Source of the DNA: Pristiophorus japonicus
Taxonomy: Eukaryota
DNA length: 64,000 bases
Direction: 5' to 3'
Assembly (NCBI RefSeq): GCF_044704955.1
Contig: NC_091984.1
Coordinates: 147,870,001-147,934,000, forward strand
A program made the translations under genes and the position numbers. Shown here piece by piece: positions 1-64,000 of the stretch. The notes under the pieces were generated by a model. It did not search any database. It was not told where the DNA came from and saw only the letters and a program-made list of their open reading frames with translations. How positions within the stretch are numbered: the stretch's first letter is position 1; every line of letters begins with the position of its first letter.

Positions 1-146
1 GGCCCTGATTTCCCTGCAGTAACTACCTTCTGTAAGTGGTGATCTCCGCACCGGCCACAAACAGGTCCTGCTCTCGCTTATGTACAGCTCATGGATTTAA
101 AATTACAAGCTTTCCCCACAGTGTCAAGTGCTGCAAATACATGTTG

Positions 147-3100
147 CATAGAAACATAGAAAATAGGTGCAGGAGTAGGCTATTCGGCCCTTCGAGCCTG
201 CACCGTCATTCAATAAGATCATGGCTGATCATTCACTCAGTGCCCCTTTCATGCTTTCTCGCCATACCCCTTGACCCCTTAGCCATATCTAACTCCCTCT
301 TGAATATATCCAATGAACTGGCATAAACAACTCTCTGCGGTAGGGAATTCCACAGGTTAACAACTCTCTGAGTGAAGAAGTTTCTTCTCATCTCAGGCCT
401 CAATGGCCTACCCCTTATCCTGAGACTATGCCCCCTGGTTCCGGACTTCCCCAACATCGGGAACATTCTTCCTGCACCTAACCCATCCCTTCCCGTCAGA
501 ATCTTATACATTTCAATGAGTTCCCTTTGTTGGGGAGGGCATCAAACTGGAAATTAGGGGTGCATGCAATAAAGGTGCAGCAGTTATCATGAGTGACTTT
601 AATATGCATATAGATTGGGCTAACCAAACTGGAAACAATACGGTGGAGGAGGATTTCCTGGAGCACATAAGGGATGGATTTCTAGACCAATAAGTCGAGG
701 AACCAACCAGGGGGGAGGCCATCTTAGACTGGGTGTTGTGTAATGAGAGAGGATTAATTAGCAATTTCATTGTGCGAGGCCCCTTGGGGATGAGTGACCA
801 TAATATGGTGGAATTCTACATTAGGATGGAGAATGAAACGGTTAATTTAGAGACCATGGTCCAGAACTTAAAGAAGGGTAACTTTGAAGGTATGAGACGT
901 GAATTGGCTAGGATAGATTGGCGAATGATACTTAAGGGGTTGACTGTGGATGGGCAATGGCAGACATTTAGAGACCGCATGGATGAACTATAACAATTGT
1001 ACATCCCTGTCTGGCATAAAAAATAAAAAAGGGAAGGTGGCTCAACCGTGGCTATCAAGAGAAATCAGGGATAGTATTAAAGCCAAGGAAGTGACAAACA
1101 AATTGGCCAGAAATAGCAGCGAACCCAGGGACTGGGAGAAATTTAGAACTCAGCAGAGGAGGACAAAGGGTTTGATTAGGGCAGGGAAAATAGAGTACAA
1201 GAGGAAGCTTACAGGGATCATTAAGACAGATTGCAAAAGCTTCTATAGATATGTAAAGAGAAAAAGGTTAGTAAATACAAATGTAGGTCCCCTGCAGTCA
1301 GAATCAGGGGAAGTCAGAACTGGGAACAAATAAATGGCAGACTAATTGAAAAAGTACTTTGGTTCGCTATTCACTAAGGAGGACACAAACAACCTTCCGG
1401 ATATAAAAGGGGTCAGAGGGTCTAGTAAGAAGGAGGAACTGAGGGAAATCCTTATTAGTCAGGAAATTGTGTTGGGGAAATTGATGGGATTGAAGGCCGA
1501 TAAATCTCCAGGGCCTGATGGTCTGCATCCCAGAGTACTTAAGGAGGTAGCCTTGGAAATAGCGGATGCATTGACAGTCATTTTCCAACATTCCATTGAC
1601 TCTGGATCAGTTCCTTTCGAGTGGAAGGTAGCCAATGTAACCCCACTTTTAAAAAAATTAGGGAGAGAGATAACAGCGAATTATAGACCGGTCAGCCTGA
1701 CATCGGTAGTGGGTAAAATGATGGAATCAATAATTAAGGATGTCAAAGCAGTGCATTTGGAAAGAGGTGACATGATAGGTCCAAGTCAGCATGGATTTGT
1801 CAAAGGGAAATCATGCTTGACAAATCTTCTGGAATTTTTTGAGGATGTTTCCAGTAGAGTGGACAAAGGAGAACCAGTTGATGTGGTGTATTTGGACTTT
1901 CAGAAGGCTTTCGACAAGGTCCCACACAAGAGATTAATGTGCAAAGTTAAAGCACATGGGATTGGGGGTAGGGTGCTGATGTGGATTGAGAACTGGTTGG
2001 CAGACAGGAAGCAAAGAGTAGGAGTAAATGGGTACTTTTCAGAATGGCAGGCAGTGACTAGTGGGGTACCGCCAGGTTCTGTGCTGGGGCCACAGCTGTT
2101 TACATTGTACATTAATGATTTAGACGAGGGGATTAAATGTAGTATCTCCAAATTTGCGGATGACTCTAAGTTGGGTGGCAGTGTGAGCTACGAGGAGGAT
2201 GCTATAAGGTTGCAGAGTGACTTGGCTAGGTTAGGTGAGTGGGCAAATGCGTGGCAGATGAAGTATAATGTGGATAAATGTGAGGTTATCCACTTTGGTG
2301 GTAAAAACAGAGAGACAGACTATTATCTGAATGGTGACAGATTAGGAAAAGGGGAGGTGCAATGAGACCTGGGTGTCATGGTACATCAGTCATTGAAGGT
2401 TGGAATGCAGGTACAGCAGGCGGTTCAGAAAGCAAATGGCATGTTGGCCTTCATAGCGAGGGGATTTGAGTACAGGGGCAGGGAGGTGTTGCTACAGTTG
2501 TACAGGGCCTTGGTGAGGCCACACCTGGAGTATTGTGTACAGTTTTGGTCTCCTAACTTGAGGAAAGACATTCTTGCTTTTGAGGGAGTGCAGCGAAGGT
2601 TCACCAGACTGATTCCCGGGATGGCGGGACTGACATATCAAGAAAGACTGGATCAACTGGGCTTGTATTCACTGGAGTTCAGAAGAATGAGAGGGAATCT
2701 CAAAGAAACGTTTAAAATTCTGACGGTTAGACAGGTTAGATGCAGGAAGAATGTTCCCAATGTTGGGGAAGTCCAGAACCAGGGGTCACAGCCTAAGGGG
2801 TAAGCCATTTAGGACCGAGATGAGGAGAAGCTTCTTCACCCAGAAGTGGTAAACCTGTGGAATTCTCTGCCACAGAAAGTTGTTGAGGCCAATTCACTAA
2901 ATATATTCAAAAAGGAGTTAGATGTAGTCCTTGCTACTTCGGGGATCAAGGGGTTTGGTGAGAAAGCAGGAATGGGGTACTGAAGTTGCATGTTCAGTCA
3001 TGAACTCATTGAATGGCGGTGCAGGCTCGAAGGGCCGAATGGCTTACTCCTGCACCTATTTTCTATGTTTCTATGTTTCTATCCTTCTAAACTCCAGTGA

Positions 3101-3920
3101 ATAAAGGCCCAGTTGATCCAGTCTCTCCTCATATAACAGTCCAGCCATCCCTGGAATTAGTCTGGTGAACCTTCGCTGCACTCCCTCAATAGCAAGGACG
3201 TCCTTCCTCAGATTAGGAGACCAAAACTGAACTCAATATTCCAGTTAAGGCCTCACTAAGGCCTTGTACAACTGCAGTAAGACCCCCCTTCTCCTATACT
3301 CACATCCCCTAGCTAAGAAGGCCAACAAACCATTTGCCTTCTTCCCCCCCTGCTGTACCTGCACGCCGACCTTCAAAGACTGATGAACCATGACACCTTG
3401 GTCTCACTGCACCTCCCCTTTTCCTAATCTGCCGCCATTCAGATAATATTCTGCCTTCATGTTTTTGCCCCTCACATTTATCCACATTATACTGCATCTG
3501 CCATGCATTTGCCCACTCACCCAACCTGTCCAAGTCACCCTGCAGCCTCTTATCATCCCCCTCACAGCTCACACCGCCACCCAGTTTAGTGTCATCTGCA
3601 AACTTGGAGATATTACACTCAATTCCTTCATCCAAATCATTAATATATATTGTAAAGAGCTGGAGTCCCGGCACTGAGCCCTGCGGCACTCCACTAGTCA
3701 CTTTCTGCCATTCTGAAAAGTGCCCATTTATCCCGACACTCTGCTTCCAACCAGTTCTCTATCCACGTCAGTACATTACCCCCAATACCATGCGCTTTGA
3801 TTTTGCACACCAATCTCTTGTCCGGGAACTTGTCAAAAAGCCTTTTGAAAGTCCAAATATACCACATCACTGGTTCTCCCTTGTCCACTCTACGAGTTAC
3901 ATTCTCAAAAAATTCCAGAA
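147..3920 (-). mobile_element. 5'-truncated CR1 LINE, split by a nested CR1 at ~521-3082
   Basis: The CR1 3' tail (CTATGTTT)n is at ~147-165 on the minus strand. ORF2 C-terminal peptides (RRNFFTQRVVNLWNSLP) are at 233-511. RT motifs (SGVPQGSV, KFADDTKL) resume at 3083-3900. The right inverted arm lacks this insertion. Confidence 0.85.
521..3082 (+). mobile_element. CR1 LINE ORF2 (endonuclease end + RT) pseudogene with 3' UTR
   Basis: ORFs 733-2803 carry KSPGPDG, NYRPVSLTS, YLDFQKAFDKV, KFADD and RPHLEYC, with stops and frameshifts. The element ends in TTCTATGTTTCTATGTTTCTAT. Confidence 0.92.
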
Positions 3921-4739
3921 TTTTTTATTATCAGGATTATATTATCAGGGTTATATTCTTACTGTCTGTCATTGTCACAACACTCGCTACATAAATGCAA
4001 GTTGTTGTTGTGTTCAGGGGCCGCTGTATCTGGCTCAGGCTTCTTATCCATCCCCCCCTTCCCTTCCCCCTCCATTGGGGGCCGTGCCTTCAGCTGCCTG
4101 GGCCCTAACTCCCTATTCCCTAAACCTCTCTGCCACTCTAACCCTCTCCTCTTTTAAGACTTCCCTTCAAACCCAATCTGTGACTGAGCGTTTTGATCCC
4201 CCTCCCAGCTCCTCCCCCTTTGGCTCAGCACCACTTTGACCAGATTACGCCTCTGTCAGCTGCCTTGGGATGTTGTTCTAATTTTCCAGTTTCTATAGCA
4301 ATGTCGGTTGTTGCTGTTGTACCTGGCAACAGAGCGTCTCTGTGTGGATATACCCCGTGCACCGAGCTCCACGGTGAGGCCTCCCACATTGGAATGGCCA
4401 GCCGATGCTCGCTGCAGTGCGGAGTGGCTACTGACCTGCCAATCGGTCTGAGACACCGCCTCACGAGCGGACGAGGAGATACACGCTGAGATCCACCATC
4501 AAATGACACGTGGGGAACTGGAAATGATTCTGAAAACCTGACTGGAGGTTTGGTCCAAATGGGTTTTACAAACCAATTAATTGATTGACACAGAAATTGT
4601 CAAAAAATGTGGTCTTTTCAGAACCAACATCGCCCTCTTTTGGTATTAAGACAGCACTGACAATTTCCCTCACAATTTGACTGAGCTGCAATTTTCAATG
4701 TCTCTTTACGTGGCTCGCTGTCAATCTTTATTTTATAAC

Positions 4740-7700
4740 TGTTATGCTCATAATAAAAGGTGAGACCGAGTACTATGTGTAATGAGCAAGTGTGACCTTA
4801 GCTCCTTTATTGTAGTTCCAGAGTGCAGCTACTTCGTGGGTGGCCTGCTTATAGACTGTACTCCCAAGGGATGCTGGGATCCCTTGGAACTCCAACAGGT
4901 CGGCACTCTGGTGGATAGGTCTGATGCAGGTTACAAGGTTACAAGGGGTTAAATACATGACATCCCTCCCCCGTGAAGTCAACAATACAATTACATGGTG
5001 TGACGATCTGGGTCTCTGCGCTCCCTTGTCGATCGTCTCGGTACAAATGTTGATATGATTGGGTTGGTCAGTTCTTCATTGGACTGTTGGGCAGCCGGCC
5101 TTGCCGAGCTGCTGGTGATGACGAGTTCTGTTTCCTGGTCAACTGTGATGTCAGTTGCCACTTGTGTGTGTGTTGGAAGGTCAAAGTTGGTGGTGTCCTC
5201 CTGAGGTTGTCCGTAGCTGTTGGTGAACCGCAGTTTAATTTGGTCCAAGTGTTTTCTGTGCATTTGTCCATTGGTCATTTTGACCTCAAACACCCTACTC
5301 CCCTCTTTGGATGTGATCGTGCCAGCAAGCCATTTGGGACCATGTCCAAAATTGAGCATAAACGCAGAATCATTGATCTCAATATCGCGTGACAAGTTTG
5401 CGAGGTCATGGTACACACTCTGTTGATGCCGCTTATTCTCCACGTGATCATGTAGATCAGGGTGGACCAGAGAGAGCCTTGTTTTAAGCGCCCTTTTCAT
5501 GAGCAGCTCGGCTGGGGGAATCCCTGTGAGTGAGTGGGGTCTGGTGCGGTAGCTGAGTAGTACTCGGGACAACCGGTTCGGCAGGGAGCCTTCCGACACG
5601 CGTTTCAAGCTTTGCTTGATGGTCTGAACTGCCCGTTCTGCCTGGCCGTTGGATGCAGGCTTCAACAGCGGAGATGTGACATGTTTGATCCTGTTGCGGG
5701 TCATGAATTCTTTGAATACGGCACGAGTGAAGCATGGCCCATTGTCGCTGACTAGGACATTGGGCAGGCTATGCATGGCAAACATAGCTCTTAGATTTTC
5801 AATGGTGGCTGTGGACGTGCTTCCAAACATTACTGCACATTCAATCCATTTTGTGTAAGCATCCACTGTCATATATGCAACCTTCATGTAACTGTAAACT
5901 TCATGTAATAACACTGCATACTGTATATTCCTAAGAAATGCACACCTTGACCACAGGGGGTGAACTTTTGGGAGACACTGCTCATCTGGTCTTCCAGGTA
6001 TATAAAGGGAGATCCCATGCAGGGTCATCACTTCTTAAAGGTTCAGGTCACAGACTGACCTTGTCTGCAGAATGTGTCTCGTGTGAATTTATAGTAGGGT
6101 GTAAGGACATTACATTTGGCGACGAGAAACGGGAATCAACGACTCACGAGAATGGCCACCGGTAGCACAGAGGAACGGTACTGTGTTGGTGAGGACTGGG
6201 ACGATTTCGTTGAGAGGCTCCAGCAGAGCTTTTTCATGAAGGTCTGGCTGGGAGATGCAGCGGCTGACAAGCGAAGGGCGCATCTACTGACCAGCTGTGG
6301 ACCTTAGACGTACGCGCTGATGAAAGACTTGCTCGCACCCGAGAAGCCGGCGGACAAAACCTTTGAAGAGCTCAGCAAACTGATCGGTGAGCACCTCAAA
6401 CCGGCGAGCAGTATACACCGACACCGAATTGATACACACTGACGTCGGGAAGGACAGAGCATACCGGACTTCGTTGCGGACCTTCGGCGCTCGGCCAGCC
6501 TCAGTAAGTTCACAGACGCCTGCAGTGGTGACATGTTAAGGGATTTCTTTATTGAGGGCATTGGTCATGTCGGGATTTTCAGACAGCTAATTGAGACCAA
6601 GGACTTGACCTTGGAAGCGGTGGCGTTCATGGCTCAGACCTTCATGGCGGGGGAGGAGGAAACCAAGACAACTCTGCTCCCAACGTGGCAATGGATCAGG
6701 GAGTTAACATTGTAAACGCGACTCAGAATTCCGCAGGCAGGCAAGGGCAATTCAACACCACTCAGGCAGCAACAGACTCTAGAGTGGGTCCTCAACAGAG
6801 AGAATGGCAGGTTGAATTGACATTTACGCCATCACGGTGGACAATGCATCACGAGATGAGGCCATTGACACCCACTAAAAGAGTGCTCAAGAGTAAACAA
6901 AGAGACAATCAGAGAGGAATGCCTGGTAACAGCCCTTTTGTTCACAACAATCTCAGCTCATGCTGGAGTGCGGGGGCAGACTTGCGGCAAAAACCTGTAG
7001 GTTTCAACAATTTATCTGTAGAAATTGTAACTTCAGTGGACATTTAGCCAGAATATGCAAGAAGCCTGCAGCGAGGCTAATTTACGAGGCAGATGAACCA
7101 GAAGAGGGGTCTGCAAGGCAGGTTGATGCTTGGGACAAAGCTCATATACCAAAACGCCAGCCATGATGATGAAAGTCCTATTAAACAGCATCCCGGTACG
7201 CATGGAGCTGGACACAGGGGCCAGCCAGCCACTTAGGAGTGTCCAACAATTCGAGAAGTTATGGCCACTCCGAGCTAGCAGACCCAAACTAGAACGCATT
7301 GACACGCAATTACGGATGTACACCAAAGAGATCATCCCAGTGCGAGGCAGTGCAATGCTGCTGGTCACACATAATGGATCAGAGAACCGGCTGCCACTCT
7401 GGAAAATGGTCCCGTGCTTTTGGGGAGGAGCTGGCTAGCCGAGATGAACTGGAAATGGGGGGATGTGCACACCATTTCATCCGTGAAGCGAAGTTCATGC
7501 TCACAGGTCCTACAGAATTTTGAGTCACGATTTCAACCCGGTGTCGGGACTTTCAAGGATACCAAAGTAGTGATACGCATCACCCCAGACGCCAGACCAG
7601 TGCACCACAAAGCCAGAGTTGTGCCGTATGTGATGCGTTAGAAAATTGAGAGCGAGTTGTACAGGTTGCTAAGAGAGGGCATAATTACGCCCGTTGAATT

Positions 7701-10700
7701 CAGTGACTGGGCAAGCCCCATCATCCCTGTCCTAAAAAAGGATGGCTCGGTCAGGATCTGTGGTGACTATAAGGCCACTATCAACCGAGTGGTTCTACAA
7801 GACCAATACCCGCTTCCGAGACGGAGGAACTTTTTGCCATTCTGGCAGGCAGCAAGATGTTCACCAAGTTGGACCTCACTTCAGCTTACATGACCTCGGA
7901 ACTGGCCGAAGAATCCAAGCTACTGACAACCATCACCACGCACAAGGGGCTGTTTGTCTACAATAGGTGTCCGTTTTGCATTCAATCAGCAGCCGCTATC
8001 TTTCAAAGGAACATGGAAAGCCTGCTCAAATCCATCCCTGGAACAATCGTATTTCATGACGACATCCTTATCACGAGTCGAGACACCGAGGAACACCTCC
8101 ACAACCTGGAGGAGGTGCTACGCCGACTGGAACGAGTAGGCCTACGACTAAAGAAGTCCAAGTGTGTGTTTTTGGCCCAGAGGTCGAGTTTTTGGGCAGG
8201 ATAGTTACTGCAGACTGGATCCGGCCTACCGAATCCAAAGCGGAGGCGATTCGTCGTGCGCCCAGGCCCGGCAACACATCGGAGTTGCGTGCACTTCTGG
8301 GACTCTTGAACTATTTCGGGAACTTACTGCCGAACTTCAGCACATTGTTGGAGCCGCTACACATACTCCTGTGTAAGGGTTGCGATTGGTTTTGGGGGTC
8401 TGTCAGGAATGGGCTTTCAATCGGGTGCGGAACCTGCTTTGTTCAAATAAGCTGTTGACCCTGTACAAACCCTGTAAGAAATTGGTTTTGACATGTGATG
8501 CACCATCCTATGGGGTTGGGTGCGTGTTGCAGCAGAGTAATGATGAGGGCCAACTCCAAGCTGTGGCTTATGCCTCCAGGCCGCTCTCCCAAGCAGAACG
8601 GGGATATGGGATGGTTGAAAAGGAAGCACTCGCATGTGTCTACGGGGTGAAAAAGATGCACCAGTACCTTTTTAGCAGAAGGTTTGAGTTAGAAGCGGAC
8701 CACAAGCCGTTAACATCCCTGTTGTCAGACAACAAAGCTGTCAATGCCAATGTGTCAGCTCGCATACAGCGATGGGCTCTCACGCTGGCTGCGTATGACT
8801 ACACCATACGGAACCGGCCAGACACCGAAAATTGCGCTGACGCGCTCTGCAGGCTTCCACTGGCCACCACAGAGGGGGCAGCAGAGCAAAGTTGCTGAGA
8901 TAGTCATGGCGCAGGCTCCCCCATCACAGCCCGCCTGATCAAAATCTGGACCAACAGAGATCCCCCTCCTATCCTTGATTAAGAAATGTGTCCTGCCTAG
9001 GGATTTGGCGCCCGCACATGGAGCATGCCCCGAGGAGGTCAGACCGTTTCACAGACGGATGGATGAACTCTCCATCCAAGCCGACAACCTACTATGGGGC
9101 AGCCGGGTAGTCATGCCCCAGAGGGGTAGGGAAGCATTCATCAGAGAACTGCACAGCGACCACCCAGGCATCGTGCTAATGAAGGCCATTGCCCGGTCAC
9201 ATGTATGGTGGCCGGGAATTGACTCGCACGTGGAACACTGTGTTCACAGGTGCACGACGTGTATCCAGCTGGGCAATGCGCCCAGGGGAGGCCCCACTCA
9301 GCCTGTGGCCCTTGCCCATCAGGCCATGGTCACGTATTCACGTAGACTACGCGGGCTCAGTCATGGGAAAAATGTTCCTCATTGTTGTTCCTCAATGGAT
9401 CGAGTGCATCATATTGAATTCGTTCACGACATCCACCACTGTGGAGAGTCTGCATGCGGTCTTAGCGACCCACGGCTTGCCGGACATCCTGGTTAGCGAC
9501 AATGGCCCGTGTTTCACTCGCTATGAATTCTGGGAATGCATGTCGCGTAATGACATCAAACATGTCAGGACACCACCGTTCAAGCCGGCTTCCAATGGCC
9601 AGGCAGAATGTGCGGTCCAAATCATAAAACAAGGCATGCTCCAGATTCAAGGACCCTCTCTTCAATGCCGCCTATCGTGCCTCCTGCTGGCCTAAAAGTC
9701 CCGACCACATTCACTCACGGGAGTCCCGCCCATGGAACTACTCATGAAACGTACACTTAAAACTCGGCTGTCCTTCATTCATCCAGTCCTGTCAGACATT
9801 GTTGAGGGCAAGCGCCAGTCCCAAAATGAGTGCCATGACCGTAACTCAAAGGGGAGATGTATAGAAATCGATGACCCTGTATTGTTCTTCATCATGCTTT
9901 GGGGCCCAAGTGCCTTGAGGGTACTGTAATTGGTAAAGAGGGGAATAGGGTCATAATGGTCAGACTTAAAAATGGACAGATATGCCACAAGCATGTGGAC
10001 CAAGTAAAAAAAAGGTTCAGCATGGACACTGAGGAACCTGAGGAAGATCATGAGATGCTGCCCACACCACTGCCAGTGAACGAGCAACAAGAACATTCAG
10101 CAGCATGCACAGTTCCTGTGGCCAGCCCGGACAAGCCGGAATCACCACAGGTGACAGAGACGCATACCAAGGCTCAACAACCAGAACCCCAACTGCGACG
10201 CTCCACGAGAGAACGTCGGCCGCCTGAAATACTTAATCTTTAACCCCATAAGACGTTGGGGTGATGATGTCATGTATGTAACCTTCATGTAACTGTGACC
10301 TTCATGTAATAACACTGCATACTATATGCACCAAAGAAATGCACACCTTGACCACAGCGGGTGAACTTGTGGGAGACACTCCTCACCTGTTCATCCAGGT
10401 ATATAAAGGGAGGTCCCACGCAGGGTCATCACTTCTTGGTCCTGTGAATAAAGGTTCAGGTCACAGAGTGACCTTGTCTGCAGAATGTGCCTCATGTGAA
10501 TATAAATAGTAGTGTGTAAGGACATTACATCCACGACAACCAAAAACATTTTGCCGAAGAATGGGCCTGCACAGTCTACATGGATCCTCGACCACAGTTT
10601 GGATAGCCAGGACCATAAACTTAGTGGTGCCTCTCTGGGTGCATTGCTCAACTGAGAGCAAGCACTGGCGTACACAAGACTCTAAATCTGAGTTAATGTC

Positions 10701-13700
10701 TGGCCACCACACGTGGGATCTGATATGGCTTTCATCATTATGATGCCTGAGTGGGTGCTGTGTAGTTCCCCAATAAATGTGTCTCTGCTTTTCTTGGGCA
10801 ATACCACAGGATTGCCCCACAAGAGACAGTCCGCCTGCAGGGACAGCTCATCTTTGCGTCTATGGAATGGCTTAATCGCTTCCTGCATCTCCACTGGGAC
10901 ACTGGACCAGTTCCCATGGAGGACACAGTTTTTTACCAGGGCCAGTAAAGGATCCTGGCTGGTCCAGGTCCTGATCTGGCGGGCCGTAACAGGGGATTTC
11001 TCATTCTCAAATTCCTCCATGACCATAAGCAAGTCCGCTGGCTGTGCCATTTCCACCCCAGTGGTGGGCAACGGTAGCCGAATGAGAGCATCTGTGCAGT
11101 TCTCTGTGCCCGGTCTGTGGCGAATTACATAGTTGTATGCCAACAGCATGAGCGCCCATCTTTGGATGCGGGCAGAGGCATTGGTATTGATCCTTTGCTC
11201 TCCGAGAATAGCGATATGAGCGGCTTGTGGTCTGTTTCAAGTTCGAACATCAGGCCAAGCAAGTACTGGTGCATTTTTTTTTACCCTGTAAACACACGCC
11301 AGAGCCTCTTTTTCAATCATGCTGTAGGCCCCTTCGGCCTTGGACAAACTCCTAGATGCATATGCAACCGGTTGCAAAATCCCCAATTCATTAGCCTGTT
11401 GTTACACACACCCGAACTTGTATGATGACGCATCGCAAGCTAACACTAGTCGTTTACATGGGTTATACAGGACAAGCAGTTTGTTAGAACACAGTAAATT
11501 TCTGGCTTTCTTAAAAGCAGCCTCTTGTGAATTCCCCCATACCCAGTCGTCTCCCCTGCGCAGTAGCGCATGCAAGGGTTCTAGTAGGGTGCTTAACCCA
11601 GGTAGGAAATTACCGAAGTAGTTCAGGAGTCCCAGAAACGACGGCAGTTCTGTGGTCACAGCGTGTTCTTGATGGCCTCCGTCTTGGCGTCGGTCGGTCT
11701 GATGCCATCTGCTGCGATCCTTCTTCCTAATAATTCAACCTCCTGTGCCAGGAATACACACTGCGAGCGTTTCAACCTGAGCCCCACGCGATCCAACCGA
11801 CTAAGAACCTCATCCATAGTGCTCCATAGTGTCCCAACCTGTAACCAATATGTTGTCCTGGAAGACCAGTGGACAAGGAACCGACTTTAGCAGGCTTTCC
11901 ATGTTTTGCTGGAAGATTGCTGCAGCCGACCGAATCCCGAACGGGCACCGGTTGTAAATGAATAGACCTTTGTGCGAGTTGATGCAGGTGGGGCATTTTG
12001 TAACTCCTCCAGCTCCTGCGTCATGTAGGCCGAGGTCAGGTCCAGCTTGTGAACGTCTTCCCTCCAGCAAGGTCGCAAATAGGGCGTCTGTCTTGGGTAG
12101 CGAAAAACGGTTAATTGTTACTTTATAGTCACCGCAAATTCTAACTGTACTGTCCTCCTTGAGTATCGGAACAATCAGGCCGGCCCAGTGTTGAATCCCA
12201 CCGGCGCGATGATGCCCTCGCGTTACAGCCTGTCCAGCTCGATTTCCACTTTTTCACGCTTCATGTACGGTACCGCCTGAGCCTTGCGGTGGATCGGTCG
12301 CGAACCAGGAACCAAATGGATCTGCATTTTCGCCCCCGAGAAACTTCCAATGTCTGGCTCAAATAACGATGAGAACTTGCTTAGAACCTGGGTACATGTG
12401 GTGTCATCAACTGACGAAAGCGCTCGGATGTCGTCCCAGTTTCAGCGGATTTTCCCCAGCCAGCTTCTGTCAAATAACATGGGGCCATCCCCTGGCACAA
12501 TCCATAGCGGGAGTTCGTGTACTGCTCCATCATAGGAGACTTTGACTTCAGCACTGCCAATTACCGAGATTAGTTCCCTTGTATAAGTCCTTAACTTCGT
12601 GTGAATGGGGCTGAGCTTGGGCCTGTGTGCAATGGCTGCAGAACAATGGGACACTTCCAACGAATGTGCAGGTGAGCTACAAACCCTGCAAACCCTGCAA
12701 ATTACCACGTTGCAGAGGAAGATCGGTCCACAGTGGAGCAGACAGATCTGCGTGCCTTCTTCCCCCACAGCCTGTCGAAGGCTGTTTTACTCATTATGGA
12801 CTGACTTGCTCCCGTGTCCAGCTCCATAGACACTGGAATACCATTCAGTTCAACTTTCAACATTATTGGTGGGCATTGCGTCGTGAACGTGTGTACCCCA
12901 TACACCTCTGCCTCCTCAGTATGAGTTTTCAATTCCATCTGATCCACTGTGGACTGATCTTCCTCTGCAACGTGGTGGTTTGCAGGGTTTGCAGCTCGCC
13001 TGCACATTCGTTGGAGGTGACCCATTGTCTGCAACCATTGCATACATAGTGCTTAAAGTGGCATTGATGGGGCCGATGATCACCTCCGCAGCACCAACAG
13101 GGTGTTAACTGCCTCGCATTAACAGATGATGACGGATTCTGGGTCAATTGAGGTCAGGCCACAGCAGCCGGTGTATACATTCTGCCATGTACATTTCTGC
13201 TCAAAACCGACGTTACTTTATGCACAGTACTGGCCAAAACTTCTTTGTTCTGCGAAATCTGCTTGGTGTTGTCGCTGGTGGACATAAATGCTTAGGCTAT
13301 CGTTATGGCTTTATTCAGATTCGCAGTTTCTACAGTAAACAAGCTTGCGAAGGATTGTTTCATGTCCAATGCCCAGTACAAAAACGTCTCTGAGCATTTG
13401 TTCTCGGAATCCCTCAAACTCACAATTTTCTGCAAGATGCCTTAGTTCGGTGACGTAGCTCGCCACTTCCTGGTCCCCCGATCGTTCACACGTGTAGAAC
13501 CGATATCTCACCATCAAAAGGCTTTCCTTAGGATTTAGGAGCTCCCGGACCAGCGTACACAGTTCTTCATAGGATTTATCTGTTGGTGTAGCCGGGGCCA
13601 GGAGATTCTTCATGAGGCCATAGGTAGTGGCCCTACAGACGGTTAGGAGGATCGCCCATCGTTTGGTCGCATTCTCGTCCCCTTCCAGCTTGTTGGCTAA

Positions 13701-14037
13701 GAAGTATTGGTCGAGTCTCTCCACATAGTCCTCCCTATCATCCCCCTCCGAGAACTTCTCCAGGATGACAACTGTTCTTTGCATTTACGCGCGGTTCTTT
13801 ATCTCGTCACCAATTGTTGTGCTCATAATAAATGCTCAGACCGATTACTGCGTGTAATGAGCAAGTGTGACCTTAGCTCCTTTATTGTAGTTCCAGAGTG
13901 CAGGTACCTCGTGGGTGGCCTGCTTATATACTGTACTGCCAAGGGATGCTGGGATCCCTTGGGACTCCAACAGGTAGGCCCTCTGGTGGGCAGGTGTGAT
14001 GCAGGTTACAATGTGAAAAGGGGTTAAATACATAACA
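4740..14037 (-). mobile_element. Gypsy LTR retrotransposon A (decayed gag-pro-RT-RNaseH-integrase)
   Basis: LTRs at 13815-14037 and 4740-4962 (TG..CA). PBS TGGTGACGAG at ~13803-13812; PPT at 4963-4972. Gag 13784-13311, protease ELDTGAS, RT and RNase H fragments, integrase VLVSDNGPCF. Degenerate 5-bp TSD ATAAC/ACAAT. Confidence 0.92.
5867..10529 (+). mobile_element. Gypsy LTR retrotransposon B, nested in the integrase of element A
   Basis: LTRs at 5867-6114 and 10268-10529. PBS TGGCGACGAG at 6117. Perfect TSD TCCAC (5862-5866 / 10530-10534). Gag, ELDTGAS protease, RT (FHDDILI), RNase H and integrase, all with frameshifts. Confidence 0.95.
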
Positions 14038-14258
14038 ACAATGCTCCTGTGAAGCGCTCGGGGAGTTTTACTGTGTTAAAGGTGCTGTATAAAAGTTGCT
14101 GTTGTTGTTTGTTCTGAGTTAGCTGTTCCAACTGAGGTCGGGATATGACTCACAGCTCAGACTGTGCGGCATCCAGTGATGCAATGTTGTATCGTGGGTT
14201 CAAGCCTCACTCCAGGGACCTGAGTACAAAATAAAGACATACACTGCTGTGCAGTCCT

Positions 14259-14726
14259 GAGGGAGTGCTGCACTGTCAGAGGGGCAGTAGTGAGAGAGTG
14301 CTGCACTGTCAGAGGAGCAGTACTGAGAGAGCGCTGCACTGTCAGAGGGGCAGTACTGAGGGAGTGCTGCACTGTCAGAGGGGCAGTACTGAGGGAGTGC
14401 TGCACTGTCAGAGGGGCAGTACTGAGGGAGTGCCGCACTGTTGGAGGGGCAGTACTGAGGGAGTGCTGCACTGTCAGAGGGGCAGTACTGAGGGAGTGCT
14501 GCACTGTCAGAGGGGCAGTACTGAGGGAGTGCTGCATTGTCAGAGGGGCAGTACTGAGGGAGTGCCGCACTGTTGGAGGGGCAGTACTGAGGGAGTGCTG
14601 CACTGTCAGAGGGGCAGTACTGAGGGAGTGCTGCACTGTCGGAGGGGCAGTACTGAGGGATTGCTGCACTGTCGGAGGGGCAGTACTGAGGGAGTGGTAT
14701 ATTGTCGGAGGGGCAGTACTGAGGGG
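14259..14726. repeat. 33-bp minisatellite (~14 units) expanded from a tRNA-SINE core
   Basis: Unit GAGGGAGTGCTGCACTGTCAGAGGGGCAGTACT. It is preceded by a SINE B-box-like GGTTCAAGCC at ~14198. Confidence 0.9.
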
Positions 14727-14731
14727 TTGCC

Positions 14732-16659
14732 TGCAGGTGGTTCTCTCAGCCGTACCAAAAACGCACCTCCTACTACAAGTTCTGGATGATAGGGATTATA
14801 TGGACAGATGAGACTTGGACACACGTTTTTCGTGTTCAACCGTATTGTGTTTAATAAGATTAACAACACCACTCATAAACAGTGCAAAACAGTACAACCC
14901 TGGCTTGTCCAATAAGCCCTGCCATGCTAAGTTACCACGGCTTAATAAAAGAACCCTCCCGTGAAATAAACTAACACAGGACCCCCCCCAGCACTAAACC
15001 CCTTGGGTTTGGTTGGGTCTTACAATCACCCCCTCACACAGCTAAGTGATCTTGTGGATGTGTAGGCGCAGGCAATATGCTCACCCTGATTGCCCGTTGT
15101 CTTGCTTGCAGCTTCTTCCTGAACGTCTCACTCCTGGGCTTTTTCCTGGGCTTTTTCCTGGGCTTTTCTGGAGCTTTTACCGGAGCTTTTTCCTGGGCTT
15201 TTTCCGGAGCTTTTTCCATAGCGTTCTTCCACCTGAGCTGGAGTTTGTTGCAAAGTGGCTCCTTCTATCCCCAAAACTCATCACTTCTTCCGCCCGCCAA
15301 TACCGACCGATGGATTGACTCCGGTGATCTGTCTGGACCCCTCCTCCCCCCGCTCCCCCCCGTGGCCTGGAGTGGCTCTTAGCCTTTGAAATCTTTGTGA
15401 AAAATGATATTTTATTTTCCCGTTCCCAGGCCTTGCATCTGGAGAGACAATGGGTGCTGATTACTGGATGTCTGTCGTTTCCTGAGTTGATGGCCCCCAT
15501 TAGCAGGTAATGTGTTTCGATCACAAACCGATCTTACTTAACCGGTTTATCTCCTGGAAGACAACGGCCCGGCCATTTCCTGCCTTGCACCAGTTTGGGT
15601 TGGGACTGAGTAGTGACTGTGCTTTAATAATGCGAAGGCACAGTGTCTTTGAGTTACCTCTCGGGGTATTGTTCCCAGGAATCACTTTAGATGGTGATGA
15701 CATCAATGGGCCTGGGTCCCCTGTTACCCAGCCTGTCAGTGTGAAATGTCCGGTTGTATATGAATGCAGCTTAGTGCCACCCCCACAAGCTCGCCAAACA
15801 GGACAGTTCTTTCTTGGGGATTTGGATTTCAGGATTTAAAGTATTGTTGATAGAAATGGCCAGAAAGCTGGTGCTACAATCCCCCTGATGATATTTTGTC
15901 ACCAAAACCAGAAATATCTCGATTCCGTCGTCTTCTGCTGCGGGAGGTGCATTGTGGGTCCATAACTGATCAATTACACCCGGGCTCCCGTTTCTTCTGA
16001 TTTCCTGATTCAGACAAACAGATACAACACCACCGTTCTGTGAGCGCTTTTTCCCTCCACAGGTCGGGCTTTCATTATTTACATATATATGCAGTTCGTT
16101 CCGCGTTATCAAGTGCCCCCAGTTAAAATCTCCTGTTGGGGCCTCTTGCGGCTCGCGGCTGGTGAGTAAGGAGGCATCCACGGCGCCCTAGGCCGTGGTA
16201 ACCGACTGTTTCTCCTTACTGTCCCGCCCTCTGGGTCATCATCATCATCCTACACCATGGGAGGAAGACCAGCGTCCACCAGGCTCATTATCGTGCCCTG
16301 GTTTCTCTTTGCCTTTGTCTTCCCCCCCCCTCGGGGTTAAACAACTTGCATTGGTTGATATGGCAGCATTTTGTATGTTTCGGGAGTCTGACTGCATATA
16401 CCATGTGGCTGGCCTTATCTACGATGTTATAAGGCCCCATGTACAGTGGCTCGAATGCCCCCACTCGGGCACAGTTCCTGAACATTACCTGGTCTCCCAC
16501 CTTCCACTCGTGGCTTCTCCGGGGCTCGAGTAGCAACCGATGTTTCCCGGTGCTGGTTCCCCAGGTTACTGGCTGCCTGCCAGTGAATCTGTTTTAAAAC
16601 CTCAAACAGATTCTGGACAAACCTGTCCCGGTTTACCTCCCGGTCATGAGCTCATGTGC
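14732..16659 (-). mobile_element. 3' remnant of endogenous retrovirus-like element 2 (integrase C-terminus, unknown 3' region, 293-bp LTR)
   Basis: ORF 16288-16536 (WKVGDQVMFRN..FEPLYMGPYNIVDKAS) is paralogous to the integrase tail at 19018-19536. PPT-like GAGGGGG at ~15029-15035. LTR at 14732-15024 starts TGTAAG; the other-arm copy ends CCTACA. Confidence 0.78.
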
Positions 16660-17644
16660 TGTAGGGTGTTGGTTTTCCACTCTACTCTGATTCATAGACC
16701 TCGGGATTTACAGGAAGGACTCCACGTAATGCAAAGTTTAGGCTTAAACCCAACTGTTAGTTTATTACACAAAAAACAATTAAACATTACAGAACAAGAC
16801 TTCTTAGAGATTGACCGAAGACATACAATCACCCATCCAGCCAGTTGCTACTGTTGTCCATTGTCGGCTCGTGGAGCGAGGGAAGGTGTTGTGGCCCTGC
16901 TCCTGCTTCGTGGCTGTAGTTCATTGACCTGCTGGTTTGAGATGTTTCTTCAACCTGTTCTTCCTCTCTCTGAACCTTTGTTCTCAGCTCTTACAGATAT
17001 ATCCATTCGATTATACACATCTCCTGCTGGGCTGCCTTTCAGTTAATGCAGCTGGATGAGTCTCGATGGCTGTGGTGATGGGTCTGGATCTGTTCGGATG
17101 GCCACAATTCACACATGTAATCGACGGGGCAAAAGATAACTCCTTATCTTTTGTGCCCCGTTATCCAAGAATGCATGCCTTGTGGGATCCTTTGTTGTCC
17201 TGGGTTTTCGCAGACTTGGAGTCTCCAGAGGGAACTGGTTTTCCCCTCCGGCCAATGAATCCATGGGCTGCTCTGCTTGATTGTATCAAACCCTTTGTCT
17301 CGATGTTAATCGGGTCTCACTCCTGACCCCAGAAATCACATTAATCAGTGATCAATCATCACCTGCCCCAGGCTGGTGCTCTTTCTCCTGCCCAACAGTC
17401 CCAAAGGTTTTCTTTTAAGCCATTTTAGTCCATGGCCTCTTGCTGTGCCTCGATCACAAAACATATAACCCTTACACTTCCCCCTTTAATATCTCTTGTT
17501 ATAAACTCAGAGACATTACTCTAGGTGGCTTCTTCTTCTTTCCCTTGAGCCCTTTTGGGTGTATTGCAGTCTTCAGTCAAATCTCCATATTACATACTTT
17601 TTACAACAAAACAATGTTTGGCCTTAATCCATCTGACTTCAGTT

Positions 17645-18829
17645 TATACTTTTACAAACACTTTCGCCTTGGTTGATTTTAATAACCTTTCAAGATTCCC
17701 TTCCCTCATCTTTTGCTTTAATTAACAGGACAAGACGAATTGATACAACACTATTACCAACTGTACAATTACTAACAAGTGTGATACGATTCGAACCCAG
17801 GAGGGGATCTCAATATTGAGTCCCACATCCCACTGTGGAGGGGCAATCATTTCCCCAATTTCCACCCTTACTTTTTCATTCTTTTGTTGTAACGTGTAAT
17901 AATGTTTGTGGGACAACTCGATGTTCTTTAACAGTTCAGTCAAATGTTCGGGTCACGGTGGGATATAGTATCCAACACGCGATATGTATCCCTGGAGGTT
18001 CGTAACGTATCATTGACTGTAATACGGATATTCTTGTGGTCTGAGATAGGAATTATTCTTTCTTGTGCTAACTGTGCCTCAACCTGGGGTTTGAAACAAA
18101 AGGAAGAATCTTTCAGCATTTTAGGGAGAGGTTTTAATCTGCTCGCAATCAGTTCGATCGCATTGACTGCCTTTGGTCAAGGTCACACAGGAATCAAAAC
18201 CCTGCGTCCAATTCATTCCTGACCCGGAATCCTGCCATTGTCATTTAAAAACAATCCCCACACCTCCCCTGCACTTGTGGCTAGATCCAACCACACAGAC
18301 ATAAATCCCTTGTTCCTCCTTCCACCACTTTTCCCAACACAATTTCACCCCTTCTCTTGTTCCTGTGCTCCACCTGTTTGAGTTTTTACCCAGTTTCTCC
18401 CATTCTGTGGATGCATTAACTTTTCCCCTGTCTTTTTTCTGTAACCACCACCACCTTCCCATGGGGGTAATCCCTTTACATTCCAGACAAACTCGTCTCC
18501 CCTCTCTCACCCGTACATTCCTGGCCGTGATGTTTAGCCTGGGGCAGGACACTGACACCTCCCCAAGTTTACCCTCGGTTTGTCTGGAGTACTTGGTCGA
18601 ATTTGACCCTAACCACCCTGGCCAGCTCCCAGTGTGAGCATAGGCGTTTGTGCCCTTGTTGCTCCGTATGGCTCCCCCTTGAGTTACAGTGGGGCCGGTT
18701 CCTCCCATACACCCGTGTGTAAGGAATGTCTCGGTGTCTCCCCGATCTCCCAATCCTTTAATAATAATGGCCATCCACAGGCCTATCCACAACGTCCACC
18801 TCCTCTCGTACCCTTGGCTCGATTCGCTC
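17645..18829 (-). pseudogene. env: env-like gene: signal peptide, Ig-like domain, heptad repeat, transmembrane segment (probably internally deleted, frameshifted)
   Basis: Splice acceptor TTTCTTTCATTTTTGTCTTTATAG at 18830. Hydrophobic WTLWIGLWMAIIIKGLG. Ig-like pattern VRVREGRRVCLEC..W..GIYVCVV. Heptad repeat LTELLKNIELSHKHYYTLQQKNEKV. TM segment IVSHLLVIVQLVIVLYQFVL. Confidence 0.7.
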
Positions 18830-19017
18830 CTATAAAGACAAAAATGAAAGAAATACCTTTGCTCTGTGGGGCCTCCCCCTCACAGGTCCTCCTTCAGTTA
18901 TTCACAAATGTACATAACTCCTTTTTACAATCACTGCTTCCCTCTCCTTTTATCCCGATGCTTGGGCTTACGGAGGCTCGGGGATGGAGATGTAGGAGGT
19001 GTCCAGGGCACGCTAGG

Positions 19018-22000
19018 TCACAGTACCTGACCACTCCACCTTACTGCTCCGTCCCTTACTTCTCCATCCTCATCATCCCACAGTATTGGTGGGAGGCTTA
19101 CACTGATCAAACTCATTATTGTTCCTGGGACCTTGGCCCGCTTTTTACTTTTCTCTCCGGGGTTGTACAGCTTACACTGGTTTATATGGAACCATTTTTT
19201 ATGTTTTGGCAGCTGGATCGCGTACACCATAGGGCTTGCCTTGTCTGCAATGCTATATGGTCCTTTGTACAGTGGTTCAAATGCCCCTATTCTGGTATAA
19301 TTCCTGACCATTACCTGATCCCCTGCCCTCCATTCCTGTGTAACCCGGGGTTCCAGCAGCAGTTTATTCTGCTGGTGCTGCCTGCCCATATTGTTAGCTG
19401 CTTCCCAATGCAGCCCCTTCAGAGTACCATACAGATCTCTGACAAACCTGTCCCGTGTGACCTCTTTAATCTGCGTTTCAGTCAGGACTGGTTCTAGGAT
19501 ATAGGTCGGGGTCATCATTAGTCTCCCTGTCATCATCGCATGTGGGGAGTGTCCCGTACTCTTAGAGAGACTGGCTCGGTGGTTCTTCAGTATTCAGGGT
19601 AGGGTCTCATCCCATTTCTTCGGGGTATCTCCTATTTCCTTCCTAAGCCTCTCTTTTAAGGTCCGGTTTGTCCTCTACTGGATCTAACGATTGGGGGTTA
19701 TACGCCACATGCCATTTCCCCTGTATCCCTAACAGCTTTAGGGTGGCCTGCATTACTGCTCCGGTGAAATGACTCCCTTGATCTGATTCCACTATCAGGG
19801 GCAGTCCCCATCGAGAAAATACTTCTCGCACCAGAACCTTTGCTGTGACTATCGCGGTGGCCGCCCCGACATGGAAAAGCTTCAACCCATTTTGTAAAGA
19901 GATGTATTAACACCAAGCAATATTTATTGCCTCTGCCTGAGGTGGGCAGTGGCCCAATGGAATCTATCTGTATAGACTGCCATGGCCCCTCTACCCTCCT
20001 CGTGTGTCCCAACGGAGCCTTCCTCGGTGGGGGTGTGGATTGTTTGTGGCACATACCAGACAATTCTGGCAATAATCCCTGACATCACTTCTAAGCCCGG
20101 GCCACCATCCCACGGCTTCTACTTTATTCCACATTGTTTCTGGCCCTGGATGTCCAGCTCCTGGACCCACATGCACCAGCTGCAAGAATTCTTCCCTGCA
20201 TTGCCCTGGCACGATCCAACTATCTCCCTTGAACAACATTCCTTGCTTTACTGCTATGTCTGCAGCTCCCAAAGGTCCCGCTACAGACTTCCCATCTATC
20301 TTGTCCCTAATCGCTGCTCTAAGGTCTGCATCCCGTAGCTGAGCCTGTTTTAAATCAGGCGGCAATGGGACTTCTTTGGGCCCCTCTCTGCCTGTTACAG
20401 CCGTGATCTGTCCACAGTGACATGGGTCCCAAGGTGTCCCTTCTCCTGCTCCTGTTTTAGCCAGTGTGTCTGCTTTCTCATTCCCTTCCCACTTGGGCTC
20501 TGTCTTAGATTGTGCTTTGACCTTTTGGATGTAGTAATCCTTCTGGTCCCTACCCGTGACATCCAAAATGACTTATAACAATGGAACCATCACCAACCAT
20601 TTTCCATCTGAGGACTTTAACCCTCGCCTCGCCAATATGGCTAAATACTCTGTACAGGAATTAGAAATGAACATGGAGTCTGAACATATCGTACAGGGAG
20701 TTGGGAATTCGTTTGGGTGTGTGACTACATACGCTACTGCTGCTAGCTCGGTCTGCTGCGTTCTTAAAGTGTTGGGGATTTTATGGCTTTCTCTATCCCT
20801 GCCTCAGGATCGTAAATCCCACAGCCTGTCTTTCTCTCTCTGTTTATTACTGAACTGGACCCAGCTACATAGACGTCCCTGCCTGTCAGGTGTTCTCCTG
20901 CTCAGAATCCCACATCTACATCCCACACTCCTTCCACTGAATACACATGAGCTGTCCCCGGATAAACCAGGCTCGGGGCTAGCTTTGGTTCTCCTGGCCT
21001 CTCGACCTTCAGGTCTAACTGAGTAAGCAACAATGTCCAGCGGGCAATCCTGTTACTGCTCACTGTCCCATCTTTCATTCTACCATCCAGTAACATTTGT
21101 GTTGTGGTGTGACAGGTCAGTAAAGTTACTGTAGCTAACCCTGTGAGCGACCGAAAATGCTTCACTGCCCAACATATTACTAACAGATGTCATTTGCAAT
21201 TCGAAAAGCTCTTTTCTACTTCGGTGAGAACTCGGGAGACGTAGGCCACCGGTCTCAGCTTGCCGTGTCGCTCCTGGAGTAACACTGCACTCAAACTGTC
21301 CCCAGTCATTGCTACCTCCAGACTAAAGTCCTGGTCCCCATTTACTGCTCCCGACGCTGGTGCTGTCTGTAACACCTCTTTTAACCAAATGAAAGTTTCC
21401 TGACAACTCTCACTCCATTCCCACTCTACTCCTTTCCTAAGAAGCCTCAACAAAGGAGCTGCCATGGTTACATATCCCTCTATGAATTCCCTGCAGTAAC
21501 CCGTTATTCCCAGGAAAGACCTTACTCCAGACACGTCCTTAGGAACAGGTAGTTCCTGGACTGACTTTCTCTTAGCTCCATCTATGGCCCTTTCTCCTGC
21601 CCTAATGGTCAAACCTAGAAACTGCACCTCCTCTTTGCCTATTTGAGCTTTCTGGGGATTTACTTTAAAACCTGCTTCTTTCAACAAATGCAGTAACTCA
21701 CGCAATAATGGCCTGTGGTCCTCCGCACTTTCGGAGAATAACAACAGGTCGTCCACATATTGGACCAACCGGTCTGGCTGACTAAAACCGGTTAATGCCT
21801 CGGCCATACTTTGGTGAAAGTTCGAGGGACTGTTGTGAAACCCTTGTGGAAGACATGTCCACATATACTGCTGACCTTTAAAGGTAAAGGTAGATTTATA
21901 CTGGTCCTCCCGTCTCAGGGGAATGGACCAAAACCCGTTTGAAATGTCCAGCACTGTGAAAGTTGTTGTGGCCGCAGGGATACTCCCGATCAAATCCGCT

Positions 22001-22826
22001 ACCACTGCTACCGTGGGCGCACAGGCTGGAATATTTTTATTCAGGATTCGATCATCTACCGTGGCCCTCCATGAGTTATCGGGCTTCTTTACTGGCCATA
22101 GGGGTGAGTTTACATGTGTGGCTATGGTCCTCAACACACCTTGATCCACCAGGGAATTTATAGCAGTTTCCAAATCCCTTTCTGCTTCCCGGGGAAAATT
22201 ATACTGTTTTTGGGGTCGTGTCATCGAATCCCCGTCTATCTTCACCTCTACCCCAGATACTCTCCCGCAATCGTGCTTGTGCATTGCAAACGCATCCATA
22301 TTCTACCGTACATACCTTGATACCGGGCCGGAATGTTATCGACTAATCGTTCTCAGTCATAACTCTCTTTCGGCTTCATCGTGCAGGTGCTACCTTTGTC
22401 TGCACTGTCCCTGGGAATCACTACGATCTCTCCCATCTTATCTGCATCAACTGCCCCCCATAGACAATTGTTTTCCATATCCACTGTGGTGTGGTGTGCC
22501 AACATGTAGTCGGCCCCGAGAACTCCCGAACCGGGCTGTTCCCACCTCATTAAAATGCCCTCCCATTTCATTATGTTCGGCCCTAACTCTACGGTTAAGG
22601 GTTTCCACACTGCCCCAGCCTGCTCATTACCCGTCAAACCCACCAGTGTAAATGGTACTCCGCTCGACCACGGGGAAGTGGTCGGATTCGGTGAGTGGAC
22701 AACCGTGCTAGAGGCTCCTGTATCTACTAGATCCCTTCCCCTAACTGTTTCCACCTTCACATCCACACATGACCTGCCCCACCCATCATATATGAGCAGA
22801 CACAGGTATTCTGGCTGGGCACACCG
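19018..22826 (-). pseudogene. pol: pro-pol: aspartic protease, RT, tether + RNase H, integrase with GPY/F tail
   Basis: LVDTGAS. LDISNGFWSIP, LPQGFHNSP and YVDDLL lie in a 369-aa ORF (21190-22299). GNEKADTLAK (RNase H). HHCC zinc finger, [18 protein letters not shown] and YKGPY (integrase). Confidence 0.9.
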
Positions 22827-24487
22827 TCACAGTGGGGGTGCCGACACATTGGGTCCCTTTTCTCCCACTGCTGCGTCCAGCTTTCCTCCACCTGTGCCCA
22901 TAACTTGCTGTAATGCGGCCACTAAAACCTGTACTGGGTCGTCGGCTACCTTCTTCTGGCCTTTTCCTGCCTCAGCACCTCGTACCCTGGCTTCCCTCCT
23001 TTAGAGAGCCTACAATCCTTGCTCCAGTGTCCCAACTTCCCACAGTTAAAACACTCACCTTTAGATCAACCCGCATTACCTCCCTCTTGTCTCCATTCTT
23101 TCTATGGCCTAACCTCTCCTTTTACTTCGTGCACCTTCCCGTTTAGTTTCTCCTCCTCCCCTTGCCTGGACTTAAAGCTAGAGTTAATCTTCTCAGCACC
23201 CCTGCCTCTGTATTCTGGAGATGGTCTGGGTCAAACCATACTTCGACCTTTGCTCTGAGCCGTGGCAAACTGTTACCATTACGGTTCTCAGCCAATGGTC
23301 CCTGGGTTCCCCTATTAAATCTGCCCGCTCCAGATTTCCTCCAGCGGCCCTTAAATAAATCGCCCACAGTCTGTCTGCAAACGTATCGGGCGATTCGTTT
23401 ATTTGCTGCCTAGTCTGTTCTACCTGCCAGAACGGACTACCCTGACTGTACCCGAGCACTGCCATCATTTGCTCCTTTAAGCCCTGTGGGGTTCCTGCAC
23501 CTAACTTGGTGGCTGTCGACAAGCTCTGATAAAGCTTCCCCTCCAGCGAGAGCAGTGTTAGCTTCACTTTCTCCTCCTCGCTGCAGTTATTGATACCCGC
23601 TATCTGCTCTATATTAGTAAAATGAACAGAGGCATCTCCTCCTTGCTTTAACTGTACCACACCCGTCAGCATCTCCTGCAGCTGAAGCGGTGTGTATGGG
23701 ATCACTAGTCGCTCTGTAATGGTGCCGGACCACCATTTGGGGGGGTGGGCTGAATTTCTGCTGTCTCAAAGGACACATCGGTTTCAGGGGTCCCGGTGCC
23801 TCGGGAGACGGCCGATGCTCGTGATACTCGGGCCCATCGTCTGACTCTTTCCCCTCTGGATCCCAATCTTCCTCACCTGTTCCAGGTGCCCTGAGACAAA
23901 CCATCCCTTTGGTCCCGTCTAACTCTGCCGTTAATTGGTGGATCTTTTCCTTACAAGGTCCGTGATCTGTTCTCGCGTAACCCTGTTTCTGAGCTACCTG
24001 ATAGGCTATCGACTCTCCTGAGCTGGTCCTCTGCCTCTTTGGCTCTTTCTAAATTTCTTTCACTTTGTTCAATGCGGGTCTGCTGCTGCTTTTTGCACTC
24101 GGTCACCTGGCATTGTAAATATTCAAAGTGATTCCGTGCCATTTCTTCCTTCCTACCCTGGTCCCGCCTTTCCTTCTCCAAACTGCCTACCTCGCCCTTT
24201 AACCCTTTATTCTCCTCCTCCAGCTTTCCTACCCTTTCTCTTAACAGTTGTGTCTGCTTCTGCAGGCACATGAGCCAAACCGCCTTCTTTTTTGACCCTT
24301 TGTGGTTACTACTGACTGTCCACTCTGCTGTTTTTTCCTGCGGATCCCCAGAGTGCAGCATTTCCCGTGCCCATGGCCCTGAAATGTTCAATTTGTTGCC
24401 TATATATGCAGCTACCTTAGCCTCTATGGACTTCCTATGACGACTGTTAGCTGCGGGCTCTACCACGTTTTGCTGCGGTGAGCCCAT
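22827..24487 (-). pseudogene. gag: gag (coiled-coil N-terminus, capsid-like region, CCHC knuckle), frameshifted
   Basis: ORFs 23951-24487, 23614-23904 and 23193-23705. Zinc knuckle CFNCGKLGHWSKDC at ~23012-23053. Confidence 0.8.
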
Positions 24488-24499
24488 TTCCAGTGCTTC

Positions 24500-25170
24500 T
24501 GGCTGAGAAATTCTCCGTGACTACCTTGGTGTCCCCTGAGACCACCTCGCAGTGACCTGCGGTTCCTGTTACTCTGGCTTCTCTCTGTGGCTACCCGAGT
24601 CGACCCGAGACTACTCCAGCATGTCAGAGACTTTCTCTCCTGGTCCCCTAGTCACCCTTGAGATCACCTTTGGCCTCCCTGAGACGACCCCGTGACAATA
24701 TTGGCTTTTCTCTGTGACTACTCCAGTCAACCGAGATTATTCCAGCCTATCCGAGACTGTTTCTCTCCTCAGGCTGCCCTGGCTGCCCGTGAGATTATCC
24801 CTGGCCTCCCTGACACCCTGCGCAGACTACCTGCGATTACTTCTCCCGGTTGCTGCCCTAGTCAGCCGGAGCTCTTCGGCTACTCCTGGTCCCCCTTGAG
24901 ATTCCCTTGGTCTCCCTGAGACCCCTGTGCAGACTACCTGCGGCTTTCTCGGTGGCTACACTCGTCAACCCGGGATTACTCCAGCCTACCCAAGACTGAT
25001 CCTTCCTCTGCTGGCTGCCCTAGCTGCCCTTGAGAGTACAATGGTCTCCCTCAGACCACTGAGCAACTACCTGAGACTTCTTTTCTCAGTGGCTACCCTA
25101 ATCGACGGAGACGACTCAAGCCTATCAGACCCTGTTACTCTCCTGGTCGCCCTAGCCGCCCTTGAGAAGA
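24500..25170. repeat. Degenerate ~110-135-bp tandem repeats (~5 units) in the retroviral 5' leader
   Basis: Recurring blocks TCTCTGTGGCTAC..GATTACTCCAGCCTA..GCTGCCCTTGAGA..CTCCCTGAGAC..GACTACCTG. Confidence 0.65.
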
Positions 25171-27499
25171 TCCTTTTCGACCACCTTAGCTGACCTTAGA
25201 CATAACCAAGCCTCCCTCGGGGTTTTTGCTCTGGTATGTGTCCGTGATACTATTCCCAAAGCCGAGGTCCTGCCGCGGTCACCAATTTCTGTAGGTAGTT
25301 TGTTTTTCACTCTGCTCTGATTCTTAGACCTGGGAACTTGTAGTGGGAAAGGACAACATGTGGCACAACATTTAGGCTTCACCCAGTGTCAGTTTTATTA
25401 TGCACAAAAACCGTCGAAAACTACAGGACTAGACTTCTGAGAGAAATCGACTGAAACCATACAATTGCCCTTCCTGGCTGTAGCTATTGTAGGTTCGTGG
25501 TCATTGGTTGCGTGACCGGTTGGTTCTTCTTCTGGCCGTTCTCTGCAGTGCTGTTACTTCTGTGTACGTTCCGTACAACATGTTCCTCCGTCCATTCATC
25601 TGTTCGTGCTTTCGACCTGTGTCCATCTGTACAGGTGTCCTTCTACTTCTTCTGTGTGCTTCTTCTTCCGTCTGTTCCTGTCCTTGTTCCATCTCCTGCT
25701 GAGCTGCTTCTAGCTCACATATTTATATCCAGGTTATGACTGATCTCCCGCCACTGCGCTTTCTGATAAAGTGTTTGCATCAATACATTGTTTTGTGGTC
25801 CACTTGGTTGATTGATTACAATAATGAACTCGTCTGTTTTCCCATTTGCACACTGAGTCTGCAAGGCTCAAGTTGATTTCTCATCTTAACACCTCATCCT
25901 AAAAAATGTGCAACTGTTGTGGTTCCTTTGTTGTCAGGTCCTTTTACAGACTTGGGGCTAGAACCTCCTCTTTTATTGCCTGTTTAATGCCCACTTAACA
26001 CCCATTTTACCACTGAAATGACATATAACGCCCAGATATCACCCATTTTGGTACAAAATGGAAACTGACGGGCTTTTTTAGGAGACTTGTCGCCGAGCGT
26101 TACTTTCCCAATGGGCTTAACGCAGAGAATAAATATTATCGCCCACCTACTTTTTTGGGGCGGAATCAGCAGAATGGGCAAATTCAGCGCCCATAGTATC
26201 ACCCAGCGTTACTTTCCTCATGGAATTAATGCCGAGATTCAACATTAACACCCGGCGACTGTTTTTTGTCATGAACAGCATATTTACCCAAAGTAACGGC
26301 CATGGAGATCACCCACCGTCAATTTCACCACCTCGTACACATATCGCCCACAATATCGCTCGCTCAAAAAACCACCCACAAAAAGTGGAACTAACCAGAA
26401 CGAATCACAGCGTTATGGACGCCGTGATGTAGATCACATGTCGCGTCCTTTCACCTGGGCGGAGTTCGGATGTACTCTGCAGGTCGTTGGAGTTGATTTG
26501 AATATCTCTGAAAACATCTTGACCACACTGTGACCAATTGGAATTGAAGAGGTGTGCTCGTCGGGACATTCTTTGCTTGTGTGCAATCGGTGACAGACAC
26601 AGAGCTACTGCAATGGGGCCTGTCCTTTCTCACCCTCTCTTGGTGACCAAATATATGCAGCAGACTCAACATCGCTGAAGGAACGCGACATTGCATTATG
26701 TGCCCAATGTACGAAATAACAGTCAGATGAGGAGGACCAGACATTACACCCCCCGCAAATACAAGGAGAAGCATTCTTACCTCGACTTGCCTGACACCAC
26801 CTGCCTTCGGAGACTGCGCTTCCACAAAGAGGTTATCACTGAGGTATGCCAGCTGATAAGGGCAGGCCTACAGCCTACCAGCACCATCAGAACTGCACTG
26901 TCCGTCGAGGTCGAAGTCACCACGCCACTATCGTTCTATGCTTCGGGTTCTTTTCAGGCCACAGCTGGCGACATTTGCAGACTTTCTCAGCATGCCACAC
27001 ATTGCTGCATTAGACAGGTCACTGAAGCCCTGTACGCACACAGGAGGGACTTGATCAGCTTCCCTATGACCAGGGAGGCACAGAGTGAGAGGGTTCGAGG
27101 TTTCTCCAGAATTGCAAACTTCCCCAAGATGCAGGGAGCAATAGACTGTACGCACATCGCGATGTGGGCACCTTTTCAGGATGCCGCAAGGGATTCCACT
27201 CCCTGAATGTCCAGCTGGTTGTCGACCACCAGCAAATTATACTGGCAGTGAATGCTCAATTTCTGGGCAGCATCCATGCTGCACACATCCTGCGTGAGAG
27301 CATTGTATCTGACTTGTTTAACATTGAGCCACAAGGTCAATGCTGGAAACTTGGGGCCAAAGGATATGGCCTTGCCACCTGGCTGATGACCCCATGTGTG
27401 ACACCCACACTGAGGCCGAGAGGTGATACAACGAGAGCCACAGAGCAACTCGCAATATTATGGAGAAAACCATTGGAGTGCTGAAGCAGCGCTTTAGAT

Positions 27500-27876
27500 T
27501 TTTTAATTTTTTTAAATTTTTTTTTAAAATTTATTCGTTGCCAATCTTTCCAATTCTTTGTCAAATCACAAACGCCAGAGGTCACCTTGCACACGCCAAG
27601 GATCACTCTGCGCCAATGCTCTTAGCCAAAAGGCCTAGAGCCACTGCACCATTCCTGGAAGTACTGCAATACCAGGTTCGTGCCATGGAGGTGGATGGGT
27701 CAGGCCCCCCACACACCTCCGTGGAGGTGGATGGGTCAAGCCACCCCACCCACCTCCTGTTTCCAAAAAGCATAGGAGAATCACCTTCCTGATCCAGGGA
27801 GAACCACGTTGGGGTCATGGTTACTCCCCTGTCAGGTCAGTTACGCATGATCTTAGCCAAAAGGCCGAGAAGCAAT
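27500..27876 (-). mobile_element. U2/U1 snRNA-derived SINE-like element, copy 1 (most diverged)
   Basis: Starts ATTGCTTCTCGGCCTTTTGGCTAAGATCA (U2 5' end, 1 mismatch). Contains a U1-like arm and the U2 3' stem-loops. The poly(A) tail is interrupted. Confidence 0.88.
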
Positions 27877-28241
27877 TTTTTTTTTTTTTTTTGGAAATTC
27901 GTAGCCAATCGTTCCAATTCTTTGTCAAATCACAAACGCCAGAGGTCACCTTGCACACGCCAAGGATCACTCTGCACCAATGCTCTTAGCCAAAAGGCCT
28001 AGAGCCACTGCACCGTTCCTGGAAGTACTGCAATACCAGGTTCGTGCCATGGAGGTGGATGGGTCAGGTCCCCCACACACCTCCGTGGAGGTGGATGGGT
28101 CAAGCCACCCCACCCACCTCCTGTTTCCAAAAAAGCAAGCATATACCTTCCTGATCAAGGGAGAACCACCCGGAGGTCATGGTGGCCACTCCCCTGTCAG
28201 GTCAGTTACGCATGATCTTAGCCAAAAGGCCGAGAAGCGAT
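27877..28241 (-). mobile_element. U2/U1 snRNA-derived SINE-like element, copy 2
   Basis: Exact U2 nt 1-29. U1-like ACTGACCTGACAGGGGAG..CCATGA..GGTGGTTCTCCC. U2 SL-IV CCTGGTATTGCAGTACTTCCAGGAACGGTGCA. Pure poly(A). Confidence 0.9.
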
Positions 28242-28601
28242 TTTTTTTTTTTTTTTTTTTTAAATTCGTAGCCAATCTTTCCAATTCTTTGTCAAATCAC
28301 AAACGCCAGAGGTCACCTTGCACACGCCAAGGATCACTCTGCGCCAATGCTCTTAGCCAAAAGGCCTAGAGCCACTGCACTGTTCCTGGAAGTACTGCAA
28401 TACCAGGTTCGTGCCATGGAGGTGGATGGGTCAGGTCCCCCACACACCTCCGTGGAGGTGGATGGGTCAAGCCACCCCACCCACCTCCTGTTTCCAAAAA
28501 AGCAAGCATATACCTTCCTGATCCAGGGAGAACCACCCGGAGGTCATGGTGGCTGGTCAGGTCAGTTACGCATGATCTTAGCCAAAAGGCCGAGAAGCGA
28601 T
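28242..28601 (-). mobile_element. U2/U1 snRNA-derived SINE-like element, copy 3
   Basis: Nearly identical to copy 2, with a small deletion in the U1 arm. Pure poly(A) of ~20 nt. Confidence 0.9.
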
Positions 28602-31144
28602 GCCTGGACCACTCAGGTGGTGAGCTCCAATACCACCCTGAGCAGGTAGCTCAATTCGTGGTGATGTGCTCCATGCTGCACAACTTGGCTATCAGGAGGG
28701 GACAAGAATTGCCTGATGAGCCTGACAGTCCACCTCACCAGAGAGAGGAAGAGGAGGATGAGGAGGCGGACGCCGACATCGGGTCAGACAATCAGGCTGA
28801 TGCTGAAGCCACGCCCCCGCCCTTCTGTAGATCACATGAAAGGGCCCATGGTGGCATGATAGCTGCAAGCGCCTTACGCCAGGAGCTCATCAATGATCGC
28901 TTTGCCTGAAAGAACGTTGGTGTTATTTCCACAGCTGACACACTGCTGGGTGTGCAGGTCATAAATTAATCATGGGCATCACCTTGGTGACCGTTAAAGT
29001 TTACTTTGACTGAAGTTGAGTGTGATTATATCCTTTGATGTTAACAAATCACCAGCGTGTAACGGTACAGCTATCTGAGCCAATGTGCTGCAAGGTATTG
29101 TTCAATAAAAAACATTTAAACCAAACATTAGTCTGAAATCATCAGTATTTCTGTACAAACCAACCCTTCCCCCCACCCACCCCGCTTCTCCTCCCCAACT
29201 CTACCCCTTCCCCTTCCCCCTCTGACTCCAAGCCGCCTGACCGCGGAGGTTCTCAGGCGATGCTTCACTGGGAGGTGGGTGGTGATGGACAAAGCACTGC
29301 TTGGACGGATATGGGGGAAGATGGTCCCAAGGTGGGAACGTGCTTCGAGGCAGAAGCGAGATGTTGCTCCTGGCTCTCATGTGTGGTTGGCAATGGGGTT
29401 GCGTCACCTTGGGGTGTAGTGCGGCACTCCGGGATCACTGGGAGCCCTCTGCCACCAGTGTTCCTGGCTACCAGCTCCAGGGCCTCCTCCATCCCTTACA
29501 TTTTATATGTTATTTGTGGGACAAAAACTCGATGCCAACTATGTTCTTGGTGCTTAGTGCGCTTTTTGCTGCTGGTGAATCTCCCTCGTGCCTCCCACAA
29601 CAGCCAAACAAACGCACACCACAGCCACACACGCTTTCAGTGCCTCTGAGCTCCCTCTCTCTCTGTCTCCTCTTCTGCGTATGTCATGGTTACCCTTGAC
29701 CTCCAGAATCGAGGGAATGGACCATTGCCATGCTGTTGCTAAGGACGACCACACTTTACAACAGAAGGTCAGAAAAATTTAACGCTGCCGCCCATTTGAA
29801 CTCGTTCGCGGTAACGCCCATTTTCAAAGATGTAAACTAAGTGTTTTGAGAATGGGCGAGAAGCCGGCGATCTGAAAATCCTTTTTTACCACCCACGCCG
29901 GAAATCACGCCCATTTTTGGGCGCTAAGCTCAAAAGTGGAGGTTCTAGCCCTTGGTGTCTCCAGTGAGCTTGTGTTCCCCACCCTGGTCAATCAAGTTCA
30001 TGGCATCACGTAACAACTCCATTCTTGTTATGCATGGAGTCAGTTTTGGTCCCTGACCAAAGAATGTCCTTAATTGTCCAGCTTCATTCCAAAAGCTGGT
30101 ATTAAATTCCAAAAGCTTGTATTAAGCAATTTTTACTTCATGGTCTCCTTCTGTGCTTTTCTGAAGATTGGTAACCTTACACACAACACCTCACCTCTCC
30201 CACCCCCAAAACCGCCCCTCGCCCAACCCCAACACCGCCCCCAACTCCCACCCCCAACACAACTCCTCTCCATCCCCCAACACCGCCCCTCTCCCACCTC
30301 CAACACCCACCTTAAACTGATACACACAGCAGGCAGGACTTATATGGGCACATGACCCCCCGCGGGACACATCACCACTGAGGGCTCATGTCCCCTGGCC
30401 TCACAATGGAAACCATGGCAACACAGAAGCCACAGGGGTGGACCAATCACAGCAAAGTGCAACAGACTGTGCATATGTGCCTGAGAGAGCAACAAGGAGA
30501 GAGCTTCAATCTATTTAACCCTTCGATCCCTGGCTGCCGTCTGAACACTAGGCCCGAGTTGGCAGTGGTGGTGACTACATTATTCCCGCTGTTATTCTGC
30601 CCCCTGCTCATTCATCTCAACCCCTGTGTTAATGTTTCTCTGTTCAATGGTACTGCTCCCCACGGCAAATCCAACCAGTGAGATTTCTCAGCTGGGTGTG
30701 AAACATGGAGAAGCAGAGATGGGCATGGACTGTGTGGGGGCACTAAAGGACCCACTGGCTCCGACCAATAATAAAACAGTCGGTAAGGACACGGTGAAAA
30801 GTGGGGGATGGGACCAGATGATGGACCTGGGCAAGTCCGACAAGGAGGCTGTCCTGCCGGCCAGAGCAATGGTGAAATACACTGGCCTCAGCCTGCCTGG
30901 CATTGTGGAAGGGCAGGCAGCTCCGATCCTTACCGTCCCAGACTGTCAGCCAATCACCGTGGCTTCCTCCTTCGGAGAGTTGTTCAAATCTCCACAGGTT
31001 TCACAGCTGCAGCTCACAGACACGCTGGTGAGCAGATTGTTGGGGTGTTTGCTCTACACTTGTCCAGTTGCTGTGTGTCACGGGCCTGGGCAACTTTACA
31101 ATTGGAGCCCATTACTGGTCTCATAAAGTGACGGGCACATTGAT

Positions 31145-31815
31145 TAGTCTGAGCTTTCGACCACACATCCGCAGCATAACTAAGACCATCTATTTCCATC
31201 TCCGTAACTTCACCCGTCTCCATCCCTGCCTCAGCTCATCCGCTGCTGAAACCCTCATCCATGCCTTTGTTACCTCTAGACTCGACTATTCCAACGCTCT
31301 CCAGGCTGGTCTCCCAGATTCTACTCTACGTAAACTAGCGGTGATCCAAAACTCTGCTGCCCGTGTCCTAACTTGCACCAAGTCCCGCTCACCCATCACC
31401 CCTGTGCTCACTGACCTACATTGGCTCCTGGTTAAGTAATGCCTCGATTTCAAATTTCACATCCTTAATTTTGAATCGCTCCATGACCTCGCCCCTCCCT
31501 ATCTCTGTAATCTCCTCCAGCCCCACAACCCCCTCGAGATGTCTGAGCTCCTCTAATTGTGCCCCCCTGATTATAATCGCTTAACCATTGGTGGCCATGC
31601 CTTCTGTTGCCTGGGTCCCAAGCTCTGGAACTCCCTTCCTAAACCTCTCCACCTCTCTACCTCTCTTTCCTCCTTCAAGATGCTCCTTAAACTCTATCTC
31701 CCTGCGCTAATTTCTACTTATGCGGCTCAGTTTCAAATTTATATTGCATAATACTCCTGTGAAGCACCATGGGATGTTTCACTACGTTAAAGGCGCTATA
31801 TAAATACAAGTTGTT
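31145..31815 (+). mobile_element. L2 LINE 3' fragment
   Basis: HLRNFTRLHPCLSSSAAETLIHAFVTSRLDYSNALQAGLP..ITPVLTDLHWL, followed by the L2 3' tail. Confidence 0.88.
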
Positions 31816-32049
31816 TTGGGAAAAACAGAACCACAACTGTTTGTAGATAAAACCCACACAAGGATCCAACCACTCTGCGATGCCGTGTGATAAAGTGCGG
31901 GCTGAAGCGCTCAGTGTGCTGGGGAACTTGGCCATGGGGGGAATCGGAGGGTCCAGGTGTTGCTGCACCTGGATGGAAACAGTGAGCAGGTCACCAGGTC
32001 CTGTTGTTCAACACTGCGCTCGGTATTCCCACGTATTGGATCTGCCGAG

Positions 32050-32345
32050 GCTTCCTCAGTAACTGGGAATGATCCAGGGGAACCACACAGGGGCTACATG
32101 GACTTCCTCAGTAACTGAGAATGATCCAGGGGAACCCAACAGGGGCTACATGGACTTCCTCAGTAACTGAGAATGATCCAGGGGAACCCAACAGGGGCTA
32201 CATGGACTTCCTCAGTAACTGAGAATAATCCAGGGGAACCCAACAGGGGCTACATGGACTTCCTCAGTAACTGAGAATGATCCAGGGGAACCCCACAGGG
32301 GCTACATGGACTTCCTCAGTAACTGGGAATGATCCAGGGGAACCA
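32050..32345. repeat. 52-bp minisatellite, ~5.5 copies
   Basis: Unit GACTTCCTCAGTAACTGAGAATGATCCAGGGGAACCCAACAGGGGCTACATG. Confidence 0.92.
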
Positions 32346-32806
32346 ACAGGAACATACCATTATTGTCCCCGAGGGGGGCAAGAAGAGAGGGAAAGGTGAG
32401 AAACATACCACTATTTTCCCCGGGGGGGAGAGGAGAAGGAGAGGTGAGGAACATACAATTGTTTTCATCGTCGGGGGAGAAGAGGTGAGTACATACCATT
32501 ATTTTCCCCGGGGGAGGGAGCGAATGGGGAGAGGTGAGGAACATACCATTATTGTCCCCGGGGGAGGGGGCGGGGGGGGCGAGAGGAGAGGGAGAGATGC
32601 GGAACATACCATTATTGTCCACAGGGGTGGGGGTGGTGAAGAGGAGACGGAGACTTGAGCCGGGGAGACGAAGAGAGAGAGCAGTGAGGATCATACCATT
32701 ATTGCCCCTGGGGTGGGGGAGAGGGAGAGAAAGAGAGAGGGAGGGGAGCGTTGAAGAACATACGTTATTGTCCTGGGTTGCAGGGGGGTGAGTGGAGAGG
32801 TGAAGA
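32346..32806. repeat. Degenerate G-rich ~45-85-bp repeat
   Basis: Recurring GAACATACCATTATTGTCCCCGGGGG.. followed by GA-rich spacers. Confidence 0.8.
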
Positions 32807-35383
32807 ATTGTAGCTCCAGCTTTCTGGCCATTTCTATCAACAATACTTTAAATCCTTAAATCCAAATCCCCAAGAAAGAACTGTCCTGTTTGGCGAGCTT
32901 GTGGGGGTGGCATTGAGGTGCATTCATATACAACCGGACATTTCACACTGACAGGCTGGGTAACAGGGAACCCAGGCCCATTGATGTCATCACCATCTAA
33001 AGTGATTACTGGGAACAATACCCCGAGAGGTAACTCAGAGACACTGTGCCTTCGCATTATTAAAGCACAGTCACCACTCAGTCCCAACCCAAACTGGTGC
33101 AAGGCAGGAAATTGCCGGCCCATTGTCTTCCAGGAGATAAGCCGGTTAAGCAAGATCGGTTTGTGATCGAAACCCATTACCTGCTAATGGGGGCCATCAA
33201 CTCAGGAAACGACAGACATCCAGTAATCAGCACCCATTGTCTCTCCAGATACAAGGCCTGGAGCGGCAAAACAAAATATCATTTTTCACAAAGATTTCAA
33301 AGGCTACGAGGGGTGGGGAGGTGGTCCAGACAGATCATCGGAATCAATCCATCGGTCAGTATTGGCGGGAGGAAAGGTGATGTGTTTTGGGGAGATAAGG
33401 AGCCGCTTTGCAACAAGCTCCAGCTCAGGAGGAAGAACGTTACGGAAAAAGCTCAGGATAAAGATCAGGAAAAAGCCCAGGAGCGAGATGTTCAGGAAGA
33501 AGCTGCAAGCAAGACATCGGGCAATCAGGGTGAGCATATTGCCTGCGCCTACACATGCACAAGATCACTTAGCTGTGTGAGGGGGTGATTGTAAGTCCCA
33601 ACCAAACCCAAGGGGTTTCGTGCTGGGGGGGTCCTGTGTTAGTTTATTTCATGGGAGGGTTCTTTTATTAAGCCGTGGTAACTGAGCACGGCAGGGCTTA
33701 TTGGACAAGCCAGGGTTGTACTGTTTTGCACTGTTTATGAGTGGTGTTGTTAATCTTATTAAACATAATACGGTTGAGCCTGAAAAAAATGTGTCCAAGT
33801 CTGATCTATCCATATAATCCCTATCGTCCAGAACTTGTAGTAGGAGGTGCATTTACGTTACGCCCGAGAAAACCACCTACAGGCACCCCCTCAGTACTGC
33901 CTCTCCGATAGTGCGGCACTCCCTCAATACTGTCCCTCCGGCAGTGCGGCACCCCCTCAGTACTGCCAATCTGACAGTGCGGCACTCCCTCAGTACTGTC
34001 ACTCTGACAGTGCGGCACTCCCTCAATACTGTCCCTCCGGCAGTGCGGCAGCCCCTCAGTATTGCCAATTTGACAGTGCGGCACTCCCTCAGTACTGTCA
34101 CTCTGACAGTGTGGCACTCCCTCAGTACTGCCATTCTGACAGTGCGGCACTCCCTCAGTACTGCCCCTCTGACAGTGCAGCACTCCCTCAGTACTGCCCC
34201 TCTGACAGTGCAGCACTCCCTCAGGACTGCACAGTAATGTATGTCTTTATTTTACATTCAGGTCCCTGGAGTGGGGCTTGAACCCACGATACAACATTGC
34301 ATCACTGGATGCCGCACAGTCTGAGCTGTGAGTCATATCCCGACCTCAGTTGGAACAGCTAACTCAGAACAAACAACAACAGCAACTTTTATACAGCACC
34401 TTTAACACAGTAAAACTCCCCGAGCGCTTCACAGGAGCGTTATAGAATAAAGATTGACAGCGAGCCACGGAAGGATACATTGAAAATTGCAGCTCAGTCA
34501 AATTGTGAGGGAAATTGTCAGTGCTGCCTTCATACCAACAGGGGGCGATGTTGGTTCTGAAAAGACCAAATTTTTGGACAATTTCTGTGTCACTCAATTG
34601 ATTGGTTTGTAAAACCCGTTTGTACCAAACCTCCAGTCAGGTTTGCAGAATCATTTCCAGTTCCCCACGTATCATTTGATGGTGGATCTCAGCGTGCATC
34701 CCCTCGTCCGCTCGTGAGGCGGTGTCTCAGACCGATTGGCGGGTCAGTAGCCACTCCGCACTGCAGTGAGCATCAGCAGGCCATTCCACTGTGGAAGGCC
34801 TCACCGCGGAGCTCGGTGCAAGGGGTATATCCACACAGAGACGCTTTGCCGCCAGGTACAGCAGCAACAACCTGCATTGCTATAGCAACTGGAACATTAG
34901 AACAACATCCCGAGGCAGCTGACAAGGCATAATCTGGTCAAAGTGGTTCTGAGCCAAAGGGGGAGGGGCTGGGAGGGTGATCAAAACCCTCAGTCACAGA
35001 TTGGGTTTGAAGGGAGGTCTTAAAAGAGGAGAGGGGTGGAGTGGCAGAGAGGTTTCGGGAGCAGGGAGTTCGGGCCCAGGCAGCTGAAGGCACGGCCCCC
35101 AATGGAGGGGGAAGGGAAGGGGGGATGGATAAGAAGCCTGAGCCAGATACAGAGGCCCCTGAATACAACAACAACTTGTATTTATATAGCGAGTGTTGTG
35201 ACAATGACAGACAGTGAGAATATAACCCTGATAATGTAACACAGTATTTGCAGCACTTGACACTGTCGGGGAAAGCTTGTAATTTTAAATCCATGAGCTG
35301 TACATAAGCGAGAACAGGACCTGTTTGTGGCCGGTGCAGAGATCACCACTTACAGAAGGTCGTTACTGCAGGGAATTCAGGGC
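32807..35383. repeat. Right arm of the large inverted duplication (includes ERV2 3' end with LTR 33590-33881 and a 33-bp minisatellite at 33885-34225)
   Basis: Reverse complement of 1-146 + 3935-4739 + 14038-15880. It lacks the CR1 and Gypsy insertions. Confidence 0.9.
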
Positions 35384-35644
35384 AACAGTGACGTCCCAGA
35401 CTAGTTTCCATCACCTGCGGGGACGGTCGGAGAGGAGTTTCCCAGATTTATTTCCCCCAATGGGTTTTTTACCTGGTTTTTCGCCTCTCCCAGGAGATCA
35501 GGTAGTTTTGGGTGGGGTGGAGAGTCTATACTGTGATACACAAGGTATCACAATTGTGTGGGACGGGCTGGATAGACCACAGGGTCTTTATCTGTCCGTC
35601 ACTGTCCGCGGTTTGGGTTTCAAAGATGTAGAGCTGAATTGGAA

Positions 35645-36590
35645 AGAAAGACTTGCAGTTATATAGCGCCTTTCACCACCTCAGGTCATCCGAAAGAGCT
35701 TTATAGCCAATGAAGTACTTTTGAAGTGTAGTCGCTGTGGTAATGGAGGAGACACGACAGACAGTGTGTGCACAGCAAGCTCCCACAAGTTACTTTGGGC
35801 CCAAATTATAACTTTTCCATGCCGAATTCCCGCCCCGGAAGCGAAATTGGTGTCACGGCCCCTGACAGAAAGTGGAGTGCAATGTGGTGTACAGCATTTC
35901 CCCTGGGGGCAGGCTCAGGGGCCAGTGTCAGGCTGCACCATCGCGGCACTGACCCCGTCACATCGGCATAGAAAGGCCCGACCGGTTAGTTGTCCAAAAC
36001 AAATGTCGGGGCGCAGAGGCGCGCACCGCCTGTAACTTTCACCCCGTGAGTGAAATGCGGCCCGGTTCGTGACCTGCAGGCCTGGTGCGGACACGGCTCA
36101 CGGGGCACTCTCCGTTTCGCGTCTCTGCTAAATCGCGCGGGTAGCCCCCCACCCCCGCCCCCACTCCATACCCTCGGGGAAAACACTGTCACACCCCGTA
36201 AGTGCCCTCCGGAGGCACTAATGGCAGGCACACAGCAGGGGAATTTCATCCTCAGTCTGTTTTTGTGATGTTGATTGAGGGATAAATATTGACCAGGACA
36301 CTGGGGAGAACTCCCCTGCACTTCTTCAAAACAGTGGCATGGGATCGTTAACGCCCACCTGAGAGAGCAGATGGGGCCTTGGTTTAACCTCTCGCCTGAA
36401 AGACGGCCCCTCCGACAGTGCGTCACTACCTCAGTTCTGCACTGGGACTGTCAGTGTGGATTTCTGAGAGTCTCTGGAGTGGACCATCTCTCCAGCCACG
36501 CATTCATCTGTTCTATCCTCCTATTCTGGAGTGGACCTTCGGACTCAGAGGTGAGTGTGCTGCTCATTGAGCCACAGCTGACTGAGCTGG
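35645..36590 (-). mobile_element. tRNA-derived SINE interrupted by a GC-rich non-autonomous (probably Harbinger-type) insert at ~35795-36253
   Basis: Homologous to the SINE at 39215-39680 on both sides of the insert. Confidence 0.65.
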
Positions 36591-36875
36591 AAACTTAAGG
36601 CTCATTAATGGCCCATCGACGGTGTTCGCCCTCAGTGTGGTGAACAAATCCAGAAATTATGGCCAGAATGATGTAGACTAGGCCATTATTTGCCTTTTTT
36701 TAGTTTTAAATTTATTTCTGCTAAGTTAGTTCTCAGTCTATTAAATAGAGACATGGCAGGGCAGTTCTGTCCCGTGGAGAGCACATCCTGTGCCATGTGG
36801 GAAGTCCTGGACACTTCTCGTGGCCGGGACGACCACATGTGCAGGAAGTGTCACCAGCAACAGCAACTCGAGCTC

Positions 36876-37858
36876 CGCATCTGCGCACATACAGAGGCCG
36901 CACTCCAGGACATAGTCGACGTATTTACTGAGGCATACGAAAGCATGGGCCTTACGCTAAACATCTGTAAGACAAAGGTCCTCCACCAGCCTGCCCTCAT
37001 CTCACAGCACTGCCCCCAGTCATCAAGATCCATGGCGCTGCCCTGGACACCGTGGACCACTTCCCATATCTCGGGAGCCACCAATCAACAAGAGCAGGCA
37101 TCGACGACGAGATCCAACACCGCATCCAGTGCGCCAGTGCAGCCTTCGGTCGCCTGAGGAAAAGAGTGTTTGAAGACCAGGCCCTCCAAACTGCCACCAA
37201 GCTCATGGTCTACAGGGCTGTAGTAATACCTGCCCTCCAATATGGCTCAGAGACATGGACCATGTACAGCAGACACCTCAAGTTGCTGGACAAATATCAC
37301 CAACGATGTCTCTGCTAGATCTGACAAATCCCCTGGGAGGACAGGTGAACCAACATCAGCGGCCTCAGTCAGGCTAACATCCCCAGCATTGAAGCACTGT
37401 CCACACTCGATAGCTCCGCTGGGCAGGCCACATAGTCCGCATGCTAGACACGAGACTCCCAAAGCAAGTGCTCTACTCGGAGCTCCTTCATGGCAAACGA
37501 GCCAAAGGTGGGCAGCGGAAACGCTACAAGGACACCCTCAAAGCCTCTGATAAAGTGCAACATCCCCACTGACACCTGGGAGTCCCTGGCCCAAGACCAC
37601 CCTAAGTGGAGGAAGTGCATCCGAGAGGGTGCTGAGCAACTCGAGTCTCGTCGCCAAGAGCATGCAGAAACCAAGCGCAGGCAGCGGAAAGAGCGTGCGG
37701 CGAATCTGTCCCCACACACCCCTTCCCTCAATGACTGTCTGTCTCACCTGTGACAGAGTCTGTGGTTCTCGTATTGGACTGTTCAGCCACAAAAGAACTC
37801 ACTTCAGGATGGAAGTAAGTCTTTCTTGATTCCGAGGGACTGCCGATGATATGATGAG
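36876..37858 (+). mobile_element. RTE-clade LINE 3' fragment, preceded by a CR1 ORF1-like zinc-finger fragment at ~36750-36875
   Basis: MGLTLNICKTKVL, DHFPYLGS, ASAAFGRLRKRVF, LQYGSETWT, and a C-terminal CxxC..GLFSH motif. Confidence 0.85.
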
Positions 37859-38114
37859 ACTGGGATGGTTTAATCCCAGCAGCTTTTAGTGTCTCTGTAT
37901 TTCATCTTGTGCACTCCAGGGGTTCGAGGTCAAATTGATCGTTTTAAAATGATTGATAATTGGCTTTGAATCAAATCTCCTGCTGACGTGCCAATGATTG
38001 ACAGCCCACTCAGCCAATCAAGACAGACACTTACTGAAATGCAGCCAATCCAGCTGAGGGGGAGGTGGGACATTTCCAAAACACTCACCAGACACAGACA
38101 GAATATTCTTCACG

Positions 38115-38120
38115 TTTATT
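38115..38120 (-). terminator. Putative polyadenylation signal of the Ig kappa transcript
   Basis: AATAAA on the minus strand ~525 nt after the C stop codon, followed by a GT-rich tract. Confidence 0.6.
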
Positions 38121-38645
38121 GCCTTTTACAAATTCACATTTACAGAAACAAGAATTGAATAAACAGCCCAGCGAGAGCGAGCTGGAGACATTCACAGGGA
38201 GAATGCAGCTTCATTAAAACAGTTGTGGGGATTTTCTCCACACCATGAGAATCCTGTCCCTTTAAACGGGGACTAAACCTTGAATTGTAACAGCAGGGTG
38301 AGCAGGGAGAAGGTCTGCTCACTGAAGAGGCACTTCATAGCTTAACATTAGTTTTACTCTGCTGACAGTCTTCAGCATCTTCGAGAGGTTTTACTTGGCA
38401 GCACGAGTCAACACTGTCCCATCAAACGCTCCCAGGGCAGGTACAGCACGGGTTAGATACAGAGTAAAGCTCCCTCGACACTGCCCCAATAATGTGCCTT
38501 ACCCCCTGACCCTCAGATGCTTTCCCTGACCCAGTCCCGAGAAGGAAGAGAGTAGAAATGCAGTGCTGACAATGACCTTTGCCCTCCCGCCTCACCCCCT
38601 GTTCTATTTAAAGTTGCGTCTCCCCCGCGGACTGTCCCTGACACA

Positions 38646-38974
38646 CTACGCACATTCTGCTCTCCTGACCCCCTTGCTGAGGGGAGAGGAGAGGCTCTCG
38701 TGGGTGAGGCTGCAGGAGAAGCTGGCGTTGGACTCCCAGTCGGAGCCAGAGAGGGTCAGCAGGCTGCTGACACTGTAGGTGTTGTCCGAAGCTCGCAGGT
38801 AGTCGCTGGTCTGGACCCCGGCCGAAATGGTCGCCCCGTCCTTCTTCCACTCCACCTCCACCGCATCGGGGTAGAAGTGATCGGCGAGGCACACCAGGGT
38901 GGCAGTGCCCTTGGTCGTGACCTCCTCCGGGATGGGGGGCAGCAGGGTCAGCGTGGGTTGTGTCTTCCCTCGGC
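38646..38974 (-). CDS. IGKC: Immunoglobulin light-chain constant exon, kappa (shark type III / NS4-like)
   Basis: Acceptor CTTCTCCTCCCTTTCAG at 38975. Phase-1 open exon RGKTQPTLTLLPPIPEEVTTKGTATLVCLADHFYPDAVEVEWKKDG..YSVSSLLTLSGSDWESNASFSCSLTHESLSSPLSKGVRRAECA*, with both C1-set cysteines, the Trp and the terminal Cys. Confidence 0.95.
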
Positions 38975-39214
38975 CTGAAAGGGAGGAGAAGGATGTTTAA
39001 TAGGTGTATATTAGTGTGTATGTGTGTGTGTGTATGTGTCACTGTGGGTGTTTCCGTGTGGGGATAATTCACATCTGATAACGGAGAGTTGGGTTAATGA
39101 ACTCCTGGCTGGCGATTAACCATTCGAAGCGAGCAACACTAATTCTTAATCTTCTTTGCCTCGCTTAATAAGTTTAATATAAATATAAATGTGTTTGATG
39201 TTAAGGTTTTTAAA

Positions 39215-39680
39215 AAAAAAAATTTTCATTTATATTATGCCTTTCACAACCACCGGACATCTCAAAGCACTTTTCAGCCAATGAAGTACTTTTGGAGTGT
39301 CGTCACTGTTGTAATGTGGGAAACACGGCAGTCAATCTGCGCACAGCAAGCTCCCACAAACAGCGATGTGATAACGACCTGATAATCTGTTCTTTTGTCA
39401 TGTTGGTTGAGGGATAAATATTGACCAGGGCACCGGGGAGAACTCCCCTGCTCTTCTTCAAAATAGGGGCATTGGATCTTTTACATCTACCTGAGAGGGC
39501 AGACGAGGCCTCAGTTTAAAATTTCAAGTGAAAGACGGCACCTCCAACAGTGTTGCACTCCCTCAGCACTGCCCTGCAGTGTCAGCCTAGATTTTTGTGC
39601 TCAAGTGCCTGGTGTGGGACTTGAACCCACAACATTCTGAATCAGAGGCGAGAGTGCAACGCACTGAGCCACGGCTGATG
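39215..39680 (-). mobile_element. Full-length tRNA-derived SINE
   Basis: A-box GTGGCTCAGTGCG and B-box GGTTCAAGTCCC on the minus strand, with an L2-like 3' tail. Confidence 0.8.
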
Positions 39681-39912
39681 CTCAAAATCATATTGGGGTG
39701 AGGTCAAAGGTGAGGCTACAATTAGCCTAAGTGTACCGGGGTCAGGCAGGGTCACTGCTCTCAATATTCCCGTGACCTCCTGGAAGGTCAGAGTGCGCGG
39801 ACAATGGCCGAGGGTCAGGATCAGGGCCCTCCCACTTCAATGTAAGAAAGCCTTGAATTTATATAGCGCCTTTCACAACCTCAGGATGTCCCAAGGTGCT
39901 TTACAACCAATT

Positions 39913-42900
39913 GTACACAGGAAGATTTACGAGGATGTTGCCTGGACTGGAAAATTTTAGCGATGAGGAAAGATTGGATAGGCTGGGGTTGTTTTCTTTG
40001 GAATAGAGGAGTCTGAGGGGAGACCTTATTGAGCTGTATAATATTATGAGGGGCCGAGATAGGGTGGATAGGACGGACCTATTTCCTTAAGCAGATTGGC
40101 CAACAACCAGGACATAGATTTTAAAGTAATTGCTCGGAGGTTTAGAGGGGATTTGAGGGGAAATATCTTCACCCAGATGGGGTGGGGGTCTGGAACTCAC
40201 TGACTGAAAGGGTGGTAGAGGCAGAAACTCTCATCACTTTTAAAAATTACTTGGATGTACACTTGAAGTGCTGTAACCTACAGGGCTATGGACCAAGAGC
40301 TGAAAAGTGATTAGGCTGGATAGATCTTTGCCGGCCAGTGCAGACACGAATGGCCTCCTTTCATGCTGTAAATTTCTCTGATTCTATGAAGCTCCCAGAC
40401 TGCAATGAGATCATGACCAGATCATCGGCTTTAACTATGTTAGTTGTGGAATAAATATTGGCCAGGACACTGGGAAGAACCCCCATGCCCTTCCAATAAT
40501 GATTATGAGATCTTTCATGTTCACTTGAGAGGGCAGATGGGATTTCGGTTTAACATCTCATCTGAAAGACGGCACCTCTGACAGAGGGAGGATATGTTTG
40601 AAGGATCATCAAATGAGGCCATATGGTTTAAACTGATGAACAGAAAAGGGGCGATCACACTGCTGGGAGTGTACTATAGACCCCTAAACAGTCAGAGGGA
40701 GATAGAAGAGAAAATATGTTGGCAATTTGCTGAGAAGTGCAAAAACAATCGGGCAGCAATAGTCGGGGATTTCAACTCCCCTCACATTAACTGGGTTGGA
40801 ATCAGTGTCAAAGGTATAGAGGGTGCAGAATTCTTCAAATGCATTCAGGAGAACTTTTACAGCTAATACGTAGCAAGCCCAGCAAGGGAGGGGGCGGTTC
40901 TGGGCTTAGTTTTCGGGAATGAAGCTGGGCAGGTGGAAGGGAGATCAGTGAGAGAGCATTGTGGTGCTCGTGATCATAATTCTGTTAGATTTAGTGTAGT
41001 TATGGAAAAGGACAAAGGTAGAGCAGGAATAAAGGTTCTCAATTGGGGAAAGGCCAATTTTGCTAAGCTGAGAGGTGATTTAGCAAAAGTGGGCTGGAAA
41101 CAGCTACTTGAAGGTAAATCAGTGTCAGAGCAGTGGGAGGTATTCAAGGGGGAGATAGTGAGGGTTCAGAGCAAGTATGTTCCCACAAAGGAAAAGGGTG
41201 GCACTCCCAAATCTAGAGCCCCCTGGATGGCAAAGGGCATACAGGGTAGGATAAGGCAAAAAAGGGAAGCTTATGTCAGATACCCAGAGCTAAATACTGC
41301 AGAAAGCCCAGAGGTGTATAGAAAGTGCAGGGGTGAAATTAAAAAGGAAATTCGAAATGCAAAGAGAGGGCATGAAAAAATACTGGCAAGTAAAATCAAG
41401 GAATACTCAAAGATGTTTTATAAATACATAAAGAGCAAGAGGATAACTAAAGAAAGAGTTGGGCCTATTGGAGACCAAAAAGGTACCCTGTGTGTGGAGG
41501 CGGAAGACGGGGGAATGGTTCTTAATGAATATTTTGCATCTGTCTTCACAGAAGAGAGGGACGATGCAGACATTGCAATTAAGGAGGACAAGTGTGAAAT
41601 ATTAGATGAGATAAACATAGTGAGAGAAGAAGTATTAAGGAGCTTAGCATCTTTGATCGTAGAAAAATCACCAGGCCCAGATGAAATGTATCCCAGGCTT
41701 TTAAGAGAAGCAAGCGGGGATATAGCAGAGGCTCTGACCATCATTTTCCAATCTACTCTGGCTACAAGTGTGGTGCCGGAGGACTGGAGGACTGCTAACG
41801 TGTACCTTTGTTTGAAAAGTGAGAAAGGGATAGACCGAGTAATTACAGGCCAGTCAGCCGAACCTTGGTGGAAGGAAAATTATTGGAAACAATAATTGTC
41901 ATATAGAAAGGGACATATTAATCAAGGACAGTCAGCATGGATTTATTCAGGGAAGGTTGTGCCTGACTTACTTGATTTAATTTTTTGCGGAGATAACATG
42001 GAGAGTCGATGAGTTTTGCATCTTTGATGTCGTACACATGGACTTTTGCAAGGTTTTTGGTGAGGTCTCACATGGCAGAAAAGTAAAATGCCCAGGGATC
42101 CAAGGGAAAGTGGCAAGTTGGATCCAAAATTGGCTCAGTGGCAGGAAGCAAAGTGTAATGATCAACGGGTGTTTTTGTGAATGGAAGGCTGTTTCATGTG
42201 GGGTTTCAAGCCAGGTTTGCTGATAATACAAAGATGGGAGGAAAAGCAATGTGTGATGAGGATACAAAAAACCTGCAAAAAGACATTGACAGGCAAAGTG
42301 AGTGGGCAAAAATTTGGCAGATCGAGTATAATGTTGGAAAGTGTGAGGTTATGCACATTGGCAGAAAAAAATCAAAGAGCAAGTTATTATTCTAATGGAG
42401 AAAAATTGCAAAGTGCTGTCGTACAGCGGGACCTGTGGGTACTTGTGCATAAAACACAAAAGGATAGTATGCAGGTACAGCAAGTGATCAGGAAGGCCAA
42501 TGGAATCTTGGCCATTATTGCAATGGGATGGAGTATAAAAGCAGGGAAGTCTTGTTACAGTTATACAGGGTATTGGTGAGGCCATAGCTGGAATACTGCG
42601 TGCAGTTTTGGCTTCAATATTTAAGAAAGGATAGACTTGCTTTGGAGGCAGTTCAGAGAAGGTTCACTAGGTTGATTCCAGAGATGAGGGGGGTTGTCTT
42701 TTGAAGAAAAGTTGAGTAGGTTAGGCCTCGACTCATTGGAATTCAGAAGAATGAGAGGTGATCTTATCGAAACATGTAAGATTATGAGGAGCCATGCAAG
42801 GTGGATGCAGAGAGGATGTTTCCACTGATAAGGGAGACTAGAACTAGGGAGCTTAACCTTAGAATAAGTGGACGCCCATTTAAAACTGAGATGAGGAGGA

Positions 42901-44835
42901 ATTTCTTCTCTCAGAATCTTTAATCTCTAATTATTCTCTAATCTCTGGATTACTCCCGGTGCCATGAGCTAGTGAATACAGAAATAGGAGGATAGAGCAG
43001 ATGAATGCATGGCTGGAGAGATGGTGCAGGCAGGATGCTTTAGTTTCCTGAGGCATTGGGACCTGTACAAGCCGACTGGGTTGCTCCTCAACAGAGCCGG
43101 GACCAATAGCCACGAGTGGGGCATTTGCTCGTGCTGTTGGGGAGGGTTTAAACTAGCTTGGCAGGGGGATGGGAACCTGAGAATAGATTCAGTCGGGAGG
43201 GGAGTAAAGCTGGAATTAGAAAGCAAAAATAAGGAAAGTGAGTTTGAAGGAGAGAGGAAACAAGCAGATAAAAAGGATAAAAAAACAAATTTAAAGGCTC
43301 TTTGCCGAAATAACAAAATAGCTGAGTTGATGGCACAAATAGATACAAATAAATATCATCTGATAGCTATTGCAGAGACGTGGTTGCAAGGTGACCAGGA
43401 CTGAGAACTAAATACTCAGGGGTGCTTGACAATCTGGAAAGGACAGACAGAAAGGTAAAGTAGGTGGGGTAGCTCTGTTGACAAAGGATGGAATTACTGC
43501 AATCGTGAGAAATTATATTGGCTCAAATGATCAGGATGTTGAAACTGTTTGGGAGGAGATAAGGAATAATAAGGGGAAAAAGTTACTGGTGGGCATAGTC
43601 TATAGGTCCCCTAACAGTAGCAACTCTGTTGGTCGGAGAATAAACCAAGAAATAGTGGGGGCTTGTAAAAATGGAACAGCAATAATTATGGGTGATTTTA
43701 ACCTCCACATTGATTGGAGAAATCAAATTGGTCAGGGTAGTCTTGAGGAAGAGTTGATAGAGTGCATAAGGGACGGGTTCCTTGAGCAGTATGTAATGGA
43801 ACCAACCAGGGGGCAAGCTATCTTAGATCTGGTCCTGTATAATGAGACAGGATTAATAAACAATCTCCCAGTAAAGGATCCCTTTGGACTGAGTGATGAT
43901 AACATGGTTCAATTTTAAATTCAGATGGAGGGTGAGAAAGATGGATCTCTAACCAGTGGACTAAGCTGAAATAAAGGAGACTACAAAGGTATGAGTGCAG
44001 AGTTGACTAAAATGGACTGGGAAAATAGATTAAAGTGGAGGACGGCTGATGAACAGTGACGTACATATGAAGGAGATATTTCACAACTCTCAAGAAAAAT
44101 ATATTCCAGTGAGGAGGAAAGGGTGCAAAAGAAAAGATAGCCATCCGTGGCTAACTGAAGAAATAAAGGACGGTATCCAATTAAAAACAAGGGCATACAA
44201 AGTGGCCAAAACTAGTGGAAGGACAGAAGATTGGGAAGCTTTTAAAAGCCAACAAAGAATGACTAAAAAAATGATTAAGAAAGGGAAGATAGACGATGAA
44301 AGTAAACGAGCACAAAATATAAAAACAGATAGCAAGAGTTTCTATCAGTATATAAAAAGGAAAAGAGTGGCTAAAGATGGTCCCTGAGAGGACAAAACCA
44401 GGGAATTAGTGATGAGGAACATGGAGATGGCAGAAACTCTGAACAAAGGTTTTGTATCAGTCATTACGGTAGAGGACACTGAGATGAGGAGGAATTTCTT
44501 CTCTCAGAGGTTTGTAAATCTGTGGAATTTGCTGCCTCAGAGAGCTGTGGAGGCTGGGTCATTGAATATATTTAAGTCAGAGATAGACAGTTTCATAACC
44601 GATAAGGGAATAAGGGGTTATGGGGAGCGGGCAGGGAAGTTGACCTGAGTCCATGATCGGATTGGCCATGATCGTATTAAATGGCAGAGCAGGCTCGAGG
44701 GGCTGTGTGGCCTACTCCCGCTCCTATTTCGTATGTTCTTAAAGTGAGGAGGAGTGGGACTAATTGGGTAAATCTTTCAAAGAGCCGGCACAGGCACGAT
44801 GGGCCGAATGGCCTCCTTCTGTGCTGTAAGATTCT
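39913..44835 (+). mobile_element. Stack of CR1 fragments (3' end, endonuclease/RT pieces, ORF1 esterase fragment at ~42940-43180)
   Basis: GVYYRP, VGDFN, KSPGPD, RNRRIEQMNAWLERWC and multiple CR1 3' tails. Confidence 0.85.
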
Positions 44836-44868
44836 AGGCTGTCAGCGCGGTTCACAGTTTTCTCCCGC

Positions 44869-45009
44869 GTCATTAACAAACGTACAGCTGTGACAACCTC
44901 CCTCTTTCACTTCCTCTGTGGGTGAAGTTTCATTCTTCCGATCTGACAGTCTCTTCAGTTATTTTTTGCACGGGGGATTTCTGCTGTGGTCTGAGTCTCT
45001 AATAATAAC
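44869..45009. promoter_or_regulatory. Candidate B-cell enhancer core, copy A
   Basis: E-box CAGCTG 44885. Ets-IRF composite GGAAGTGAAA (minus) 44905-44914. kB-like GGGGGATTTC 44972. Runx TGTGGT 44985. 141 bp identical to inverted copy B. Confidence 0.55.
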
Positions 45010-45309
45010 TGTCCAATAAGACAGAATAACAGCAGCTCGGACCAGCTAGGACAGCGGACCCAGGCTCAGTGCTGACCCTGCAACGTCCTCCTCACCAACA
45101 TCTGGGGACTTGTGCCAAAAGTGGGAGAGCTGCCCCACAGACTAGTCAAGCACCAGTTTGACATAGTCCTACTCACAGAATCATACCTTTCAGCCAATGT
45201 CCTACTGCACCCCCACCCCCGACCTTCCTGCCCCCAAAATCCGTGAATCCTTAAACAGGAACCCTTTTGAAGAACAGTTTGTATTGAAGTTTTGGGTGTG
45301 AAAGAGTCT

Positions 45310-48300
45310 GTGCTGAGAAAACAATCACTATCACGAGAGAAAAAGTTACTCGGTAAAATAATGGAACTAAAGGTGGACAAGTCCCCTGTACCTCATGGCC
45401 TGCATCCTAGGCTCTTAAATGAAGTGGCTGCAGAGATAGTGGATGCATTGGTTGAAATGCATCAGAGGGTCTAGTGAGGAGGAGGAACTGAAGGATATCC
45501 TTATTAGGCGGGAAATTGTGTGAGGGAAACTGATAGTCTGCAGCCCAGAGTACTTAAGGATGTGGCCCGAGAAATAGCGAATGCATTTGTGATAATTTTC
45601 CAACAGTCTACTGACTCTGGATCAGTTCCTTTGGACTGGAGGGTAGCTAATGTAACACCACTTTTTAAAAAGGGAGGGAGAGAGAAAGTGGATAATTATG
45701 GACCGGTTAGCCTGACATCAGTAGTGGGGAAAATGTTGGAATCAATTATTAAAGATGAAATAGCAGCGCAATTGGAAAGCAGTGACAGGATCGGTCCAAG
45801 TCAGCATGGATTTATAAAGGGGAAATCATGCTTGACAAATCTTCTGGAATTTTTTGAGGATGTAACTGGGAGAGTGGACAAGGGAGAACCAGTGGATGTG
45901 GTGTATTTGGACTTTCAAAAGGCTTTTGACTAGATCCCACACAGGAAATTGGTGTGCAAAATCAAAGCACTTGGTATTGAGGGTAATATACTGACGTGGA
46001 TAGAGAACTGGTTGGCAGACAGGAAGCAGAGAGACGGGATAAATGGGTCCTTTTCATAATGGCAGGCAGTGACTAGTGGAGTGTCGCAAGGCTCAGTGTT
46101 GGGACCCCAGCTCTTTACAATATACATCAATGATTTGGATGAAGGAATTGAGTGTAATATCTCCAAGTTTGCAGATGACACTAAACTGGGTGGCAGTGTG
46201 AGCTGTGAAAGGGACGCTAGGAGGCTGCAGGGTGAATTGGACAGGTTAGGTGAGTGGGCAAATGCATGGCAGATGCAGTATAATGTGGATAAACGTGAGG
46301 TTATCCACTTTGGGGGTAAAAACGCGAAGACATGGTGGCAGATTAGAAAAAGGGGAGGTGCAACGAGACCTGGGTGTCATGGTTCATCAGTCATTGAAAG
46401 TTGGCATACAGGTACAGCAGGCGGTGAGGAAGGCAAATGGTATGTTGGCCTTCATTGCTAGGCAATTTGAGTATAGGAGCAGGGAGGCCTTACTGCAGTT
46501 GTACACGGCTTTATTGAGGCCTCACCTGGAATATTGTGTTCAGTTTTAGTCTCCTAATCTGAGGAAGGACGTTCTTGCTATTGAGGGAGTGCAGCGAAGG
46601 TTCATCAGACTGATTCCCGGGATGGCTGGACTGACATATGAGGAGAGACCGGATCAACTGGGCCTGTATTCACTGGAGTTTAGAAGGATGAGATGGGATC
46701 TCATAGAAACATATAAAATTCTGACGAGACTGGACAGGTTAGATGTGGATAGAATGTTCCCGATGTTGGGGAAGTCCAGAACCAGGGGACACAGTATTAG
46801 GATAAGGGATAGGCCATTTAGGACTGCGATGAGGAGAAACTTCTTTACTCAGAGAGTTGTTAACCTGTGGAATTCCCTGCCGCAGAGGTTTGTTGATGCC
46901 AGTTCATTAGGTATATTCAAGAGGGAGTTAGATATGGCCCTTACTGCTAAGGGGATCAAGGGATATGGAGAGAAAGCAGGAAAGGGGTACTAAGGGAATG
47001 ATCAGCCATGATCTTATTGAATGGTGATGCAGGCTCGAAGAGCCGAATGGCCTACTCCTGCACCTATTTTCTATGTTTCTATGTAAATCTACCAAAGTTC
47101 CCTGGATTCTGGAGATGTCCCAGCAGATTGGAAAACCGCAAATATAACGACCCTATTTAAAAAAGGAAGGAGACAGAAAACAGTAAACTATAGACCAGTT
47201 AGCCTAACATCTGTCGTTGGGAAAATGCTGGTGTCCATTATTAAGAAAGCTGTAATATGACATTTGGAAAAGCATAATTCAGTCAAGCAGAGTCAGCATG
47301 GACTTATGAAAAGGAAATCATGTTTGACACATTTGCTGGAGTTCTTTGAGGAAGTAATGTGCAGGGTGGATATGGGGGAACAAGTGGATGCGGTGTATTT
47401 GGATTTCCAGAAGGGATTCAATAAGTTGCCACATAAAAGATTACCGCACACGATAAGAGAAAATGGGGTTGGTGCTTATATATTAGCATGGTTAGAGGAT
47501 TGGCCAACGAACAGAAAACAGAGAGTCAAGATAAATGGGTCATTTTCTGGTCGGCAACCAGTAACTAGTGGGGTTTCACAGGGATCGGTGTTGGGGCCTC
47601 ACCTATTTACAATCTATATTAATAACTTGGATGAACGGACTGAGTGTAAAAAATCGAAGAGCAAATTATTATTTAAATGGAGAAAGATTACAAAATGCTG
47701 TAGTACAGAGGGACCTGGGGGCCCTTGTGTATGAGACACAAAAAGTTAGTATGCAGATACAGCAAGTAATCAGGAAGCAAATGGAATGTTGGCCTTAATT
47801 GCAAGGGGGATGGAGTATAAAAGCAGGGAAGTCCTGCTACATCTGTCCAGGGTATTGGTGAGACCGAGAGTACTGTGTACAGTTTTGGTCTCCTTATGTA
47901 AGGAGGGATATATTTGCACTGAAGGCAGTTCAGAGAAGGTACACGAGGTTGATTCCTGAGATGAAGGGGCTGACTTATGAAGAAAGGTTGAGCAGGTTAA
48001 TCTGAACATAAGAAATAGGAACAGGAGTAGGACATACGGCCCCTCCGCCATTCAATAAGATCATGCCTGATCTGATCATGGACTCAGCTCCACTTCCACG
48101 CCCGCTCCACATATTCTTGTAAACTCCAAAGAGTATGAGAGGTGAACTTATTGAAACATATAAGATTCTGAGGGGACTCGACAAGATGGATGCAGTGAGG
48201 ATGTTTCCACTCATAGGGGAACCTAGAACGAGTGGGCAGAGTTTAAGTGTAAGGGGTCGGTCATTTGGAACTGAGATGAGGAGGAATTTCTTCTCTCAGA

Positions 48301-48535
48301 GGGTTGTAAATCTGTGCAATTCTCTGCCCCAGAGAGCTGTGGAGGCTGGGTCATTGAATATATTGAAGGTGGCGATAGACGGATTTTTGAACGATAAGGC
48401 AGTAAAGGGTTTTGGGTAGCAGGTAGGGAAGTGGAGCTGAGCCCAGGATCAGATCAGCCATGATCTTATTGATTGGCAGAGCAGGCTCGAGGAGCCAAAT
48501 GGCCTAGTCCTGCTCCTATTTCTTATGTTCTTATG
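45310..48535 (+). mobile_element. Nested CR1 RT fragments with 3' tails
   Basis: ORFs 45520-46993, 47264-47798 and 48135-48419 carry CR1 RT motifs. Tails at ~47083 and ~48535. Confidence 0.88.
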
Positions 48536-49021
48536 ATTCTTTGGCCTAGAATTTCCCCGGTCTAGCACCAGCCAATAAGAGGGTTTTGTTCAAATAATCG
48601 CAGCCGCCTTGCTTGCGGCCCGGGACACGTCATCCACCATTTTGGTAAGAGCCTTACCGCTGTCGTTGGCAGCACTCGCCTCACAATGAGGATTGTCAGA
48701 TGGTGACACCAATGCCTGGCTCGAGCCATGACTGTTAATTGGGGCATTTGCGCTCACCATATGGCCCGGCCCGAAGCACACACAGAAAAGCAGGCGTGAA
48801 GCAGCCCTGCACAGATGCTGTTGGTGCTACTTAACGGGGCACACATCTTTCAGGTATGTTGGCATTTAAGCTCTGGACTGTTTTAAACAATATATTTTAT
48901 GGAAGTAGTAGCTTGGTGCAAGAAATGTTAAATATTTTCTCAGTGTGCAGGGAATGCAAGGGGTGCTGCTGGACGTGTTCAAGGCCTTGGGTGGTAAAGA
49001 AAGGTCCCTGGAAAGACCGGG

Positions 49022-49123
49022 AATGCTGGAAATACTCAGCAGGTCAGGCAGCATCCATGGAGAGAGACAGAATTAACATTTCAGCTCAAGCTGCTGTCTG
49101 ACCTGCTGAGTATTTCCAGCATT
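49022..49123. repeat. Short hairpin (MITE-like) element
   Basis: AATGCTGGAAATACTCAGCAGGTCAGGCAGCA ... TGCTGTCTGACCTGCTGAGTATTTCCAGCATT, a ~32-bp inverted repeat. Confidence 0.75.
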
Positions 49124-49719
49124 TACTGTCTTTATTTCAGATTTCCAGCTTCTGCTCGCAAAGGGAGGAGGAGGAAGTGGAAGGAAGGAGGCAACCCAGA
49201 CAGCCACTTTCTGGCCGGGATATCCGGGATCGAATCATCCGCCTGTGGTCCCAGTGACCACATCTCCAATCCCTTTTCAACATTAGTCCCATACCTTACC
49301 GTCTCTCTGTTACTGACCATCACAGCGTCCTCTTGGCCACAGTGCTGAAATAAAATCGTGAATCTTCGGAAATCTCTATTCCAGAGAGCTGTGGAGGCTG
49401 GGTCATTGAATATATTTAAGATGGAGATAGTCAGATTCTTGAACTACGGGGAGTCACGGGTTGTGGGGAACAGGTGGGGAAGTGGAGTTGAGGCCAAGAT
49501 CAGATCAGCCATTACCTTATTGAATGGTGGACCAGCTCGAGAGGCCGTACGGCCCACTCCTGTTCCTTTTCCTTATATTCTTGTGTACGAGTCCTGATTG
49601 CTAGAGTTTGTTGGTAGGTGGGTGATGGGGCGTGGTGCATTGAGCAGCGTGTGAGGCTAGTGGTGCTGTTGGTGGGACACGGACTTTGAAGATGAATTCT
49701 CTGACCTTGACCACTCCGT

Positions 49720-50860
49720 TAGGTCATTGAACATTTGGTGGCACTGCATCCAGGTCCTCAGGTCCTGGTCTCACTGCCTTTGAAACGTTTGTCTGGTGCA
49801 GCCTCCTCGCTCCCTTGGATAGAGAACATCTCTACCCCCTCTGCACCTCCTCGCTTGGTGGCAACACTGTTTCAGACCCTGATGAGTTCCTGGTAAAAGA
49901 CATGCAGCCCCGCATGGTGCTCCTGATGCCCCTCGGCTCACAAACAGGAGCTGCGTGTCATAATTGAGACAGTACTGCTGACGGAAGAAATATGTCATCA
50001 GCACACACCATCTAGGAAGGGGCTCGACGTACAAGTATCTCTGCAGGATTTGAAGACGGAAAGTCGCATGCTGGGTACTGACGCACACCAACGCCTGACC
50101 GCCCTCCCTAAGTAGGAGACTCAGAACCACAGCAGAGACCCAGTGCTTCCTGTTATCCAGAAGAAGTCCACCAGCTTCTTCTGTATCTTGGCGACAAAAG
50201 CAGGGCGGGGGAGGGGGGGGGGTGTAAAGTGACCAGCCAGTACTACAGCATAGCGGCCACTAGCTGGTTTATGACTAGCGCTCGACCCCTGTAGGACAGC
50301 ACTTGGAACAGTCCTGTCCAGCGCCCTCGGCGGGCGGCAACTTTGTCCTCCAGCTCCTGCCAGTTCACCGGCCAGGCTTCCTCATCAGGGCTAAGGTAGA
50401 CTCCCACATAGAGGAGATGGGTCATGCTCCAGGCAAAAGACCTGAACTCCTCTGGCAGGGAGTTCATCTGCCAGTGACCGACCAGGAGTCCGGAACATTT
50501 CTCCCAATTGATCTTGGCGGAGGATGCGGCCGAGTAAATCTCCTGGCACTCATGCATCCTCAGTAGGTCAATGGGATCCTTGACCATGAGGAGCACATCA
50601 TCAGTGTAAGCCGAGAGGACAACCTCCATGCCCGGCCATTACAGAGCCAGTCCCGTCAACCTCTTCCGCAAGAGGCGCAGGAAAGGCTCCACGCAGATGG
50701 CATATAACTGGCCAGACATTGGGCATCCCTGGCACACCCCTTTCCCAAAGCGAAGGGACGCCGTCAAAGACCCGTTAACCGTAATCAGACAATCCATGGG
50801 GGCATAGAAAAGTCAAATCCGGGCGACGAAATGTGTCCCAAACCCGAAAGCATGCAGAGC
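49720..50860 (-). mobile_element. Tx1-clade (L1 group) LINE RT fragment
   Basis: GVCQGCPMSGQLY, LSAYTDDV, AKINWEKCSGL, LSYRGRALVINQL. Confidence 0.8.
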
Positions 50861-53800
50861 CTCTCTGGCTACAGGTGTGGTGCCGGAGGACTGGAGGACT
50901 GCTAATGTTGTACCTTTGTTTAAAAAGGGAGAAAGGGATAGACCGAGTAATTACAGGCCAGTCAGCCTAACCTCAGTGGTGGGGAAATTATTGGAAAAAA
51001 TACTGAGGGACAGGATAAATCTTCATTTAACAAGACACGGATTAATCAAGGACAGTCAGCATGAATTTGTTAAGGGAAGATCGTGTCTGAATAAAATGAA
51101 TTTTTTGAGGAGGTAACCAGGAGGATTGATGAGGGCAGTGCATATGATGTAGTGTGTATGGATTTTAACAAGGCTTTTGATAAGGTCCCACATGGAAGAC
51201 TGCTCATGAAAGTAAAAGCCCATGGGTTTCAGGGCAAAGTGGCAAGTTGGATCCAAAATTGGTTCAAAGGCAGGAAGCAAAGGGTAATAGTTAACGGGTG
51301 TTTTTGTGACTGGAAGGCTGTTTCCAGTGGGGTTCCACAGGGCTCAGTACTAGGTCCCTTGCTTTTTGTGGTATATATCAATGACTTGGACTTGAATGTA
51401 AGGGGCATGATCAAGAATTTTGCAATTGAAACTAAAATTGGCCGTGTGGTTGATAATGAAGAAGAAAGCTGTAGACTGCAGGAAGATATCAATGAAATGG
51501 TCAGGTGGGCAGAACAGTGGCAAATGGAATTCAATCCGGAGTAGTGTGAGGTAATGCATTTGGGGAGGGCTAACAAGGCAAGGGAATACACATTAATTGT
51601 TACGACACTGAAAATTGCAGAGAAACAAAGGGACCTTGGAGTACAGGTCCACAGATTCCTGATGGTAGCAGGTCAGGAAGGTAAAATGGTTAAGAAGGCA
51701 TATGGAATACTTGCCTTTATTAGACGAGGCATGAATACAAGAGCAAGGACAATTTGCTTGAACTGTATAAAACACTGGTTAGGCCACAGCAGGAGTACTG
51801 CGTGCAGTTCTGGTCACCACATTACATTACAAGAAAGATGTGATTGCACTGGAAAGGGTGCAGAGGATGCAGAGGTTACAGGGCTACGGACAGAGAGCTG
51901 GAAAGTGGGATGAGGCTGGATAGCTCTTGGTTGGCTGGCATAGGCTGAAACGGATTCCCTCCGTGCTGTGAATTTCTATGATTCTATCATGGACAGATGC
52001 ATCTACAACAGGCAGATTGTTGAGGACGAGGTCAAGTAGGTTTTTCCCTCGTGTTGGTTCTCTCCCCACCTGCTCTGGGCCCAGTCTGGCAGATATGTCA
52101 TAGAATCATAGAATCACAGGGGTTTACAGCACAGAAGGAGGCCGTTTCAGACCATCATATCCGCGCCACCCAACAAAGAGCTATCCAGCCTAATCCCACT
52201 TTCCAGCTCTGGGTCCACAGCCCTGCAGGTTACGGAACTTCAAGTGCACATCCAAGTACTTTTTAAATGTGGTGAGGGTTTCTGCCTCTACTAATGAAGG
52301 ACCTAATATTCCAGGTCCTGACCTACATCCTGAAGGGTGGAAGATGCCTGTGCGTGGATTTTTTTTAACATGTGGTGACCGTTGCACACCAGCCTTCACA
52401 CGGGCTCGACAGAGCTAGGTCTTGGTCCAGTGGCAAGGGTTAACCAGGACGACTGGAGACCTGCTCTGCTGTACGGACCGAGTGTGCACACATATCGCAG
52501 TGTGGGCTGGCCCGTGCTACCCCTGGGCCCCTGGCCACACCCCCACAACCCTCTGGGTGAAGAAATTTCCCCTCAAGTCTCCTCTAATCACTTTAAATCT
52601 ATGCCCCCTGATTGTTGAGCTGGAGGAGGAAATTCAGAAACTCCAACCCTGAGTTCAAGCACAGACCATTGCTTCCTTGAGTATGAATTGAAGCATAATT
52701 AAAGTTACATGCTCTGTTGAAGATTTTGTACATGGGAATAAAACTTATTTTATTGTAGGAGAGAGCAATTTCAGGTAATATTTGTGTGTCTGGCTAACAG
52801 AAATAGGTCCATCCTACCAACTCTTTCCAGGCCCCTCATAATTTTATACACCTCAATCAGGTCTCCCCTCAGCCTCCTCTGTCCAAAGAAAACAAACCCA
52901 GCCTATCCCATCGTTCCTCATAGTTAAAATTCTCCAGTCCAGGCAACATCCTCATATATCCTCTGTACCCTCGGTTTAAAGTCTCGTCCGAAGAAATCGT
53001 ACTGTTAATTAAACACTGAAGGCAAGAACTTTGAAGTGTTGGGAATACTCAATGTATCAAGACAGGAACATTGTAAACATTGATTGTGACATCATGCACT
53101 CACAACCTCCCCATAGTATGCACAATGTGAGCACCAGACCCGAGGACAGAACCCAAGGAGATGTGCCCAGCACCAATCCAGGACAATGATCAATGTAAAG
53201 CCAAAGCTGAATGTTATCAGGGCTGCTTTGCCGATGATTGCCCTGTGATCGCGGGCACCAGCAGCACACACACCTCTTGTGGGTACAGTCATATCGTGGT
53301 TATGTTGCTGCAGAGCACTCCACAGGCCTGCACTAATAATCCCCACAATCTCACCATGGCCCTTTGACTATTTCAATTCAGCTCTTTTTTAAATGCTGGA
53401 AATAAAAAGCTGGTCTCAGTAAAAGTGACCACAAAGCTGTCAAATTGTCACAAAAGCCCAATTGGTTCAGTGACATCCTTTAGGGAAGGAAACCTGCCGT
53501 CCTTGCCACATAAAAGGTTACTGCCCAAGATAAGAGCTCACGGGGTTGTGGGTAATATATTAGCATGGATAGAGGATTGGCTAACTAACAGCAAACAGAG
53601 AGTCGGGATAAATGGGTCATTTTCAGGTCGGCAAATTGTAATTAGTGGGGTGCCGCAGGGATCAGTGCTGGGGCCTCAACTATTTACAACCTATATTAAT
53701 GACTTGAATGAAGGGACCGAGTGTAATGTAACCAAATTTGCTGATGTACAAAGATAGGTGAGAAAGCAAGTTGTGAGGAAGACACAAAGATTCTGCAAAT

Positions 53801-54540
53801 GGATATAGACAGGCTGAGTGAGTGGACAAAGATTTGGCAGATGGAGTATAATGTTGGAAAATGTGAAGTTATCCACTTTGGTAGGAAAAATAAAAATTAT
53901 TATTTAAATGGGGAGAGATTACAAAATGCTGTGGTACAGTTCATTGATATCTTCCTGCAGTCTACAGCTTTCTTCCTCATTATCAACCATAGCCGAGTTT
54001 AGTATCATCTGCAAACTTAGTATCATCTGTAATCATCCTCCCTACATTCAAGTCTAAATCATTGATATATACCACAAAAAGCCAGGGACCCAGCACTGAT
54101 CCCTGCCGAGCCCCACTGGAAACAGCCTGCCAATCACAAAAACACCCATCAACCATTACCCTCTGCTTCCTGCCTCTGAACCAATTTTGGATCCAACTTG
54201 TCACTTTGTCCTGGATCCCATGGGCTTTTACTTTTGTGACCAGTCTGCTGTGTGGGACCTTCCCAAAAGCCTTGTTAAAATCCAAATACACTGCATCATA
54301 TGCACTGCCCTCATCGACCCTCCTGGTTATCTCCTCAAAAAATTCAATCAAGTTATTCAGACACGACCTTCCCTTAACAAATCCATGCTGACTGTCCTTG
54401 ATTAATCCGTGTTTTGTTAAATGAAGATTCCTCCTATCCCTCCCCCGAGGTTAGGCTGACTGACCTGTAGTGACTCGATCTATCCCTTGCTCCCTTTTTA
54501 AACAAAGGTACCACGTTTGCAGTCCTCCAGTCCTCCGGTA
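50861..54540. mobile_element. CR1 fragments in both orientations, interspersed with other short repeats
   Basis: RT ORFs 50877-51913 (+), ~53500-53940 (+) and 53983-54351 (-). Confidence 0.8.
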
Positions 54541-54544
54541 CCTG

Positions 54545-55000
54545 GGATTGCAATGTCAGCATCGCCCCTCTCGGCCAGCTCGGTCAGTAGTGGTGCTACC
54601 GAGACACTCTTGGTGATGGACAGTGAAGTACCCCACCCAGAGTACATTCTGTGCCCTTGCTACTCTCAGTGCTTCTTCCAAGTGGTGTTCAACATGGAGG
54701 AGTACTGATTCATCAGCTGAGGGAGGGCGGGAGGTGGTAATCAGCAGGAGGTTTCATTGACCTGATGCCATGAGACTTCATGGGGTCCGGAGTCAATGTT
54801 GAGGACTCCCAGGGACACTCCCTCCCGACTGTATACCACTGAGCTGCCACCTCGGGTGATGGAGGATTCTGGGACATTGGCTGAAAGGTCTGATTCTGTG
54901 AGTAGGACGATGTCAGGCTGGTGCTTGACTAGTCTGTGGGGCAGCTGTCCCACTTTTGACACAAGTCCCCAGATGTTGGTGAGGAGGACGTTGCAAGGTC
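54545..55000 (-). mobile_element. LINE apurinic-endonuclease fragment (partial inverted copy at 45075-45202)
   Basis: LLTNIWGLVSKVG..QPDIVLLTES..RGGSSVVY. Confidence 0.7.
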
Positions 55001-55064
55001 AGCACTGAGCCTGGGTCCACTGTCCGAGGCGGTCCTAGCTGCTGTTATTCTGCCTGATTGGATG

Positions 55065-55205
55065 GTTATTATTAGAGACTCAGACCACAGCAGAAATCCC
55101 CCGTGCAAAAAATAACTGAAGAGACTGTCAGATCGGAAGAATGAAACTTCACCCACAGAGGAAGTGAAAGAGGGAGGTTGTCACAGCTGTACGTTTGTTA
55201 ATGAC
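55065..55205. promoter_or_regulatory. Candidate B-cell enhancer core, copy B (inverted)
   Basis: GGAAGTGAAA 55160-55169, CAGCTG 55184, ACCACA 55084, GAAATCCCCC 55093. Confidence 0.55.
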
Positions 55206-55860
55206 ATGGGAGAAAACTGTGAACCGCGCTCACAGCCTCGAATCTTACAGCACAGAAGGAGGCCATTCGGCCCATCGTTCCTGTGCCGGCTCTTTGAAAG
55301 AATTACCCAATTAGTCTCACCCCCCCTCTATTTCCCCGTAATCCAGCAAATTGTTCCTTTTCAAGTATATATCCAATTCCCTCTTGCAGACCTGGGCCCA
55401 CAGCATTAGACTGCCCCTAACCTGGGCACAACATTGGCATCTCATTCATTCACTGGGTCAGGAAATGCCTGGTGTGGGAAATGGAGTCCAGGGCTCTGAA
55501 CATTCCCTCTCCTCTCCTGAGGAAGGCTTCATGCTGGGGTCCAGTACCATGGGCCCCGACAGCACATTCCGACCTCACCTACTTCCTTATTCCCCGTGTG
55601 TAAGCCTGGACCCTATCACCAGGATATCTGACTGCAGGAGGCCTCACCACTGTGTCCAGCACTGTCCTCACCCGAAATCCACACACAGTCTGCATTGATC
55701 TGGGGCCTTTAACGTGCCAAAGGTCACAAGACACTTCACATCGCTGCTGTAAGAACGTGGGGAGCGGGGGTTCGGGGGGCTTTAGGAAGGGTGATTGAAG
55801 GCCTGGGTGAAAGGATGGCGTTAGATGGAGGAGAGAGAGCTGGAGAGGAGGAGGGATTAG

Positions 55861-58318
55861 AACATAAGAAATAGCAGGAGTCGGCCTACGGCCCCTCGAG
55901 CCTGCTCCGCCTTTTAATATGATCATGGCTGATCCGATCATGGACTCAGGTCCACTTCCCTGCTTGCTCTCCATAACTCCTTATTCCCTTATCGGTTAAG
56001 AAACTGTCTATTTCTGTCTTAAATTTATTCAATGACCCATCTTCCACAACTCTCTGAGGCAGCGAATTCCACAGATTTACAACCCTCAGAGAAGAAATTC
56101 CTCCACATTTCAGTTTTAAATGGGCGGCCCCTTATTCTAAGATTATGCCTCCTAGTTCTTGTCTCCCCTATCAGTGGAAACAGCCTCTGCATCCACCTTG
56201 TCAAGCATCCTCATAATCTTACATGTTTCGATAAGATCACCTTTCATTCTTCTGATTTCCATTCAGTATAGGCCCAACCTACTCAACCTTTCCTCATAAG
56301 TCATTGCCCTCATCTACGGAATCAACCTAGTGAACCTTCTCTGAATGCCTCCAAAGCAAGTGTATCCTTTCTTAAATATGGAAATCAAAACTGCACGCAG
56401 TATTCCAGTTGTGACTTCACCAATACCCGGTATAACTGTAGCAAACACTTCCTTGCATTTATACTCTATCCCCTTTGCAATAAAGGCCAAGATTGCATTG
56501 GCCTTCCTGATCACTTGCTGAACCTGCGTAATAACCTTTTGTGTTTCATGCACCAGGACCCCCAGTTCCCGCTGCACTGCAACACTTTGTTATTTTTCTC
56601 CATTTAAATAATAACTTGCTCTTTGATTTTTTTTCTGACAAAGTGTATAACCTCACACTTTCCACCATTATATTCCATCTCCCAAATTTTTGCCCATTCA
56701 CTTAGCCTGTCTGTGTCCTTTTGCAGGTTTTTTGTTTCCTCCTCATACCTTGTGTTTACTCCTTTCTTTATATTGTCAGCAAACTTGGCTACATTACACT
56801 CGGTCCCTTCTTCCAAGTCGTTGATATAGATTGTAAATAATTGGAGTCCCAGCACTGATTCCTGCAGCATCCCACTAGTGACTGATTGCCAACCCGAGAA
56901 TGAACCATTTATCACGACTCTGTTTTCTGTTAGTTAGCCAATCCTCTATCCATGTTTATATATTACCCCCAACTCCGTGAACTTTTATCCTGTGCCTTTA
57001 ATGTGGCACCTTATTGAATGCCTTCTGGAAATCCAAATACACCACATCCACTGGTTCCCCTTTATCCACCCTGCTCATTACATCCTCAAAGAATTCCAGC
57101 AAATTTGTCAAACATGACTTCCCCTTCATAAATCCATTCTGACTCTGCCTGACTGAATTATGATTTTCCAAATGTCCTGCTACTATTTCTTTAATATTTT
57201 CCCAACTGTTCTATAGTTTCCTTTTTTTTGTCTGCATTACATTTTTAATATGGGCATTACATTTGCATTTTTCCAATCTGCTGGGATCTCCCCAGAATCC
57301 AGGGAATTTCGGTAAATTACAACCAATGCATCCACTATCCCTGTCGTTACTTCTCTTAAGACCCCAGGATGTAAGCCATCAGGTCCAGTGGATTTATCCG
57401 CCTTTAGTCCCATTATCTTACTGAGAACCACCTCCTTAGTGATTGTGATTGTGTGAAGTTCCTCTCCTTCCCCCCCCCCCCCCCCCCCTGCATAGACCCC
57501 TGACTATGCACTGTTGGGATATTTTTAGTGTCCTCTACTGTAAAGATTGCTACAAAATATTTGCTCAGTGTTTCTGCCATCTCCATGTTCCCCATGTCTA
57601 ATTCCCCGGTCTCGTCCTCTAAGGGACCAACATTTATTTTATCCGCTCTTTTCCTTTTTATATACCTGTAGAAACTCTTGCTATCTGTTTTTATATTTTG
57701 TGCTAGTTTACTTTCATCTTCCATTTCTTAATCATTTTTTTAGTCATTCTTTGCTGGATTTTAAAAGCTTCCCAGTCTTCTGTCCTCCTACTAATTTTGG
57801 CCACCTTGTATGCCCTTGTTTTTAAATTGGATACCGTCTTTTATTTCTTTAGTTAGCCACGGATGGCTATCTTTTCTTTACATCCTTTCCTCCTCACTGG
57901 AATATATTTTTCTTGAGAGTGATTAAATATCTCCTCAAATGTTCATTAACCGTCCTACATTTTAATCTATTTTCCCAGTCCACTTTAACCAACTCTGCCC
58001 TCATACTTTTGTAGTCTCCTTTATTTAATCTTAGTATACTAGTTTGAGATTCAACTTTCTCGCCCTCGATCTAAATTTGAAATTCAACCATGATATGGTC
58101 ACTCATTCCAAGGGGATCGTTTACTGGGAGATTGTTTATTAATCCTGTCTCATTGCACAAGACCAGATCTAAGATAGCCTGCCCCCGGTTAGTTTCTTTA
58201 CATACTGTACAAGGAACCCGTCCCTTATGCACTCTATCAACTCTTCTTCAAGGCTACCCTGACCAATTTGATTTGTCCAATCAATGTGCAGGTTAAAATC
58301 ACCCACTACAATCATACC
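55861..58318 (-). mobile_element. CR1 LINE ORF2 pseudogene with 3' UTR
   Basis: VVGDFNLHIDW, KSTGPDGLHP, AKFADN. The 3' tail is at ~55861. Confidence 0.88.
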
Positions 58319-58954
58319 ATGAGAACTTCCAGCGCGAGCTGCTCCAAGTGAGCGATGGCTTCGAGATGGGTGATTGGGTGATGTCATCAGGACCCAGGTC
58401 GGCATTTGGAGCGTGGGCAGGAACATCGGCGGACCCAGGTAAAGCAGAGGAGTGGGAAGGTCGCGGGGAGGTGTGGTGAGTGATCGAGGTGGAGGAGCGC
58501 TGAGGGATTGTGGCTGAGATTCGGTTGGTGATCGTGGCGGAAGTCCGGCAAATGTTTGGTGCGGAGGTGCGGCGGGAGATCGTGGTGGAGGTCAGGCGAC
58601 TGTTTGGCGCAGAGGTGTGGCGAGAGATCATGGCGGAGGTGCGGCGAATGTTGGTGGCGGAGGAGCGGTGAGGGATCGTGGTGGAGGTGCGGCAAATGAG
58701 GGATCGGGGCCCAAAAGAGCCGAGGGCCCAGGGGCAGCACGGGCCAGCCCACACTGCAATATGTAAGCGCACTGGGTCAGTGAGGTCAGGGGCAGTAGGT
58801 CAGTGAGGTGAGAGGTAGTAGGTCAGTGAGGTCAGGGGCAGTAGGTCAGTGAGGTCAGGGTTCATATTGGAGTGAGGCAGGGTACGGACACTGCATTTTG
58901 GAAAGTTGGGGTTTATGGAGAGCGGATGAAGGAAGCCAGGAGGGGACAACGAAA

Positions 58955-59161
58955 TAATCGAGTTTAGAGATGAGACTGCACACAGGGAGGTTAAAGTAAT
59001 AGTGACCTCAGTCTTTATCAAGACACTCCAGAGTGAGGAACAGGCCTTAGGGGCTGGCTTATATACACTGCTCCCGAGGGATGCTGGGATCCCTTAGGAT
59101 TTCAGGGGATGTACTCCCTGGTGGCAGAACATGGGAGTGCATGCTTTACAGATACACAACA
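58955..59161 (-). repeat. Solo Gypsy LTR fragment related to the element A LTRs
   Basis: Shares GCTTATATAC..GCTCCC..GGGATGCTGGGATCCCTT and an ACA terminus. Confidence 0.6.
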
Positions 59162-59889
59162 GAGCCAAGCAGAGCCATGGGTTTCTTCCATCAAGGGGCT
59201 GATGTAGGGCGGAGATGGGCAACGTTGGAGATGGAAATAAGAGGATGTGGCGTTCGAAGCTCAGTCTTTGGAGAACCAATAGGAAGGAGCCATGTTTCCT
59301 GGTCTCTAGTGGAGGAGCGGCACCCTTCAGTGAGAAAACCAAGGCCTGTCTGAGGGCAGGTATTGTGACGGTCAGAGGTCCATTTTGTGGAAGGAGGAAA
59401 GGTCAGAGAGACCACAGACATTGTGCTCACCATGGACTCCGCCGCTGAGTGGGGTCAGCGGCCGGAAGGAGGCCCGAGCGTCGCCGGGGGCGAGGGAGGC
59501 ACGAGTGTCGCCGGGGGGGGGGGGGCGGGGGGAGGGAGGGAGGCCCGAGCATCGCTGGGGGGGGGGGAGGGAGGGAGGCACGAGCATCGCCGGGGGGGGG
59601 GGCGGGGGAGGGAGGCCCGTACGTTAGGGTGAGGAGTGAAGGTCGGGCCCAAACCTGTGGATGGGGCGGGTCGGAGGCTCACAGCCGTTGAGTTCGCCGG
59701 GATAGGTTGGAGCAGCTGAGTCGGCCAATGGGGAGTGAGCAGCGAGGGTCCAGCTGGAGGGACATGGCAGCAGGCAGGTCGACCTGGAAGGTAGGCCGAG
59801 GATGGGCGATGGGTAGTGGGACCTTGCGTACGGGATTTTAGGGATTTTGGGGTAGATAAAATACTTACACCGCAGTCAATCCACCTACG

Positions 59890-60742
59890 GCCCAAGCACC
59901 CAAGGCCCCACCCCACTGCTGGCCAAGAACAAGGAGACACTGAGGCAGTCACAACCTGCTGGAAGGAACACTTTGAAGATCTCCTTAATCGAGAATCTGC
60001 CTTAGATCTGAGTGTCCTCGACTCCATCCCGCAGCATGCTACCCATCACCTTCTCAGTAAAACCCCAGCCCTGCACGAGGTTGAAAAGGCCATCTGTCAG
60101 CTGAAGAACAACAAGGCATCGGGGACGGATGGAATCCCCGCTGAGGCATTAATGTATGGCAGAGCGTCACTATTGACATGAATGCATAACCTCACCTCTC
60201 TCATCTGGAGGGAGGAGAGCATGCCGGGAGATCGCAGAGATGCAGTAATCGTGACCCATCTTTAAAAAAGGGGACAAGTCCGACTGCGGCAACAGCAGAG
60301 GAATCTCCCTGTTATCAGCCACTGGGAAAGTCATCGCTAGAATCCTCCTCGACAGTCTTCTCCCTGTGGCTGAGGAGCTCCTGCCGGAGTCACAATGCGG
60401 ATTCCGTCCACTACGGGGTACAACGGACATGATATTTACGGCGCGACAACTGCAAGAGAAAAGCAGGGAACAGCACCAACCCTTGTCCATGGCCGCCTTT
60501 GACCTTACAATGGCCTTTGACACTGTTAACCGCGAGGGTCTGTGGACCGTCCTCCTCCATTTCGGCTGCCCCCAAAAGTTTGTCCCCATTCTCAGCCTGC
60601 ACCACGACGACATGCAAGCCATGGTCCCAACCAACGGATCCATCATAGACGCAATCCACATTCGGACTGGAGTCAAGCAGGGCTGCATCAACGCACAAAC
60701 CCGATTCTCGATCTTCCTGACGACAATGCTCCACCTCACACT
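59890..60742 (+). mobile_element. RTE-clade LINE RT fragment
   Basis: KASGTDGIPAE, LPESQCGFRPLRGTTDMIF, FDLTMAFDTVNR, TGVKQGC. Confidence 0.88.
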
Positions 60743-61078
60743 ATTGGAGAACCAATAGGAAGGAGCCATGTTTCCAGGTCCCTATTGGAGGACCAATAGG
60801 AAAGAGCCATGTTTCTTGGTCCCTATTTGGGGATCAACAGGAAGGGGCCATGTATCCTGGTTCCTATTGGGGGACCAATAGGAAGGTATCATGTTTCACG
60901 CGACCTATTCGAGGACCAATAGGAAGGAGCCATGTTTCCTGGGCCCTATTTGAGGACCAATAGGAAGGATCGATGTTTCCTGGTCCCTATTGGGGGATCA
61001 AAAGGAAGGAGCCATGTTTCCTGGCCCCTATTGGAGGACCTATAGGAAGGGGCTATGTTTTGTGGGCCCTATTGGAGA
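60741..61078. repeat. ~41-bp minisatellite (~8 units) with an internal palindrome
   Basis: Unit CCTATTGGAGGACCAATAGGAAGGAGCCATGTTTCCTGGTC. An extra detached unit is at ~59268-59315. Confidence 0.88.
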
Positions 61079-61689
61079 AGCAGTGGGATGTGGAGTGTGC
61101 ATCCTTCCTGTTGTAAATGTTGGATCGTTGGCACCTGATCCCAGCAAAAACCCCTGACCTGGAGTGGGCCCATGGAAGGGGAAAGGATTCGTAGGTGTTC
61201 TGAGTGGACAGGATGGGGCAGTGGGTCAGACCCTGTCCTGTCGCTCCAGCTCACACTGATGGGGTGAGGATCTCCTCCCTCTGCCGGGCCTTCATGAAAT
61301 CAGCTTTCTGTCCAAACTGGTTCCCACTGAGAAAAGGCCCTAAATTGGGCAATAAACAGCCAGTGTACTGAGAGAGGCCAAGGGATGGCCATTGTGGGGA
61401 ATGGGGCCTTACTCCAGGAGAATGCATTTTCTGGGGTCAACGGTTAACATCCATTGATGGGGCAGGGCACAGGGAGGTTTACTCTGCATTTCAGTGTGCT
61501 GCACCGGGGAGTCTGTGGGGAAGAGAGAGTGACACAGAGAGTGAAACGGGGAGAGAGAGGCTATGAATCAGAGACAGAGAGGTGTAGAGGAAAGCTGTGA
61601 GACATAGGGCAATGAAGGCTGAGACAGAGAGCGAGAGAGAGAGAGGGTGGGAGAGGGAGTGGAACCGGGAAGGAGATGGAGGGAGAGAA

Positions 61690-61786
61690 GAGGAAGTGTA
61701 AGTTGCTGACGTGGCTTTCTCTGGGTGAAGACATTTACATACTGAGTGATGGGCAGTGAGACTCTCACAGGCTGCAGGTTTATAAA
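61690..61786 (+). promoter_or_regulatory. V-kappa promoter
   Basis: GAGGAAGT 61690, TGACGT 61707, octamer variant ATTTACAT 61733-61740, TATAAA 61781-61786. Confidence 0.7.
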
Positions 61787-61844
61787 GCAGGGCCCAGTGA
61801 AGGGCAGTTTTCAGTAAGCAGGCACAGGGACAGGAGCAGACACC

Positions 61845-61893
61845 ATGATTTCACCCATCCAGCTGATCTGGCCTCTGGCATTCTGCGTCGCAG
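61845..61893 (+). CDS. IGKV: Ig kappa leader exon (MISPIQLIWPLAFCVA)
   Basis: Kozak-like ACCATG, hydrophobic leader, phase-1 GT donor at 61894. Confidence 0.92.
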
Positions 61894-62080
61894 GTACCAA
61901 TCTCTCTCCTTCCACGTTTAATATCTCCCTGCTGTCGATTTCTGTCCAACTCTACTGACCAGTGATTGAAGGGCAAATGCTGACACTAGAGGAGAGCTCA
62001 GTGTCTCGAGCAATCTCTCATTTTACAGCGTCTTTCTGTGACAGTGCTTACTTCACTTTCTTTCCCCATTTCCCCCTCAG

Positions 62081-62382
62081 GTATCAGTGGGGACATCATC
62101 ATGACCCAGTCTCCCCCGGTGCTGTCAGTGAGTGAGGGACAGACTGCAACCATCACCTGTACCGCCAGTGCATCCGTTAGCAGCAGTTATGTTAATTGGT
62201 ACCAGCAGAAAGCCGGGCAGAAACCCACTCTGCTGATCTATGCAGCAACAACTCGTTTCACTGGAACCTCCGATCGCTTCACCGGCAGTTACCAGTCCAA
62301 CACGTTCACCCTGAGCATCAGCAACGTGCAGAGCGAGGATGTCGCAGACTATTACTGTCAGTATGGGTATAGCTCCGCTGGA
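62081..62382 (+). CDS. IGKV: Ig kappa V exon, germline and unrearranged
   Basis: Acceptor TTTCCCCCTCAG. Translation [51 protein letters not shown]. Confidence 0.96.
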
Positions 62383-62410
62383 CACTGTGATACACAGCCG
62401 GACAAAAACC
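62383..62410 (+). other. Recombination signal sequence with 12-bp spacer (kappa configuration)
   Basis: Heptamer CACTGTG, spacer ATACACAGCCGG, perfect nonamer ACAAAAACC. Confidence 0.95.
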
Positions 62411-62416
62411 TCAATA

Positions 62417-62560
62417 TACACAGCGCCACCTCCTGTACTGACTCACCCCACAGTTATATAAAATATATAATAATGGACACACAGCCCCACCTCCTGTACT
62501 GACTCACCCCACAGTTATATATAATATATAATAATGGACACACAGCCCCACCTCCTGTAC
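62417..62560. repeat. ~62-bp tandem repeat (2.3 copies) immediately after the RSS
   Basis: ACACAGCCCCACCTCCTGTACTGACTCACCCCACAGTTATATA... Confidence 0.8.
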
Positions 62561-62789
62561 GGTTTTACACATGACTGACACACAGCTCGATGGGAGTGAC
62601 GGCAGGAATATTCAGCTGGAAGCTGCAGTGAATTGGGAAAGGATGGAGTGGGTCAGAGAGGAGTTGGGGCTGTGTCTTCATCACTGAGAATCTCACAGCT
62701 CTACTCTGTACATTCAGACAGCACGGAGACACTGGGTGGTCCCTGTGTCCTCAATCCAAATAATCTCACAAACCCCCCACTATTGAGAG

Positions 62790-63370
62790 GGCCACAACTT
62801 ATAAAACCCAAAGTATAAACATGAAAGTGAAATGGTCGTGCTCTTTCCCTGCCCACCCCACACTCGAGGCCCTGCGGTGCCCACCCGTCGCAGAAGGCCT
62901 CAGGCCTACCCTGGGCTCCGTCCCCAGGTCCACCCGGGCATGGACAACGCCCCCGAAGGGAGACAGGCAGGCAGTGCGACCACCCCATGGGCCCCGTCCA
63001 ACTGGGACCTGTGGATGGTCACCTCCGACCTGCCCACTCCACCCGCAGCGGGTGACTAGGCCCAGGAGCAGGCCCAGGAGCAGGCCCACGGGGAGGCTCT
63101 CCGACCTGCCCGCTCCCCCCGCACCGGGTGACCAGACCCAGGAGCAGGCCCACCGGGAAGGCCCTCCGACCTGCCCACTCCCCCCGGCACCGGGTGACCA
63201 GGCCCAGGAGCAGGCCCACGGGGAGGCCCTCCGACCTGCCCACTCCCCCCGCACCGGGTGACCAGGCGCAGGAGCGTGGGACTGAAGTGGAGCCAGAAAT
63301 TGAGGAGCAGCCCCTTCAAATAGTGGAAGAGGGGCTGCATCCTCTCACACTCCACGTACACACGGGTCAC
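62790..63370 (-). mobile_element. Tx1 LINE 3' fragment with an internal ~63-75-bp tandem duplication
   Basis: VYVECERMQPLFHYLKGLLLNFWLHFSPTLL, repeated VGLLLGL, FCDGWAPQGLEC. Confidence 0.7.
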
Positions 63371-63647
63371 AGACTGAGGAAACAGGTTTCTAAAGCCCCT
63401 GAAACTCGTTATTTTATAATGATCCCCGAGGAAGGCCTGTGTCAGCAACACAAACATCTCACTTGCAGACAGAGCCCGTTGTTCAAGGGGCCCAAAGAGG
63501 TGAGCCCTGTGTGACGGGGACTTTCATTCTCCAGCAATTCCGTGGCCCCAGGGTTACCGTCTGATGGGGCGGGAAGGGCAGCTGGGAGATTTGTCCCAAA
63601 CACGTCGGATCCCCAACTCTCCCGGGCACTGCCACAGGCAACTCGGA

Positions 63648-63970
63648 CACAGAGAGAGAGGGAGGGAGGGAGAGTGTGAGTGAAGGAGTGAGAGAAAGAG
63701 AGTGAGAGGGAGAGAAAGAGAGTGAGAGGGAGGGAAAGAGAGACTGAGGGAGAGAGAGAGATCGAGGGAGTAAGTGAGAGAGGGAGTGAGTGAGGGGAAG
63801 ATGCAGAGAGAGAGTGAAGGAGAAAGGGTGAGAGAGAGAGAGAGAGAAAAAATGAAGGAGAGTGAGAGAGAAACCAAGAGAGCAACAGATAGAGTGAGAC
63901 ACTGAGAAAGAGACAGAGGGAGACACACACACACACACCCACACAGACAGAGAGAGGGGGAGAGAGACTG
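63648..63970. repeat. GA/CA-rich simple repeat
   Basis: Low-complexity (GA)n tract. Confidence 0.9.
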
Positions 63971-64000
63971 AATGAGCCAGGGACGGAGGATATTGTACAG

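Follow-up and report, generated by a model that had tools for sequence, protein, structure and literature searches.

A defective provirus within an immunoglobulin light-chain locus

The window analysed here is a stretch of 64,000 nucleotides from Pristiophorus japonicus. It contains a defective provirus on the minus strand, together with V and C exons of the host immunoglobulin (Ig) light chain (Table 1). The V exon with its RSS, the C exon, and a light-chain J and C located just outside the window confirm the initial annotation in placing the provirus inside an Ig locus. Pfam matches in the pro-pol region comprise RVP, RVT_1, RT_RNaseH_2, RNase_H, Integrase_H2C2 and rve. All ORFs of the provirus are broken, and the env remnant, which by our reading of the sequence runs from 18879 to 17645, carries three in-frame stops and two frameshifts. 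Upstream of the remnant's coding part, a pyrimidine tract ends in AG at 18831-18830. Toward its end, a heptad-like stretch, a Trp/aromatic segment and a TM helix fall within 17952-17725, with the helix itself at ~17790-17725. The splice acceptor, hydrophobic leader, Cys/Trp/F-strand Cys pattern, heptad repeat, Trp segment and TM segment that the initial annotation had described are thus all in place. The pattern from the B-strand Cys to the first Trp also stands, with a spacing of 8 residues rather than the 7 it had counted.

Table 1. Features of the provirus and its host context in the window
Feature	Position	Strand	Basis
Defective provirus, LTR-gag-pro-pol-env-LTR, likely SnRV-related	16660..25948	-	
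5' LTR (TG...CA), followed by a PBS-like TGG at ~25284	25290..25948	-	
gag, broken, with coiled-coil N-terminus	23143..24520	-	
pro-pol, broken: protease, RT, tether, second RNase H, integrase	19018..22826	-	Pfam
Predicted env splice acceptor	18830..18855	-	sequence alone
Signal-peptide-like hydrophobic stretch, without the initiator Met of dispersed sisters	18750..18792	-	
Ig-like domain, ~105 aa, ended by a stop at 18241-18243	18244..18558	-	
Deletion junction, ~1.15 kb gone	18105..18115	-	
C-terminal remnant of env with HRB-like helix, Trp-rich segment, TM and short tail, disrupted by frameshifts and stops	17645..18110	-	
3' LTR, of another subtype than the 5' LTR, preceded by a polypurine tract at 17487-17477	16660..17476	-	
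Host Ig light-chain C exon	38649..38963	-	context
Host Ig light-chain V exon, RSS with 12-bp spacer	62098..62410	+	context

The 5' LTR is 81-89% alike the 3' LTRs of three sister copies (L031, L040, L047), and the 3' LTR is 69-89% alike those of five others (L032, L039, L044, L046, L049), while the two window LTRs agree at 72.5% over 204 nt. No target-site duplication of the window provirus is evident, and its 3' end adjoins an integrase fragment of a related element (16291-16660, 70-77%). Since its LTRs belong to different subtypes, a target-site duplication is not evident and its 3' end abuts the related integrase fragment, the window provirus is a mosaic. On the other side, a Harbinger-like DDE transposase remnant (26679-27484, plus strand; Pfam DDE_Tnp_4) adjoins the 5' LTR.

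Copies duplicated with the light-chain clusters

The 183-aa env ORF of the window has at least 150 matches at 66-99% on many contigs of the same genome (150 of 150 candidates scored). The best 24 of these, at 92-99%, map within the light-chain array or next to it (contigs C8, C1231, C53 and C113) and are referred to as cluster copies. They have flanks in common (9/9 tested on the 3' side, 8/9 on the 5' side) and mostly lie 44-50 kb from a V exon. The shared flanks and this spacing together indicate that the cluster copies are one insertion, duplicated with the light-chain clusters. The array itself has recently expanded. Light-chain V exons 83-95% identical to that of the window give 69 matches in both orientations, most of them on C8 and C1231, and dozens of such exons lie at 143.3-148.8 Mb of C8.

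The succession of signal, Ig domain and stop could also mean that the host recruited the window copy as a secreted protein with a single Ig domain, acting in the light-chain locus. Consistent with this, the stop follows directly after the domain in 19 of the 24 cluster copies, and 17 of the 24 have no internal stop. However, none of the 24 has an initiator Met, and their dN/dS is 1.5-1.8 with intervals spanning 1, just as for the dead integrase of the same copies. With neither constraint nor a start, the cluster copies are unlikely to have been recruited to make a soluble Ig protein, and the duplication of one insertion with the clusters speaks against it too. A related idea, that the Ig domain came from the local kappa genes, conflicts with its presence genome-wide and in skate-labelled proteins. 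The domain also lacks similarity to the local V (BLASTP E 0.26; hhalign P 0.6%) or to the local C (no alignment), which bears out the initial annotation on this point. We regard either form of the idea as highly improbable; a co-opted host gene at the locus is largely refuted by the missing start codon and the lack of purifying selection in the cluster copies. The window copy is a dead passenger of the light-chain cluster duplications, and its position in an Ig locus is incidental.

Sister copies and the central deletion

The ~1.1 kb total of the window env had suggested a central deletion, and this deletion is real. Twelve of the 21 distinct dispersed sister copies fetched hold 1.11-1.19 kb more at window position ~18110, and the other nine are interrupted or truncated there. 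The segment lost from the window env comprises the F2-like core, the furin site, the putative fusion peptide, HRA and most of the Cys-rich region, and a short AGATTC microhomology is present at both deletion ends. The junction is read through by 17 of the 24 cluster copies as it is by the window copy. An initiator Met, absent from the window copy, is present in 16 of the 18 scorable dispersed copies.

The same genome harbours a younger sister family whose gag, pol and env are open, with env frames of 735-806 aa, an RT 78% identical and LTR pairs 99.5-99.8% alike in both copies tested. Its open gag contains a CCHC knuckle and continues into pol in the same frame, with a stop between the two, and its env carries the same N-terminal Ig-like domain; no RNA record is listed for this env. 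The sister proviruses therefore keep the domain, a point on which the initial annotation had staked its Ig reading, and open relatives have been recovered. Searching longer proteins for homologues with the short window ORF found nothing. Homologous proteins are labelled skate, sawshark, other shark and frog, and the Ig-like domain is present in those labelled skate and sawshark. Throughout the family, Env is ordered as signal, ~55-aa arm, Ig-like domain, linker, F2-like core, RxKR/RxRR site, heptads, Cys-rich region and TM.

Predicted F-type fold of the fusion part

The F core is deleted in the window copy. The fusion part was modelled with AlphaFold on L065, a natural open sister env of 777 residues (36-row alignment, mean pLDDT 52). 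All PDB rows listed by Foldseek for this model are paramyxo/pneumovirus F proteins, the best being hPIV3 F at E 1.8e-9. VIA aligns NDV F over 330 residues at Z 11.2 (rmsd 16.7), RSV/hMPV F at Z 8.8 (rmsd 5.5-6.1) and foamy Env at Z 7.1. The top 15 VIA rows, from Z 11.2 to 5.7, are all F proteins or foamy Env, with unrelated rows at or below 5.0, and the match to F covers residues ~246-712. At the sequence level, Pfam gives no match to PF00523 (F) in the env sequences, and sequence-profile searches of PDB return no F proteins. The model thus gives good support to a predicted F fold (domains I-III) in the Env of the open relatives. The sisters also have an RxKR/RxRR basic site, long helices, a TM and a putative fusion peptide that is weakly hydrophobic. 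The family Env is accordingly predicted to be a class Ib (paramyxo-F-like) fusogen that would mediate membrane fusion.

The same model was also searched against BFVD. An unnamed 928-aa entry ranks first, followed by the Env of walleye epidermal hyperplasia virus 1 in second place (E 2e-12) and that of walleye dermal sarcoma virus in fourth (E 3e-11), both above paramyxovirus F. Judging from these predicted folds, epsilonretrovirus Env may be F-type; the available part of PMC9967133 describes it as lacking gamma-type hallmarks.

An Ig-like domain at the N-terminus

V/I-set Ig domains are marked by a B-strand Cys, a C-strand Trp and an F-strand Cys, the two Cys being 55-75 residues apart. The key residues of the window domain are the B-strand Cys at 18480-18478, the Trp at 18453 and the Cys of EQGIYVC at 18297-18295, which follows the B-strand Cys by 61 residues. 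These residues (Cys105, Trp114 and Cys166 of the 183-aa ORF) are conserved across the family, as are four further Cys, and the B-F spacing is within the V/I-set rule.

Four tests bear on the fold: Pfam Ig_3, ESM features, HMM-to-PDB comparison and a low-confidence model. Pfam Ig_3 is found in the window ORF (E=0.0077, 17 bits), in five of the eight sister ORFs that hold the whole domain (E 0.011-0.029) and in all three open young-family envs (E 0.0014-0.017), always below the cut-off; scores overall are 15-20 bits against a cut-off of 30, so that no Ig match reaches a curated threshold. The nearest ESM feature neighbours are of the I/V-set (0.94, 174 shared), on a scale where shuffled proteins reach 0.9 in 4-10 of 100 cases. 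In profile searches of PDB, the first places go to CD8a (E 0.05) and CRTAM (E 0.0028), with JAM and DSCAM also on top alongside CRTAM. The AlphaFold model of the window ORF is all-beta with a mean pLDDT of 37.6, and every Foldseek row listed for it is an Ig-fold chain (best E 5e-3), the check that the initial annotation had proposed for ORF 18241-18792. Antibodies are, however, over-represented in PDB. In VIA the rows are mostly Ig V domains, with Z up to 6.8 and a TCR V at Z 6.7 (92 residues aligned, rmsd 2.8); the top row is a phage baseplate protein, and a Z under 8 may reflect merely a common beta-sandwich. Residues 95-195 of the full L065 model match embigin and a BCR chain at Z 4.7-4.9.

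Such signals could arise from a chance Cys/Trp pattern in a viral domain of another fold, as the sub-threshold scores, the low pLDDT and the shuffled-protein control would allow. Against this, four methods converge on IgSF, the predicted strand order fits Ig, and UniRef independently names a distant homologue 'Ig-like domain-containing'. A chance pattern is therefore improbable. Four weak but concordant tests give moderate support to an Ig fold, which the N-terminal domain quite probably has. An env with an N-terminal Ig-like domain in front of an F-type fusogen, as proposed at the outset, is thus supported, its Ig signature being weak but beyond chance. No donor host gene was found for the domain, so that its capture, as the initial annotation had supposed, is putative, and so are the receptor-binding or immunomodulatory roles suggested there.

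The frog-labelled homologues (P0018, P0025 and P0029-P0042, one cluster of 16 near-identical members) also have an Ig-like N-terminal domain, which scores 0.91 by ESM features. The occurrence of Env homologues in shark and frog echoes the shark-frog grouping of foamy-like ERVs described in the available text of PMC5512871. Three further Env families in the same genome (L108-L115), with RTs 42-46% identical to that of the window, share the F core and carry different Cys-rich N-terminal domains. An hhalign comparison that took in the local V besides the N-terminal domains of six Env groups gave no significant pair (P at most 6.3% among the lineage domains), and thus demonstrates neither common origin nor independent capture.

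Selection and divergence

The Ig-like domain was under purifying selection in the dispersed copies. Pooled pairwise over 21 of them, its dN/dS is 0.35 (codon bootstrap 0.23-0.51; the pairs are mutually non-independent), next to F core, RT and integrase values of 0.30 (18 copies), 0.40 (8) and 0.36 (13), respectively. Read in its two other frames as a control, the Ig region yields 0.74 and 0.89. The domain was thus of importance to the replicating virus. In the young family, five copies give an interval of 0.17-9 for the same domain, too wide to be informative. Between the two families, identity is 78% in RT, 54% in the F core and 46% in the Ig domain, which is the most divergent part. Fastest divergence of this domain is the pattern that an exposed binding module would be expected to show.

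Relationship to known retroviruses

Counted by hand over ~132 residues against the alignment in the lokiretrovirus supplement, the window RT is ~48% identical to SnRV, ~39% to HERV-L, ~38% to SFV and ~36% to a lokiretrovirus. Its PDB scores are 190 bits for the MLV type, 183 for foamy and 131 for Ty3. Judging by the hand count and the RT motifs, the provirus family is likely related to snakehead retrovirus (SnRV), and seemingly nearer to it than to lokiretroviruses.

The initial annotation had implied a lokiretrovirus. According to the available part of the published description (PMC7947760), lokiretrovirus Env does share the F type, signal, RxKR site, heptads, Cys-rich region and TM with the Env described here; by eye, the F core begins with the same GPxxG-I/L-VL and the order of motifs is similar. 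Both proviruses also have a dual RNase H (tether plus RH) and a coiled-coil ORF upstream, but the dual RNase H is not diagnostic because it is shared with all retroviruses. In contrast, 22 of the 23 lokiretrovirus Envs in that source have an N-terminus, and all 22 pass from the signal directly to the GP motif, where the present Env has ~200 aa including the Ig-like domain. As far as the source goes, the fusion peptide is strongly hydrophobic in lokiretroviruses and weakly so in this family, and the RT motif is PFG(Y/L)xNSP in the former and LPQGFHNSP in the window. The 22 N-termini without the domain and the hand-counted RT identity both speak against the implied identity. One available row of the lokiretrovirus supplement gives 0 for Orectolobiformes (3 genomes; Wang & Han 2020, PMC7947760).

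SnRV-like ERVs have been reported in elephant shark (CmiERV lineage I; Han 2015, PMC4422223). A gag and pol in one frame across a stop, as in the young family, is a further point of likeness to this group. The accessible text of that paper mentions neither an F fold nor an Ig domain for SnRV or CmiERV. Some of the families described here could possibly belong to the shark/frog clade of foamy-like ERVs, in which env was not detected according to the available part of PMC5512871. Against such a placement of the window provirus, its RT is nearer to SnRV than to SFV by hand count.

Discussion

We propose, with a probability of about 0.6, that the locus is the broken env of a many-copy shark ERV, likely SnRV-related, which encoded an F-type fusogen with a likely Ig-fold receptor-binding module at its N-terminus. 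In this proposal, env would be translated from a spliced RNA and the Env protein cut by furin to yield a class Ib fusogen, with the Ig-like domain retained on the surface subunit. The domain would then grip a cell-surface protein and trigger the refolding of F. By analogy with coronavirus N-terminal modules, or with the foamy RBD on the same scaffold, it may replace the separate attachment protein of paramyxoviruses. The window copy itself is incapable of such entry, having lost the fusion core and been carried along by cluster duplication.

Receptor binding by the Ig-like domain is probable by analogy with known systems. Paramyxo/pneumovirus F and foamy Env (class Ib, PMC11468914) resemble the predicted fold of L065 residues ~247-709. 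As described in the available part of that source, F has no N-terminal module and its own Ig-type domain II is distinct from the domain discussed here, the foamy RBD lies inside the scaffold and not in front of it, and F is a scaffold that accepts receptor-binding modules at its N-terminus. The initial annotation took Ig folds to be non-standard in retroviral Env. This does not hold for gamma-type Envs, since the RBD of MLV/FeLV (RBD-C) is a modified IgV and Env-Dbi has a SIRP-derived IgV RBD, according to the accessible text of bioRxiv 2024.03.17.585361. From the same partial source, these RBDs are like the present domain in being N-terminal Ig folds with a Pro-rich linker to the fusion machinery and extra disulfides; unlike it, they are mammalian and sit on an unrelated class Ia scaffold, and the SIRP-like RBD has an identifiable host donor.

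Binding by F-type Envs does not require such a domain, because those of lokiretroviruses manage without it, and two other roles have to be weighed. The domain might be an immune decoy, derived from a host IgSF receptor (CD8/CRTAM/nectin/SIRP-like) and engaging inhibitory receptors of shark leukocytes, with entry left to the F part. The best PDB neighbours at the sequence level are indeed immune or adhesion IgSF domains, a SIRP-derived IgV is on record in an Env, and the published lokiretrovirus Envs need no such domain. However, the matches are weak (E 0.003-0.05) and indicate no single donor, and the domain, fused at the position of an RBD in all lineages seen, diverges faster than F; the decoy role is unlikely. 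Slightly less so, though still rather doubtful, is the role of a structural cap, in which an old beta-sandwich of viral origin rather than recent capture would stabilise the prefusion trimer while receptors are bound elsewhere, for example by the arm or the F head. An N-terminal domain of some kind, with a similar V-x-x-G..V/L-x-C strand, occurs in each of the six Env lineages identified in the genome and in the frog homologues. The Ig-like features of the frog domain and the lack of a host donor would also fit a cap. The lineage domains, on the other hand, have no detectable homology, which better fits exchangeable modules.

So far, F-type Env has been regarded as peculiar to lokiretroviruses, errantiviruses and foamy viruses, and the Ig-fold RBD as peculiar to gamma-type Env. 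F-type Envs and Ig-fold RBDs were thus each known already, and what seems new here is an Ig-like domain on an F-type Env. No description of this combination was found in the full-text literature searched. The combination of an Ig-like module with an F scaffold, in a probably SnRV-like lineage, joins the two themes and bears on the origin of retroviral env. It also offers a small, separable candidate binding domain for a group of fish retroviruses. More tentatively, a shark-and-frog clade related to SnRV might combine the F fusogen with an exchangeable N-terminal receptor-binding slot, occupied by Ig domains or by Cys-rich derivatives. Taken with the Envs of lokiretroviruses, foamy viruses and walleye epsilonretroviruses, the F-type fusogen would then be a widespread, possibly ancestral, aquatic retroviral envelope, with repeated Ig capture.

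Two further observations concern individual envelope genes. The full-length Envs P0014 and P0043, labelled from two shark orders, are 86% identical, reflecting either a conserved co-opted gene or a cross-species jump. An open env frame of 786 aa (L063:3351-5708, contig C18) is a candidate for co-option by the host. It has a decayed integrase as its neighbour and belongs to an old family, in which no other match exceeds 89% identity over the best full-length hits.

Follow-up and report, generated by a model that had tools for sequence, protein, structure and literature searches.

The window analysed here, a 64,000-nt stretch of the genome of the shark Pristiophorus japonicus, contains an array of closely similar units arranged head-to-tail on the minus strand, which Tandem Repeats Finder (TRF) describes as a repeat of period 367 with 2.9 copies and 94% matches over 27533-28601. 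The array is bordered on both sides by parts of a degenerate Harbinger (HARBI1-like) transposase gene on the opposite strand. The principal features are as follows.

26691..27498, plus strand: left part of the Harbinger (HARBI1-like) transposase relic (Pfam DDE_Tnp_4), with ..LKQRFR as its last intact codons
27499..28601, minus strand: whole array, three putative retroposon units head-to-tail
28242..28601, minus strand: copy 1, 360 nt (Rfam U2, 66.0 bits at 28370-28601)
27877..28241, minus strand: copy 2, 365 nt (Rfam U2, 59.9 bits at 28003-28241)
27499..27876, minus strand: copy 3, 378 nt (Rfam U2, 65.2 bits at 27639-27876; Rfam U1, 20.4 bits at 27724-27843)
28601..28798, plus strand: right part of the Harbinger transposase, starting CLDHSGG...

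The left part of the transposase matches Pfam DDE_Tnp_4 at 27164-27484 (7e-11) and again at 27427-27498 (3e-3), with frameshifts and one stop further upstream, and its translation ends in ..GVLKQRFR at 27498. Translation resumes beyond the array at 28601/28602 with CLDHSGGELQY.., and this right-hand piece has 106 relatives at E<=1e-3 among 1.84 billion representatives. Among the matches listed, nine of 11 carry CLD, CLH or CLS directly after ..RFR, the other two reading ..RFC at that point. Since these relatives run from ..LKQRFR straight into CLD.., the array is a precise insertion, one that falls exactly between neighbouring codons (..LKQRFR / CLD..) in a dead transposase and lies antisense to its open reading frame. 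Target bases were neither gained nor lost at the insertion, bar one ambiguous A/T, as the T at 28601 may just as well be the complement of A1 of U2. No target-site duplication was found at the ends of the array or between its units, so that it is the A-tails and the split reading frame that speak for retroposition. The nicked strand at the point of insertion reads ..CTTTAGA|T. The 3' flank within the Harbinger gene was also considered as a target held in common with U2 from nt 39 onward, and this candidate was rejected, as the agreement of the first three bases (TCT) alone is too little.

Over 26300-28800 on the plus strand the Harbinger relic is interrupted by two or more frameshifts and by a stop codon; an acidic C-terminal tail, EEEEDEEADAD, continues in frame past the array. 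Just upstream of the relic, direct-repeat families at 24534-25167, spaced about 103-241 nt from start to start and mostly 127-143 nt, suggest a satellite or minisatellite with a repeat of about 134 nt, present in some five units. A low-complexity C/A-rich tract with a period of 23-25 nt lies at 30179-30330. The window is dense in transposons, with retroelement pol fragments, mostly of LTR type, at 1346-2365 (+), 4991-6031 (-), 8380-9496 (+) and 19991-22299 (-), among which RVT_1 with RNase H, an integrase zinc-binding domain and an integrase core are represented; the tail of the array units occurs in none of these fragments. Nor did the window contain any LINE sharing the tail or head of the units.

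Further copies of the unit were sought with blastn, which found none in the 64-kb window beyond the array itself. A protein route to other copies, with the antisense ORF of the unit and the Harbinger ORF as queries, returned nothing, and there was likewise no match to the exact pattern of the U2/U1 junction in metagenomes, in exact-pattern scans of genome and viral contig collections, or in a search of a phage collection. A single match to the tail pattern was rejected as chance, being an AT-rich stretch devoid of U2. The coding capacity of the unit is confined to short chance ORFs that have no relatives.

Composition of the repeat unit

Read from 5' to 3', each unit opens with U2 (nt 1-35), to which U1 (nt 3-48) is joined. 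From about nt 70 the sequence is again that of U2 and runs to its 3' end, with stem-loop III in two versions, and another piece of the U2 5' part then precedes the tail and poly(A). The parts are given here for copy 2, with the evidence for each in brackets where it was recorded.

28206..28241, minus strand: first U2 piece, nt 1 to about 35 (cmscan alignment and printed U2)
28159..28206, minus strand: putative U1-derived block, U1 nt 3-48, 5' end and stem-loop I (equivalents on the minus strand at 28526-28566 in copy 1 and 27797-27841 in copy 3)
28123..28158, minus strand: resumption of U2 at about nt 70, through the Sm-like CTTTTTTGG (cmscan)
28047..28122, minus strand: U2 stem-loop III in two tandem versions (TRF and fold)
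28003..28046, minus strand: U2 stem-loop IV and U2 3' end (cmscan alignment)
27967..28002, minus strand: second, diverged U2 5' piece (blastn self-match and fold)
27893..27966, minus strand: unique tail, about 74 nt

All three units match model positions 1-192 of the Rfam U2 family (RF00004), with the scores listed above, against a gathering score of 46 bits. The original prediction, made from the sequence of this locus, had read an exact copy of U2 nt 1-29 in every unit, which holds for copies 1 and 2 and fails in copy 3 by one CpG-to-TpG change. Its further U2 assignments are borne out: the Sm-site-like T-run is seen as T5-6GG in the alignment, stem-loop III is doubled in tandem (period 36, 2.0 copies, 88-91% by TRF), stem-loop IV is present and includes in copy 2 a 33-nt run identical to mammalian U2 (bioRxiv 10.1101/2021.08.01.454689), and a second copy of stem-loop I is identical at 22/24 positions to unit positions 7-30. 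This second U2 5' piece comprises at least nt 7-30 and plausibly extends from nt 4 to about nt 40. Two features of a functional U2, the branch-point-pairing site and stem-loops IIa/IIb, are not found in the units, in that GUAGUA, the branch-point-pairing sequence, has been lost from the first U2 piece, model positions 33-45 of U2 show a 3-nt deletion together with mismatches, and large insertions replace stems IIa/IIb in the cmscan alignment. Sub-threshold matches to the Rfam family Prion_pknot (31 bits, threshold 39), at 27683-27734, 28047-28098 and 28414-28465 on the plus strand, are a compositional look-alike created by GGTGG repeats, the antisense of the doubled stem-loop III.

Where U2 stem-loops IIa/IIb belong stands a block of 48 nt (copy 2), which the original prediction assigned to the 5' arm and stem-loop I of U1. 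The Rfam U1 model scores in copy 3 alone, where it reaches 20.4 bits (gathering score 69.5) with a high posterior over U1 1-48; the E-value, counted over all 4227 families, is 0.0013 when 151 nt are searched and 0.012 for a search of 1.3 kb. Copy 3 has the block closest to U1 among the three units, and a by-eye count against the printed vertebrate U1 gives agreement at 37/48 positions (77%) with one gap (bioRxiv 10.1101/2021.08.01.454689); the agreement of the U1-like block with U2 nt 36-83, the segment that it replaces, is 8/48. A scripted local alignment of the block to the Rfam pan-eukaryote U1 consensus, which is a poor proxy for vertebrate U1, was not significant when compared with shuffles (z 0.9-1.8). 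A hairpin resembling U1 stem-loop I folds in copies 2 and 3, with upper stems that differ between the two; copy 2 carries a 5-nt insertion in the block and keeps the fold, and in copy 1 a 10-nt deletion breaks the hairpin, half of which is lost. The assignment thus stands as regards E-value (about 0.001-0.01) and identity to U1 nt 1-48, and falls short as regards the covariance score, which lies under the Rfam gathering score. Despite this failure at the Rfam cut-off, a U1 origin of the block appears well supported.

The tail has no match among Rfam families or elsewhere in the window. Copy 1 closes with 21 nt of pure A (28261-28241) and copy 2 with an A-run of 17 nt (27892-27876), the last A of each doubling as A1 of the following copy, and copy 3 ends in an A/T-rich run of 37 nt (27535-27499). 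Each A-run that closes one unit therefore abuts U2 nt 1-2 of the next with zero spacer, and units 2 and 3 are immediately preceded by the tail and A-run of the previous unit. In this region the results agree with expectations raised beforehand, namely that the units would end in a unique tail and poly(A), that they would have no tRNA-type part, and that they would have no snRNA 3' box. ARAGORN reported no tRNA, the Rfam tRNA, 7SL and 5S models gave nothing even at E<=10, and the head with internal pol III boxes that characterises tRNA-, 7SL- and 5S-headed SINEs is not found; the 3' box consensus has no match inside the units. Oligo-T occurs within the body, as T5-6 at the Sm site and as T4 in both copies of stem-loop I, and these runs would stop pol III. 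Elsewhere in the window, the exact snRNA 3' box consensus is found at 41810-41824 and 50918-50932 on the plus strand, where about 0.3 matches are expected by chance, two or more occurred in 5/100 shuffles, and Rfam places no snRNA alongside; these two matches are probably due to chance.

Relation to known retroposons

To our knowledge, SINEs headed by snRNA are the rarest class of SINE. The SINEU elements of crocodilians are short retroposons that end in poly(A), have 5' parts derived from U1 or U2, and grew by repeated 5' additions (Kojima 2015, PMC4494074). They contain internal oligo-T, their promoter is not known, they often stand in tandem, and they prefer a Mariner transposon as their target; probably they are moved by Tx1 LINEs that share both the target and the head with them (PMC4494074). 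Several of the characters that define SINEU are found again in the shark units, which have an snRNA-derived 5' part, are short (<500 bp), non-coding and 3' polyadenylated, are built as a mosaic, and combine internal oligo-T with the lack of an internal pol III promoter. We consider it highly probable that the array consists of three copies of a non-coding, non-autonomous retroposon family of SINEU type, cleanly inserted into the Harbinger relic. The original prediction of a SINEU-like family is supported in part, the architecture fitting the definition of Kojima (2015); Tx1 LINEs are candidate partners, and the family may be independent of the crocodilian ones.

The likeness extends to particulars. 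With crocodilian SINEU-1, -2 and -3 the shark units share a U1/U2 body built stepwise at the 5' end of a short, non-coding, poly(A)-ended element, block replacement within the U1 part, oligo-T and no pol III promoter, tandem copies, and landing in a DNA transposon. Block replacement is also what sets the SINEU-2 subfamilies of crocodilians apart, and the internal oligo-T of the crocodilian elements led Kojima to the same argument against pol III (PMC4494074). In contrast to the crocodilian elements, the shark units belong to another host lineage, possess a nearly complete U2 scaffold (model 1-192) in which U1 nt 3-48 replaces IIa/IIb, and have a doubled stem-loop III and a second U2 5' piece before the tail. 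The targets differ as well, a Harbinger ORF here and Mariner-N4 in crocodilians, where one Tx1 family favours Harbinger elements (PMC4494074). Whereas tandem copies of crocodilian SINEU-3 sandwich a target duplication (PMC4494074), no such duplication lies between the units described here. The published literature searched, which was the basis of this comparison, contained no SINEU outside crocodilians.

Three further systems bear comparison. U2 genes are the target of Keno LINEs (Tx1 clade) and of Utopia LINEs, whose cut falls between nt 38 and 39 (PMC4640811), and LINEs inserted there are co-transcribed with the upstream part of their target, which would supply a U2 head (PMC4494074, PMC4640811). 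The first U2 piece of the shark unit ends at about nt 35, near this cut site; however, the unit has no ORF, the array lies outside a U2 gene, and the U2/U1 junction is about 3 nt off the site. The L1-made chimeric snRNA retrocopies (U6/L1, and U1 or U2 plus Alu), as portrayed in PMC4494074, resemble the shark unit in that an snRNA is joined by template switching at the 5' end of another retroposed RNA, but they are described there as independent single events with target duplications of 7-20 bp, whereas here one fixed mosaic recurs with variants. Genes and pseudogenes of U2 itself (RF00004) are approached in that the units pass the gathering score and agree exactly with vertebrate U2 over the 5' 29 nt and over stem-loop IV. 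They differ from the shark units, which have other sequence in place of the branch-point site and IIa/IIb, carry some 130 nt of additional sequence with poly(A) on the 3' side, and leave no space for a promoter.

Differences between the units and alternative explanations

Overall the units are 92-96% similar, and outside a variable block the similarity rises to 98-99%. Outside alignment columns 47-112 any two units diverge by 1.3-2.1%, mostly at CpG sites, and inside these columns, which hold the U1 loop and the IIb-like region, the divergence is 16-32% (Fisher p 5e-6 to 1e-11). Such concentration of the differences in a block indicates that the units stem from different source variants and not from local duplication; the source variants behind the three units number at least two, and probably three. 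That the sources differed implies other copies in the genome, which argues indirectly against a one-off locus.

It is with this pattern that the reading of the array as a one-off event has to be confronted, in which a chimeric snRNA retrocopy, like the U6/L1 and U2/Alu products of mammalian L1, would have been triplicated later by unequal crossing-over, with no mobile family behind it. The 64-kb window contains no other copy, the units are 92-96% alike, no target duplication separates them, and chimeric snRNA retrocopies are known, as PMC4494074 records, all of which would agree with such a history. However, the differences are about 15-fold concentrated in one 64-nt block, of which each unit has its own version, and uniform drift after a local duplication would not yield this pattern; the A-runs, moreover, are unlike in length and purity. 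We regard a one-off retrocopy as very improbable. Scarcely credible at all is a tandem cluster of working variant snRNA genes, whose product would be a U2-like RNA with a U1 arm, transcribed and assembled in an Sm particle. Genuine U2 genes are often arranged in tandem arrays, and the arrangement seen here is similar; the units also exceed the Rfam U2 threshold and retain the Sm-like site and stem-loops I, III and IV, with a hairpin like U1 stem-loop I in two of them. However, the next unit begins directly after each A-run, so that a PSE/DSE promoter would have no place, the 3' box consensus is absent, the units lack both stem-loops IIa/IIb and the sequence that pairs with the branch point, copy 1 is missing half of the U1 hairpin, and the array sits within a dead transposase ORF.

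A different question is which enzyme moved the element. The same element could have been mobilised by an LINE of L1 or CR1 type without sequence-specific targeting, in which case the U1 and U2 pieces would be mere products of template switching, with no connection to Tx1 or Keno. The plain poly(A) end is of the kind used by L1-type enzymes, the window is free of Tx1 LINEs, and the nicked strand (..CTTTAGA|T) is loosely T-rich. Nonetheless, the first U2 piece ends no more than 3 nt from the Keno/Utopia cut site, an L1-style target-site duplication is absent, and targets and heads are common to crocodilian SINEU and Tx1 LINEs (PMC4494074), so that an L1- or CR1-type mover appears improbable to us.

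A model for the mobilization of the family

The model proposed for the SINEU-type family starts from a near full-length U2 scaffold, in which the 5' end and stem-loop I of U1 would have taken the place of IIa/IIb and stem-loop III would have been doubled. This scaffold may have been joined to an older module made up of a short U2 5' piece, the unique tail and poly(A). The mosaic could have grown through repeated 5' additions, the order of which we infer, by template switching onto U1/U2 RNAs and/or by insertion at the Keno/Utopia cut site in U2 and transcription together with U2 nt 1-38. Because the body contains pol III terminators, the RNA copy would be a transcript of RNA polymerase II, started at a promoter outside the element, and the element RNA would be reverse-transcribed at the nicked target by a LINE enzyme. 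The likely candidate for this partner would be a LINE of Tx1/Keno type.

The array itself may have arisen in either of two ways. Serial insertion at one spot is one of these, and copy 3 would then be the oldest, having the most decayed A-run and 4 private changes, compared with 1-2 in the others. Alternatively, template jumping could have produced the array in a single event, in which the enzyme, having reached the 5' end of one element RNA, would continue on the A-tail of another, and this would account for there being no duplicated target between the units.

A tentative extension of the model, which we hold to be rather unlikely, is that each copy would bring with it a landing pad for the next. 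The 5' end of U2 in a copy already in place (A|TCGCTTC) is similar to the 3' side of the Keno/Utopia cut in U2 (A|TCTGTTC) and to the Harbinger site (A|TCTAAAG). A LINE endonuclease directed at U2 would then cut again at the head of each resident copy, so that arrays would grow head-to-tail, and any master copy that had settled at nt 38/39 of a genuine U2 gene would be served by the pol II promoter of that snRNA gene. If true, this reading would answer how SINEU gets transcribed.

The SINEU design, published for crocodilians only, is extended by this array to another vertebrate lineage, and a young family in so distant a lineage would demonstrate that elements of this sort arise time and again through Tx1/Keno-type LINEs. 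To what is known of these elements the locus adds an insertion site that is clean at codon level, the absence of duplication between units, and unit differences that are distributed block-wise. The shark family may supply younger copies than those of crocodilians for studying transcription without a pol III promoter and the choice of target, and the array, with its three versions of the U1 block, provides a compact test case for distinguishing serial self-targeted insertion from template jumping.
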